A stretch of 64,000 nucleotides of DNA from Sphyrna mokarran (Eukaryota), in the NCBI GenBank assembly GCA_024679065.1, contig JAGIQG010000009.1:81282001-81346000 (forward strand), written 5' to 3'. Under the pieces are notes generated by a model that worked only from the letters and a program-made list of their open reading frames with translations, searched no databases and was not told the origin of the DNA. Positions within the stretch are counted from its first letter, which is position 1. Every line of letters begins with the position of its first letter. Positions 1 through 64,000 of this stretch are shown here, in pieces. The position numbers were made by a program, and so were the translations under genes.

Positions 1-900
1 CTTCCTCTGGAGCAAAAATATCCTTCCTGACATAGGGAGACCAAAACTGTGCACAATATTCCCAGTGCTGTCTCACCAAAGCCCTGTATAACTACAGCAG
101 ATCAGACTTATGAAGACATAGAGCAGATACGAAGGAACTTTTCCCCTTTTAGCAGTAGATTCAAAAACCAGGGAGCATAAATTTAATTTCAGAAGCAGAA
201 AATTTTGAGGGATTGAAGGAAAAACCTTTTCGCTCAGAGGGTGTTGGGAATCTGGAACTCACTGCCTGAAAGTGTGGTGGAGACAGGAACCCTCACAACA
301 CTTATTTATTTATTTATTTTTATTTATTGGCTCTTGTATACAAAGAGCAACACAGCACGGGAAACAGGCCATTCGGCCCAACGAGCCCGCGCCGCCGTCT
401 TACCTCAAAGTGGCAAATTATTTTCCCTATTCTAATAAGTAAATCCTAATGGAAGAATCCAAATATGGGGACAATTTGTTTCCCAATCAGCCTAAGAGCG
501 AATTTTTGGGGTGTGGGAGGAAACCGGAGCGCCTGGAGAAAACCCACGCATCCACGGGGAGAACGCGCAAACTCCCGCAGACACCGGCCCAATTCCAAGT
601 GTCTGCACAGCTACAGCGGTAGTCACTGAGCTGTCCTGGTGCCCTTAGATGTTCCAGATAAAGCTTGCATACTCGACATGAAGCTCCAGGCAACCCATGA
701 ATCAACATCCAACATCCTCGCACCCCCTGCCGAATGCAAGCTTAAGAAGCATTTAGATGAGCATTTGAATTTGCAAAGCATACAAGGCTACGGATCAAGT
801 GTTTAGAATAGTTAGGAATAGAATAGTTCGGAGCTTGATGGCCGTCAGAGACAGGATGGGCCGAAGGGCCTCTTTCTGTGCTGTAAATGTCTATGACACT
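1..900 (+). mobile_element. Degenerate CR1-type LINE fragments (mixed orientation) in the J-C intron of cluster 1
   Basis: Decayed CR1 ORF2 C-terminal motif (…LGIWNSLPESVVETGTL…) and CR1 3' tail (gggccgaagggcct…ctatgac); paralogous to 24720-25245 and 58330-58680. Confidence 0.7.
301..744 (-). mobile_element. Cluster-1-specific retroposon insertion with V-SINE-like body, CR1-like 3' end and (TAAA)n tail
   Basis: Interrupts cctcacaaca|tttaagaa, which is contiguous in the paralogs at about 25065 and 58625. Possible TSD ctta (301-304, 741-744). Confidence 0.7.
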
Positions 901-2023
901 CTGACTGAGCCAAGATGGCCGAGAATGTAAAGTGACCAACTTCTGGAAAATTCCGATGTGGATTATATTTGACAGACCAGACTCGAGAGAAGATGGAATA
1001 TCACACCTGAAAGGTATCAGGGACTTCTTCAAACAGAAAATAGAAATGCAGATAGAAAAAATGCTGAAGACTAAATTTTATTCTCCTGTTGTTACGGAGA
1101 CAATGGAGTCTGATTGTCACATCTCAGTAGACATCCAAAACTCATCTCCTGTTGAGTTATATCCCAGAATGTGGAAATGGTCTGAGTTCAAAGTAAACTG
1201 ACTCTACGGTGAAAGACATGTTTATTATATTTCAGGAAACAACAGGGAAATGGGTTAAAAATCCAACTGTGTACCTGAGCTGTGTGTACTGGTGCTGGGG
1301 TGACAGAATGTGAGTTGAGACATTTTTCGGGTTCTCCAGTTTCCTCCCACAATCCAAAGATCTGCAGGTTCGATGGATTGGCCATGCTAAATTATTCCCA
1401 GTGTGTTCTTTAGGTGGGTTAGCAATGGTAAATGCAGAGTGTTACAGGGAGCCTGGGTACTTTTTGAGAGAATCGGGTGAAAAGATTTCCCTCACGTCTC
1501 TCAAAATCTGCTGCCCCTGTGATTAACGGGAAAAGTTTCCTCATATCTACCCGATCTCTGTCTCTCATAATTCTGTCGATGGACTGAATATCCTCCTCCT
1601 GCACTGTAGGGATTCAATGGCTAATAAAAAACTACACGGACTGTGTAAAGTTTTCACAGGTGAAAGGATCCATTTTAAATGAACCCTGTTGTGATCAATC
1701 GAGGGCGGGATCCCAGCTGATTATTCCTCACCCAGAGGAAAACAAAATTGGGATCCAGTTCAGGAAGTTAACAAATGAGGGACCCTGTCTGAGGACTGGT
1801 CACAACATGTACACAGCAAGATCCCACACACAGCAATGAGAACAATCAGCATTTCCAGTGATGTTGGATCCGGGATAAATGTCGAATTGAACTCATCCCA
1901 AACAGAAAGTAACAAAAGCTTGGAACACTGAAGCCACTGGATTGTGAGCCCTGCTGTGGCTGTTTGTCATCAGAACTTCAGCAAGAGATAAGCAGGGAGT
2001 GGAGAGAGCAGAGTGAAAGCTGG

Positions 2024-2032
2024 GGCAGGTGG
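2024..2032. promoter_or_regulatory. E-box GGCAGGTGG (kE2-type E2A site) in J-C intron, about 400 bp 3' of J
   Basis: Exact motif, conserved at 26185-26193 and 60378-60386. Function is inferred only. Confidence 0.4.
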
Positions 2033-2431
2033 CACCTCGGTGTCTCACTGTGCTGCTGCTGTGATCAGTTATATCAGAGAGTGAGACAGAGAGTTCAACT
2101 TCACATCAAACTCTGCCTGTGTGTGTCACACTGAGACCGACAGGAGTCTAGAGAGTGATTTCACTCCATGCTGCAGGAATGTGAACACAGTCTGCAAACG
2201 TCCAGATCTCCTCCACACGGTGGGTAAAAGCTGCTTACTGAAATCTTGCTGTTTAAAGGGGGGAATGGAAGGAAAGAAATACAGCTGGACTCCCTGTTCT
2301 ACACAATGTTCTTCAATCAACCATTTCATTGACTGTAACTTCCTCACTAACACCTTCAACTATTCAGTATTTGTGTTTGAGAAAGTTTCAGCATTGAAAG
2401 GGTTAATAACGGAGGATTGGGCTTTACTTAC

Positions 2432-2466
2432 TCAGTCTGAGTTTGGTTCCTTTAGCAAACGTAAGA
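2432..2466 (-). CDS. IGKJ: Ig kappa-type light chain J segment, cluster 1 (LTFAKGTKLRL)
   Basis: Minus strand reads T CTT ACG TTT GCT AAA GGA ACC AAA CTC AGA CTG A|GTAAGT; directly flanked by a 23-RSS; phase-1 donor. Confidence 0.95.
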
Positions 2467-2505
2467 CACACTGACAGCTTCCAGTGCAGGAGCTGTACAA
2501 AAACC
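2467..2505 (+). promoter_or_regulatory. Recombination signal sequence, 23-bp spacer (J1)
   Basis: Heptamer CACACTG 2467-2473, 23-nt spacer, consensus nonamer ACAAAAACC 2497-2505. Confidence 0.96.
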
Positions 2506-2767
2506 TCTGTCTCTGACTCACTCACTCACTCATCTCTTTCTCTCTCACTCTTTCTCTCTCTCTGTTCTCTCAATGTATCTGTGTTTTATTGGGAGTGTTG
2601 AGAATTTTAATTTGAGATGAAAATCTTTCAGCTGCTCTTCATATGTGAACATGGAGAATAAGAGGGAAACTCAAGGCCTTCAGTGAGCGGTGGACACCAC
2701 AGGGACTGGAGTGTGTAGTGGACAGTGCAAATAATTTGTTCAGTTTCCTTTCTTGTGTTTCTTAGAT

Positions 2768-3340
2768 ATTATATAAAACTGTGGGATGTGTCAGTACAGG
2801 AGGTGGGACTGTGTGTCCATTATTATATATTATATAAAACTGTGGGATGTGTCAGTACAGGAGGTGGGACTGTGTGTCCATTATTATATATTATATAAAA
2901 CTGTGGGATGTGTCCATTATTATATATTATATAAAACTGTGGGATGTGTCAGTACAGGAGGTGGGACTGTGTGTCCATTATTATATATTATATAAAACTG
3001 TGGGATGTGTCAGTACAGGAGGTGGGACTGTGTGTCCATTATTATATATTATATAAAACTGTGGGATGTGTCAGTACAGGAGGTGGGACTGTGTGTCCAT
3101 TATTATATATTATATAAAACTGTGGGATGTGTCAGTACAGGAGGTGGGACTGTGTGTCCATTATTATATATTATATAAAACTGTGGGATGTGTCAGTACA
3201 GGAGGTGGGACTGTGTGTCCATTATTATATATTATATAAAACTGTGGGATGTGTCAGTACAGGAGGTGAGACTGTGTGTCCATTATTATATATTATATAA
3301 AACTGTGGGATGTGTCAGTGCAGGAGGTGGGACTGTGTGT
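2768..3340. repeat. 61-bp minisatellite between J1 and V1 (about 10 units, one truncated to 36 bp)
   Basis: Unit ATTATATATTATATAAAACTGTGGGATGTGTCAGTACAGGAGGTGGGACTGTGTGTCCATT; near-identical tandem copies without spacers. Confidence 0.97.
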
Positions 3341-3345
3341 GTTAG

Positions 3346-3373
3346 GGTTTTTGTAAGGCTCTGTATCACTGTG
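3346..3373 (-). promoter_or_regulatory. Recombination signal sequence, 12-bp spacer (V1)
   Basis: Minus strand CACAGTG-ATACAGAGCCTT-ACAAAAACC; perfect heptamer and nonamer. Confidence 0.98.
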
Positions 3374-3671
3374 TAGGAGTAGCTGTTCCATTGCTGACAG
3401 TAATAATCAGCGACATCCTCATTCTGAACATTGCTGATTGTCAGAGTGAATCTTGTCCCAGATCCACTGCCGCTGAATCGGTCGGATACTCCTGATGCAG
3501 TAGTTGATGCACGATAGATCAGCAGTGCCGGTTTCTGTCCTTCTCGCTGTTGATACCAATTCACTGCATTGCTAACCGACTGACTGGCTGTACAGGTGAT
3601 GGTGGCGGTCTGTCCCAGGCTCACTGACAGTACCGGGGGAGTCTGGGTCATGATGATCTCTCCATTGATAC
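3374..3671 (-). CDS. IGKV: Ig kappa-type light chain V exon, cluster 1 (…[23 protein letters not shown]…WYQQ…[11 protein letters not shown])
   Basis: V-domain hallmarks (Cys, [17 protein letters not shown]); AG acceptor at 3672-3673; ends at a 12-RSS (V12/J23 is the kappa configuration); open frame. Confidence 0.97.
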
Positions 3672-3857
3672 CTGAGGGGTAATAGAGAAACAGAGTGAAG
3701 TCAAAACTGTCACAGAAAGAGGCTGTACAATGAGATATTGTTGGAGACACTGACTGTTCCTCTCCTTTCAGCATTTTCCCTTCAATCACAAGTCAGGAGA
3801 ATTGGATTGAAATGGAGAGCAGGAAAATATTGAAGGTGGAAAGAGAGAGATTAGTAC

Positions 3858-3906
3858 CTGCGATGCAGAATGCCAGAGGCCAGAGCAGCTGGATGGCTGA
3901 AATCAT
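3858..3906 (-). CDS. IGKV: Leader (signal peptide) exon of V1, MISAIQLLWPLAFCIA
   Basis: ATG at 3906 in ACCATG context; 49-nt hydrophobic exon; phase-1 GT donor at 3857-3856 compatible with the V exon. Confidence 0.93.
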
Positions 3907-3966
3907 GGTGTGTGCTCGTGTCCCTGTGCCTGGTTACTGATAAACTCTCCCTTCACTGGGCTCTGC

Positions 3967-4064
3967 TTTATAAAGCTGCAGCCTGTGAGAGTCTCACTGC
4001 CTGTTCCTCAGTTTGTAAATGGTCTGACCCAGAGAAACCACGTCAGCACCTTTCACTTCCTCTT
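3967..4064 (-). promoter_or_regulatory. V1 promoter: TATA box, PU-box, degenerate octamer, UPRE/CRE-like site, EICE
   Basis: TTTATAAA 3967-3974; GAGGAAC at about 4003-4009; ATTTACAA 4013-4020; TGACGTGG 4038-4045; GGAAGTGAAA 4051-4060. The motifs are identical in all three clusters. Confidence 0.75.
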
Positions 4065-4499
4065 CTTTTCTCTCTGTCCCTCAGAATCTGGCCCTCAGAC
4101 TCTGTCCCTCACTCTTTTGATATCTCTCTCAGTCACCATTTGTCTCTCTTTCTCTCTCTCTCTCTGTATTTGTCCCTCAGTTTCTCTCTCTCTCATTCTC
4201 AGTCTTTGTCTCTCAATATCTGTCCCTACTCTTTGTGTCCTTCACTCTGTTGATATCACTCCCTCAATTACTGGTCCCTATTGGAGGCTCCAGTGGGAAG
4301 GAGGCCCACTCTTCAATCTCTGAGTAACTCTTCATTTGTCTCTCTTTCTATCCACCACACTCTTGCTGTCTCACTTTTTTGTCCTTCCTGTCTCTCATTC
4401 TTTGTTTACCCTCTCAATGAGTCTTTCTTTCTCTCTCCTCATTCTCCCTCTCTCTATTCCTCTTAGTTTCTCCCTCACTTTATCTCATAATGTTATAGA

Positions 4500-6430
4500 G
4501 TCCTAGAGGTTTACAGGGAAGAAACAGGCCCTTCAGCCCAACATAGAACATAGAACATAGAACATGTCCATGCTGCCAGTTTTTTTAAACCCGTAACCAT
4601 AATTGCCCATGTTTAGCCCATATCCCTCTATACCCATCTTACCCATGGAACTGTCTAAATGCTTTTTAAAAGACAAAATTGTACCTGTCTCTATTACTAT
4701 CCCTGGCAGGTTGTTCACCCTCAGTGTGAAAAAATTGCCCTTTTGTGCAGTTTTGTAATTCTCCCCTGTCTTCTTAAACTTATGTCCTCTAGTTACTCTG
4801 CTACTTTTGGGAAAAGATATTGAATATCTGGCTGATCTATGCCCCTTATTATTCTATAGACGTCTGTAAGATCACCCCTCAGCCTTCTATGCTCCAGAGA
4901 AAAAATTCCAGCCTCTCCTTATAACCTAAACCATCAAGTCCCGGTACTATCCGAGATAAATCTTTTCAGCACTCATTCTAATTTAATAAAATCCTTTCTA
5001 TAACAGGGTGACTATATACAGTATTCAAAGTGTGGCCTTACTAATGTCTTGTATAAGTTCAACAAAATGTCTTGATTTCAGTATTCAATGTTCTAACCAA
5101 TGAAACCAAGCATGCCGAATGCCTTCTTCACCACCCTGTCCACCTGTGACTCCACTTTCAAGGAGCTATGAACATGTACCCTTAGATTTTTTTGTTCTGT
5201 AACTCTCCTCAATGCCCGAACATTAACTGAGTAAGTCTTGCCCAGGTTCAATCTACCAAAATATATCATCTCGCATTTATCTAAATTAAACACCAGTTGT
5301 CATTCGTCAGCCCACTGGTCCAATTCAGGTTGCAATTGGAGATAACTTTCTGCACGGTCCACTATGCCACCAATCTTGGTGTCATCTGTAAAACTACTAA
5401 CCATATCTTCTATATTCTCATCCAAATCATTGATATAAATGACAAATAACAATGGACCCTTCATCGATCCCTGTGGAACATCACTCATTCTCTTTGTTCC
5501 TCTGTATTCACATCTCACTCTGTCCCAGAAGAGGCAGCATCCTCCTGGTATCCACTCTGTCAATCCCCTCACAATCTGATATGTTTCAATAAGATCACCT
5601 CTCATTTTTCTAAACTCCAATGGGTTCAGGCCCCATCTTTCCAATTTTTCTTCAAATCATAACCCCTCAACCCAGAAATGTGTTGTGTGAATCTTCTCTG
5701 AACTGCTTCGAACACAATGAAATCCTTTTTCAAATAAGGAGAGCTAAACTGTACATAGTATTCCAGATGTGGTCTCACTGAGACCCTGTACAACTGCAAT
5801 AAAATTCCCTATTTTTATATTCCATTCTCCTTGTAATAAACACCAACATTCCATTTGTTTTCCTAATCACTTGCTGTAGCTGCAGACCAACTTATTGTGA
5901 TTCGTGTCGCAGGACAGCCAGATCCCTCTGTAGCACCGAGTTGTGCAATCTCTCTCCATTTCAATAGTTTACTGCTTTTCTATTCTTCCTGTTAAAATGG
6001 ACATCTTCACATTTACACAGGTTGAACTCCACATGTTTAGCCACTCATTTCTCCTGCCTCTACCCTTTATAGATTCTCTACCTCATCTTGATAACTTACT
6101 TTTCCCACCTATCTCAGTGTCATTGGAACATTAGTTCAAGTCATTCCCTTCATCCAAGTTATTGATATGGATTGTGAATAGTTGTAGTCCTAGTACTGAT
6201 TCATCCAGAATTCCACTAATCACAGCTTCCCAACCCCAAATCAATCATTTATCCCTCTCTCTCATTTTTGTGAGCTAACCAATCCTCTATCTTTGCTAAT
6301 ATGTTATCCACACACCATCATATCTTGTGTAGTAACATTTGATGTGGTAACTTATCAAATACGTTTTCGAATTCCCTATACATCATGGCTATAAGTTCCC
6401 CTTTATCCATTTTGTGACCTCCACAAAGAA
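4500..6430 (-). mobile_element. Nested degenerate CR1-type LINE fragments
   Basis: (AGAACAT)n tail at about 4540; RT motifs VPQGS…GPLLFVIYINDLD…FTDDTK in broken ORFs; paralogous to 28260-30000 and 62580-64000. Confidence 0.85.
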
Positions 6431-6488
6431 GACAATGACATTTGTATAACAGAAAGAAACTGCTCCACATCGACCATGATGTCCATGT

Positions 6489-6724
6489 CCCACTGGAGCC
6501 TCCAATAGAGAGCAGTAAACACGGGTCTCCTTCCCACTGGCGTCTCCAATAGGGTGCAGTAAACATGGGCCACCTTCCCACTGGAGCCCCCAATAGAGAC
6601 CAGTAAACATGGGCCTCCTTCCCACTGGAGCCTCCAATAGGGACCAGTAAACATGGGCCTCCTTCCCACTGGAGCCTCCAATAGGGACCAGTAAACATGG
6701 GCCTCCTTCCCACTGGAGCCTCCA
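6489..6724. repeat. 44-bp minisatellite (about 5.3 units)
   Basis: Unit CCCACTGGAGCCTCCAATAGGGACCAGTAAACATGGGCCTCCTT starting at 6489, 6533, 6577, 6621, 6665 and 6709. Confidence 0.95.
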
Positions 6725-7529
6725 GCAGCTGAGCTTCAAACTCCACATCCTCTCCATCATGTTGGACTTTTATTTCCACAACATTGTCTGTCTCGACACG
6801 ACATCATTCCCTCATGTAGAGTAACCCTTATCCCTGCATGTTCCACCTGCTCACTCTGTTATTCCAATATCGCCTCCCAGCTCCCCTCATCCACACTCCA
6901 TAAACCTCATCTTGTCCCAAATGCAGTAGGTCCAGAGTCTATCTCAGACCAAGTGTCGTTCCAACACCACCCCCACCTCACTGATCTATCACCCCTGACC
7001 TCACTGATCTATCACCCGTGATCTCAGTGATCAATCACTCCTGAGCTCATTTATCTTTCATCCCTGACCTCACTGTCCTCTAATTCTCTCCATGGCCTCA
7101 CTCCCCCGTATCATGCTCCAGATTCACATTTCTCCCTCACCTTCCATCTACCGACTCTGCTCCCTGGCCCATCACTGCTTCCTTCATCCCACCATTGACA
7201 GCAGAGTCTTGAAGCACCCAGGCCTTGCTCTCTGTCCTCCCACCCTTCATCCGTCCCTCTCTTGAAATCTTTCTCCTCATCAAACTCCATTCTTTCACCC
7301 AAGCCTTTGATCTCTCTTCCGAAACTACCCCCAGCCACTTCTCCATTCCTCTTATGCTGCTCTGTGAAACATAATGGGCTATGTTATATACTAAGGTGCT
7401 ATATAAATTCAGGTTCTGTGTAGATTTTGATTGGGGACAGTGGTGAAGGCTTTTGCAGTCAAATATCCTGCTGACAGGATCCAGACTTCAACACACAGAA
7501 TGGGACATTGTGTAAAGTAGGAATTCTTA

Positions 7530-8520
7530 AAAATGTATTCATTGATGGGATGTGGGTGTCACTGGCTGTCCCAACATTTATTCCCAATCCCTAATTGTCC
7601 TTGAGAAGGTGGTGATGAACTGCCTTCTTGAACTGCTGCAGCCCATGAGGTGTACATACACCCACAGTGCTGTTAGGGAGGGATTTCCAGGATTCTGACC
7701 CAGTGACAGTGCATGAACAGAGATGTATTTCCATTTCAGAATGGCATGTGGCTTGGAGGGGAATCTCCTGGTGATGTTGATCCCAGGGATCTGCTGCACT
7801 TGTCTTTCCAGATGATAGTGGTCATGGTATTCAAAGGTGCTGCCTCAGGAACCTTGGTGAGTTCATGCAAGGCGTCTTATAGATGGCACACACTGCTGCC
7901 ACTTTTCGACAGTGGTGGAGGGATTTAATGTTTGTGAATGGGGTGCCAATCGAGTGGGGCTGCTTTGTTCTGGATGATGTTGAACTTCTTGAGTGTTGCT
8001 GGAGCGCTTCTCATCCAGACAAGTGGAGAGTATTCCATCACACTCCAGACTTGTGCCTTGCAGATGGTGGAGAGGCTTTGGAGAGTCAGGATGTGAGTTA
8101 CTCGCTGCAGGATTCCTATCCACTGACCTTCTCTTGTAGCCACAGTATTTATAGGCTGGTCCAGTTCAGTTTCTGGTCAATCATAACCAACAGGATTTTA
8201 CAGTGGGGGACTCAGCGATGGTAATGACATTGAATGTCAAGGGGAGATGTTAAAATTCTCTCTTGTTGGAGATGGTGATTCCGTGGTACTGATGTGGCAT
8301 GAATGTTACTGCTTCAATATCTGAGGAGTTGTGAATGGTGCTGAGCATTGTGCAATCATCAGTGAACATCCCACTTCTGAAGGTCATTACTGAAGCAGCT
8401 GAAGATGGTTGTGTCTCAGACACGACCCTGAGGAACTCCTGCAGTGATGTCCCAGGATAACTCCCTCCTGACTGTATCCCACTGTGCCTTCTGTGCTGGG
8501 AGATTGGAGATAGTGAACAC
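7530..8520 (-). mobile_element. Degenerate non-LTR retrotransposon (second CR1/L2-group family), RT C-terminus and 3' UTR
   Basis: Fragments …FTDDCTM… and …STICKAQVWSVMEYSPLVWM…KFNIIQNKAA; paralog 31030-34010. Confidence 0.75.
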
Positions 8521-9099
8521 GATTCACCATTTTCTCCCGTCTCAGTAACAAACATCCAGCTGCTCTGAGCTCCTTCTTTCACTTCCTCTGTTGGTTACGT
8601 TTCAATCTTCCGATCTGACAGTCTTTGCAGTTATTTTTGACACTGGGGATTTGTGCTGTGGTCTGAATCTCTAACAATAACTGTCCAATCAGTGTAAAGA
8701 ACAACAGCTCAGAGCAGTCAGGACTGAGGAGCCAGGCTCACTGGGAAACACATTGGGAAGATCAAAGACATGGTCTTCAGCTCCCGATACAAACTCCATC
8801 CCTCCCCCTGAGCACTGTCTGCTGCATCGGCACCCCCACATCCTTGATTTGCGATTGTTTCCCCAACCTACTTCCCCACTGCCCTGATCACAGGCCCCGA
8901 CTTCCCCATCCCCACCTCCCCTTCCCCAATAGATTGACCTCATGATGGCTTCCCCACCTCCTCCAATTGCCGGCCCTGACACCCCACTCGCGAATCACCA
9001 GCCTCCTCCCAATGGCTTCCTCAACTGGAAGGTTCCTACTGAACTCAGCAACAACTCTGGTCTCCCCCACCACCGCCCCACCTTCTCCACATCCCAGCT

Positions 9100-12000
9100 T
9101 CTAACCAAACATCAGCGATGGAATTGTAGAGACATGCAGGAAGAAACTTTAGTAAAAGTCAAACCAGCTTTACCGTCATCGTCACTGCTGATGCACTTTG
9201 ACCCGAGGAAACCATTCGGGATCATTTGTGACACCTTGCCATTCTTTGCAGTGGGAATGAACACACAGTAGACGGACAGTTGGGAGTGAGGTTCAGTCAG
9301 ATATAGAAGGAAAAGTCGGTGAGTCCAGCAGGCAGAGAAGACTTGGGCTTGATAAGGCACATGGGAGGATTGGAAGGCTAAACAGCACTTTAATACAAGG
9401 AGCCTGTCTGATCAGGCAGATGAACTTACAGAGTTGGTCAGCATGGGGAAATATGAGATTGTTGTAATCACTGAGATATGATTGAAAGAAGGACAGGGAC
9501 TGGAATCTCGACATTCCAGGATATAGAAGTTCCAGGCGGGATGGGGATGAGGGAGTGTGTAAGATCGGAAGGGATATTGTTTTATTGATTAAAGAGACCA
9601 AGCCTGCAGTAATGAGAGAGAGATATTGGAACGCTCTTCAAATGAGGTCATATGGGTGGAGCTGAGAAATAGAATTGTACTGGGATTATACCACAGTCCT
9701 TCCAACACTCAGAGGGAAATACAGCAGCAGATATGTAGCAAATCCCAGAGAGAGACGTGAGAGGAATAATGCGATACTAATAAAGGATTTTAACCTCACC
9801 AATGTTAATAGAATCACCTGAGTGTGAAATGTTTAGACAGGGTGGAATTTTGGAAGTGATTCCAGGAGAGCTTTTTCTGTCAGGAGATAGATAATCCAAC
9901 TCAGGATGGCCCGTGCTCGACCTAATTGTTAGGAATGAATCTGGGTTGTTGAAGTGACACTGTTGAAGTGTCAGTAGGGTGAGCATTTTCGGGATGGGAT
10001 AGGTGGACAGAGCAATGAAACATGGAATTTAATCCTGATAAGTGTGAGGTGCTGCATTTTGGGAGATTTAGTAAGGGTAGGATATACACAATGAACAGTG
10101 GGTCCCGAGGGAGAATTGAAGAACAAAGGGACTTTGGTTCACAAATCCATGGATCCCTGAAGGTTGCATTACAGAGAGAGAGTGTGATAAAGAAGGCAAT
10201 TGGAATGCTTGACTTCATTAGGCAGAGTTCGAATATGGCAGCAGGTAAATGGGATTAGTATCGATTGGTATTGGATGGTCAGCATAGACATGGTGGGCCG
10301 AAGGGCCTGATTCTGTGCTGTGTAACTCGATGACACAAGTTGGACTTGGAGCAATTCTATCCCATAGACTGGAGGATGGAATGGAAAGGCTAAATTCATT
10401 TGTTTTGAGGACTTTGTCCGACGTTGAGAAAATCTCCTCACAAATTGACATAGGAAACCCAGCAGTTATCCACACAGTGAAAAATTCCACCAATATGTCT
10501 GTGGGCGGCATTTCACCATCGTGTCAGACCATAAGCCATTGTTGGGACTTTTCCAGGACATTAAGCCAGTGCCACCTATTGCCTCTGCCAGGGTGCAGAG
10601 ATGGGCATTGCTGCTGGCACTAAACAGCTAAACCTTCCAGCATAGGCCGGGAACACAGATCCCAAATGCAGATGCATTGAGCCGCCTGCCGCTACCACAG
10701 ACCATACCGTCACTGCCTGTTCCACAGGAGATAGTATTGGCTCTGCATTATTTGGACACCTTGCTGTCTCAGCAGCCCACATTCAGATGTGGACAGATAG
10801 GGAGCTGGTGTTAGCAAAGGGCAAGAAAATGGTACTGACCGGATGGCACTTTGACAAGGCAGAGCAAATGAAGCTGTATTTACATTGCAGGGACCAGATA
10901 CCCTGTGAAGAGGGGGTGCTATTGTAGGGTGTCAGTTTCATGGTATTAACCCTTGTGCAATGGCCACTGCTCCAAAAGTTACATGAGACCCAAATTGGCC
11001 AGAGGAGAACTAAAGTGTTGGCCAGCAGTTATGTCTGGTGGCCTGGCATGAACAGAGACATTGAACAAATGGTTGGGTAGTGTGAGAGTTGTCCGACTCA
11101 GCAAGCGTTACCTCTATCAGTGAACATGCTCCCTTGGTCACGACTTCATGTAGGTTTTGGACAGATGTTCCTGGTGTTAGTCGATGCCCATTCCAAGTGA
11201 CTGGACGATCAGTTCATGAGACCCATCACATCCTCCATTTACCATTGATAAACTGAGGCAGATCTTTGTGATCCATGGTCTTCCTGAAGTGTTGCTATCA
11301 GACAACGGAGCAACATTCACGCTGATGAATCTCAGACTTTGATCAAGTCTAATGACATTTGTCATGTCAGGCCAGCCCCCGACCATCCTGCCTCGAATGG
11401 GTCGGTAGAGCGAGCGATGCAATGTTCAAGGCTCTACGTGAAGCAGGTTCATGGACTGCTGCCATTGTGATTGGCCAGTTATTTGCTGTCCTACAACACT
11501 ACACCTCACACCATCACTGGGGTCATGTCGGGGTCACACCCGCAGAGTTGTTAATGGGTCGGTGCCTGTGTACCTGTTTAGATTTATTGTTCCCAAATTT
11601 GTCGGGGAGGATGGAGCTCAGCGAGCTCTCAGAAAGGGTATTGTGACTCTCAGAAAGGGGACAGATTGTTTCATGATGGCAACCTTATGTTGAGTGGGAA
11701 TTTGGATGGTGGACTCAGTTGTGGAGAAGACAGGACCAGTTTCATATTTGGGGGAGACACAGGGCTGTGGAGTTAAGGAACATATTGGTTCCCTACGCAA
11801 GAGAGTAGAGCAAGTTCCAGGAGATGAGCAATTGGGCCCCGTAACCAGTTTGTGTGTACCAGCCTCTGAACAAGACAATTCCATGTCCATCGTGTGGCCA
11901 AGGCAGCGTCTGGCTTGGGTGGGTGAGGCAGAGAAAAGGAGCTGCCCAAGGCCTAGCTCCAGAGATGGTTAGCACATCCACCCCATCAGTGGATCCTGTA

Positions 12001-12455
12001 TCGATGGCTGCTGAAGTGCCCCTGATAGAGTTGCAGCGTTCCGCAAGGTTCCAGAAATCTCTGGACCAGCTGACATTATGAACTGTCTTTCCCTGGTGTC
12101 CCTCCTGTAATATTGTTGTTTCTCTGCCTGTGTGTTAACTGTTGTACTTTTTGTTTGATCACAGGGAATCCAAGATGTTCCAGGGGAAGGAGTGTGTGAG
12201 CTTGGCCCCTTTAAGGGGCAATCCTTCACAGGCCATATGACCAGACCAGAGCCAATGGACTGTGAGGATGTGAACCTGGGCCAATCGGGAGTGAGGATGA
12301 TCATTCCTGGGACTGGAGGCTTCAGTTGGAGTCAGGATGTTGTTGGTAGTAGATCTGTCTGCTTGTGTTGTTAAACCCTTCATTGGAAATACTTCTTCTC
12401 ATCAATAAAGCCTTTAGTTAGTTATTTCCAAATCCAGTCTCCTCCACTTATTACA
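9100..12455 (+). mobile_element. Decayed Ty3/Gypsy LTR retrotransposon (RT connection, RNase H, integrase remnants, PPT, 3' LTR), interrupted by CR1 fragments at about 9300-10330
   Basis: LMHFDPRKP…CD; GLGAILSHRLEDG.ER…RTLSDVEK..SQID (RNase H); integrase-like remnants incl. TGPVSY. PPT AGGGGAAGGAG, then a TGT…ACA LTR at 12193-12455 containing AATAAA. Confidence 0.8.
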
Positions 12456-13086
12456 ATCAGCATCTTTACCACTTTGGATAGCAACAGTCTCTGATAACAT
12501 CAAATACACACACTAACTATTCAACTCCAACAGTTTCACCAGCTGCTGTCACCCTCCCTACTTCCCTCCATTTATTCTGCAATCTCACCATCTCCCCTCC
12601 ATTTCTCACTGAATCGTCCACTTTCCTGGTCTTTCCTCTGTCCAGGTTCACCTGCCCCCTTCCCCTTGGGATTGTTCCATTGCTTTGTTCCAGAAACTTT
12701 CTGGTTGTGGTCAGGCTTCTCTCCACTGCAACCCGAGACATTCGGTCTGGGCTAGTGTCGATGTTTAACATTCTGTCCCACCTTGGACTGAATACATAAC
12801 CAGTGAGGGTCCGACCCACACGATGAGAGTTTGCCACCGTAAAGGAGTCAGGGATCCCGAATGCTGCCATATAACCTGTGTGTGATAATTATTCATTGGA
12901 TTTAGCTCAGAGTTACATAACATTGGATGTTGTTTTGGAACAAATGAAAACTCAATGTTCAGGAAACAGAGGTGATTGAGAACAAAGGGGGAGCTTCATG
13001 TAATAGTGTGTGTGTCTAGCCCTCAGTTCATGTATATAGTTAAATGCATTGTTGTGTATTATAGAGTTTGTGTGTTTTTTTTACAT

Positions 13087-13970
13087 GTTGTAGATAGTCT
13101 GGAGGGATGTCTGAAGTTGCAGCGAGATGTAGATAGGATGCAAGACTGGGCGGAGAAGTGGCAGATGGGACTTCAACGCGGATAAAAGTGTGGTGGTCCA
13201 TTTTGACAGGACCAATGGAATGAACGAGTACAATATCAAGGGTAGGAGTCTTGGCAGTGTTGAGGAGCAGAAGGATCTTGGGGTCCGGGTCCATAGGTCT
13301 CTTAAATCTGCCCTGCAAATGGAGGATGTGGTCAAGAAGTTATACGGTGTACTGGCCTTCATTAATAGAGGGATTGAGTTTAGGAGTCAGGAGGTAATGC
13401 TGCAACTTTATAAGACCCTTGTTAGACCCCACTTGGAGTATTGTGTGCAGTTCTGGTCACCTCACTATAGGAAGGATGTGGAAGTTATTGGGAGGGTGCA
13501 GAGGATATTTACAAGGATGTTGCCTGGATTGGGGGACATGCCTTATGAAGATAGGTTGAGAGAGCTTGGTCTCTTTTCCCTGGAGGGACGAAGGTTGAGA
13601 GGTGACCTGATAGAGGTTTGTAAGATGTTGAAAGGAATAGATAGAGTGGATTATTGGAGGCTATTTCCCAGGGATGAAATGGTCGCTACGAGAGGACACA
13701 GGTTTAATATGCTGGGGGCAAGTACTGAGGAGATGTTAGAGGTAAGTTTTTCACTCAGAGGGTGATGAGTGAATGGACTCGGTTGCCATCAGTGGTGGTA
13801 GAGGCGAACTCATTAGGGTCTTTTAAGAGACTTCTGGATGAGTACATGGGATTTAATGGGATTGGGAGTTACAGATAATTCTATGGCCTGGGAAGTATAG
13901 ATATGATCGGCACAACTTATGGGCCAAAGGGCCTGTTTATGCTGTAGTGATCTATGTTCTATGTTCTATG
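13087..13970 (+). mobile_element. 5'-truncated CR1 LINE (predates the cluster duplication)
   Basis: ORF 13190-13765 [19 protein letters not shown]; (ATGTTCT)n tail; same position in the paralog at 43365-44232. Confidence 0.92.
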
Positions 13971-14679
13971 AATGAGTATTCTGTATTAATTATTCACACA
14001 AAGACTGGACTATTTCTCCCTGGTTCACACACTTTTCTCACAGGATACTAAAGTGAAAATCTACACCACTAAGAACCAGTGTTCCATGTTCCCATTCTGA
14101 GCTCTGAGATCCTTTCACATTTAACATCAGTGTGGGTCTTAACACCTCAAACAACATTCTATTCTCTCAAAAGTAACTCTGGAGATTGTTGCTGGGATTA
14201 TAAAACAGTTCCAGATCTGAATAGTTTTATTGTTGAGCTGCTTTCTTTAACCTGCGACAAATTGCATCCATTAAACTTTTGGATTTATATTTTGGGAAGA
14301 GACAAACACATTTTAAACTCTTCTTTCAGCACAGAAGCTTTCAGCATTTGGATTTGTGTCAATTGTTGTCAAACCTTTGAAAATAAACATTTCCTGTTGA
14401 GAACATTATCAGGACCCAAACCTGAACCTTTAAACTTTGTAAGAATTATAATTTCCACGATCAAAATTGAAACTCCCTCTTCCTGATGTGTGTAGCTTTG
14501 CATCCAAATTGAAAATCCCACATGTTTATTTACACATATTCTTTATCTTCGATAACATCTTTGTATCTCAAAGGTCACTTGCTGAAAGGTCAGATTCTTA
14601 TTGATCTGTGTGTCCATATCAGATCTCCTGTCCCCAAGTAGAAAATAACAGTGCTCCTGAAGGAGTTAAATCATTTTCC

Positions 14680-14990
14680 ACAGAATCCCTATCGTGCAGA
14701 AGGAGTCCATTTGGCCCATCGAATCTACATCATCAACAATCCCATCCCACGTACTATCCCTACGACCCATCACATTTACCTCTCTAATCTCCACATCCTG
14801 GGAAACTAAGGGGCCATTTAGCATGGCCAATCAACCTAACCCACACATCTTTGACTGTGGAAGGAATCTGGAGCACCCAAAGAAAATCCACGCCGACTCG
14901 GGGAGAATGTGCAAATTGCACAGTGATCCAAACCGGGAATCAAGCCCAGGTCCTTGGAGCTGTTAGACAGCAGTGTTAACCACTGTGCCA
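14680..14990 (-). mobile_element. tRNA-derived V-SINE (HE1-like)
   Basis: Minus-strand head GTGGCACAGTGGTTAACACTGCTG… with A/B boxes and conserved SINE body. Confidence 0.8.
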
Positions 14991-15809
14991 CTTGGTTCTA
15001 AACCATGACCATGGTGTGGGAATAAAAATCTTCTTAAAGTTGCTGGCAATGTTGTTCCATTTGTGATTCTCTGGAAATAAAAACACAAGGTCCATTCTGC
15101 TCGAGGGAATGGATTCAGCAATCTGAAAGTTTAAACTGTTGTTGTAAAGAGTTCACTCTGGGCCCAATTTTACCAACTGGAGCCTAAGGCCCGGATCCAG
15201 GAATAATACCGAACCGAGCCCGGAATTGTCACTGCAGTGAGCCCATGCGCTTCTTATATATATTTTGAAATAATGCAGCATCTTCTTTGTGCTGCCTAAT
15301 TATCTATGGGAAAGATAATTAAACTACAGTGTCCTAGTGAGCAATTAGTGAGCTGTTTGTCCCTGTAACCATGAGCCAGGTGCGCAAATGTTCAGTCATG
15401 TGGTGAACTTGGAAGAATTGTCCCCGTGGTGGAACTTGGTTGGAAATAAGATTCAAGGAGATTATTAAATCTGGGAAATCAACCATAGTGAAAAGAAGTT
15501 TGTATTGGCAACTCTTCTCTCACATTCCATGGCAGATGTGTCCCTCCTTATGAATGTTATTTGCACGGACAACGTTGGGTGCAGCTAATCTGCCTCTGGA
15601 GCAGCCTTGGATCCTTTCGTTCTTCTTTTCATCTGAACATTGCACAGAATTAGAGGAATTCCCTTTGGGAAATAATGTCAAAATTATAATGGCAGGAACT
15701 ACAAACCAGACAGTCAAAAATTTGGGAAACTATTTCAAAACATGGATAGGGGGATAGATATTTTGAAATATTTTCCCAAAGACTGTCAGATTGGAAGATT
15801 GAAATGTAA

Positions 15810-16140
15810 CCAACAGAGGAAGTGAAAGAAGCAGCCGAATATTTGTTACTGAGACGGGAACAATTATCTGAACAACATTAAACTTTCAGACTCAAAACAA
15901 ATAAAAACACTAGCAGTGGAGGGGGTGGGAGGAATCTTGGAGACTGACACCGACAGGAACAATCTAAACAGCTGAAACTCCCATTTCCTCAGTCCCTGCC
16001 CGTCACTGCTCAGGAACTCCCCGAGGGGAACCCTCTCGCTCTGTCACTCTCTCTCTCTCTCTCTCTGCTTCTGTCTTTCTCTCCTCTCTCTCACTCTCCC
16101 TTCTGGATGAAAGCTTAAATAACTTGCTGCAAATTAATTC
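15810..16140. promoter_or_regulatory. Candidate 3' enhancer of cluster 2 (EICE, E-box, EBF-like palindrome)
   Basis: GGAAGTGAAA 15818-15827; CAGCTG at about 15969; TCCCCGAGGGGA 16018-16029. Conserved at 51110-51460, downstream of C. Confidence 0.4.
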
Positions 16141-16329
16141 ATTTTCATCTTTCTAATTATTTGAAAAATTCACTGAGTGACATTTTGAGTCGCCAATCTA
16201 AATTTTTCCCCTCACTCACTCCACCTGACACCAGGAAATGGTCAATACTGTTTTACTGTACCAGTTCGAGCAGCTGGATGTTTGTTACTGAGACGGGAGG
16301 AAATTGTGAACCGTGTTCACTACCTCCAA

Positions 16330-17045
16330 TCTCCCAGCACAGAAGGCACAGTGGGATACAGTCAGGAGGGAGTTATCCTGGGAATCCTCAACATAATTCC
16401 AGACTCCATGCAGTCTCTCGGTACCATGTCAAACACAGACAAGGAAACCTCCTCTGGTTACCACATACCGTCCCCCTCAGCTGATGAACCAGTTCTCCTC
16501 CATGTTGAACACCACTTGGAGGAAGGACTGAGGGTGGGAAGGACACAGAATGTACTCTGGGTGGGGAATTCAATGTCCATCACCAAGAGTGACTCCTTGA
16601 GGTTCACCAGGATCTTGCCTGGTATGGAGGGTCTTAGCTATGAGGAGAGATTGGGTAAACTGGGGTTGTTCTCCCTGGAAAGATGGAGAATGAGGGGAGA
16701 TCTAATCGAGGTGTACAAAATTATGAAGGATATAGATAAGGTAAACAGTGGGAAGCTTTTTCCAAGGTCGGAGGTGACGATCGTGATGGGTCACAGGCTG
16801 AAGGTGAGAGGGATGAGGGATGAGTCAGATATCAGAGGGATGTTCTTTACACAGGCGGAGGTGAGGGCCTGGAATGCACTAACAAATAGGGCGGTGGAGG
16901 TGAACACGCTGGGATTGTTTAAGACTTACCTGGATCGTCACATGAGCAGACTGGGAATGGAGGGATACAAACAAACGGTCCAGTTGGACCAATGAGAGCA
17001 CAGGCCTGGAGGGCCAAAGGGCCTGTTTCCTATACAGTGTTGTTT
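16330..17045 (+). mobile_element. Chimeric LINE fragments (APE-domain piece fused to a CR1 3' end)
   Basis: ORF 16282-16995: …VEHHLEEGLRVGRTQNVLWVGN… joined to RFTRILPGMEGLSYEERL…; paralog 51650-52280. Confidence 0.8.
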
Positions 17046-17274
17046 TTTTGTTCTTTGTATTTGAAACAATGGGAGTAGTGAGACCGTGTGAGAGGGGAAG
17101 ATCAAGGGGGAGGTGGTGAATATGGGATGGAGAATTGTAATTGTGATGGTTTAATCCCAGCAACTTCAGGTTCTTTTCTGTTTTCATTCTTGTCACTCAA
17201 GAGATTCCAGATCAAACTGATGTTTGGATTTGAATCCAATCTTCTGCTGATGGGTCATTGATGATGATGTGGAG

Positions 17275-17517
17275 ATGTCAGCGTTGGACTGGGGTAAACA
17301 CAGTAAGAAGTCTCGCACCACCAGGTTAAAGTCCAACAGGTTTATTCTGTTCACAAACAGGGCATTTAAACACAAAATTGTAAATTGAATTTATATCTTA
17401 TATGCCCTGTTTCTGAACAGAATTCCCACTCACCTGATGAAGGGTCAGTGCTCCGAAAGCGAGTGGTTTGTGCTACTAAATAAACCCTGTTGGACTTTAA
17501 CCTGGTGTTGTCAGACT
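17275..17517. mobile_element. Penelope-like element terminal remnant (inverted pair)
   Basis: cacctgatgaagg…ctccgaaagc…aataaaccctgttggactttaacctggtg (17431-17517), with an inverted copy of its end at 17308-17345. Family assignment is from memory of shark repeats. Confidence 0.5.
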
Positions 17518-17521
17518 GCTT

Positions 17522-19183
17522 GTCAGGGTGATGTAAATGTAGTTATGGAGAACACTGAGGTACAGGGTTGCAAATTGGGAAGTATTGTAGTAGATAGGGA
17601 GGATGTGCTAGAAATTCTCGAGGGTTTGAAGTTGGATAAGTCCCCTGGGCCGGACGGGATTTACCCTAGGATTCTCTGGGAGGCAAGAGAGGAGATTGCA
17701 GAGCCTCTGGCTCTGATCTTCAGGTCCTCGTTGGTTACGGGTGTGGTTCCGGAGGACTGGAGGATAGCGAATGTGGTCCCATTGTTCAAGAAGGGGAAGA
17801 GAGACCTTCCAGGGAATTATAGGCCAGTGAGTCTTACTTCTGTTGTGGGCAAAGTATTGGAGAGAATTATTAGGGATAGGATTTATAGTTATTTAGAGAG
17901 AAATGAATTGATTGGGGATAGTCAGCATGGTTTTGTGAAGGGTAGGTCGTGCCTTACTAACCTCATTGAGTTTTTTGAGAAAGTGACCAGAGAGGTGGAT
18001 GGGGGTAAGGCGGTTGATGTGGTATATATGGACTTTAGTAAGGCGTTTGATAAGGTGGCCCATGGAAGACTTCTGCAGAAAATGCAGATGTATGGGATAG
18101 AGGGTGATTTAGCTAATTGGGTTAGGAATTGGCTAGCAGATAGAAGACAGAGGGTGGTGGTTGATGGGAGATATTCATCGTGGAGTTCGGTGACAAGTGG
18201 TGTACCTCAGGGGTCTGTTTTGGGGCCCCTGCTGTTTGTAATTTTTATAAATGATCTGGATGAGGGTATTGAAGGATGGATTAGTAAATTTGCAGATGAC
18301 ACTAAAGTCGGTGGAGTGGTAGATAGTGAAGAGGGGTGTTATAGTTGGCAGAGAGACTTGGACAAGTTGCAGAGCTGGGCCGAGAGGTGGCAAATGGAGT
18401 TTAATGTGGAAAAGTGTGAGGTAATGCACTTTGGCAGGAATAATAAATGTGTAGAGTATAGGGCTAATGGTAGGATTCTTAGTAGTGTTGATGAACAGAG
18501 GGATCTTGGTGTGTATGTGCATAGATCCCTGAAAGTAGGCAGTCAAGTCGATAAGGTTGTTAAGAAGGCATATGGAGTCTTAGCTTTTATTGGTAGGGGG
18601 ATTGAATTTCGGAGCCGCAACGTCATGTTGCAACTGTACAAAACTCTAGTGCGGCCGCACTTGGAGTATTGTGTGCAGTTCTGGTCCCCACATTATAAGA
18701 AAGATGTGGAGGCATTGGAGAGGGTACAGAGGAGGTTTACCAGGATGTTGCCTGGTATGGAGGGCAGGTCTTATGAAGAGAGGCTGAGGGATTTGAGGTT
18801 GTTTTCGTTAGAAAGGAGGCGGCTAAGAGGGGACCTTATCGAAACATATAAGATGATTAGAGGTTTAGATAGGGTGGACAGTGATAGCCTTTTTCCTAGG
18901 ATGGAGAAAGCTAGCACGAGGGGACAGAGCTTTAAATTAAGGGGTATGAGTTATAGGACGGATATCAGAGGTAGGTTCTTTACTCAAAGAGTGATTAGGG
19001 AGTGGAATGCCCTGCCTGCAGCTGTTGTAGATGCGCCAAGTTTGGTGGCGTTTAAGAGGTTAATTGATAAGTATATGGAAGAGAAGGGAATGGTTTAGTT
19101 TGGAGGGGCATTGCTTTTTATTTTGGTCGGCACAACATCGAAGGCCGAAGGGCCTGTTCTGTGCTGTATTGTTCTATGTTCTA
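17522..19183 (+). mobile_element. Young 5'-truncated CR1 LINE with uninterrupted RT domain
   Basis: ORF to 19098 with KSPGPDG, NYRPVSLT, DFSKAFD, GVPQGSVLGP, FADD; (ATGTTCT)n tail; TSD tgctt (17517-17521/19184-19188); empty site at about 52522. Confidence 0.96.
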
Positions 19184-19412
19184 TGCTTCCTGTGTCATTG
19201 ATTGACAGTCCAAGCAACCAATCAGGACATACACTTGTTGAAATGCAGCCAATCAGCTGATGGAGAGGTGGGACATTTCCAAAGCACTCACCAGACATAT
19301 ACTGAATATTCTTAATGTTTATTACCTTTTACACATTGACATTGACAGAAAAAAGACTTGAATAAACAGCCAAGTCAGAGGAAGCTGGAGAAATTCACAG
19401 GGAGAATGGAGG

Positions 19413-19418
19413 TTTATT
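19413..19418 (-). terminator. Polyadenylation signal AATAAA of cluster-2 C gene
   Basis: First AATAAA on the minus strand, about 380 nt after the stop codon; conserved at 52751-52756. Confidence 0.75.
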
Positions 19419-19795
19419 AAAACACTTGTGGAGATTTTCTCAATAGCATGAGATTCCTGTCCCTTTAAACAGTGACTAAATCTTCAATTGTAACTGCAGG
19501 GTGAGCAGGAAGGAGGTCTGGTTTACGAAAGCAGATAATTCAGAGGGTCACATTATTTCTGTACAGCTGACAGTCTTCAGCACTCCCAATAAATGAACAG
19601 CACGGGGTTCATAGAGAGTAAAGCTCCCTCTACAATATCCCAACAATGTTCTTTAACCGCTGACCCTCAGAAGTGTCTCAGACCCAGTCCCAGGAAAGAC
19701 GTGGGTTGTAATTCAATGCTGACAATGACCTTTACTTTCCAGCTCACCCCTGTTCTATCCAAGTTGTGTCTCCTCTGTGGACTGTCTCTAACACT

Positions 19796-20124
19796 CTAGG
19801 CACATTCTGAACTCCTGACACTCTTGCTGAGGGGAGAGGAGAGGCTCACGTGGGTGAGGGCACAGGAGAAGCGAGCGTTGGACTCCCAGTCGGAGCCAGA
19901 GAGGGTCAGCAGGCTGCTGACGCTGTAGGTGTTGTCCGAAGCTCGCAGGTAGTTGCTGGTCTGAATCCCGTTGGAAATGGCTGCACCGTCCTTCTTCCAC
20001 TTCACCTCCACCTCATCGGGATAGAAGTGATCGGCAAGGCACACCAGGGTGGCAGTGCCCTTGGTCTTGACCTCCTCCGGGGAGGGGGGCAGCAGGGTCA
20101 GCGTGGGTTGTGAATTCTCACGGG
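19796..20124 (-). CDS. IGKC: Ig kappa-type light chain constant exon, cluster 2 (TRENSQPTLTLLPPSPEEVKTKGTATLVCLADHFYP…SKSVRSSECA)
   Basis: Polypyrimidine-CAG acceptor at 20125-20127; phase 1, matching the J donor. C1-set motifs ATLVC, FYP, W, YSVSSLLTL, FSCALTH; penultimate Cys; TAG at 19796-19798. Confidence 0.97.
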
Positions 20125-21914
20125 CTGAAAGAGAAGAGAAGGAATTTTAATCACTGCCATTTTCAGACTTTCAACATCCCGAATATTAACTGGGATCAAA
20201 TCAGTGTCAATGATTTGATGTTGCAGAATTCTGAAAATCCATTCGAGGGGAACGTTTTTAACCAGTACGGAACAATCCCAACAAGAGAAGGGTCAGTTTT
20301 AGCAGTTTTAGAGAATGAAACTCAGCATGTGGAAGGTGTATCAGTGAGAGAGCATTTGGGTAATAATGATCATAATAGATTTAGAGTAGCTCCGGAAAAG
20401 GGGAAAGATCGATCAAGAGTAAACGTTTTAAATGGGAAAAGGCCAATTTCACTAAACTGGAATTTGCCAAAATGGAAAGGAAACAGTGACTTGAAGGTAA
20501 ATCAGTGTCAGAGCAGTGGGAGGATATTCGAGCTGGAGATAGAGTTCAGGACATATATGTTCATCAAGCAAAAGTGTGGGACATTGCAAAGAGAATAACT
20601 AAGGATTAAATAGGGCTGATTAGAGAGCGAAAAGGTAACTTGTGTGTGGAAGGACAAAGTTGACATTGTGGTTCAGGAGAGGAGGGATTGTGAAATAATT
20701 AATGGGATAATGATGGTGAGCGAGGAGGTATTAATGTGTTTATCACCTTTTAAAATGGAGAAATTCCCAGGGCCGGGTGAAATGTATCCCAGGATGTGAA
20801 GGGAAGAACAGGAAGAAATAACAGAGACTCTGACCATTATTTTCCAATCCTCTCTGTGTACAGGTGTGGTATGGGTGGACTGGAGGATAGATCACGCTTT
20901 TTAAAAGTAAAAGCTGATGGAATCCAAGGGAAAGTGGCACATTCGAATTCAAATTAGTTCCGTGTCTGAAGGTAAAGGTTTGATTTGAAGCTGGTACAAT
21001 CATTTTGCAATCTTACTGAAACTGTGATGAAGATTACTGCAAATTCAGCACTGAAATGGTTAATTTTGAGAGTATTTAAAGACACAGTGTCCTTTAAGAG
21101 ACTGTTAGCCAATCAGGAAGCTGGAACTATTGCTCAGTCTGTCTGGGGGAAACAGGTTGAGCATCAACAAACCTCAGATCACACACAGATCAGGAGAACT
21201 TTATCCCAGAACATTGGAGCAGACTAGGATCAACACACTTCACACAGGATTCCCATTGGCTGGTGTAGAAGCTTCTAGATTTCATTTCAAACCTTACTGC
21301 CCAGCACTGGGCTGAGGTCAAGGGTGAGGCTAGAATTAGTCTCAGTGTCCAGGGGTCAGACAGGGTCACTGCTCCGAATGACTCCATGAACTCTGGAGGG
21401 TGCTTTCATGTTATCAATTGGAGAAAGTCAGGATCAGGAATCTCCAACCTCACAGACAGAATTACATTTCTATAGCACCTGTCACCACCTCAGAATGTCT
21501 CAATGTGTTTTACAGCTCATTGTGCACAGCAAGATCCCAGGGAGCAGAGTGAGAAAGAACAGATAAGCAGATTTGTAGTGATATTGATTGAGGGATGAAT
21601 ATTGACCAGTTCACCGGGGTGAACTCCACTGCTCTTCTTCCAATAGTACCATGGGATCTTTTACACCCCCTGAGAGGGCAGATATCAGATTGTCTCATCT
21701 GAAAGATGGGAGGTCTGTAGTTTAGAGGGGGGGATATGACAGGTACTGGCCCTTTCCCCATGAAGATTTTGGAAGTGGATGGGGAAAGTGGGAGGTGAAC
21801 TAGAGAAACATCTTTGTTGCTGCTGAAACTCTTGCTATATGTTCAGTCACATCTAATAAACACACAGACACATCAGACAAACATCAGTCTGTTTCTGTGG
21901 ATTCTCTGCTGCTT

Positions 21915-23310
21915 TCAGTTCAATGAAGAGTGCAGGAGGACATGCCAGGAGCAACAACAGACAGACTGAAAAATGAGGTGTTAACCTGGTGAAGCTACAA
22001 CACAGAGACTGTGTGCCAAACAGCAGAAGCAGCAAGTGATAGACAGAGTTAAACCATCCCACAACCAGTGGATCAGATCTAAGCTCTGCAGTCCTGCCAC
22101 ATCCAGCCGTGAATGGTGGTGGGCAATTAAACAACTCACTGGAGGAGGAGGCACCACAAATATTCCCATTCTCAATGATGGAGGAACCCAACACATCAGT
22201 GCAAAACATAAGGCTGAAGCATTTGCGGGAATCTTCAGCCAGAAGTGCCGAGTGGATGATCCATCTCGACCTTCCCTGGAGGCCCTGAAGACTTGTGCTC
22301 CAGAACTTCCCGTGTCCCTGACCAAGCTGTTCCTGTACATCTACAACACTGTCTTCAACACAACGTTGTGATAAATTACCCAGTTATGAACTGTGCACAA
22401 AAAACAGGACAAATCCAATCTACACAATAACCACATCATCAGTCTACTCTCGATCATCAGCAATGTGATCTGAACATATCCAGAGCGATACCAAGCAGCA
22501 CTTACTCAGCAATAATCTGCTCACTGACACTCAGTTTGTGTTTCCACCAGGATCACTCAGCTCCTGATCTCATTACAGCCTTGGTTCAAACATGGACAAA
22601 AAAGCTGAACTCCAGAGGTGAGGTGAGAGAGACTGTCCTTAACATCAAGGCAGCATTTCAGCAAGTGTGGCATCAAGGAGCCCTCACAAAACTGGAGCCA
22701 ATAGGAATCAGGGGAAAACTCTCTACTGGTTGGAGTTGTACCCGGCACAAAGGAAGATGGTTGTTGTTTGGGGTTTAACTCTACAATCTATATTAATGAG
22801 CTGGATGAAGGGAATGAGAGGAATGTCACTAAACTTGCTGATGATAAAATGAAAAATAGAAATGCATGTTGTGAGGAGGATACAGAGTCTGAAAAGGGAT
22901 AGAGATAGGTTCAGTGAATGGGGAAACATTGACAGATGGAGAATAATGTGGGAAAATGTGAGGTTGTCCACTTTGGCAGGAGAATAGAGCAGAATACTAG
23001 TTAACTGGAGAAATTCTATCGAGTGATCTGGGTGTCTTTGCATCCAGGAACAGAAAAATATTAGGAAGACAAATGGGATGTTGCTCTTCATTCCAATGAG
23101 GATGAGTATAAAAGGAGGGATGTTTTACTACAGCACATTGGGAAAATCACACTGAGAATATTGTGGACACTTAGGGTCTCCTTACTTCAGGAAAGATATA
23201 GTAGAATTGGAAAGAGTTCAGAGATGGTTCACTGGGCTGATTCCACCGAGTAAGGGATTGTCTTATGAGGAAAGCTTGAGCAGGTTGGGCCGATACTCAT
23301 TGGAGTAGAA
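21915..23310 (+). mobile_element. Degenerate LINE fragments (two families) in the J-C intron
   Basis: KLCSPATSSREWWWAIKQLTGGGG…, DLITALVQTWTK…NIKAAFQQVWH, followed by decayed CR1 RT; paralog 55310-56690. Confidence 0.8.
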
Positions 23311-23777
23311 CTTATTCCATCATCTCAGCACCATCTTCACCAGGGCAATTAGGGATGGGTGATAAATACTGGTCTGCAGAGAATCACAGGAAATAGGAAC
23401 AGGAATAGGCCATTTGGCCCTTTGAGTCTGTTCCACTATTCATCATGGTCATGGCTGATCATCCAATCAGTAGCCAGTTCTTGCCTTCCCATCAAATTAT
23501 TTCATCCTTTTCATTCCAAGAGATAAATCTAACTCCTTCTTGGAAACGTACAATATTTTGTCCTCACCTGCTTTCTGTGACAGTGAATTCCACAGGTTAC
23601 CCCTCACTGGATGAAGGAATTTCTCTTCACCTCAGTCCTGAAAGGTTTATCCCACATTCTCAGACTATAATACCTCAAACTGGACGCTCCCAGAATTGGG
23701 AACATGCTTCCGATATCTCTTCTGACTAGTCGTGTTGGAATTTTGTCGGTTTTTATGTGATCCCCCTCATTCTTCTG

Positions 23778-24075
23778 TGGCGGCAGAATGGTGACACAGT
23801 GGTTGGCACTGCTGACTCACAGTGCCAGGGACCCAGGTTCAATTACCAGCTTGGCTCTCTGTCTGTGTGGAGTTTGCACATTCTCCCCATGTCTGCACAC
23901 GTTTCCTCCAGGTACTACAGTTTCCTCCCACAGTCCAAAAGGTGTGTGCAGGTTCGGTGAATTGGCCAAGTTAAATTCTCTGACAGAATAGACACCGGAA
24001 TGTGGCCACGTGGCTATTTTCTCAGTGACTTCATTGCAGTGTGAATGTAAGCCTACTTGTGACTAATAAATAAAG
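23778..24075 (+). mobile_element. tRNA-derived V-SINE (HE1-like)
   Basis: ggcagaatggtgacacagtggttggcactgctgactcacagtgccagggacccaggttcaatt head; conserved body; aataaataaa tail. Confidence 0.85.
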
Positions 24076-25305
24076 TTAGAAAAATACCAATGCAATCTCT
24101 CCTCCTACATCAATCCCACTATCACAGAAATCATTCCAGTAAACATTTACTGCACTTCCTCTGTTGCAAAAGCATCCTTTCTCAGATAAGGAGATAAAAC
24201 TGTACACATTATTCCCAGTGTGGTCTCACCAAGGCCCTGTATAACTGCAGAAAGACAGAAGTACAAGGGCCAGGGATAGGGTAGATATGAGGAAACTTTT
24301 CCCCTTAATCACAGAGGCAGCAGATTCTGAGGGAATTGAGGGAAATCTTTTCACCCAGAGGGTGCTGGGAATCTGGAACTCACTGCCTGAAAGGATGGTG
24401 GAGGTGGGAACCTTCACAACATTTAGGAAGCATTTTGATGAGCACTTGAAATTCCAAAGCAAACAAAGCAACGGGCCAAATGCTGGAAAATGGGATTAGA
24501 ATCGATAGATGCTTAATGGCGGGCAGAGACATGGACAATAGAATCTCTAAAGTGCAGACGGAGACCATTCAGCCCATCGAGTCTGCATCAACTCTTATCC
24601 CAGAAACCCCATGTATTTACCTCACTCTTCCCCCTAACCTGTTCGAATTTTATAATTCTCCATGAGATATTTCCTCATTCCTCTGAACTCCAGTGAATAT
24701 AAGTCTTAACCACTCAATCTCTCCTCATACATCTGTCCCATTATAACAGGAATCAGTCTGGGATATTTCTCTACACTCCCTCTAGAGCAAAAATATCCTT
24801 CCTGAGAAAGGGAGACCAAAACTGTGCACAATATTCCCAGTGCTGCCTCACCAAAGCCCTGTGTAACTGCAGCAGGTCAGAATTATGAAGACATAGAACA
24901 GATACGAAGGAACTTTTCCCCTTTTAGCAGCAGATTCAAAAACCAGGGAGCATAGATTTAATTTCAGAAGCAGAAGATTTTGAGGGATTGGAGGAAAACC
25001 TTTTCATTCAGAGGGTGTTGGGAATCTGGAACTCACTGCATGAAAGGGTACTAGAGGCAGGAACCCTCACAACATTTAAGAAATATTTAGATGAGCATTT
25101 GGAATTCCAAAGCATACAAGGCTATGAATCAAGTGTTGGAAAATGTGATTAGAATAGAACATAGTTAGGAGCTTGATGGCCAGCAGAGACAGGATGGGCT
25201 GAAGGGCTTCTTTCTGTGCTGTAAATTTCTATGACACTCTGACTGAGTCAAGATGTAAATGATGAGAATGTAAAATTACTATTTTCTGGAAAATTCTGAT
25301 GTGCA

Positions 25306-25510
25306 TAGAACATAGAACATTATAGTGCAGTACAGCCCCTTCGGCCCTTGATGTTATGCTGACCAATGAAACCAATCTAATGACCCTCTAACCTAAACTA
25401 TTCCAATATTATTCCTATGCTGATCCACTGACCATTTGAATGCTTTTAAAATTGGCGAGTGCAGAACTGCTGCAGGCAGGGCATTCCAGGTCCTCACTAT
25501 CCTCTGAGTA
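25306..25510 (-). mobile_element. Short CR1 3' fragment, cluster-2-specific
   Basis: (AGAACAT)n tail and CR1 3' UTR; absent from the cluster-1 and cluster-3 introns. Confidence 0.75.
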
Positions 25511-26592
25511 ATTGCGAAAATCTGCAGGTTAGATGGATTGGCCATGCTAAATTGACACTTGCGTGTTCTTTAGGTGGGTTAGCAATAGTAAATGTGCAGG
25601 GTTACAGGGAGCCTGGGTAAGAAGCTCTTTTGGAGAATTGGGTGAAAAGATTTCCCTCACGTCTCTCAAAATCTGCTGCCTCTGTGATTAACGGGAAAAG
25701 TTTCCTCATATCTACCCTATCTCTGTCTCTCGTAATTCTGTCGATGGACTGAATATCCTCCTCCTGCACTGTAGGGATTCAATGGCTAATAAAAAACTAC
25801 ACAGACTGTGTAAGATTTCCCCCGTGAAGGGATCCATTTTAAATGAACCCTGTTGTGACCAATCGGCAGGATTCCAGCTGATTATTCCTCACCCAGAGGA
25901 AAACAAAATTAGGATCCAGTTCAGGAAGTTAACAAATGAGGGACCCTGTCTGAGAACTGGTCACAGCAAGATCCCACACACAACAATGAGAACAATCAGC
26001 ATTTTCAGTGACATTGGATGTGGAAAAAATTTTGGATTGAACTCATCCCAAAGAGAAGGTAATAGAGTCTCCCCAAAAGCCTGGAACCCTGAAGCCACTG
26101 GATTGTGAGCCCTGCTGTGGCTGTTTGTCATCAGAACTTCAGCAAGAGACAAGCAGGGAGTGGAGAGAACAGAGTGAAAGCTGGGGCAGGTGGCACCTCG
26201 GTGTCTCACTGTGCTGCTGCTGTGGTCAGTTATATCAGAGAGTGAGACAGAGAGTTCAACTTCACATCAAACTCTGCCTGTGTGTGTCACACTGAGACCG
26301 ACAGGAGTCTAAAGAGTGATTTCACTTCATGCTGCAGGAATGTGAACACAGTCTGCAAACATCCAGATCTCCTCCACACGGTGGGTAAAAGCTGCTTACT
26401 GAAATCTTGCTGTTTAAAGGGGGGAATGGAAGGAAAGAAATACAGCTGGACTCCCTGTTCTACACAATCTTCTTCAATCAACCATTTCATTGACTGCAGT
26501 TTCCTCACTAACACCTTCAACTATTCAGTATTTGCGTTTGAGAAAGTTTCAGCATTGAAAGGGTTAATAACGGAGGATTGGGCTTTACTTAC

Positions 26593-26627
26593 TCAGTCTG
26601 AGTTTGGTTCCTTTAGCAAACGTAAGA
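26593..26627 (-). CDS. IGKJ: Ig kappa-type J segment, cluster 2 (LTFAKGTKLRL)
   Basis: Identical to J1; GTAAGT donor; adjacent 23-RSS. Confidence 0.95.
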
Positions 26628-26666
26628 CACACTGACAGTTTCCAGTGCAGGAGCTGTACAAAAACC
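26628..26666 (+). promoter_or_regulatory. Recombination signal sequence, 23-bp spacer (J2)
   Basis: CACACTG 26628-26634, 23 nt, ACAAAAACC 26658-26666. Confidence 0.96.
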
Positions 26667-26957
26667 TCCGTCTCTCTGACTCACTCACTCATCTCTTTCT
26701 CTCTCACCCTATCTCTCTCACACTTTCGCGCTCACTCTTTCTCTCTCTCTCTCTGTTTCCCTGAATGTCTCTGTATTTTGTTCTAAGTGTTGAGAATTCT
26801 AATTTGAGATGATAAATATTTCAGCTGCTCTTCATATGTGAACATGGAGAGTAAGAGGGAAATTCGAGGCTTTCAGCGAGCAGTGGATACCACAGGGATT
26901 GGAGTGTGTAGTGGACAGTGCAAATAATTTGCCCCGCTTCCTTTCTTGTGTTTATTA

Positions 26958-27132
26958 ATTATTATATAAAACTGTGGGATGTGTCAATGCAGGAGGTGGG
27001 ACTGTGTGTCCATTGTTATATATTATATAAAACTGTGGGATGTGTCAGTACAGGAGGTGGGACTGTGTGTCCATTATTATATATTATATGAAACTGTGGG
27101 ATGTGTCAGTACAGGAGGTGGGACTGTGTGTG
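26958..27132. repeat. 61-bp minisatellite between J2 and V2 (about 3 units)
   Basis: Same unit as 2768-3340. Confidence 0.93.
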
Positions 27133-27136
27133 TTGG

Positions 27137-27164
27137 GGTTTTTGTAAGGCTCTGTATCACTGTG
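27137..27164 (-). promoter_or_regulatory. Recombination signal sequence, 12-bp spacer (V2)
   Basis: CACAGTG-ATACAGAGCCTT-ACAAAAACC on the minus strand. Confidence 0.98.
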
Positions 27165-27462
27165 TAGGAGTAGCTGCTCCATTGCTGACAGTAATAATCA
27201 GCGACATCCTCATTCTGAACATTGCTGATTGTCAGGGTGAATCTTGTCCCAGATCCACTGCCGCTGAATCGGTCGGATACCCCTGATGCAGTATTTGATG
27301 CACGATAGATCAGCAGAGCCGGTTTCTGTCCTTCTCGCTGTTGATACCAACCCACATAGCTGCTAACAGATTGACTGGCCGTACAGGTGATGGTGGCGGT
27401 CTGGCCCAGGCTCACTGACAGCACCGCGGGAGTCTGGGTCAAGATGATCTCTCCATTGATAC
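27165..27462 (-). CDS. IGKV: Ig kappa-type V exon, cluster 2 (…[17 protein letters not shown]…[11 protein letters not shown])
   Basis: Intact V domain; AG acceptor at 27463-27464; 12-RSS. Confidence 0.97.
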
Positions 27463-27648
27463 CTGAGGGGTAATAGAGAAACAGAGTGAAGTCAGAACTG
27501 TCACAGAAAGAGGCTGTACAATGAGATATTGTTGGAGACACTGACTGTTCCTCTCCTTTCAGCATTTTCCCTTCAATCACAAGTCAGGAGAATTGGATTG
27601 AAATGGAGAGCAGGAAAATATTGAAGGTGGAAAGAGAGAGATTAGTAC

Positions 27649-27697
27649 CTGCGATGCAGAATGCCAGAGGCCAGAGCAGCTGGATGGCTGAAATCAT
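27649..27697 (-). CDS. IGKV: Leader exon of V2, MISAIQLLWPLAFCIA
   Basis: ATG at 27697; GT donor at 27648-27647; identical to the V1 leader. Confidence 0.93.
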
Positions 27698-27757
27698 GGT
27701 GTGTGCTCGTGTCCCTGTGCCTGGTTACTGATAAACTCTCCCTTCACTGGGCTCTGC

Positions 27758-27855
27758 TTTATAAAGCTGCAGCCTGTGAGAGTCTCACTGCCTGTTCCTC
27801 AGTTTGTAAATGGTCTGACCCAGAGAAACCACGTCAGCACCTTTCACTTCCTCTT
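27758..27855 (-). promoter_or_regulatory. V2 promoter (TATA, degenerate octamer, TGACGTGG, EICE)
   Basis: Same motifs as the V1 promoter; TGACGTGG 27829-27836; GGAAGTGAAA 27842-27851. Confidence 0.75.
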
Positions 27856-28259
27856 CTTCTTTCTCCAGAGTGTCTGAGGGACAGAGACTGAGGGACAGAA
27901 ACTGAGGTACAGTGACCCTCAGTCTCTGTCCCTGAGACTTGTCCCTCAGATTCTCTCTCTCATTCTCTCGATATCTCGACCTTCACTCGCTGTCTCTCTC
28001 TCTCTCTCATTCTCAGTCTTTCTCTGTCGATATCTGTCCCTCAGTCTCTGTCTCCGTCGCTTTATTGATATCTCTCCCTCCATTGCTGTCTCTTTCACTC
28101 CATTAATCTCTGTTTCTATCCCCCACCCTCTCACTGTCTCTGTTTCTTGTCCTTCCTGCCTCACATTATTTGTTTCCCCTCTCATTCACTCTTTCTTTTT
28201 CTCTCCTTATTCTCCCTCCCTCTATTCCTCAGTTTTTCCTTCACTTTATCTCATAGAGT

Positions 28260-30000
28260 CATTGAGGTTTACAGCAAGGAAACAGGCCCTTCAGCCCCAC
28301 TTGTCCATGCTGCCCTTTTTTTAAACTCTTTACTCCAGTTGCTGCATTTGGCCCATATCCATCGATACCCATCTTACCCCTGTGACTGCCGAAATGCTTT
28401 TTAAAAGACAAAATTGTACCTGCCTCTGTTACTATCTTTGGCAACTTGTTCCAGACACTCACCACCCTCTGTGTGAAAACATTGCCTATTTGGACACTTT
28501 TATATCTCTCCCCGACTCGCTTTAAACATCTGTCCTCCAGTTTTAGAATCCCCAACTTTGAGAAAAAATATTGATTGTCATGTTGACCTATGTCCCTCAT
28601 TACATTATAAACCTCTTTAAGGTCACCCTTCAGTTTTCCGCACTCCAGACAAAAAAGTCCCAGTCGATCCAGCCTCTCCTGATAACCCAAACCATCAAGT
28701 CCGTAGCATTCTAGTCTTTTCTGCACTCTTTCTAATTTAATAATTTTTTTCTATAACAGAATGACCAGAACTGTACACAGTATTCCAAATGTGCTTTACC
28801 AACGTCTTGTACAACTCCAACATAATGTTCTGATTCCGATATTTCATGTTCTGACTAATGAAAGAAAGCATGCCGAATGCCTTCTTTGACCATCTGTGAG
28901 TACACCTTCAAGGAGCAATGAACATTTACCCCTCAACCTTTTTGTTCTGTAACTCTTCCCAGTGCCCCACCAGTAACTAAGTAAGTCCTGCCTTGGTTCA
29001 ATCTACCAAAATACATCACCTTGCATTTATCAAAATTAAACTGCAGCTATCATTTGTCAGCCCACTCGTCCAATTTCTGTTGCAATCGGAGATAACTTTC
29101 TTCACTGTCCACTATGCCACCAGTCTTAGTGTCATCTGCAAACATATTAACCATATCTCCTATATTCTCATCCAAATCATTAATATAAACGACAAATCAC
29201 ATTGACCAAGCATCGATCCTTGTGGCACGTCGCTCTTTCTCTTTGTTCCTCTGTATTCTCACTTCACTCTGCCCCAGAAGAGGCGCCATCCTCCTGGTAT
29301 CCACTCTGTCAGTCCCCTCACAATCTGATATGGTTCAATAAGATCACCTCTCATTCTTTTAAACTCCAGTGGATTCAGGCCCAACCTGTCCAACTTTTCT
29401 TCAAATGATAACCCCTCACCCTTCAATCTGTTGAGTGAATCTTCTCCAAACTGCTTCAGACACAATGATATCCTTTTTCAAACAAGAAGACCTAAACTAC
29501 TACATGCAGTATTCCAGATGTCATCTCAGCAAGACCCTGGGCAGTAAAACTTCCCTATTTATATATTCCATTCTCCTTGTAATAAACACCAACATTCCAT
29601 TTGTCTTCCTAATCACTTGCTGTAGCTGCAGACTAACTTGTTGTGATTCATGTCCCAGGACAGCCAGATCCCTCTGTAGCACCATGTTGTGCAATCTCTC
29701 TCCATTTCAATAGTTTACTGCTTTTCTATTCTTCCTGCCAAAGCAGACACCTTCACATCTACCCAGGTTGTAGTCCAAGTGTTTAGCCACTTCCCCTGTC
29801 TCTATCCCTTTGCAGACTCTCCACCTTGTCTTGATAACTTACTTTTGCACCAATCTTAGTGTCATTGGGACATTAGTTCCATTCATTCCCTTCATCCAAG
29901 TCATTGATATGGATTGTGAATAGTTGTGGTCCCAGCATTGATTGTTACAGAAATCCCCTAATTACAGCTTTCAAACCCCAAACAATCATTTATCCCTCTC
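28260..30000 (-). mobile_element. Nested degenerate CR1-type LINE fragments
   Basis: ORF 28259-28726 (YQERLDRLGLF…FTQRVVSVWNKLP) and broken RT pieces. Confidence 0.85.
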
Positions 30001-30051
30001 TCATATGTACAATAGAAAGAAACTGCTCCATATCGACCATGATGTCCATGT

Positions 30052-30243
30052 CCCACTGGACCCTCCAATAGGGACCAGTAAACATGGGCCTTCTTCCCAC
30101 TGGAGCCTCCAATAGGGACCAGTAAACATGGGCCTCCTCCCACTGGAGCCTCCAATAGGGACCAGTAAACATGGGCCTCCTTCCCACTGGAGCCTCCAAT
30201 AGGGACCAGTAAACATGGGCCTCCTTCCCATTGGAGCCTCCAG
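30052..30243. repeat. 44-bp minisatellite (about 4.4 units)
   Basis: Paralog of 6489-6724 with one fewer unit. Confidence 0.93.
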
Positions 30244-31029
30244 CAGCTGAGCTTCAAACTCATCCTCTGCATCACATCGGCCTCTTACTTCCACATCATT
30301 ATCCGTCTGTACACTATATCATTCCCTTAAGCACAGTAACCCTTATCCCTGCATGTCCCACCTACTAACTCTATTATTCTGATATCCTTTCCCAACTCCC
30401 TCATCCATATCCATAAACCCCAACTTGTCCCAAATGCTTGTCCCAAGTGGGTCCAGACTCTGTCTCACACCAAGTGTCGTTCCAGCACCACTCCTGATCT
30501 CGATTATCTAGCCCTGACCTCACTGACCTGTTACCTCTGATCTCAATGCCCTCCAATTCCCTCCATGGCCTCACTCCACCCTACCCCTGTGTCCTGCTCC
30601 AGATTCACATTTCTTCCTCACCTTCCATCTGCTGATTCTGCTCCCTGGCCCATCGCTGCTCCCTTCATCCCACCATTGACAGCAGAGTCTTCAGATACCC
30701 AGGTCCTGCTTTCTGTCCTCCCATCCTTAATCCCTCCTCCTCTCCAAATCTTTCTCCCCATCAAATTCTTTCACCCCAGCCTTCAATCTCTCTTCCTAAA
30801 CGACCCCTAGCCTCTCCTCCATTCCTCTTATGCTGCTCTGTGAAACGTAATGCGCTATGTTGTACACTACGGTGCTACATAAATTCAGGTTCTGTGTGGG
30901 TTTTGGTTGGGGACAGAATTAGACACAGTGGTGAGGGCTCTTGCAGTCAAATATCCTGCTGACAGGATCCAGACTTCAACACACAGAATGGGACATTGTG
31001 TAAAGTAGGAATTATTAAAAATGTATTCA

Positions 31030-34010
31030 TTGACGGGATGTGGGTGTCACTGGCTGTCCCAACATTTATTGCCCATCTCTAATTGTCCTTGCGAAGGTGG
31101 TGATGAACTGCCTTCTTGAACTGCTGCAGTCCATGAGGTGTACACACACCCACAGTGCTGTTAGGGATGGATTTCCAGGATTCTGACCCAGTGACAGTGC
31201 ATGAACAGAGATGTATTTCCATTTCAGAATGGCATGTAGCTTGGAAGGGAATCTCCTGGTGATGTTGATCCCAGGGATCTGCTACACTTGTCTTTCCAGA
31301 TGATAGTGGTCATGGGTTTTGAAGGTGCTGCTCAGGAACCTTAGTGAGTTCATGCAGAGCATCTTATAGATGGCACACACTGCTGCCACTGTTCAACAGT
31401 GGTGGAGGGATTTAATGTTTGTGAATGGGGTGCCAATCGAGTGGGGCTGCTTTATTCTGGATGATGTTGAGCTTCTTGAGTGTTGCTGGAGCTCTACTCA
31501 TCCAGACAAGTGGAGAGTATTCCATCACACTCCAGACTTGTGCCTTGGAGATGGTGGAGAGGCTTTGGAGAGTCAGGATGTGAGTTACTCGCTGCAGGAT
31601 TCCTATCCACTGACCTTCTCTTGTAGCCACAGTATTTATAGGCTGGTCCAGTTAAGTCTCTGGTCAATCATAACCAACAGGATTTTACAGTGGGGGATTC
31701 AGTGATGATAATGACATTGAATGTCAAGGAGAGATGTTAAAATTCTCTCTTGTTGGAGAGGGTGATTCCGTGGTACTGATGTGGCATGAATGTTACTGCT
31801 TCAATATCTGAGGAGTTGTGAATGGTGCTGAGCATTGTGCAATCATCAGTGAACATCCCACTTCTGAAGGTCATTACTGAAGCAGCTGAAGATGGTTGTG
31901 TCTCAGACACGAGCCTGAGGATCTCCTGCAGTGATGTCCCAAAGCAATCTCCAAGTTTGGTGGCGTTTAAGAGATTAGTAGATAAGTTTATGGATGAAAG
32001 AGGAATGGTTTAGGTTAGAGGGTCACTGCTTGTTCCTAATTGGTCGGCGCAACATCGAAGGCCAAAGGGCCTGTTCTGCGCTGTAATGTTCTATGTTCTA
32101 ATCTTAGATTGAAATTCGCTAACCACAACCATTTTTTCATCATATTGGGTGGTACGGTGACACACTTGTTAACACGACTGCCTCACAGCGCCAAGGATCT
32201 GGGTTCAATTCTTGGCAATGGTCACTGTCTGTGTGGCGTTCTCCTTCTCTCCCTGTGTCTGTTTGGGTTTCCTCCGGGTGTTCTGGTTTCCTCCCACAGT
32301 CCAAAAGACCTGCTGGACTGTGCATTCGTCACGCTAAATTGTCCCTCAGTGTATCTGAACAGGTGCCGGAGTGTGGTGACTAAGAGATTTTCCTGGTAAC
32401 TTCATTGCTGTGTTAATGTAAGTGTACTTGTGACACTAATACTTACACTTAAACTTAATAGTCCAATAACCACAACCAATTTCGTTTATACTGGGTATGA
32501 TTTCAGCATGCGGAGAGTTTTCTCCTGATTCCCATTGGCCCAAGTTTTGTTAAGGCTCCTTGACACCATACTCAAATGCTGCCTTGTTGTCAAGGACAGC
32601 CTCTCTCACCTCACCTCTGGAATTCAAATCTTTTGTCCATGTTCGAACCAAGGTTGTAATGAGGTCAGGAACTGAGTGACTCTGGCGGAAACCAAACTGA
32701 GTGTCATTGAGCAGGTTATTGCTAGTAAGTGCCACTTGATAGAACTGTCAACAATTTAAATCAATTTACTGCTGATTGAATATGGTTTGATGGAGCAGTA
32801 AGTGGCCAGGATAGATTTATCCTGTTTTTTAATGTACAGGACATATCTGGGTAATTTTCCACATTGCCAGATAAATGCCAGTGTTGTAGCTGTACTGGAA
32901 CAGCTTGGCTAAGGGTGCGACAAGTTCTGGAGTGCAAGTCTTCAGGACTATTGCTGGATTGCTGTCAGGAGACAAAGTCTTTGTAGTACCCAATTGTAAA
33001 TGTATCAGCATTTATTAAATTTTGCAGTGATGTGTGGGGCTCCTCCATCATTGAGAATGGAGATATTTGTGGAACCTCCTCCTCCAGTGATTTGTTTAAT
33101 TGTCCGTCACCATTCACGGCTGGATGTGGCAGGATTACAGAACCTTGATCTGACCCATTAATGGTGGGATGGTTTATCTCTATCAATCACTTGCTGCTTC
33201 TGGTCCTGTGTTGAAGCTTCACCAGATTAACACCTCATTTTTCAGTTTATTTGCTGTTGCTCCTGCCATGCCCTCCTGCACTCTTCATTGAACCAGGGTT
33301 GATCCCCTGGCTTGGTGGTAATGGTAGAGTGGGGGATACGCTGGACCATGAGATTGAGGTCCACATTGTGGTTAAGTACAATTCTGCTGCTGCTGATGGC
33401 CCAGAGCACCTCACGGATGCCCAGTTTTGAGTTACTAGATCTGTTTGAAATGTACCCCATTTAACACGGCGGTAGTGCCACACAACATGATGGGGGATAT
33501 CCTCAATGTGAAGATGGGATTTTATCTACACAAGAACTGTGCGGTGATCACTTCCACTGATACTGCCATGGACAGATCCATCTGCAGCAGGCAGGTTGGT
33601 GAGGATGAGGTCAAGTATGTTTCTCCCTCTTGTTGGTTCCCTCCCCACCTGCTGCAGTCCCAGTCTCGCGGCGATGTCCTTTAGGACCCAGCCAGCTCGG
33701 TGTGTGGTGGAGCTACCGAGTAACTCTTGGTGATGGACATTGAAATTCCCCACCCAGAGTACATTCTGTGTCCTTCCCACCCTCAGTGCTTCCTCCAAGT
33801 GATGTTCAACATGGAGGAGAACTGATTCATCAGCTGAGGGGGGGGGACGGTATGTGGTAATCAAAGGAGGTTTCCTTGTCTGTGTTTGACATGGTACCGA
33901 GAGACTACATGGAGTCTGGAATGTTGTTGAGGATTCCCAGGATAACTCCCTCCTGACTGTATCCCTCTGTGCCTTCTGTGCTGGGAGATTGGAGGTAGTG
34001 AACACGGTTC
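31030..34010 (-). mobile_element. Degenerate non-LTR retrotransposon (APE + RT remnants) carrying a nested CR1 3' piece (31948-32100) and a SINE
   Basis: YRPP…VGNFNVHHQELLGS…PTRGRNILDLILTN…SDH (APE endonuclease); DQPWFNEECRRA; QFGFRQSHS. Confidence 0.8.
32149..32450 (+). mobile_element. tRNA-derived V-SINE (HE1-like)
   Basis: tRNA-like head and conserved body, as at 23778. Confidence 0.8.
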
Positions 34011-36534
34011 ACCATTTTCTCCCGTCTCAGTAACAAACATCCAGCTGCTCTGAGCTCCTTCTTTCACTTCCTCTGTCGGTTACGTTTCAATCTTCCGATC
34101 TGACAGTCTTTGCAGTTATTTTTGACACTGGGGATTTGTGCTGTGGTCTGAATCTCTAACAATAACTGTCCAATCAGTGAAAAGAACAACAGCTCAGAGC
34201 AGTCAGGACTGAGGAGCCAGGCTCACTGGGAAACACATTGGGAAGATCAAAGCCATGGTCTTCAGCTCCCGATACAAACTCCATCCCTCCCCCTTTGAAG
34301 TGTCTGACACTGAACCACACGGTCCACAGCCATGGTGTCCTATTTGACCCTGAGATGATTTTCCCACCACATCATTCACTCCATCACTAAGAACACCTAT
34401 GTCCACCTTGGTAACATCTCCCGTGTGCCCCCTGCCTCACATCATCTTCTGCTGAAAATCTCATCTGTGTCTTTGTTCCCTCTGAACGTTACTATTCCAA
34501 TGCTGTCCTGGTCGATCTCACACCTACCACCCTCTGTAATCATCAGCTCACCCAGAACTCTGCTTCCTGGATCTGAACTCACTCCAAATCCTGTTCACCC
34601 GTCACTCTCTGTTCTCACTGACTTACACTGACCTCCTGTCCAGCCATGCCCTGATTTTAACAATCCCATTCTGCCTATCAAATCCCTCCCTATCCTGCAC
34701 CCTCCCTATCTCTGTAACCTCCTCCAAGCTACCTAATTTAGTGTGCTCAGTAATCTTGGATATGTGACTCTCTATTCCTTCATCCAGGTCATTGACCAAT
34801 ATAGTGAAAAACTGAGGCTTCAGCACAGATCCCTGGGGACATCACTATTCACAGCTTGCTGATTGGAAAATACACACAGTATCCCTACTCTCTGTCTTCT
34901 ATCTCTGAACCAATTCCTTATCAATGGCAAAGGCTTTCTTCAAATTCCAAACACTTCCATTTTTATTCACAGCCTCTCGTGTGGCACTTTCCCAAATGTC
35001 TTCTGGAAATGCATGGAAATAAGATCCAGAGATATTCCCTTATTGAGCACATTAGTGACTCATTAACAAATGTAAGCAGCTTAGTTGAATATGTCTGAAT
35101 CTTTTAAAATTCGTATTGACTCTTTCCGATCAGTTCCTGTTTCTCACTCATTCTGTCTCTAATAAAATATTCCAGTCACTTTCCCACAACACACATTAAA
35201 CCGAGCTGTCAGCTGTGAATGACTCTAGTAAAACAGCTAGTACAGACATGAGGGGCTGAATGGTCTCCTGTGTTTTAGATCTATCTGGCTCTTTGACTGA
35301 AACATCTGGATTGGAATAGGAGATGGGCTGGAGGTTAAAGAATGAGTTGAAGTTAGACAGAGTGTTATTAGTGGGTCATGTCCAATGTATATTTTGTCCA
35401 TTACTTCCTCGAAAAGATGGAGTCAAATTTTCTGAAAAACTAAGTGCCCATTGCGGCTGGAAAACAGGACATTTTCCCACCATTTTCTGGGCATATTTAC
35501 CCAGTTGAAATGCCGGCACTCGGTATTTCACAAAATCTGCCAGGGATTTACACCAATGGATGGGGTTAATCTCACCCGTGAGGCCTGGATCAACACTCAC
35601 TCATCCCTGCCTTGCGATATCTTCCCCAATCTAATTCCCCACTCCCCTGATCACAGGCCCTGACCTCCCCAACCGAATCTCACTTTCCCGAAACGACTGG
35701 CCTCCCAACCTCCCCCGCAATCATCGTCCCCGACTCCCTACGCCCAATCCCATCCCTCTGTGCACAGTTGCCAGCCCCTGATGTCTTCCACAACTCTCCC
35801 TCCAATCACCGATACCAACCCCCACCCCTACTCCCCTTCCCCAACCGAATGCCTTCCCAATGGCTCCCACCCCCTCATCCCCCCAATTCTCGGCCCCCTC
35901 GCCGATCGCCGGCTTCCCAATGACTTCCTCAATTAGAAAGTTCCTGCTGAACTCAGCAACAATTCTGCACCCCACCCCCATCCCCCACCATCCTGAGCTT
36001 TCAAACAAACATCAGCGATGGAATTGTGGAGACACAGAAAGAAAGTTTAGTAAAAGTCAAACCAGCTTTCCCATCATCGTCATTGCTTGTGCACTTTGAC
36101 CTGTAGGAAACCATTCGGAATCATTTGTGGCCTTGCCGTACTTTGTGGGGGATGAACACACAGTAGATGGACAGTTGGGAGTGAGGTTCAGTCAGACATA
36201 GAAGGAAAAGTCGGTGAGTCCAGCAGGCAGAGAAGACTTGGGCTTGATAAGGTACATGGGAGGATTGGAAGGCTAAACAGCATCTATTTTAATACAAGGA
36301 GCCTGTCTGGTCAGGCAGATGAACTCAGAGAGTTGGTCAGGACGGGAAAATATGAGATTGTTGTAATCACTGAGATATAATTGAAAGAAGGACAGGACTG
36401 GAATCTCAACATTCCAGGATATAGAAGTTCAAGATGTGATTGGGGGATATGTAGGAGAGGAAAAAAGAGATTAAAGAGACCATCACTGCAATAATGAGGC
36501 AGGATATGTTGGAACGCTCTTCAAAAGAGGACAT

Positions 36535-38070
36535 ATAGAACATAGAACATAGAACAATACAGCACAGAACAGGCCCTTCGGCCCTCGATGTTGTGCCGAC
36601 CAAAATAAAAAGCAATGCCCCTCCTAACTAAACCATTCCCTTCTCATCCATATACTTATCAACTAACCTCTTAAACGCCACCAAACTTGGCGCATCCACA
36701 ACAGCTGCAGGCAGGGCATTCCACTCCCTAATCACTCTTTGAGTAAAGAACCTACCTCTGATATCCGTCCTATAACTCATACCCCTTAATTTAAAGCTGT
36801 GTCCCCTCGTGCTAGCTTTCTCCATCCTAGGAAAAAGGCTATCACTGTCCACCCTATCTAAACCTCTAATCATCTTATATGCTTCAATAAGATCCCCTCT
36901 TAGCAGCCTCCTTTCTAACGAAAACAACCTCAAATCCTTCAACCTCTCTTCATAGGACCTGCCCTCCATACCAGGCAACATCCTGGTAAACCTCCTCTGT
37001 ACCCTCTCCAATGCCTCCACATCTTTCTTATAATGTGGCGACCAGAACTGCACACAATACTCCAAGTGCGGCCGCACTAGAGTTTTGTACAGTTGCAACA
37101 TGATGCTGCGGCTCCTAAATTCAATCCCCCTACCAATAAAAGCTAAGACTCCATATGCCTTCTTAACAACTTTATCCACTTGACTGCCTACTTTCAGGGA
37201 TCTATTGACACATACACCAAGATCCTTCTGTTCCTCAACACTATTAAGAGCCCTACCATTAGCCCTATACTCTACACATTTATTGTTCCTGCCAAAGTGC
37301 ATTACCTCACACTTTTCCACATTAAACTCCATTTGCCACCTCTCGGCCCAGCTCTGCAACTTGTCCAAGTCACTCTGTAAACTAAAACACCCCTCTTCAC
37401 TATCTACCACACCACCAACTTTAGTATCATCTGCAAATTTACTGATCCATCCCTCAATACCCTCATCCAGATCATTTATAAAAATTACAAACAGCAGGGG
37501 CCCCAAAACAGACCCCTGAGGCACACCACTCGTCACCGAACTCCACGATGAATATCTCCCATCAACCACCACCCTCTGTCTTCTATCTGCCAGCCAATTC
37601 CTAATCCAATTAGCTAAATCACCCTCTATTCCACACATCTGCATTTTCTGTAGAAGTCTTCCATGGGCCACCTTATCAAAAGCCTTACTAAAGTCCATAT
37701 ATACTACATCAACCGCCTTACCCCCATCCACCTCTCTGGTCACTTTCTCAAAAAACTCAATGAGGTTAGTAAGGCATGACCTACCCTTCACGAAACCATG
37801 CTGACTATCCCCAATCAATTCATTTCTCTCCAAATAACTATAAATCCTATCCCTAATAATTCTCTCCAATACCTTGCCCACCACAGAAGTAAGACTCACT
37901 GGCCTATAATTCCCAGGAAGGTCTCTCTTCCCCTTCTTAAACAATGGGACCACATTCGCCATCCTCCAGTCCTCCGGAACCACACCCGTAACCAACGAGG
38001 ACCTGAAGATCAGAGCCAGAGGCTCTGCAATCTCCTCTCTTGCCTCCCAGAGAATCCTAGGGTAAATCCC
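36535..38070 (-). mobile_element. Young 5'-truncated CR1 LINE with uninterrupted RT domain
   Basis: ORF 36628-38070 is nearly identical in protein to the element at 17522-19183; (AGAACAT)n tail at 36535; empty site at about 9650. Confidence 0.96.
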
Positions 38071-38407
38071 TAGGGTGAGCTGAGTGGAGCTGAGAAATAT
38101 AAAGAGCATCCACCCTATGGGTGGAGCTGAGAAATATAAAGAGCAATCATTGTATGGGATTATAGCACAGCCGTCCCAACACTCAGAGGGAGATAGAGGA
38201 GCAGAGAGCTCCACCCTATGGGTGGAGCTGAGAAATATAAAGAGCAATCATTGTATGGGATTATAGCACAGCCGTCCCAACACTCAGAGGGAGATAGAGG
38301 AGCAGATATGTAGGCAAATCACAGAGAGAGGTGTGAGAGGAATTGGGCTGTAGTAGTCGGGGATTTCAACCTCACCAATATTAATAGAATCACCTCAGTG
38401 TGAAAGG

Positions 38408-38730
38408 GCTGGCACGGTGGCACAGTGGTTAACTCTGCTGCCTCACAACGCCAGGGACCCAGGGTCAATTCCAGCATCGGGTCACTGTCTGTGTGGAGTT
38501 TGTATGTTCTCCCCGTGTTTGCGTGAGTTTCCTCAGGGTGCTCTGGTTTCCTCCCACAGTCCAACGATGTGCAGGTTAGACTGATTGGCCATGCTAAATT
38601 GCTCCTTAGTGTCAGAGTGACTAACAAGGTAAATACATGGGATCATGGGGACAGGGCTGGGTGGGATTGTTGTTGGTATGGGATCGATGGGTTGAATAGC
38701 CTCGTTCTGCACTGTCGGGATTCTATGATT
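38408..38730 (+). mobile_element. tRNA-derived V-SINE (HE1-like)
   Basis: ggcacggtggcacagtggttaactctgctgcctcacaacgccagggaccc head; absent at the paralogous site near 9830. Confidence 0.88.
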
Positions 38731-40998
38731 AGACAGGATGGAATTTGTAAAGTGAGTCCAGAGAGCTCTTTGTGTCAGTACGCCAACCTAATCCTCGGGA
38801 ATGAAGTTGGGCAAGTTGTTGAAGTGTCAGTGGTGAGCATTTTGGGGATGGGGATGGTGGACAGAGCAATGAAACCTGGAATTTAATCCTGATAAGTGTG
38901 AGATGATGCATTTGGGAGATTTAATAAGGATAGGATTTACACAATGAACAGTTGGTACCGAGAGAGTATGGAGGAGAAGAGGGACCTTGGTATAAAGTCC
39001 ATGGATCCCTGAAGGTGGCAGCACAGGGAGATAGTGTGGTGAAGAAGGCAATCGGAATGCTTGCCTCATTATCCGGGGGAATTCGAATATGGGAAGGGGA
39101 AGGATATGGTACAACTTTATAAAACATTGGTTAGGCCGTGGGTGAAATGTGCGCAGTTCTGGTCACCACACTATCGGAAGGATGTGATTGCACTGGTGAG
39201 GGTGCAGGGGAGAATCACCAGAATGTTGCCTGGGATGGAAACTTTCAGCTATGAGGAGAGACTGGATAGACTGGGATTGTTTTCCCTGGAGCAGAGGAGG
39301 CTGACAGAGGATCTGATAGAGGTTTACAAAATTATGAGATGTATAGATAGGATAGGTTGTAAGAGACTTTTCTCCATGGCAACGGATTCCAAAAGCACAG
39401 GGCATAGGTTTAAGGTGAGGGAGAAGTGGGTGAGAGAAAATTTGAGAAAGAATTTTTGACCTAGAGAATGGTGGAAATATGGAATGTGCTGCCTGAGAGA
39501 GTGGTGGAGGCAGGAACTCTCGGTACATTTAAGAAGCATCTGGACAAGCTCTTCAATCACCAAGGCATAGGAACTATGGACCAAGCACTGATAAAAGGAA
39601 TTAGTATAGATTGGTATTGGGTAGTCAGCACAGATATAAGGGCCTGTTTCTGTGCTGTGTAAATCTATGACGCTAAATGGAGTTGGAGCAATTCTATCCC
39701 ATAGAATGGCAGATCGGACGGAAAGACCAAATTCATTTGCATTGAGAACTTTGTTAAATGTTGACAAAATATATTCACAAATTGACACAGAAAGCTCAAC
39801 AGTTATCCACACAGTGAAAAATTTCACCAATATGTCTATAAGCGGCATTTCACCATCGTGTCAGACCATAAGCCATTGTTGGGACTTTTCCAGGACATTA
39901 AGCCAGTGCCACCTATTGCCTCTGCCAGGGTGCAGAAATGGGCATTGCTGCTGGCACTAAAGAGCTAAACCTTCCAGCACAGGCCTGGAATAATCATCTC
40001 AAATACAGATGCTTTGAGCCGTCTGCCGCTAGCACAGACCATACCATCACCGCCTGTTCCACAGGAGATAGTATTGGCTCTGCATTATTTGGACACCCTG
40101 CCTGTCTCAGCAGCCCACATTCAGATGTGGACACATAGGGAGCTGGTGTTAGCAAAGGGCAAGAAAATAGTACTGACCGGGTGGCACTTTGACAAAGCAG
40201 AGCAAATGAAGCTGTATTTACATTGCAGGGACCAGATACCCTGTGAAGAGGGGGTGCTATTGTAGGGTGTCAGTTTCATGGTATTACCCCTTGTGCAATG
40301 GCCATTGCTCCAAAAGTTACATGAGACCCAAATTGGCCAGAGGAGAACTAAAGTGTTGGCCAGTAGTTATGTCTAGTGGCCTGGCATTGATAGAGACATT
40401 GAATAAATGGTTGGGCAGTATGAGAGTTGTCCGACTCAGCAAGTGTTACTTCCATCAGTGAACATGCTCCCTTGGTCACGGCTTCGTGTAGGTTTTGGAC
40501 AGATGTTCCTGGTGTTAGTCGATGCCCATTCCAAGTGACTGGATGATCAGCTCATGAGATCCATCACATCCTCCATTTACCATAGATAAACTGAGGCCGA
40601 TCTTTGTGATCCATGGTCTTCCTGAAGTGTTGCTATCAGACAATGGAGCAGCATTTACGCTGATGAATTTCAGACTTTGGTCAATTCTAATGAGATTTGT
40701 CATGTCAGACCAGCCCCCGACCATTCTGCCTCGAATGGGTCGGTGGAGCGAGCCATGCTGATGTTCAAGGCTCCATGTGAAACAGGTTCATGGACCGCTG
40801 CCATTGCAATTGGCCAGTTATTTGCTGTCCGACAACACTACACCTCACACCATCACTGGGGTCATGTTGGGGTCACACCCGCAGAATTGTTATTGGGTCG
40901 GTGCCTGTGTATCTGTCTAGATTTAGTGTTCCCAAATTTGTCGGGGAGGATGGAGGCTCAGCGAGCCTCTCAGAAAGAGTATCATGACTGTCAGAAAG

Positions 40999-41929
40999 AA
41001 CATAGAACATAAAACAATACAGCACAAACATGTCCTTCGGCCCACGAGTTGCGCCGATCACATCTACCAATCCACAGACCTATCTATAACCCCCTGTCCT
41101 ATTCTTTTCCATATATTCATCCAGAAGTCTCTTAAAAAACCCCAGTGAGTTTGCCTCAACAACCTCCGACGGCAGTCAGTTCCATTCACTCACCACCCTC
41201 TGAGTGAAAAATCTACCCCTGTCATCTCCTTTGTATTTGCTTCCCTGCACCTTAAATCTGTGTCCTCTCCGAGTGACCATTTCAGCTCGGGGAAATAGTC
41301 TCTGAAAGTCCACCCTATCTATCCCTCTCAACATTTTATAAACCATTATCAGGTCGCCTCTCAACCTATGTCTCTCCAGGGAGAAGAGTCCCAGCTCCCT
41401 CAACCTATCTTCATAAGACCTGCCTCCCAATCCAGGCAGCATCCTTGTAAATCTCCTCTGAACCCTCTACATCCTTCCTATAATGAGGCGACCAGAACTG
41501 TGCACAATACTCCAACTGGGGTCTGACAAGAGTCTTATAGAGCTGCATCATTACCTCCTGACTCCTGAATTCTATTCCTCGATTAATGAAGGCCAGTACA
41601 CCGTATGCCTTCTTGACCACTTCCTCCACCTGCGAGGCCGATTTAAGAGTCTTATAGACCCGGACCCTGAGATCCTTCTGCTCTACAACCCAGCTAAGAC
41701 TCCTACCCCTTATATTGTACTCCTTCATCCCATTATTCCTGCCAAAATGGACCACTACACATTTATCTACGTTGAAGTCCATCTGCTACTTCTCCGCCCA
41801 GTCTTGCATCCTGTCCATGTTCCGCTGCAACTTTTGGCATCCCTCCAGACCATCCACAACACCACCAATCTTTGTATCGTCGGCGAACTTGCTAACCCAT
41901 CCCTCCACTTCCTCATCCAGGTCTTTTAT
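40999..41929 (-). mobile_element. 5'-truncated CR1 LINE inserted in the Gypsy remnant
   Basis: RT C-terminal ORFs 41176-42037; TSD gaaag (40994-40998/41930-41934); empty site at about 11653. Confidence 0.93.
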
Positions 41930-43364
41930 GAAAGGGGACAGATTGTTTAATGATGGCGATCTCATGTTGAGTGGGAATTTGGATGGTGGACCCAGTTGTG
42001 GAGAAGACAGGACCAGTCTCATATTTGGGGGAGACACAGGGCTGTGGAGTTAAGGAACATATTGGTTACCTACGCAAGAGAGTAAAGCAAGCTCCAGGAG
42101 ATGAGCAATTGGGCCCCGTAACCAGTTTGTGTGTACCAGCCTCTGAACAAGACAATTCCATGTCCATCGTGTGGCCAAGGCAGCGTCTGGCTTGGGTGGG
42201 TGAGGCAGAGAAAAGGGGCTGCCCAAGGCCTAGCTCCAGAGATGGTTAGCACATCCATCCCATCAGTGGATCCTGTATCGATGGCTGCTGAAGTGCCCCT
42301 GATAGAGTTGCAGCGTTCCGCAAGGTTCCAGAAATCTCTGGACCAGCTGACATTATGAACTGTCTTTCCCTGGTGTCCCTCCTGTAATATTGTTGTTTCT
42401 CTGCCTGTGTGTTAACTGTTGTACTTTTTGTTTGATGACAGGGAGTCCAAGATGTTCCAGGGGAAGGAGTGTGTGAACCTGGCCCCTTTAAGGGGCAATC
42501 CTTCACAGGCCACATGACCAGACCGGAGCCAATGGACTGTGAGGATGTGAACCTGGGCCAATCGGGAGTGAGGGTGATCATTCCTGGGACTGGAGGCTTC
42601 AGTTGGAGTCAGGATGTTGTTGGTAATAGAGCTGTTTGTTTGTGTTGTTAAACCCTTCATTGGAAATACTTCTTCTCATCAATAAAGCCTTTAGTTAGTT
42701 ATTTCCAAATCCAGTCTCCTCCACTTATTACAATCAGCATCTCTACCACTTTGGATAGCAACAGTCTCTGATAACATCAAATACACACACTAACTATTCA
42801 ACTCGAACAGTTTCACCAGCTGCTGTCACCCTCCCTACTTCTCTCCATTTATTCTGCATTCTCATCATCTCCCCTCGATTTCTCACTGAATCCTCCACTT
42901 TCCTGCTCTTTCCTGTGTCCAGGTTCACCTGCCCCCTTCCCCTTGGGATTGTTCCATTGCTTTGTTCCAGAAACTTTCTGGTTGTGTTCAGGCTTCTCTC
43001 CACTGCAACCCGAGACATTCGGTCTGGGCTACTGTCGATGTTTAACATTCTGTCCCACCTTGGACTGAATACATAACCAGTGAGGGTCCGACCCACACGG
43101 TGAGAGTTTGTCACCGTAAAGGAGTCAGGGATCCCGAATGCTGCCATATAACCTGTGTGTGATAATTATTCATTGGATTTAGCTCAGAGTTACATAATAT
43201 TGGATGTTGTTTTGGAACAAAGGGAAATCTCAATGTTCAGGAAACACAAGTGATTGAGAAGAAAGGGGGAGCTTCATGTAATAGTGTGTGTGTCCAGCCC
43301 TGAGTTCATGCATATAGTTAAATGCATTGTCGTGTATTATCGAGTTTGTGTGTTTTTTTTACAT

Positions 43365-44232
43365 GTTGTGGATAGTCTGGAGGGATGTCTGAAGTTGCAG
43401 CGAGATGTAGATAGGATGCAAGACTGGGCGGAGAAGTGGCAGATGGACTTCAACGTGGATAAATGTGTGGTGGTCCATTTTGACAAGACCAATGGAATGA
43501 AGCAGTACAATATCAAGGGTCGTAGTCTTGGCAATGTTGAGGAGCAGAAGGATCTTGGGGTCCAGGTCCATAGGTCTGTTAAATCTGCCCCACAAGTGGA
43601 AGATGCAGTCAAGAAGGCATACAGCCTTCATTAATAGAGGGATTGAGTTTAGGAGTCAGGAGGTGATGCTGCAACTTTGAAAGACCCTTGTTAGACCCCA
43701 CTTGGAGTATTGTGTGCAGTTCTGGTCACCTCACTATCGGAAGGATGTGGAAGGCATTGAGAGGGTGCAGAGGATATTTACAAGATGTTGCCTGGATTGG
43801 GGGGCATGCCTTATGAAGATAGGTTGAGAGAGCTCGGTCTCTTCTCCCTGGAAAGATGAAGGTTGAGAGGCGACCTGATAGAGGTTTATAAGATGTTGAG
43901 AGGAATAGATAGAGTGGATTCTTGGAGGCTGTTTCCTTGGGCTGAAATGGTCGCTACGAGAGGACACAGGTTTAAGGTGCTCAGGGGCAAATACAGAGGA
44001 GATGTAAGAGGTAAGTTTCTCACTCAGAGGTTGATGAGTGAATGGAATCGGTTGCCGTCAATGGTGGTAGAGGCGAACTCGCTGAGGTCTTTTAAGAGAC
44101 TTCTGGATGAGTACATGGGATTTAATGGGATTGGGAGTTACAGATAATTCTATGGCCTGGTAAGTATAGATGTGATCGGCACAACTTATGGGCCGAAGGG
44201 CCTGTTTGTGCTGTAGTGTTCTATGTTCTATG
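43365..44232 (+). mobile_element. 5'-truncated CR1 LINE (paralog of 13087-13970)
   Basis: Same position and sequence as the first copy, with extra stops and indels. Confidence 0.92.
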
Positions 44233-45046
44233 AATGAATATTCTGTATTAATTATTCACACAAAGACTGGACTATTTCTCCCTGGTTCACACACTTTTCT
44301 CACAGGATACTAAAGTGAAAATCTACACCACTAAGAACCAGTGTTCCATGTTCCCATTCTGAGCTTTGAGATCCTTTCACATTTAACATCAGTGTGGGTC
44401 TTAACAACTGAAACAACATTCTATTCTCTCAAAAGTAACTCTGGAGATTGTTGCTGGTGATTTTAAAATGATTCCAGATCCTAACAGGTTTATTGTCGAG
44501 CTGCCTTCTTTAACCTGCTTCAAATTGCATCCATTAAACTTTTGGATTTATATTTTGGGAAGAGACAAACACATTTTAAACTCTTCTTTCAGCACAGAAG
44601 CTTTCAGCATTTGGATTTGTGTCAATTGTTGTCAAAGCTTTGAAAATAAACATTTCCTGTTGAGAACATTATCAGGACCCAAACCTGAACCTTTAAACTT
44701 TGTAAGAATGATAATTTCCACGATCAAAATTGAAACTCCCTCTTCCTGATGTGTGTGGCTTTGTATCCAGATTGAAATCCCACATGTTTATTAACACATA
44801 TTCTTTATCTTAGATAACATCTTTGTATCTCAAAGGTCACTTGCTGAAAGGTCAGATTCTTATTGAACAGTGTGTCCATATCAGATCTCCTGTCCCCAAG
44901 TAGAAAATAACAGTGGTCCTGAAGGGGTTAAATCATTTTCCACAGAATCCCTAACATAGAACATAGAACATAGAACACGACGGCACAAACAGGCCCTTCG
45001 GCCCACAAGTTGTGCCGAACACATCAAAACCTACCCAGCCATAGAC

Positions 45047-47931
45047 CTATCTATAACCTCCAATCCTATTGGATCCCATATACTCATCCAGAAGAGTTTT
45101 AAAAGACCCCAGCGAGTTCGCCTCGACCACCACTGACGGCAGCCGATTCCATTCACTCACCACCCTCTGAGTGAAAAACTTTCCCCTAGCAAGCCCTCTG
45201 TACTTGCTTCCCTGCACCTTAAATCTGTGCCCTCTCGTCGCGACCATTTCAGCCCTGGGAAATAGTCTCTGAGAGTCCACCCTTTTTATTCCTCTCAACA
45301 TCTTGTAAACCTCTATCAGGTCGCGTCTCAACCTTCGTCTCTCCAGGGAGAACAGTCCCAGCTCCCTCAACCTGTCTTCTTAAGGCATGCCTCCCAATCC
45401 AGGCAACATACTTGTAAATCTCCTCTGCACCCTTTCAATAGCTTCCACATCCTTCCTATAGTGAGGCGACCAGAACTGCGCACAGTACTCCAAGTGTGGT
45501 CTGACAAGGGTCCTATAAAGCTGCAGCATTCCCTCCTGACTCCTGAACTCAATCCCTCGTTGAATGAAGGGCAGTACACCATAAGCTTTCTTAACCACAT
45601 CCTCCACCTGGGAGGCCGATTTGAGAGTCTTATGGACCCGGATCCCAAGATCCCTCTGCTCTTCCACACAGCTAAGACTCCTACCTTTGATAGTGTACTC
45701 ATTCATCCCGTTGGATCTGCCAAAATGGACCACAACACATTTATCCGCGTTGAAGTCCATCTGCCACTTCTCCGCCCAGTCTTGCATCCTGTCGATGTCC
45801 TGCTGCAACTTTTGACATCCCTCCAGACCATCCACAACACCACCGACCTTTGTGTCATCGGCGAACTTACTCACCCATCCCTCCACTTCCTCATCCAGGT
45901 CATTTATGAAAATGACAAACAGCAAGGGTCCTAGAACAGATCCCTGGGGCACTCCACTGGTGACCGACCTCCATGCAGAAAAAGAGCCATCCACAACCAC
46001 CCTCTGCCTTCTGCAGGCAAGCCAGTTCTGGATCCACAAGGCCAAAGCCCCTTGGATCCCATGGCCTCTCACCTTCTCAAGAAGTCTTGCATGTGGGACC
46101 TTGTCAAAGCCTTGCTGAAGTCCATGTACACCACGTCCACTGCTCTTCCTTCGTCAATGTGTTCAGTCACATTTTCGAAGAACTCAATTAAGCTCGTAAG
46201 GCACGACTTGCCTTTTACAAAACCATGCTGACTATTTCTAATCAACCTAAACTTCTCCAAATGCTCGTAAATCTTGTCCCTCAGAAGCCTCTCCATCAGC
46301 TTACCAACCACTGAGGTCAGACTCACCGGTCGGTAATTTCCAGGACTATCCCTGTTCCCTTTCTTGAAAATAGGGACCACATCCGCAATCCTCCAATCCT
46401 CCGGAACCTCTCCCGTCTCCATCGACGACGCAAAGATCATCGCCAGGGGCTCTGCAATGACATCCCTCACCTCCCACAACAACCTGGGGTACATCCCATC
46501 TGATCCCGGAGACTTGTCTATCTTGATAGCATTTAAAAGTTCTAACACATCCGCTTCCTTAATATCTACATACTCAATCTTTTCAGTCTGCCGCAAACTT
46601 GTAGTGCATCCTCCCAGATCACTTTCCACCGTGAATACTGAGGCAAAGTACTCATTAAGCACCTCTGCCATTTCTTCCGGTTCCATACAGACTTTTCCCC
46701 CTTCACCTTTTATAGGTCCTATCCCTTCTCTTCTCATCCTTTTACTTTTCACATATTTGTAGAAGGCCTTGGGATTCTCCTTAATCCTACCAGCCAAGGC
46801 CTTCTCATGACCCCTTCTGGCTCTCCTAATTTCCTTTTTAAGCTCTCTTCTATAAGCCTTATACTTCTCTAGATCCCCAACATCTCCTAGCTCTTTGAAC
46901 CTTTTATACACCTTTCTTTTCTTCCTGACTAGGTTCACCACAGCCTTCGTGCACCACGGTTCCCTCGACCTACCAAAACCTCCTTGTCTCACCGGAACGT
47001 TGTCGTGCAGAGCTCCAGACAAGCATTCCTTGAATATCTGCCACCTTCCTTCTGTGCTTTTCCCCAAGAACACCTCCTTCCAGTTTATTCGCCCCAACAT
47101 CTGCCTGATGTCTTCATATTTCCCCTTATTCCAGACAAACACCTTCCTAGCCTGCATGATCCTATCCTTTTCCAATGCAAGGGTGAAGGAGATAGAATTA
47201 TGATCTCCATCCCCAAGATGCTCTCCTACCGAGAGATCCACCACCTGTCCTGGTTCATTAGCTAGTACCAGGTCCAGTACAGAGTCTCTTCTCGTAGGCT
47301 TGTCCACGTGCTGTGTCAGGAAACCCTCCTGAACACACCTAACAAACTCCTCCCCATCCAAACTCCTTACCCTTGGGATAATCCAGTCGATATTTGGGAA
47401 ATTGAAGTTTCCCATCACAACAACATTATTTCTACATCTCTCCAGTATCTGTTTCCCTATCTGCACCTCAACTTCCCTGTCACTATTGGGCGGCCTATAA
47501 AATACACCCAGCAACGTCACCGACCCTTTGCTATTCCTAACTTCCACCCACAGAGACTCCGTAGACATTCCCTCCTCGGTATCCACCTTCTCTGCAGCCA
47601 TGACACTGTCCCTGATCAACAGTGCCATTCCACCACCTCTTTTGCCTCCCTCGTTGTCCTTCCTGAAGGATCTGAATCCCGGGACCTGTAGTACCCAGTC
47701 CTGTCCCTGAGACATCCAAGTCTCTGTAATGGCCACCACATCACAATCCCAAGCAGCAATCCACGCCCTAAGTTCATCCACCTTATTTACTACACTCCTG
47801 GCATTAAAATAGACACAGCTCAGTCCCTCAGACTGGACATTTCCCTTCTCCCCCACTCGTCTAACCTGCCTCTCATCCTGCCTAGAGTCCTTCCCTACCT
47901 GGGAGCTAACTTCCTTGCTCCCAGTCTCCAC
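45047..47931 (-). pseudogene. CR1 ORF2 (AP endonuclease + reverse transcriptase), broken by frameshifts at about 46110 and 45380
   Basis: YFNARS, ITETW, YRPP, DH (APE); KSPGSDG, NYRPVSLT, QGSVLGP, FADD (RT), spread across ORFs 46069-47931, 45380-46072 and 45047-45370. Confidence 0.93.
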
Positions 47932-47957
47932 ATCACTATTCCCTCCCCCTAACCTTT

Positions 47958-48867
47958 CTAGTTTAAAGTCCCCCCAGTAGCCCTAGCCAGTCTTCCAGCC
48001 AAGATATTAGTCCCCCTGGGATTCAGGTGCCACCCGTCTTTGCTGTACAGGTCACACCTGCCCCTAAAGAGGTCCCAATGATCCAGGAACCGGAATCCCT
48101 GCCCCCTGCTCCAGTCCCTCAGCCACGTATTCAACCTCCACCTCATACTATTCCTGCTCTCACTCTCCCGAGGCGCAGGCAGCAATCCTGAGATTACTAC
48201 CTTTGCTTTCCTCTCTCTCAGCTGCCTACCCAGTTCCCTATAATCCCTTTTCATGTCCACTTCCCTCTTCCTGCCTATGTCAGTAGTACCTATATGTACT
48301 ACAACTTCCAGTTCCTCACCCTCCCCTTTCAGGATATCTGGGACGCGACCAGAGACATCTCGAATCCCAGCTCCAGGGAGACATACCACCATCCGCGACT
48401 CCCGTCTGCGTCCACAAAAACGCCTGTCCGCCCCCCTCACTAGGGAGTCCCCTATAAGCACTGCCTTTTTGCTCTGTTTTTTAGGTTTTTGTTTTTGTTC
48501 AGCTCCAGGGAGCTGGCCACCACTGCCTCCCTTGGATGAGCTGTCCCCCACAGTAATACTCAGGCAAGAGTACTTATTTTGAAGGGGTCATCTACCGGTG
48601 TACCCTCCATCACCTGAGGTTTCCCCTTACCCATGTGCCTTCTTCCCTTTGCCCTGGTGTGACTACCTGTCTGTAGCTCCTATCAATAATCTCTTCATTC
48701 TCCCTAATGAGTCAAAGGTCCTCAAGCTGCATTTTCAGTTCTTTTACCTGGTCCCGTAGATATTGCAGCTCCACACAGCGATCACAGGTATGGACATCTG
48801 GGAGACTAGGAGCCTCCAAGACCTCCCACATGTTACACTGGCAACAACCTGCTGGCCTCACACCCAT
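47958..48867 (-). pseudogene. CR1 ORF1 (CxxC…CxxC zinc finger/coiled coil + SGNH esterase), disrupted
   Basis: ATG at 48867, MGVRPAGCCQCNMWEV…HTCDRCVEL, then a stop and frameshift. ORF 47958-48551 has IGDSLVR, PGA, HIGTTD and DGWHLN (SGNH blocks). Confidence 0.88.
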
Positions 48868-49287
48868 GCTTGCCCCTTTGTAGTAACCCAGAGAAAAAAA
48901 AAGTAAGAAAGATTAAAAAAAAACTTACCTTGCCTCCCCTTTTTGCTTAGGCCCTGTGAGCCAAGGACCTTACAGCTCACACAAAAACAAACTTACCTGT
49001 TCCTTCTCAGAGCTCCTCTCTCTCTCTCTCTTTTTTAGCTTAGAGGAGGAGGGGGGGTTGGGATACTCTACTTGTGTAGAGTATCGGGATTCCTCACCGC
49101 TCCAATTTATAGTGAGGTTGAAAAAAAACGACACTACCCAAGGTGCTTTGCAACACCTTCCGGGTTTACAAGTTTAGAAAGTTTTAAAAAAACTAGTAAA
49201 ATTTAGACTTAAAAATCGCTCTACTCACTCACAACCTCTTCACTCGCAAATCGCTGCCTCTCCACAGTGCTCCCAAGGAACACTAAC

Positions 49288-49595
49288 GTGGAGAAGAAGT
49301 CCATTTGGCCCGTCGAATCTACACCATCAACAATCCCATCCCACGTCCTATCCCTACGATCCCACACATTTACCTCACGAATCTCTGTAACCTCCACATC
49401 CTGGGACACTAAGGGGCAATTTAGCATGGCCAATCAACCTAACCCACATATCTTTGACTGTGGAAGGAATCCGGAGCACCCAAAGAAAATCCACGCAGAC
49501 ACGGGGAGAATGTGCAAATTGCACAGTGATCCAAACCGGGAATCAAGCCCAGGTCCTTGGAGCTGTTAGACAGCAGTGTTAACCACTATGCCACC
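49288..49595 (-). mobile_element. tRNA-derived V-SINE (paralog of 14680-14990)
   Basis: Same sequence; the full-length CR1 inserted into its 3' end. Confidence 0.8.
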
Positions 49596-50153
49596 TGGTT
49601 CTAAACCATGACCATGGTATGGGAATAAAAATCTTAAAGTTGTTGGCAATGTTGTTCCATTTGTGATTCTCTGGAAATAAAATCACAAGGTGCATTCTGT
49701 TCGAGGAGGGAATGGATTCAGCAATCTGAAAGTTTAAGCTGTTGTTGTAAAGAGTTCACTCTGGGCCCGATTTTACCAATTGGAGCCTAAGGGCCGGATC
49801 CAGGAATAATACCGATCCGAGCCCAGAATTGTCACTGCAGCAAGACCATACGCTTATTATATATATTTTGAAATAATGTAGCATCTTCTTAGTGCTGCCT
49901 AATTATCTCTGGGAAAGGTAATTAAACTACAGTGTCCTAGTGAGCAATTAGTGAGCTGTTTGTCCCTGTAACCATGAGCCCGGTGCTCAAATGTTCAGTC
50001 ATGTGGTGAACTTGGAAGAATTGTCCCCGTGGGGGAACTTGGTTGGAAATAAGATTCAAGGAGATTATTAAATCTGGGAAATCAACCATAGTGAAAAGAA
50101 GTTTGTATTGGCAACTCTTCTCTCACATTCCATGGCAGATGTGTCCCTACTTA

Positions 50154-50840
50154 GAACATAGAACATAGAACATTACAGCACAGTACAGGCCCTTCGGCCC
50201 TCGATGTTGCGCCGGCCAGTGGACCCTCTAACCTAAACTATTCCAATATCATCCATATGCCTATCCACCGAACATTTGAATGCCCCAAAGTAGGCGAGTC
50301 CACAACTGCTGCAGGCAGGGCATTCCACGCCCTCACCACCCTCTGTGTAAAGAACCTGCCTCTGACATCCGTCCTATAACTACCACCTCTTAATTTAAAA
50401 TTATGTCCCCTCATGTTGGTCATCACCATCCGAGGAAAAAGGCTCTCACTATCCACCCTATCCAATCCTTTGATCATCTTATACGCTTCAATTAGGTCAC
50501 CGCGTAACCTTCTTCTCTCTAATGAAAATAACCTCAGGTCCCTCAGCCTTTCCTCATAAGGCCTTCCCACCATACCAGGCAACATCCTGGTAAACCTCCT
50601 CTGCACCCTTTCCAATGCTTCCACATCTTTCTTATAATGCGGCGACCAGAACTGTACGCAATACTCCCAGTGCGGCCGCACCAGAGTTTTGTACGGTTGT
50701 AACATAACCTCACGGCTCCTAAATTCAATCCCTCTACCAATAAAAGCTAACACACCGTACGTCTTCTTAACAACTTATCAACCTGGGTGCCAACTTTCAA
50801 AGAGCTATGTACTTGTACCCCAAGATCCATCTGCTTGAAT
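50154..50840 (-). mobile_element. 5'-truncated CR1 LINE
   Basis: ORF 50238-50753; 8-bp TSD cctactta (50146-50153/50841-50848); empty site at about 15545. Confidence 0.95.
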
Positions 50841-51109
50841 CCTACTTATGAATGTGACTTGCACGGACAACGTTGGGTGCAGCTAATCTGCCTCTGGAGC
50901 AGCCTTGGATGCTTTCTTTCTTCTTTTCATCTGAACATTCCACGGAATTAGAGGAATTCCCTTTGGAAAATAATGTCAAAATTATAATGCCAGGAACTAA
51001 AAACCCAACAGTTAAAAATTTGGGAAAATATTTCAAAATATGGTTGGGGGGATATATATTTTGAAATATTTTTCCAAAGACTGTCAGATTGGAAGATTGA
51101 AATGTAACC

Positions 51110-51460
51110 AACAAAGGAAGTGAAAGAAGCAGCTGAATATTTGTTACTGAGACGGGAACAATTATCTGAACAACATTAAACTTTCAGACTCAAAACAAAT
51201 AAAAACACTAGCAGTGGAGGGAGTGGGAGGAATCTTGGAGACTGACACCGACAGGAACAATCTAAACAGCTGAAACTCCCATTTCCTCAGTCCCTGCCCG
51301 TCACTGATCAGGAACTCCCCGAGGGGAACCCTCTCGCTCTGTCACTCTCTCACTCTCTCTCTCTCCCTCTCTCTCTGCTTCTGTCTTTCTCTCCTCTCTC
51401 TCACTCCTCTCTCTGGATGAAAGCTTCAGCAACTTGCAGCAAATTAATTCATTTCCATCT
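51110..51460. promoter_or_regulatory. Candidate 3' enhancer of cluster 3
   Basis: GGAAGTGAAA 51116-51125; CAGCTG boxes; TCCCCGAGGGGA 51316-51327. Confidence 0.4.
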
Positions 51461-52750
51461 TTCTAATTATTTGAAAAATTCACTGAGTGACATTTTGAGT
51501 CCCCAGTCTAAATTTTTCCCTCTCACTCACTACACCTGACACCAGGAAATGGTCAATACCGTTTTACTGTACCAGTTCGATTTGCTGGATGTTTGTTACT
51601 GAGACGGGAGAAAATGGTGAACCGTGTTCACTACCTCCAATCTCCCAGCACAGAAGGCACAGTGGGATACAGTCAGGAGGGAGTTATCCTGGGAATCCTC
51701 AACAACATTCCAGACTCCATGTAGTCTCTCAGTACCATGTCAAACACAGACAAGGAAACCTCCTCTGGTTACCACATACCATCCCCCTCAGTTGATGAAT
51801 CAGTTCTCCTCCATGTTGAACACCACTTGGAGGAAGCACTGAGGGTGGGAAGGACACAGAATGTACTCTGGGTGGGGAATTCAATGTCCATCACCAAGAA
51901 TTACTCCTTGAGGTTCACCAGGATGTTGCCTGGTATGGAGGGTCTTAGCTATGAGGAGAGATTGGGTGAACTGGAGTTGTTCTCCCTGGAATGATGGAGA
52001 ATGAGGGGAGATCTAATCGAGGTGTACAAAATTATGAAGGATATAGATAAGGTGAACAGTGGAAAGCTTTTTCCAAGGTCGGAGGTGACGATCGTGATGG
52101 GTCACAGGCTGAAGGTGATGGAAACGAGGTATAACTCAGATATCAGAAGGACGTTTTTTACACAGAGGGTGGTGGGGGCCTGGAATGCACTAACAAGTAG
52201 GGCGGTGGAGGTGGACACGCTGGGATTGTTTAAGACTTACCTGGATAGTCACATGAGCAGACTGGGAATGGAAGGATACAAACAATCTTCTGCTGATGTG
52301 TCATTGATGATGATGTGGAGATGTCGGCGTTGGACTGGGGTAAACAGAGTAAGAAGTCTCACACCACCCGGTTAAAGCCCTTCACCACTCCAGGCCTGTG
52401 CTCTCATTGGTCCAACTACACCGTTTGTTTGTATTTAAAGACATAATGAAGGGTCAGTGCTCTGAAAGCGAGTGGTTTGTGCTACTAAATAAACCTGTTG
52501 GACTTTAATCTGGTGTCAGACTGCTTCCTGTGTCATTGATTGACAGTCCAAGCAACCAATCAGGACAATCACTTGTTGAAATGCAGCCAATCAGCTGATG
52601 GGGAGGTGGGACATTTCCAAAGCACTCACCAGACATATACTGAATATTCTTAATGTTTATTACCTTTTACACATTGACAATGAGAGAAAAAAGACTTGAA
52701 TAAACAGCCCAGTCAGAGGAAGCTGGAGAAATTCACGGGGAGAATGGAGG

Positions 52751-52756
52751 TTTATT
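52751..52756 (-). terminator. Polyadenylation signal AATAAA of cluster-3 C gene
   Basis: Paralogous to 19413-19418. Confidence 0.75.
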
Positions 52757-53135
52757 GAAACACTTGTGGAGATTTTCTCAATAGCATGAGAATCCTGTCC
52801 CTTTAAACAGTGACTAAAGCTTCAATTGTAACTGCAGGGTGAGCAGGAAGGAGGTCTGGTTTACTGAAGCAGATACTTCAGAGGGTCACATTATTTTTGT
52901 ACAGCTGACAGTTTTCAGCACTCCCAATAAATGAACAGCACAGGGTTAATAGAGAGTAAAGCTCCCTCTACAATATCCCAACAATGTTCTTTAACCCCTG
53001 ACCCACAGAAGTGTCTCAGACCCAGTCCCAGGAAGGAAGAGAATTGTAATTCAATGCTGACAGTGACCTTCACTCTCCCAGCTCACCCCTGTTCTATTCC
53101 AAGTTGTGTCTCCTCTGTGGACTGTCTCTAACACT

Positions 53136-53464
53136 CTAGGCACATTCTGAACTCCTGACACTCTTGCTGAGGGGAGAGGAGAGGCTCACGTGGGTGAGGG
53201 CACAGGAGAAGCGAGCGTTGGACTCCCAGTCGGAGCCAGAGAGGGTCAGCAGGCTGCTGACACTGTAGGTGTTGTCCGAAGCTCGCAGGTAGTTGCTGGT
53301 CTGAATCCCGTTGGAAATGGCTGCACCGTCCTTCTTCCACTTCACCTCCACCTCATCGGGATAGAAGTGATCGGCAAGGCACACCAGGGTGGCAGTGCCC
53401 TTGGTCTTGACCTCCTCCGGGGAGGGGGGCAGCAGGGTCAGCGTGGGTTGTGAATTCTCACGGG
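53136..53464 (-). CDS. IGKC: Ig kappa-type constant exon, cluster 3
   Basis: CAG acceptor at 53465-53467; protein identical to 19796-20124; TAG at 53136-53138. Confidence 0.97.
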
Positions 53465-55309
53465 CTGGAAAAGAAGAGAAGGAATTTTAATCACTGCCAT
53501 TTTCAGCCTTTCATCCTCCCGAATATTAACTGGGATCAAATCAGTGTCAATGATTTGATGTTGCAGAATTCTGAAAATCCATTCGAGGGGAACGTTTTTA
53601 ACCAGTACGGAAAAACCCCAACAAGGGAAGTGGCAATTTTAGCAGTTTTAGAGAATGAAACTCAGCATGTGGAAGGTGTATCAGTGAGAGAGCATTTGGG
53701 TAATAATGATGATAATAGATTTAGAGTAGCTCCGGAAAAGGGGAAAGATCGATCAAGAGTAAACGTTTTAAATGGGAAAAGGCCAATTTCACTAAACTGG
53801 AATTTGCCAAAATGGAAAGGAAACAGTGACTTGAAGGTAAATCAGTGTCAGAGCAGTGGGAGGATATTCGAGCTGGAGATAGAGTTCAGGACATATATGT
53901 TCATCAAGCAATAGCGTGGGACATTGCAAAGAGAATAACTAAGGATTAAATAGGGCTGATTAGAGAGCAAAAAGGTAACTTGTGTGTGGAAAGAGAAGAC
54001 GTATAGCTGGTTCTTAATGAATAATTTACATCAAATATCATAAGTGGGAGAGACAAAGTTGACATTGTAGTTCAAGAGGGGAGGGATTGTGAAATAATTC
54101 ATGGGATAATGATAGTGAGCGAGGAGATATTAATGTATTTATCATCTTTTAAAATGGAGAAATTCCCAGGGACGGGTGAAATGTATCCCAGGATGCGAAG
54201 GGAATCAAGGGAAGAAATAGCAGAGACTCTGACCATTATTTTCCAATCCTCTCTGGGTATAGGTGTCAGTGTAGGTGGACTGGAGGATGGATAATGCTTT
54301 TTAAAATTAAAAGCTGGTGGAATCCAAGGGAAAGTGGCACATTGGACTTCAAATTCGTTTAATGTCTAAGGGTAAAGGTTTGATCTGAAGCTGGTTGAAT
54401 CATTTTGCAATGTTACTGAAACATTTGTAAAGAAGATTACTACAAATTCAGCACTGAAATAGTTAATTTTGAGAGTATTTAAAGACACAGTGTCCCTTTA
54501 AGAGACTGTTAACCAATCAGGAAGCTGGAACTATTGCTCAGTCTGTCTGGGGGAAACAGGTTGAGCATCAACAAACCTCAGATCACACACAGATCAGGAG
54601 AACTTTATCCCAGAACATTGGAGCAGACTTCACACAGGATTCCGATTAGGTGGTGTAGAAACTTCTAGATTTCATTTCAAACCTTACTGCCCAGCACGGG
54701 GCTGAGGTCAAGGGTGAGGCTAGAATTAGTCTCAGTGTCCAGGGGTCAGACAGGGTCACTGCTCCGAATGACCCCATGAACTCTGGAGGGTGCTTTTATG
54801 TTATCAGTGGGAGAGAGTCAGGATCAGGAATCTCCAACCTCACAGACAGAATTACATTTCTATAGCACCTGTCACCACCTCAAAATGTCCCAATGTGTTT
54901 TACAGCTCACTGTGCGCAGCAAGATCCCAGAGAGCAGATTGAGAAAGAACAGATAAGCAGATTTGTAGTGATATTGTTTGAGGGATGAATATTGACCAGT
55001 TCACCGGGGTGAACTCCCATGCTCTTCTTCCCATAGCACCATGGGGTCTTTTACACCCCCTGAGAGGGCAGATATCAGATTGTCTCATCTGAAAGATGGG
55101 AGGCCTGTAGTTTAGAGGGGGATGACAGGTGCTGGGCTTTTCCCCATGAAGATTTTGGAAGTGGATGGGGAAAGTGGGAGGTGAACGAGAGAAACATCTT
55201 TGTTGCTGCTGAAACTCTTGCTATCTGCTCAGTCACAACTAATAAACACACAGAAACATCAGAGAAACATCAGTCTGTTTCTGTGGATTCTCTGCTGCTT
55301 TCAGTTCAA

Positions 55310-56690
55310 TGAAGAGTGCAGGAGGACATGCCAGGAGTAATGACAGACATACTGAAAAATGAGGTGTTAACTTGGTGAAGCTACAACACAGAGACTGTGT
55401 GCCAAACAGCGGAAGCAGCAAGTGATAGATAGAGTTAAACCATCCCACAACCAATGGATCAGATCTAAGCTCTGCAGTCCTGCCACATCCAGCCGTGAAT
55501 GGTGGTGGACAATTAAGCAACTCACTGGAGGAGGAGGCACCACAAATATTCCCATCCTCAATGATGGAGGAACCCAGCACATCAGTACAAAAGATAAGGC
55601 TGAAGCATTTGCTGGAATCTTCAGCCAGAAATTCTTAGTGGATGATTCATCTCAACCTCCTCCAGAGGTCCTGAAGACTTGTACTCCAAAACTTCCCATG
55701 TCCATCATCAAGCTGTTCCAGTATATCTACAACACTGCCATCAACACAACATTGTGACAAATTACCCGGTTATGAACTGCACAAAAATCAGGATAAATCC
55801 AATCTATACAATAACCATCCCATCAGTCTACTCTCGATCATCAGCAATGTGATCTGAACATATCCAGAGCGATACCAAGCAGCACTTACTCAGCAATAAT
55901 CTGCTCACTGACACTCAGTTTGTGTTCCACCAGGATCACTCAGCTCCTGATCTCATTACAGTCTTGGTTCAAACATGGACAAAAGAGCTGAACTCTAGAG
56001 GTGAGGTGAGAGAGACTGTCCTTAACATCAAGGCAGCATTTCAGCAAGTGTGGCATCAAGGAGCCCTCACAAAACTGGAGCCAATGGGAATCAGGGGAAA
56101 ACTCTTCACTGGTTGGAGTTGTACCCGACACAAAGGAAGATGGTTGTTGTTTGGGGTTTAACTCTACAATCTATATTAATGAGCTGGATGAAGAGAATGA
56201 GAGGAATGTCATTAGACTTGCTGATGATAAAATGAAAAATAGAAATGCATGTTGTGAGGAGGATACAGAGTCTGAAAAGGGATAGAGATAGGTTCAGTGA
56301 ATGGGGAAACATTGACAGATGCAGAATAATGTGGGAAAATGTGAGGTTGTCCACTCTGGCAGGAGAATAGAGCAGAATACTAGTTAACTGGAGAAATTCT
56401 ATCGAGTGATCTGGGTGTCTTTGCATCCAGGAACAGAAAAATATTAGGAAGACAAATGGAATGTTGCTCGTCATTCCAATGAGGATGACTATAAAAGGAG
56501 GGATGTTTTACTACAGCACATTGGGAAAATCACACTGAGAATATTGTGGACACTTAGGGCCTCCTTACTTAAGGAAAGATATAGTAGAATTGGAAAGAGT
56601 TCAGAGATGGTTCACTGGGCTGATTCCACCGAGTAAGGGATTGTCTTTTGAGGAAAGCTTGAGCAGGTTGGGCCGATACTCATTGGAGTA
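55310..56690 (+). mobile_element. Degenerate LINE fragments in the J-C intron (paralog of 21915-23310)
   Basis: Same broken ORFs (55422-55757, 55922-56161). Confidence 0.8.
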
Positions 56691-57140
56691 GAACTTATTC
56701 CACCACCTCAGCACCATCTTCACCCGGGCAATTAGGGATGGGTGATAAATACTGGTCTGCAGAGAATCACAGGAAATAGGAACAGGAATAGGCCATTTGG
56801 CCCTTTGAGACTGTCCCACTATTCATCATGATCATGGCTGATCATCCAATCAGTAGCCAGATCCTGCCTTCTCCAACAAATCCTTTCATCCTATTCACCC
56901 CAAAAGTTAAATCTAAGACCTTCTTGAAAATATTTTGGCCTCAACTCTTTCTGTGACAGTGAACTCCACAGGTTTACCCCTCTCTGGGTGAAGGAATTTC
57001 TCCTCAGCCCAGTCCTAAAAGGTTTAACCCATATTCTCAGATTATGATGCCTCAAATTAGATGCTCCCAGCATTGGGAACATGCTTCCTGTATTGGCCTA
57101 TCGAGTCTGCATCAACTCTTACCCCATAAGATGTCACCAT

Positions 57141-58160
57141 ACCACAGAGGGTGGTGGTTGATGGGAAATATTCAACCTGGAGTGCAGTTACAAGTCGTGA
57201 CCTCAAGGATCTGTTTTAGGGCCACTACTGTTTGTCATTTTTATAAATGACCTAGATGAGGGTGTAGAGGGTTGGATTAGTAAATTTGCTGATGATACCA
57301 AAGTGGGGGGAATTGTTGACAGTGAGGATGGATGTTGCAGTTTGCAGAGGGACATAGATAGGTTGCAGAGCTGGGCCGTGAGGTGGCAAATGGAATTCAA
57401 TACGGATAAGTGTGAGGTGATTCACTTTGGTAGGAATAACAGGCATATGAAATATAGGGCTAATGGAAGGACCCTTAATAGTGTTGTCGAGCAGAGGGAT
57501 CTTGGGGTACAAGTACATAGCTCTTTGAAAGTTGGCACCCAGGTTGATAAAGTTGTTAAGAAGGCGTACGGTGTGTTAGCTTTTATTGGTAGAGGGATTG
57601 AATTTAGGAGCCGTGAGGTTATGTTACAACTGTACAAAACTCTGGTGCGGCCGCACTTGGAGTATTGCGTACAGTTCTGGTCGCCGCATTATAAGAAAGA
57701 TGTGGAAGCATTGGAAAGGGTGCAGAGGAGGTTTACCAGGATGTTGCCTGGTATGGTGGGAAGGCCTTATGAGGAAAGGCTGAGGGACCTGAGGTTATTT
57801 TCATTAGAGAGAAGAAGGTTACGCGGTGACCTAGTTGAGGCGTATAAGATGATCATAGGATTGGATAGGGTGGATAGTGACAGCCTTTTTCCTTGGATGG
57901 TGATGACCACACAAGGGGACATAACTTTAAATTAAGAGGTGGTAGTTACAGGACGGATGTCAGAGGCAGGTTCTTTACACAGAGAGTGGTGAGGGCGTGG
58001 AATGCCCTGCCTGCAGCCTACTTTGGGGGCATTCAAATGGTCGGTGGATAGACATGTAGATGATATTGGAATAGTTTAGGTTAGAGGGTCCACTGGCCGG
58101 CGCAACATTGTGGGCCGAAGGGCCTGTACTGCGCTGTAATGTTCTCTGTTCTATGTTCTA
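57141..58160 (+). mobile_element. 5'-truncated CR1 LINE in the cluster-3 J-C intron
   Basis: ORF 57303-57935 is the RT C-terminus; GTTCTAT tail; empty site at about 24605; same subfamily as 50154-50840. Confidence 0.93.
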
Positions 58161-58683
58161 TAACTCCCATGTATTTACCCAACTATTCCCTCTAACCTGT
58201 TCGAATTTTATAAGTCTCCATGAGTTGTTTCCTCATTCCTCTGAACTCCAGTGAATATAAGTCTTAACCAACTCAATCTCTCCTCATACATCAGTCCTAT
58301 TATAACAGGAATCTGTCTGGGATACCTTCCCTGCACTTCCTCTAGAGCAAAAATATCCTTCCAGAGATAGGGAGACCAAAACTGCGCACAATATTCCCAG
58401 TGCTGCCTCACCAAAGTCCTGTGTAATTGCAGCAGGTCCGAATTATGAAGACAGAGAGCAGATACAAATGAACTTTTCCCCTTTTAAGAATAATTGAAAA
58501 ACCAGGGAGCATAGGTTTAATTTCAGAAGCAGAAGATTTTGAGGGATTGAAGGAAAAACCTGTTCATTCAGAGGGTGTTAGGATTCTGGAACTCACTGCC
58601 TGAAAGTGTGGTGGAGGCAGGAACCCTCACAACATTTAAGAAGTATTTAGATGAGCATTTGAAATTGCAAAGTATACAAGACT

Positions 58684-59485
58684 GAGAAAGACGTCGACTT
58701 AGAGGAGATCTAATAGAGGTGTACAAGATTAAGAGGGGTATAGATAGAATAAACAGGATTAAGCTTTTTCTTAGGATGAACTCGAATAGCACGAGGGGTC
58801 ACGGGCTTAGGGTGAGGGGGGTAAGGTATAATTTGGATGCTAGAGGGAGTTTTTTCACACAGAGGGTGGTGGGGGTATGGAATGCGCTGCCAAGTAAAGT
58901 GGTGGAGGCAGGTACTCTGGAGTTATTTAAGAAATACTTAGATGGGCACATGAACAGAATGGGAATGGAGGGGTATAGAAAACTGATTTAAAATAGGCAT
59001 CATGAGCCTTGGGAGTCCCTGGGAAGTGTGTAAATAGATGATGATATTGATGTACTTGTTTTTATCCTACAGGTGCTTTGGTCCACCTTGTTGTCTAACA
59101 AGGGGCATACACGCGATGGGTCGTGAGAGGGCTGCTCTTGGATCTTTTTCGAGAGTATCCTAGTGCTTCACGTCGTTAGTGTACGCTTGACCTGGACCAT
59201 TTGATGGGCAACACGACAGCTCAGTGACTATCTCTGTGCAGTGCAGATACATGGATTTGGGCCCGTGTCTGTGGGAGGTTGCGCATTCTCCCCGTGCTTG
59301 TGTGGATTTTCTCCGGGTACTCCGGTTTCCTCCCACATCCCAAAGATGTGCTCTTAGACTAATTGGCAAAACAAATTCTCCCTAAATTGTCTTAAATTTG
59401 GTTTTTAATCCATAGATCTATAAACATAGACAGGGATCACGGGTAGAAGTGGGAACATCGGGGTGAAGGACATATTAGTTTGTTA
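58684..59485 (+). mobile_element. CR1-type ORF2 3' end followed by a long 3' region containing a V-SINE-like body
   Basis: ORF 58719-58991 FFTQRVVGVWNALP…; SINE-like body at 59215-59390 related to the insert at 301-744. Confidence 0.65.
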
Positions 59486-60785
59486 TTTTTCATGAAATAA
59501 CAGGGAAATGGATAAAAAATTCAACTGTACACCTGAGCTGTGTGTACTGGTACTGATGTGACAGAATGTAAGTTGAAACATTTTTTTGGGTGCTCCAGTT
59601 TCCGTCCACATTCCAAGATGGCCAAGAATATAAAGTGACCAGCATCTGGGAAATTCCGATGTGGGTTATATTTGACTGACCAGACCCGAGAGTAGATGGA
59701 ATATCCCATTCCAGGTTAGATGGATTGGCAATGCTAAATTGCCCCGAGTGTGTTCTTTAGGTGGGTTAGCAATGGTAAATGTGCAGGGTTACAGGGAGCC
59801 TAGGTAAGAAGCTCTTTTGGAGAATCGGGTGAAAAGATTTCCCTCACATCTCTCAAAATTTCCTGCCACTGTGATCAACGGGAAAAGTTTCCTCATATCT
59901 ACCCTATCTCTGTCTCTCATAATTCTGTCGATGGACTGAATATCCTCCTCCTGCACTGTCGGGATTCAATGGCTAATAAAAAAAACTACACGGACTGTGT
60001 AAGGTTTCCATAGGTGATGGGATCCATTTTAAATGATCCCTGTTGTGACCAATCAAGGGCAGGATTCCAGCTGATTATTCCTCACCCAGAGGAAAACAAA
60101 ATTGGGATCCAGTTCAGGCAGTTAACAAATGAGGGACCCTGTCTGAGGACTAGTCACAACATGTACACAGCAAGATCCCACATACAGCAATGAGAACAAT
60201 CAGCATTTCCAGTGATGTTGGATCCGGGATAAATGTCGGATTGAACTCATCCCAAAGAGAAAGTAACAAAAGCCTGGAACACTGAAGCCACTGGATTGTG
60301 AGCCCTGCTGTGGCTGTTTGTCATCAGAACTTCAGCAAGAGAGAAGCAGGGAGTGGAGAGAGCAGAGTGAAAGCTGGGGCAGGTGGCACCTCGGTGTCTC
60401 ACTGTGCTGCTGCTGTGATCAGTTATATCAGAGAGTGAGACAGAGAGTTCAACTTCACATCAAACTCTGCCTGTGTGTGTCACACTGAGACTGACAGGAG
60501 TCCAGAGAGTGATTTCACTCCATGCTGCAGGAATGTGAATACCGTCTGCAAACGTCCAGATCTCCTCCACACGGTGGGTAAAAGCTGCTTACTGAAATCT
60601 TGCTGCTTAAAGAGGGGAATGGAAGGAAAGAAATACAGCTGGACTCCCTGTTCTACACAATGTTCTTCAATCAACCATTTCATTGACTGTAACTTCCTCA
60701 CTAACATCTTCAACTATTCAGTATTCGTGTTTGAGAAAGTTTCAACATTGAAAGGGTTAATAACGGAGGATTGGGCTTTACTTAC

Positions 60786-60820
60786 TCAGTCTGAGTTTGG
60801 TTCCTTTAGCAAACGTAAGA
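60786..60820 (-). CDS. IGKJ: Ig kappa-type J segment, cluster 3 (LTFAKGTKLRL)
   Basis: Identical to J1 and J2; GTAAGT donor; 23-RSS. Confidence 0.95.
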
Positions 60821-60859
60821 CACACTGACAGCTTCCAGTGCAGGAGCTGAACAAAAACC
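60821..60859 (+). promoter_or_regulatory. Recombination signal sequence, 23-bp spacer (J3)
   Basis: CACACTG 60821-60827, 23 nt, ACAAAAACC 60851-60859. Confidence 0.96.
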
Positions 60860-61156
60860 TCTGTCTCTGACTCACTCACTCACTGACTCATCTCTTTCTC
60901 TCTCACTCTTTTTCTCTCACTCTTTCTCTCTCTCTGTTTTTCTCTCGCTCTGTTACTCTCAATATCCGTGTGTTTTATTGGGAGTGTTGAGAATTCTAAT
61001 GCGAGATGATAAATCTTTTTGCTGCTTTTCATATGTGAACATGGAGAGTAAGAGGGAAACTCAAGGCCTTCAGTGAGCAGTGGACACCACAGGGACTGGA
61101 GTGTGTAGTGGACAGTGCAAATAATTTGTTCAGTTTCCTTTCTGTTGTTTATTAAA

Positions 61157-61449
61157 TATTACAGAAAACTGTGAATTGTCAGTACAGGAAGTGGGATTGT
61201 GTGTCCATTATTATATATTATATAAAACTGTGGGATTTGTCAGTACAGGAGGTGGGACTGTGTGTCCATTATTATATATTATATAAAACTGTGGGATGTG
61301 TCAGTACAGGAGGTGGGACTGTGTGTCCATTATTATATATTATATAAATCTGTGGGATGTGTCAGTACAGGAGGTGGGACTGTGTGTCCATTATTATATA
61401 TTATATAAAACTGTGGGATGTGTCAGTACAGGAGGTGGGACTGTGTGTG
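61157..61449. repeat. 61-bp minisatellite between J3 and V3 (about 5 units, first one degenerate)
   Basis: Same unit as 2768-3340. Confidence 0.93.
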
Positions 61450-61453
61450 TTGG

Positions 61454-61481
61454 GGTTTTTGTAAGGCTCTGTATCACTGTG
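61454..61481 (-). promoter_or_regulatory. Recombination signal sequence, 12-bp spacer (V3)
   Basis: CACAGTG-ATACAGAGCCTT-ACAAAAACC on the minus strand. Confidence 0.98.
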
Positions 61482-61779
61482 TAGGCGTAGCTGTTATCTT
61501 GCTGACAGTAATAATCAGCGACATCCTCATTCTGAACATTGCTGATTGTCAGGGTGAATCTTGTCCCAGATCCACTGCCGCTGAATCGGTCGGATACTCC
61601 TGTGAATCGCTTTGATGCATCGTAGATCAGCAGAGCCGGTTTCTGTCCTTCTCGCTGTTGATACCATTGCAGATTATTGCTAACAGATTGACTGGCCGTA
61701 CAGGTGATGGTGGCGGTCTGGCCCAGGCTCAATGACAGCACCGGGGGAGTCTGGGTCATGATGATCTCTCCATTGATAC
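61482..61779 (-). CDS. IGKV: Ig kappa-type V exon, cluster 3 (…[17 protein letters not shown]…DASKRFTG…[11 protein letters not shown])
   Basis: Intact V domain; AG acceptor at 61780-61781; 12-RSS. Confidence 0.97.
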
Positions 61780-61965
61780 CTGAGGGATAATAGAGAAACA
61801 GAGTGAAGTAAGAACTGTCACAGAAAGAGGCTGGACAATGAGATATTGTTGGAGACACTGACTGTTCCTCTCCTTTCAACATTTTCCCTTCAATCACAAG
61901 TCAGGAGAATTGGATTGAAATAGAGAGCAGGAAAATATTCAAGGTGGAAGGAGAGAGATTAGTAC

Positions 61966-62014
61966 CTGCGATGCAGAATGCCAGAGGCCAGAGCAGCTGG
62001 ATGGCTGAAATCAT
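61966..62014 (-). CDS. IGKV: Leader exon of V3, MISAIQLLWPLAFCIA
   Basis: ATG at 62014; GT donor at 61965-61964. Confidence 0.93.
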
Positions 62015-62074
62015 GGTGTGTGCTCGTGTCCCTGTGCCTGGTTACTGATAAACTCTCCCTTCACTGGGCTCTGC

Positions 62075-62172
62075 TTTATAAAGCTGCAGCCTGTGAGAGT
62101 CTCACTGCCTGTTCCTCAGTTTGTAAATGGTCTGACCCAGAGAAACCACGTCAGCACTTTTCACTTCCTCTT
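62075..62172 (-). promoter_or_regulatory. V3 promoter (TATA, degenerate octamer, TGACGTGG, EICE)
   Basis: Same motifs; TGACGTGG 62146-62153; GGAAGTGAAA 62159-62168. Confidence 0.75.
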
Positions 62173-62579
62173 CTTCTCTCTCCAGAGTGTCTGAGGGACA
62201 GAGACTGAGGGACAGAGACTGAGGTACAGTGACCCTCAGTCTCTGTCCCTGAGACTTGTCCCTCAGATTCTCTCTCTCATTCTCTCGATATCTCGACCTT
62301 CACTCGCTGTCTCTCTCTCTCTCTCTCTCATTCTCAGTCTTTCTCTCTCGATATCTGTCCCTCAGTCTCTGTCTCCCTCGCTCTATTGATACGTCTCCCT
62401 CAATTGCTGTCTCTTTCACTCCATTAATCTCTGTTTCTATCCCCCACCCTCTCACTGTCTCTGTTTCTTGTCCTTCCTGTCCCACATTGTTTATTTACCC
62501 TCTCATTCACTCTTTCTTTTTCTCTCCTTATTCTCCCTCCCTCTATTCCTCAGTTTTTCCTTCACTTTATCTCATAGAG

Positions 62580-64000
62580 TCATTGAGGTTTACAGCAAGG
62601 AAACAGGCCCTTCAGCCCCACTTGTCCATGCTGCCCTTTTTTTAAACTCTTTACTCCAGTTGCTGCATTTGGCCCATATCCATCGATACCCATCTTACCC
62701 CTGTGACTGCCGAAATGCTTTTTAAAAGACAAAATTGTACCTGCCTCTGTTACTATCTTTGGCAACTTGTTCCAGACACTCACCACCCTCTGTGTGAAAA
62801 CATTGCCTATTTGGACACTTTTATATCTCTCCCCGACTCGCTTTAAACATCTGTCCTCCTGTTTTAGAATCCCCAACTTTGAGAAAAAATATTGATTGTC
62901 ATGTTGACCTATGTCCCTCATTACATTATAAACCTCTTTAAGGTCACCCTTCAGTCTTCCACGCTCCAGACAAAAAAGTCCCAGTCGATCCAGCCTCTCC
63001 TGATAACCCAAACCATCAAATCCGTAGCATTCTAGTCTTTTCTGCACTCTTTCTAATTTAATAATTTTTTTCTATAACAGGGTGACCAGGACTGTACACA
63101 GTATTCCAAATGTGGCCTTACCAACGTCTTGTACAACTTCAACATAATGTTCTGACTCCGATATTCCATGTTCTGACTAATGAAAGCAAGCATGCCGAAT
63201 GCCTTCTTCACCCTTTTGACAACCTGTGACTCCACCTTCAAGGAGCTATGAACATTTACCCCTCAACCTTTTTGTTCTGTAACTCTCCCCAGTGCCCCAC
63301 CAGTAACTAAGTAAGTCCTGCCTTGGTTCAATCTACCAAAATACATCACCTTACATTTATCGAAATTAAACTGCAGCTATCATTTGTCAGCCTATTAGTC
63401 CAATTCCTGTTGCAATCGGAGATAACTTTCTTCACTGTCCACTATGCCACCAGTCTTAGTGTCATCTGCAAACATATTAATCATATCTCTATATTCTCAT
63501 CCAAATCATTAATATAAACGACAAATCACATTGACCCAGCATCGACCCTTGTGGAACATCACTCATTCTCTTTGTTCCTCTGTATTCTCACCTCACTCTG
63601 CCCCAGAAGAGGTGCCATCCTCCTGGGATCCACTCTGTCAGTCCCCTCACAATCTGATATGGTTCAATAAGATCACCTCTCATTCTTTTAAACTCCAATG
63701 GGTTTAGGCCCAACCTATCCAACTTTTCTTCAAATGATAACCCCTCACCCCTCAATATGTTGAGTGAACCTTCTCCGAACTGCTTCAAACACAATGATAT
63801 CCTTTTTCAAACAAGAAGACCTAAACTACTACACGCAGTATTCCAGATGTCATCTCAGCAAGACCCTGTACAACTGCAGTAAAACTTCCCTATTTATATA
63901 TTCCATTCTCCTTGTAATAAACACCAACATTCCGTTTGTCTTCCTAATCACTTGCTGTAGCTGCAAACTAACTTGTTGTGATTCATGTCCCAGGACAGCC
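62580..64000 (-). mobile_element. Nested degenerate CR1-type LINE fragments (paralog of 28260-29660)
   Basis: ORFs 62580-63047 and 63053-63241 ([15 protein letters not shown]). Confidence 0.85.

Follow-up and report, generated by a model that had tools for sequence, protein, structure and literature searches.

Conversion between paralogs, unequal crossover, and concerted and birth-and-death evolution are established for tandem gene families, and among light-chain genes a 12-nt V signal paired with a 23-nt J signal is the kappa arrangement. The closest described counterparts of the locus examined here are the nurse shark NS4 and horn shark type III light-chain genes, which it resembles in having a single V, a single J and a single C in each cluster, in many copies. 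NS4 is assigned to kappa or type III in the accessible part of a review (PMC5192425), and its leader intron is given as 186 bp in the accessible part of the nurse shark study (PMC2193156). Shark light-chain clusters are reported to rearrange within a cluster (accessible part of PMC5192425); mixing between clusters in the germline is thus one of the ways in which V-J pairings can be renewed. The available portions of two further papers report that long-range joins between IgH loci of sharks are rare in lymphocytes (PMC2435157) and that gene conversion occurs among shark UrIg2 domains (PMC12227049).

A tandem kappa-type locus

The window, a 64,000-nt stretch of Sphyrna mokarran DNA, holds three light-chain clusters on the minus strand, out of 27 tandem, unjoined kappa-type (NS4-like) L-V-J-C clusters that we call K01-K27; the three, c1, c2 and c3, are K08, K09 and K10. 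In each, on the minus strand, a leader and V are followed by a 12-nt signal, then by a 61-bp minisatellite, and then by a 23-nt signal with J. In c3 these are the leader exon (61966-62014), a leader intron of 186 bp (61780-61965), the NS4 length, a V exon with an open frame and a V-set domain (61482-61779), the V recombination signal (RSS) with its 12-nt spacer (61454-61481), a minisatellite of five 61-bp units (61149-61448), unique spacer on the J side (60860-61148), the J signal with its 23-nt spacer (60821-60859), the J segment (60786-60820) and, located through the list of open reading frames, a constant exon with a C1-set domain (53136-53464). The V exon, minisatellite and J signal lie at 27165-27462, 26952-27131 (three units) and 26628-26666 in c2, and at 3374-3671, 2759-3340 (nine units, one with a 36-nt internal duplication) and 2467-2505 in c1, all on the minus strand. 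The c2 constant exon (19796-20119, minus strand) is likewise inside the window, and that of c1 is outside it.

Genome-wide, we counted 27 J regions, with 26 hits for V and 29 for C, and all of them lie on one contig within 0.8 Mb; a genome search found no further V, J or C outside the kappa locus. As in an NS4 or type III cluster, a unit comprises one L-V, one J and one C in shared orientation, with a 12-nt RSS after V, a 23-nt RSS before J, and C 6.4-11.3 kb downstream of each J. Pfam assigns V to V-set (1.8e-17) and C to C1-set (2.7e-23), and antibody light chains are among the matches to V. The leader exon is 98-100% identical across 26 clusters, and C is 95-100% identical among copies. Judged by arrangement, leader intron and domains, these are predicted tandem shark kappa-type (NS4-like) light-chain genes. 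K11 and K21-K27 run in the opposite direction to the remaining clusters (G000:C1548, 81.36 Mb and 81.66-81.86 Mb), and K22 has three C exons in tandem, the middle copy 86% identical (81703171-81705252 on the same contig).

The 186-bp leader intron and a V-J spacer of several hundred bases are points of likeness to nurse shark NS4, and the accessible text of PMC2193156 also marks the differences. There the spacer is about 500 bp (502-524), whereas here it spans 298-2054 bp by way of the 61-bp minisatellite; the word 'repeat' is absent from that accessible text. About 10% of NS4 genes are joined in the nurse shark (PMC2193156), in contrast to none of the 26 V genes here, and the nurse shark has some 50-60 copies, going by the available parts of PMC2193156 and PMC5192425, against 27 assembled here. 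A heptamer follows all 26 V genes, hence none is joined, and we saw no coding or signal joint. The V signals of K15, K16 and K27 carry changes in the heptamer-spacer or nonamer that may lower rearrangement. While the gene type was already known, a literature search of titles and abstract openings, with few subscription journals, turned up no published V-J minisatellite or locus-wide breakpoint map for shark kappa clusters.

Three clusters read against the whole locus

A sequence-only reading of the window had taken c3 for a c2-like V module placed on a c1-like J-C module, with the transition inside the minisatellite. Given three sequences, an odd-one-out site cannot separate kinship from private change, and we therefore polarised the sites against 22 other clusters. 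The differences that had been named on the two sides are indeed present in the alignment, where an 11-nt indel marker is also visible, but they do not serve as evidence of kinship, since most are private or minor alleles of c2 (J side) or of c1 (V side). On the J side (59712-61199) the odd one out is c2 at 56 sites, c3 at 31 and c1 at 22; 27 of the 56 are private to c2, and c1 and c3 share a minority allele at only three of them. One of the 11 named J-side substitutions (61063) is a shared minority allele. All five named V-side sites (61452, 61553, 61634, 61697, 61721) are c1's own alleles, found in 0-2 of about 21 other clusters, and so give no V-side kinship of c3 with c2.

The kin pair in the promoter-L-V region is c1 and c2. 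Here c3 is the odd one out at 24 of 41 sites (c1 at 11, c2 at 6), and 13 minority alleles are common to c1 and c2, with one CDR2 block accounting for 7. Distances in the V module are 0.025 for c1/c2 (rank 9 of 300 pairs), 0.042 for c2/c3 (rank 119) and 0.050 for c1/c3; in the J module they are 0.045 for c1/c3, 0.065 for c1/c2 and 0.069 for c2/c3. The c1/c2 kin tract covers at least 27179-27633 (minus strand), leader intron and V, and ends in the interval from CDR3 through the RSS to the array.

Other parts of the sequence-only reading stood. The kinship of c2 and c3 that it saw in the upstream 2 kb is real, but only beyond the promoter, upstream of 62244, where 130 of 220 c1-odd sites are shared minority alleles; the block of minority alleles common to c2 and c3 (group K09, K10, K23, K25) runs from 62244 to 64000. 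The upstream hairpin occurs in 6 of 27 clusters, c2 and c3 among them, and the intron block that it had noted near 1235 and 59495 extends over 59462-59616 in c3 and is found in 6 of 27 clusters, c1 and c3 (84% identical) among them. Several old classes, differing by as much as 18%, make up the upstream 2 kb as a whole (62250-64000), and promoter and leader are about 2% apart.

A three-sequence scan (200 permutations for each breakpoint, both p=0.005) placed the best three-way breakpoint not in the array, as had been proposed, but at 62178-62268, about 750 nt away, where the c2/c3 kinship begins and extends upstream. A weaker second breakpoint at 61494-61496, the end of CDR3, sets c1=c2 on the V side against a c2-odd J side. 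On marker polarisation, distances and breakpoints, c3 does not combine the V module of c2 with the J-C module of c1. In 1314 of 2024 triplets (0.65, with two thirds expected by chance) the closest pair in the V module differs from that in the J module, so that one triplet shows nothing.

Exchange between clusters across the locus

Among 26 clusters, 55 tracts of shared non-consensus alleles exceed the permutation maximum (18.7 in 15 permutations). The K09/K23 tract has 138 shared derived sites and 5 mismatches over 1311 nt, and the K04/K10 tract 62 shared derived sites and no mismatch over 1176 nt. Such bounded tracts of shared derived sites between otherwise ordinary paralogs are what marks non-allelic gene conversion. 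The mosaic pattern is directly observed, as are the dispersed tract ends: the strong ones are found in the upstream sequence, near the promoter edge, within V and along the J-C intron.

The same picture emerges from six block trees, which in their 15 pairings have 0-3 of 19-21 splits in common, while every block has splits at UFBoot 90-100. The V-side and J-side trees share 1 of 21 splits, an incongruence that the sequence-only reading had called for; the conflict is not special to that pair, as all block pairs conflict likewise. Its broader claim of germline exchange between clusters is therefore upheld by supported conflict between block trees and by the decoupled histories of V modules and J-C modules, but the minisatellite as the focus of that exchange is not. 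Within the window, the tree partners of c2 are K10, K23 and K25 upstream, K08 in the V module (93) and K02 on the J side (99), and those of c1 are K09 in V and K04 on the J side (99). Kinship declines with chromosomal distance in three of five blocks (rho -0.14 to -0.19). Most locus-wide tests cover 24 clusters of one assembly, with phase as assembled; K19 was left out of the counts throughout, and K13 (which has no V) and K12 were left out of many. The pair model counted a 7-nt CDR2 block as seven sites, and later tests collapsed linked neighbours.

We give hardly any credence to an account without recombination, in which rapid radiation, recurrent mutation and long branches produced the pattern. 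It would explain the J-side and V-exon markers named in the sequence-only reading, mostly private alleles, but it cannot yield the K09/K23 or K04/K10 tracts and is refuted for the flanks; the results also stand when CpG sites are removed. That the mosaic might be an assembly chimera of near-identical paralogs or haplotypes is very improbable. The most perfect matches do begin at runs of N, including 34,554 bp at 100% between K17-K18 and K19-K20, and so do K06/K12 (100% identical) and K11/K12 (98.4%); we set aside K17/K19, K18/K20, K06/K12 and K11/K12 as clean recent events for that reason. The perfect duplicates may be haplotype or assembly copies, and the true number of clusters may be 24-25 per haplotype. 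The window and K01-K10, however, are free of N, and most tract partners are 1-4% apart with private alleles, whereas a chimera would copy its donor exactly.

With moderate confidence, we attribute the mosaic to an ordinary patchwork among paralogs, made by non-allelic gene conversion with occasional unequal crossover, whose ends are scattered along the unit. Misaligned paralogs, 90-99% alike, would act as repair templates in the germline, and conversion or crossover would have copied tracts of roughly 0.1-3 kb between clusters repeatedly, with nearer clusters probably exchanging somewhat more. Conversion tracts would mostly be shorter than the V-to-J span and unequal crossovers rarer; with most tracts shorter than that distance, V modules and J-C modules would drift apart in ancestry, and some tract ends would land in the RSS-array interval by chance. 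The locus resembles tandem families under concerted and birth-and-death evolution: its tracts form mosaics, its block trees conflict, C and leader are homogenised, kinship declines with distance, and one copy is broken. It differs in that the mapping here spans a whole shark kappa locus, and in that a minisatellite sits inside the segment removed by V-J joining.

The minisatellite as a proposed swap point

The sequence-only reading had placed the exchange in the minisatellite, with whole promoter-L-V modules moved onto other J-C modules, and had expected breakpoints to cluster there. None of the 55 strong tracts ends in the array. When the threshold was lowered, 0 of 47, 0 of 66 and 0 of 107 tracts ended within 150 nt of it at three settings, and 4 of 165 did so at another. 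Simulated swaps of the whole V side were detected in 146 of 150 cases at 0.5% divergence per side, 120 of 150 at 1% and 71 of 150 at 1.5%, a power that is overstated, since CDR selection is left out of the simulation and the V part of K18/K22 escaped the tract score.

Comparisons with control positions point the same way. In 1449 of 2024 triplets the closest pair differs between the two sides of the array, and in 1457 of 2024 it differs between the two sides of a point deep in the J-C intron, with two thirds expected by chance. The genealogy correlation across the array is r=-0.02, which 7 of 16 equal-gap controls match with p>0.05, and larger modules keep some correlation across it (r=0.15, p=0.005); the markers of the core have a low reliability (0.3). 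A CDR2 type goes together with a spacer deletion in 4 of 5 cases (p=0.028, post hoc), a residual linkage across the array. No kin pair of 15 crosses the array, against 12 of 152 at intron controls, a comparison of modest power (Fisher p=0.60); on a stricter base the counts are 0 of 7 and 12 of 45 (p=0.18). K18/K20 was retained and supplies 4 of the 12 control crossings, so that without it these would be fewer and the array even less distinct. The density of model switches points the other way: at 15-30 per kb in the array it is 1.2-3.4 times that of two other marker-free gaps (9-14 per kb), though below that of V and of the J spacer. We see no clear sign of the array as a special swap point; a moderate excess there would be compatible with 24 clusters.

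Some older tracts do change partners nearby. At least three kin tracts end in the CDR3-RSS-array interval, namely K18/K22 and K08/K09 (both V side) and K04/K08 (J side), as perhaps does K01/K14. K18 and K22 have a V-side distance of 0.009 and a J-side distance of 0.051, and their tract stops somewhere in an 80-nt span, from CDR3 to base 28 of the first unit, that includes the RSS. K08 has K09 as its V-side kin (0.025) and K04 as its J-side kin (0.024), and the switch falls in the RSS-array interval. In the window, c1 or c2, rather than c3, is consequently the better candidate for a transferred V module. The K08 change of kin and the K18/K22 contrast fit a focus on the minisatellite, as do the K23 array, a mosaic of K22-like and K26-like ends, and the loss of V in K13 at the array edge. 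Such a focus is nonetheless quite improbable, as no strong tract ends lie in the array, the array ends do not track their flanks, linkage remains across the array, and the very triplet from which the idea came breaks at 62178-62268.

Nor does the mosaic need RAG. Cutting by RAG in germ cells, at the signal beside V or J, would be a form of the germline RAG activity that the sequence-only reading had invoked as a possible seed of exchange; it has a precedent in the germline RAG-like joining documented, in the accessible part of PMC2193156, for nurse shark NS4. The K18/K22 end within an RSS-containing span would also fit, unless the trace was erased by subsequent turnover of the array. The idea nevertheless gains no support from the 26 unjoined V genes, which lack a coding or signal joint, and most tract ends are far from either RSS; we regard it as extremely unlikely.

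A different way of giving the region a role would be a broad exchange hot zone of 2-3 kb, from the promoter through V and array to the J-proximal intron, of which the minisatellite would be a by-product and not the cause. Linkage is absent from 6 of 18 adjacent block pairs, and five of these form one run, roughly centred on the array, from the promoter to the first 1.1 kb of the intron, with linkage upstream of it and around C. The lack of kin pairs crossing the array agrees with such a zone, and human minisatellites have been reported to coincide with hotspots (accessible part of PMC2599865). The core, however, is the least structured part, less diverged and star-like, which lowers measurable linkage: marker reliability is 0.2-0.4 there, compared with 0.6-0.9 for most windows in the flanks. 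Linkage also fails at a second boundary, 5 kb into the J-C intron, and the enrichment is not significant. We consider the hot zone unlikely, if reasonable. The fuller proposal, in which the promoter-V-array-J core of every kappa cluster would be a germline exchange hot zone of 2-3 kb that re-pairs V modules with different spacer-J-C modules, re-deals CDRs and, over evolutionary time, stands in for the combinatorial V-J choice missing from clusters with a single V and a single J, with the minisatellite as its footprint, is doubtful but deserves consideration.

Probable array turnover

The arrays themselves vary from 1 to 28 units of 61 bp, starting 10 nt past the V nonamer, and with them the distance from V heptamer to J nonamer ranges sevenfold (298-2054 bp). 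A G-rich stretch of the unit, as read on the plus strand, presumably resembles the human minisatellite core and chi motifs. A genome search with two units returned 27 candidates, and the 150 matches listed, of 278, are all in the kappa locus. Variation in unit number is observed directly, and so is the sharing of unit blocks: K23 has its first unit and the 36-nt duplication in common with K22, and a three-unit block in common with K26, so that its 5´ end is K22-like and its 3´ end K26-like. Array halves do not follow their own flanks (5´ half and V module, r=-0.09; 3´ half and J module, r=0.04). K01, K03, K05, K07 and K24 share the loss of about 55-60 nt at the array's J end.

These features are like those of human hypervariable minisatellites as set out in the accessible part of PMC2599865, with variable unit number, variant units and transfer of blocks without clear flank exchange; unlike the human case, the donors here are paralogous clusters and not alleles alone. 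Alongside the patchwork of tracts that we favour, the minisatellite likely turns over independently, by slippage and transfer of unit blocks that leave the flanks mostly unmoved, and would mutate largely apart from them, as in human minisatellites (PMC2599865, in part).

In one cluster the array coincides with a loss. K13 (J at 81417443, G000:C1548) is without V, leader and V signal; its junction lies where a run of about 24 forward units begins, with about 9 inverted units after them, and its 5´ end is joined to a copy of a dispersed repeat by way of a short 12-bp tandem.

Consequences for the V repertoire

Since J and C are near-identical in all copies, placing a V on another J-C would alter the protein little. 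Exchange inside V would matter more than re-pairing of V with J-C, as CDR1, CDR2 and CDR3 are weakly correlated and assort almost independently. Framework regions are conserved (pN/pS 0.51), and CDR2 (1.37) and CDR3 (1.26) are not. The sevenfold variation in V-to-J distance could, in addition, alter the frequency with which each cluster rearranges. The 7-nt CDR2 block (61603-61609 in the window) is found in eight clusters, all within K01-K14, on differing V backgrounds.
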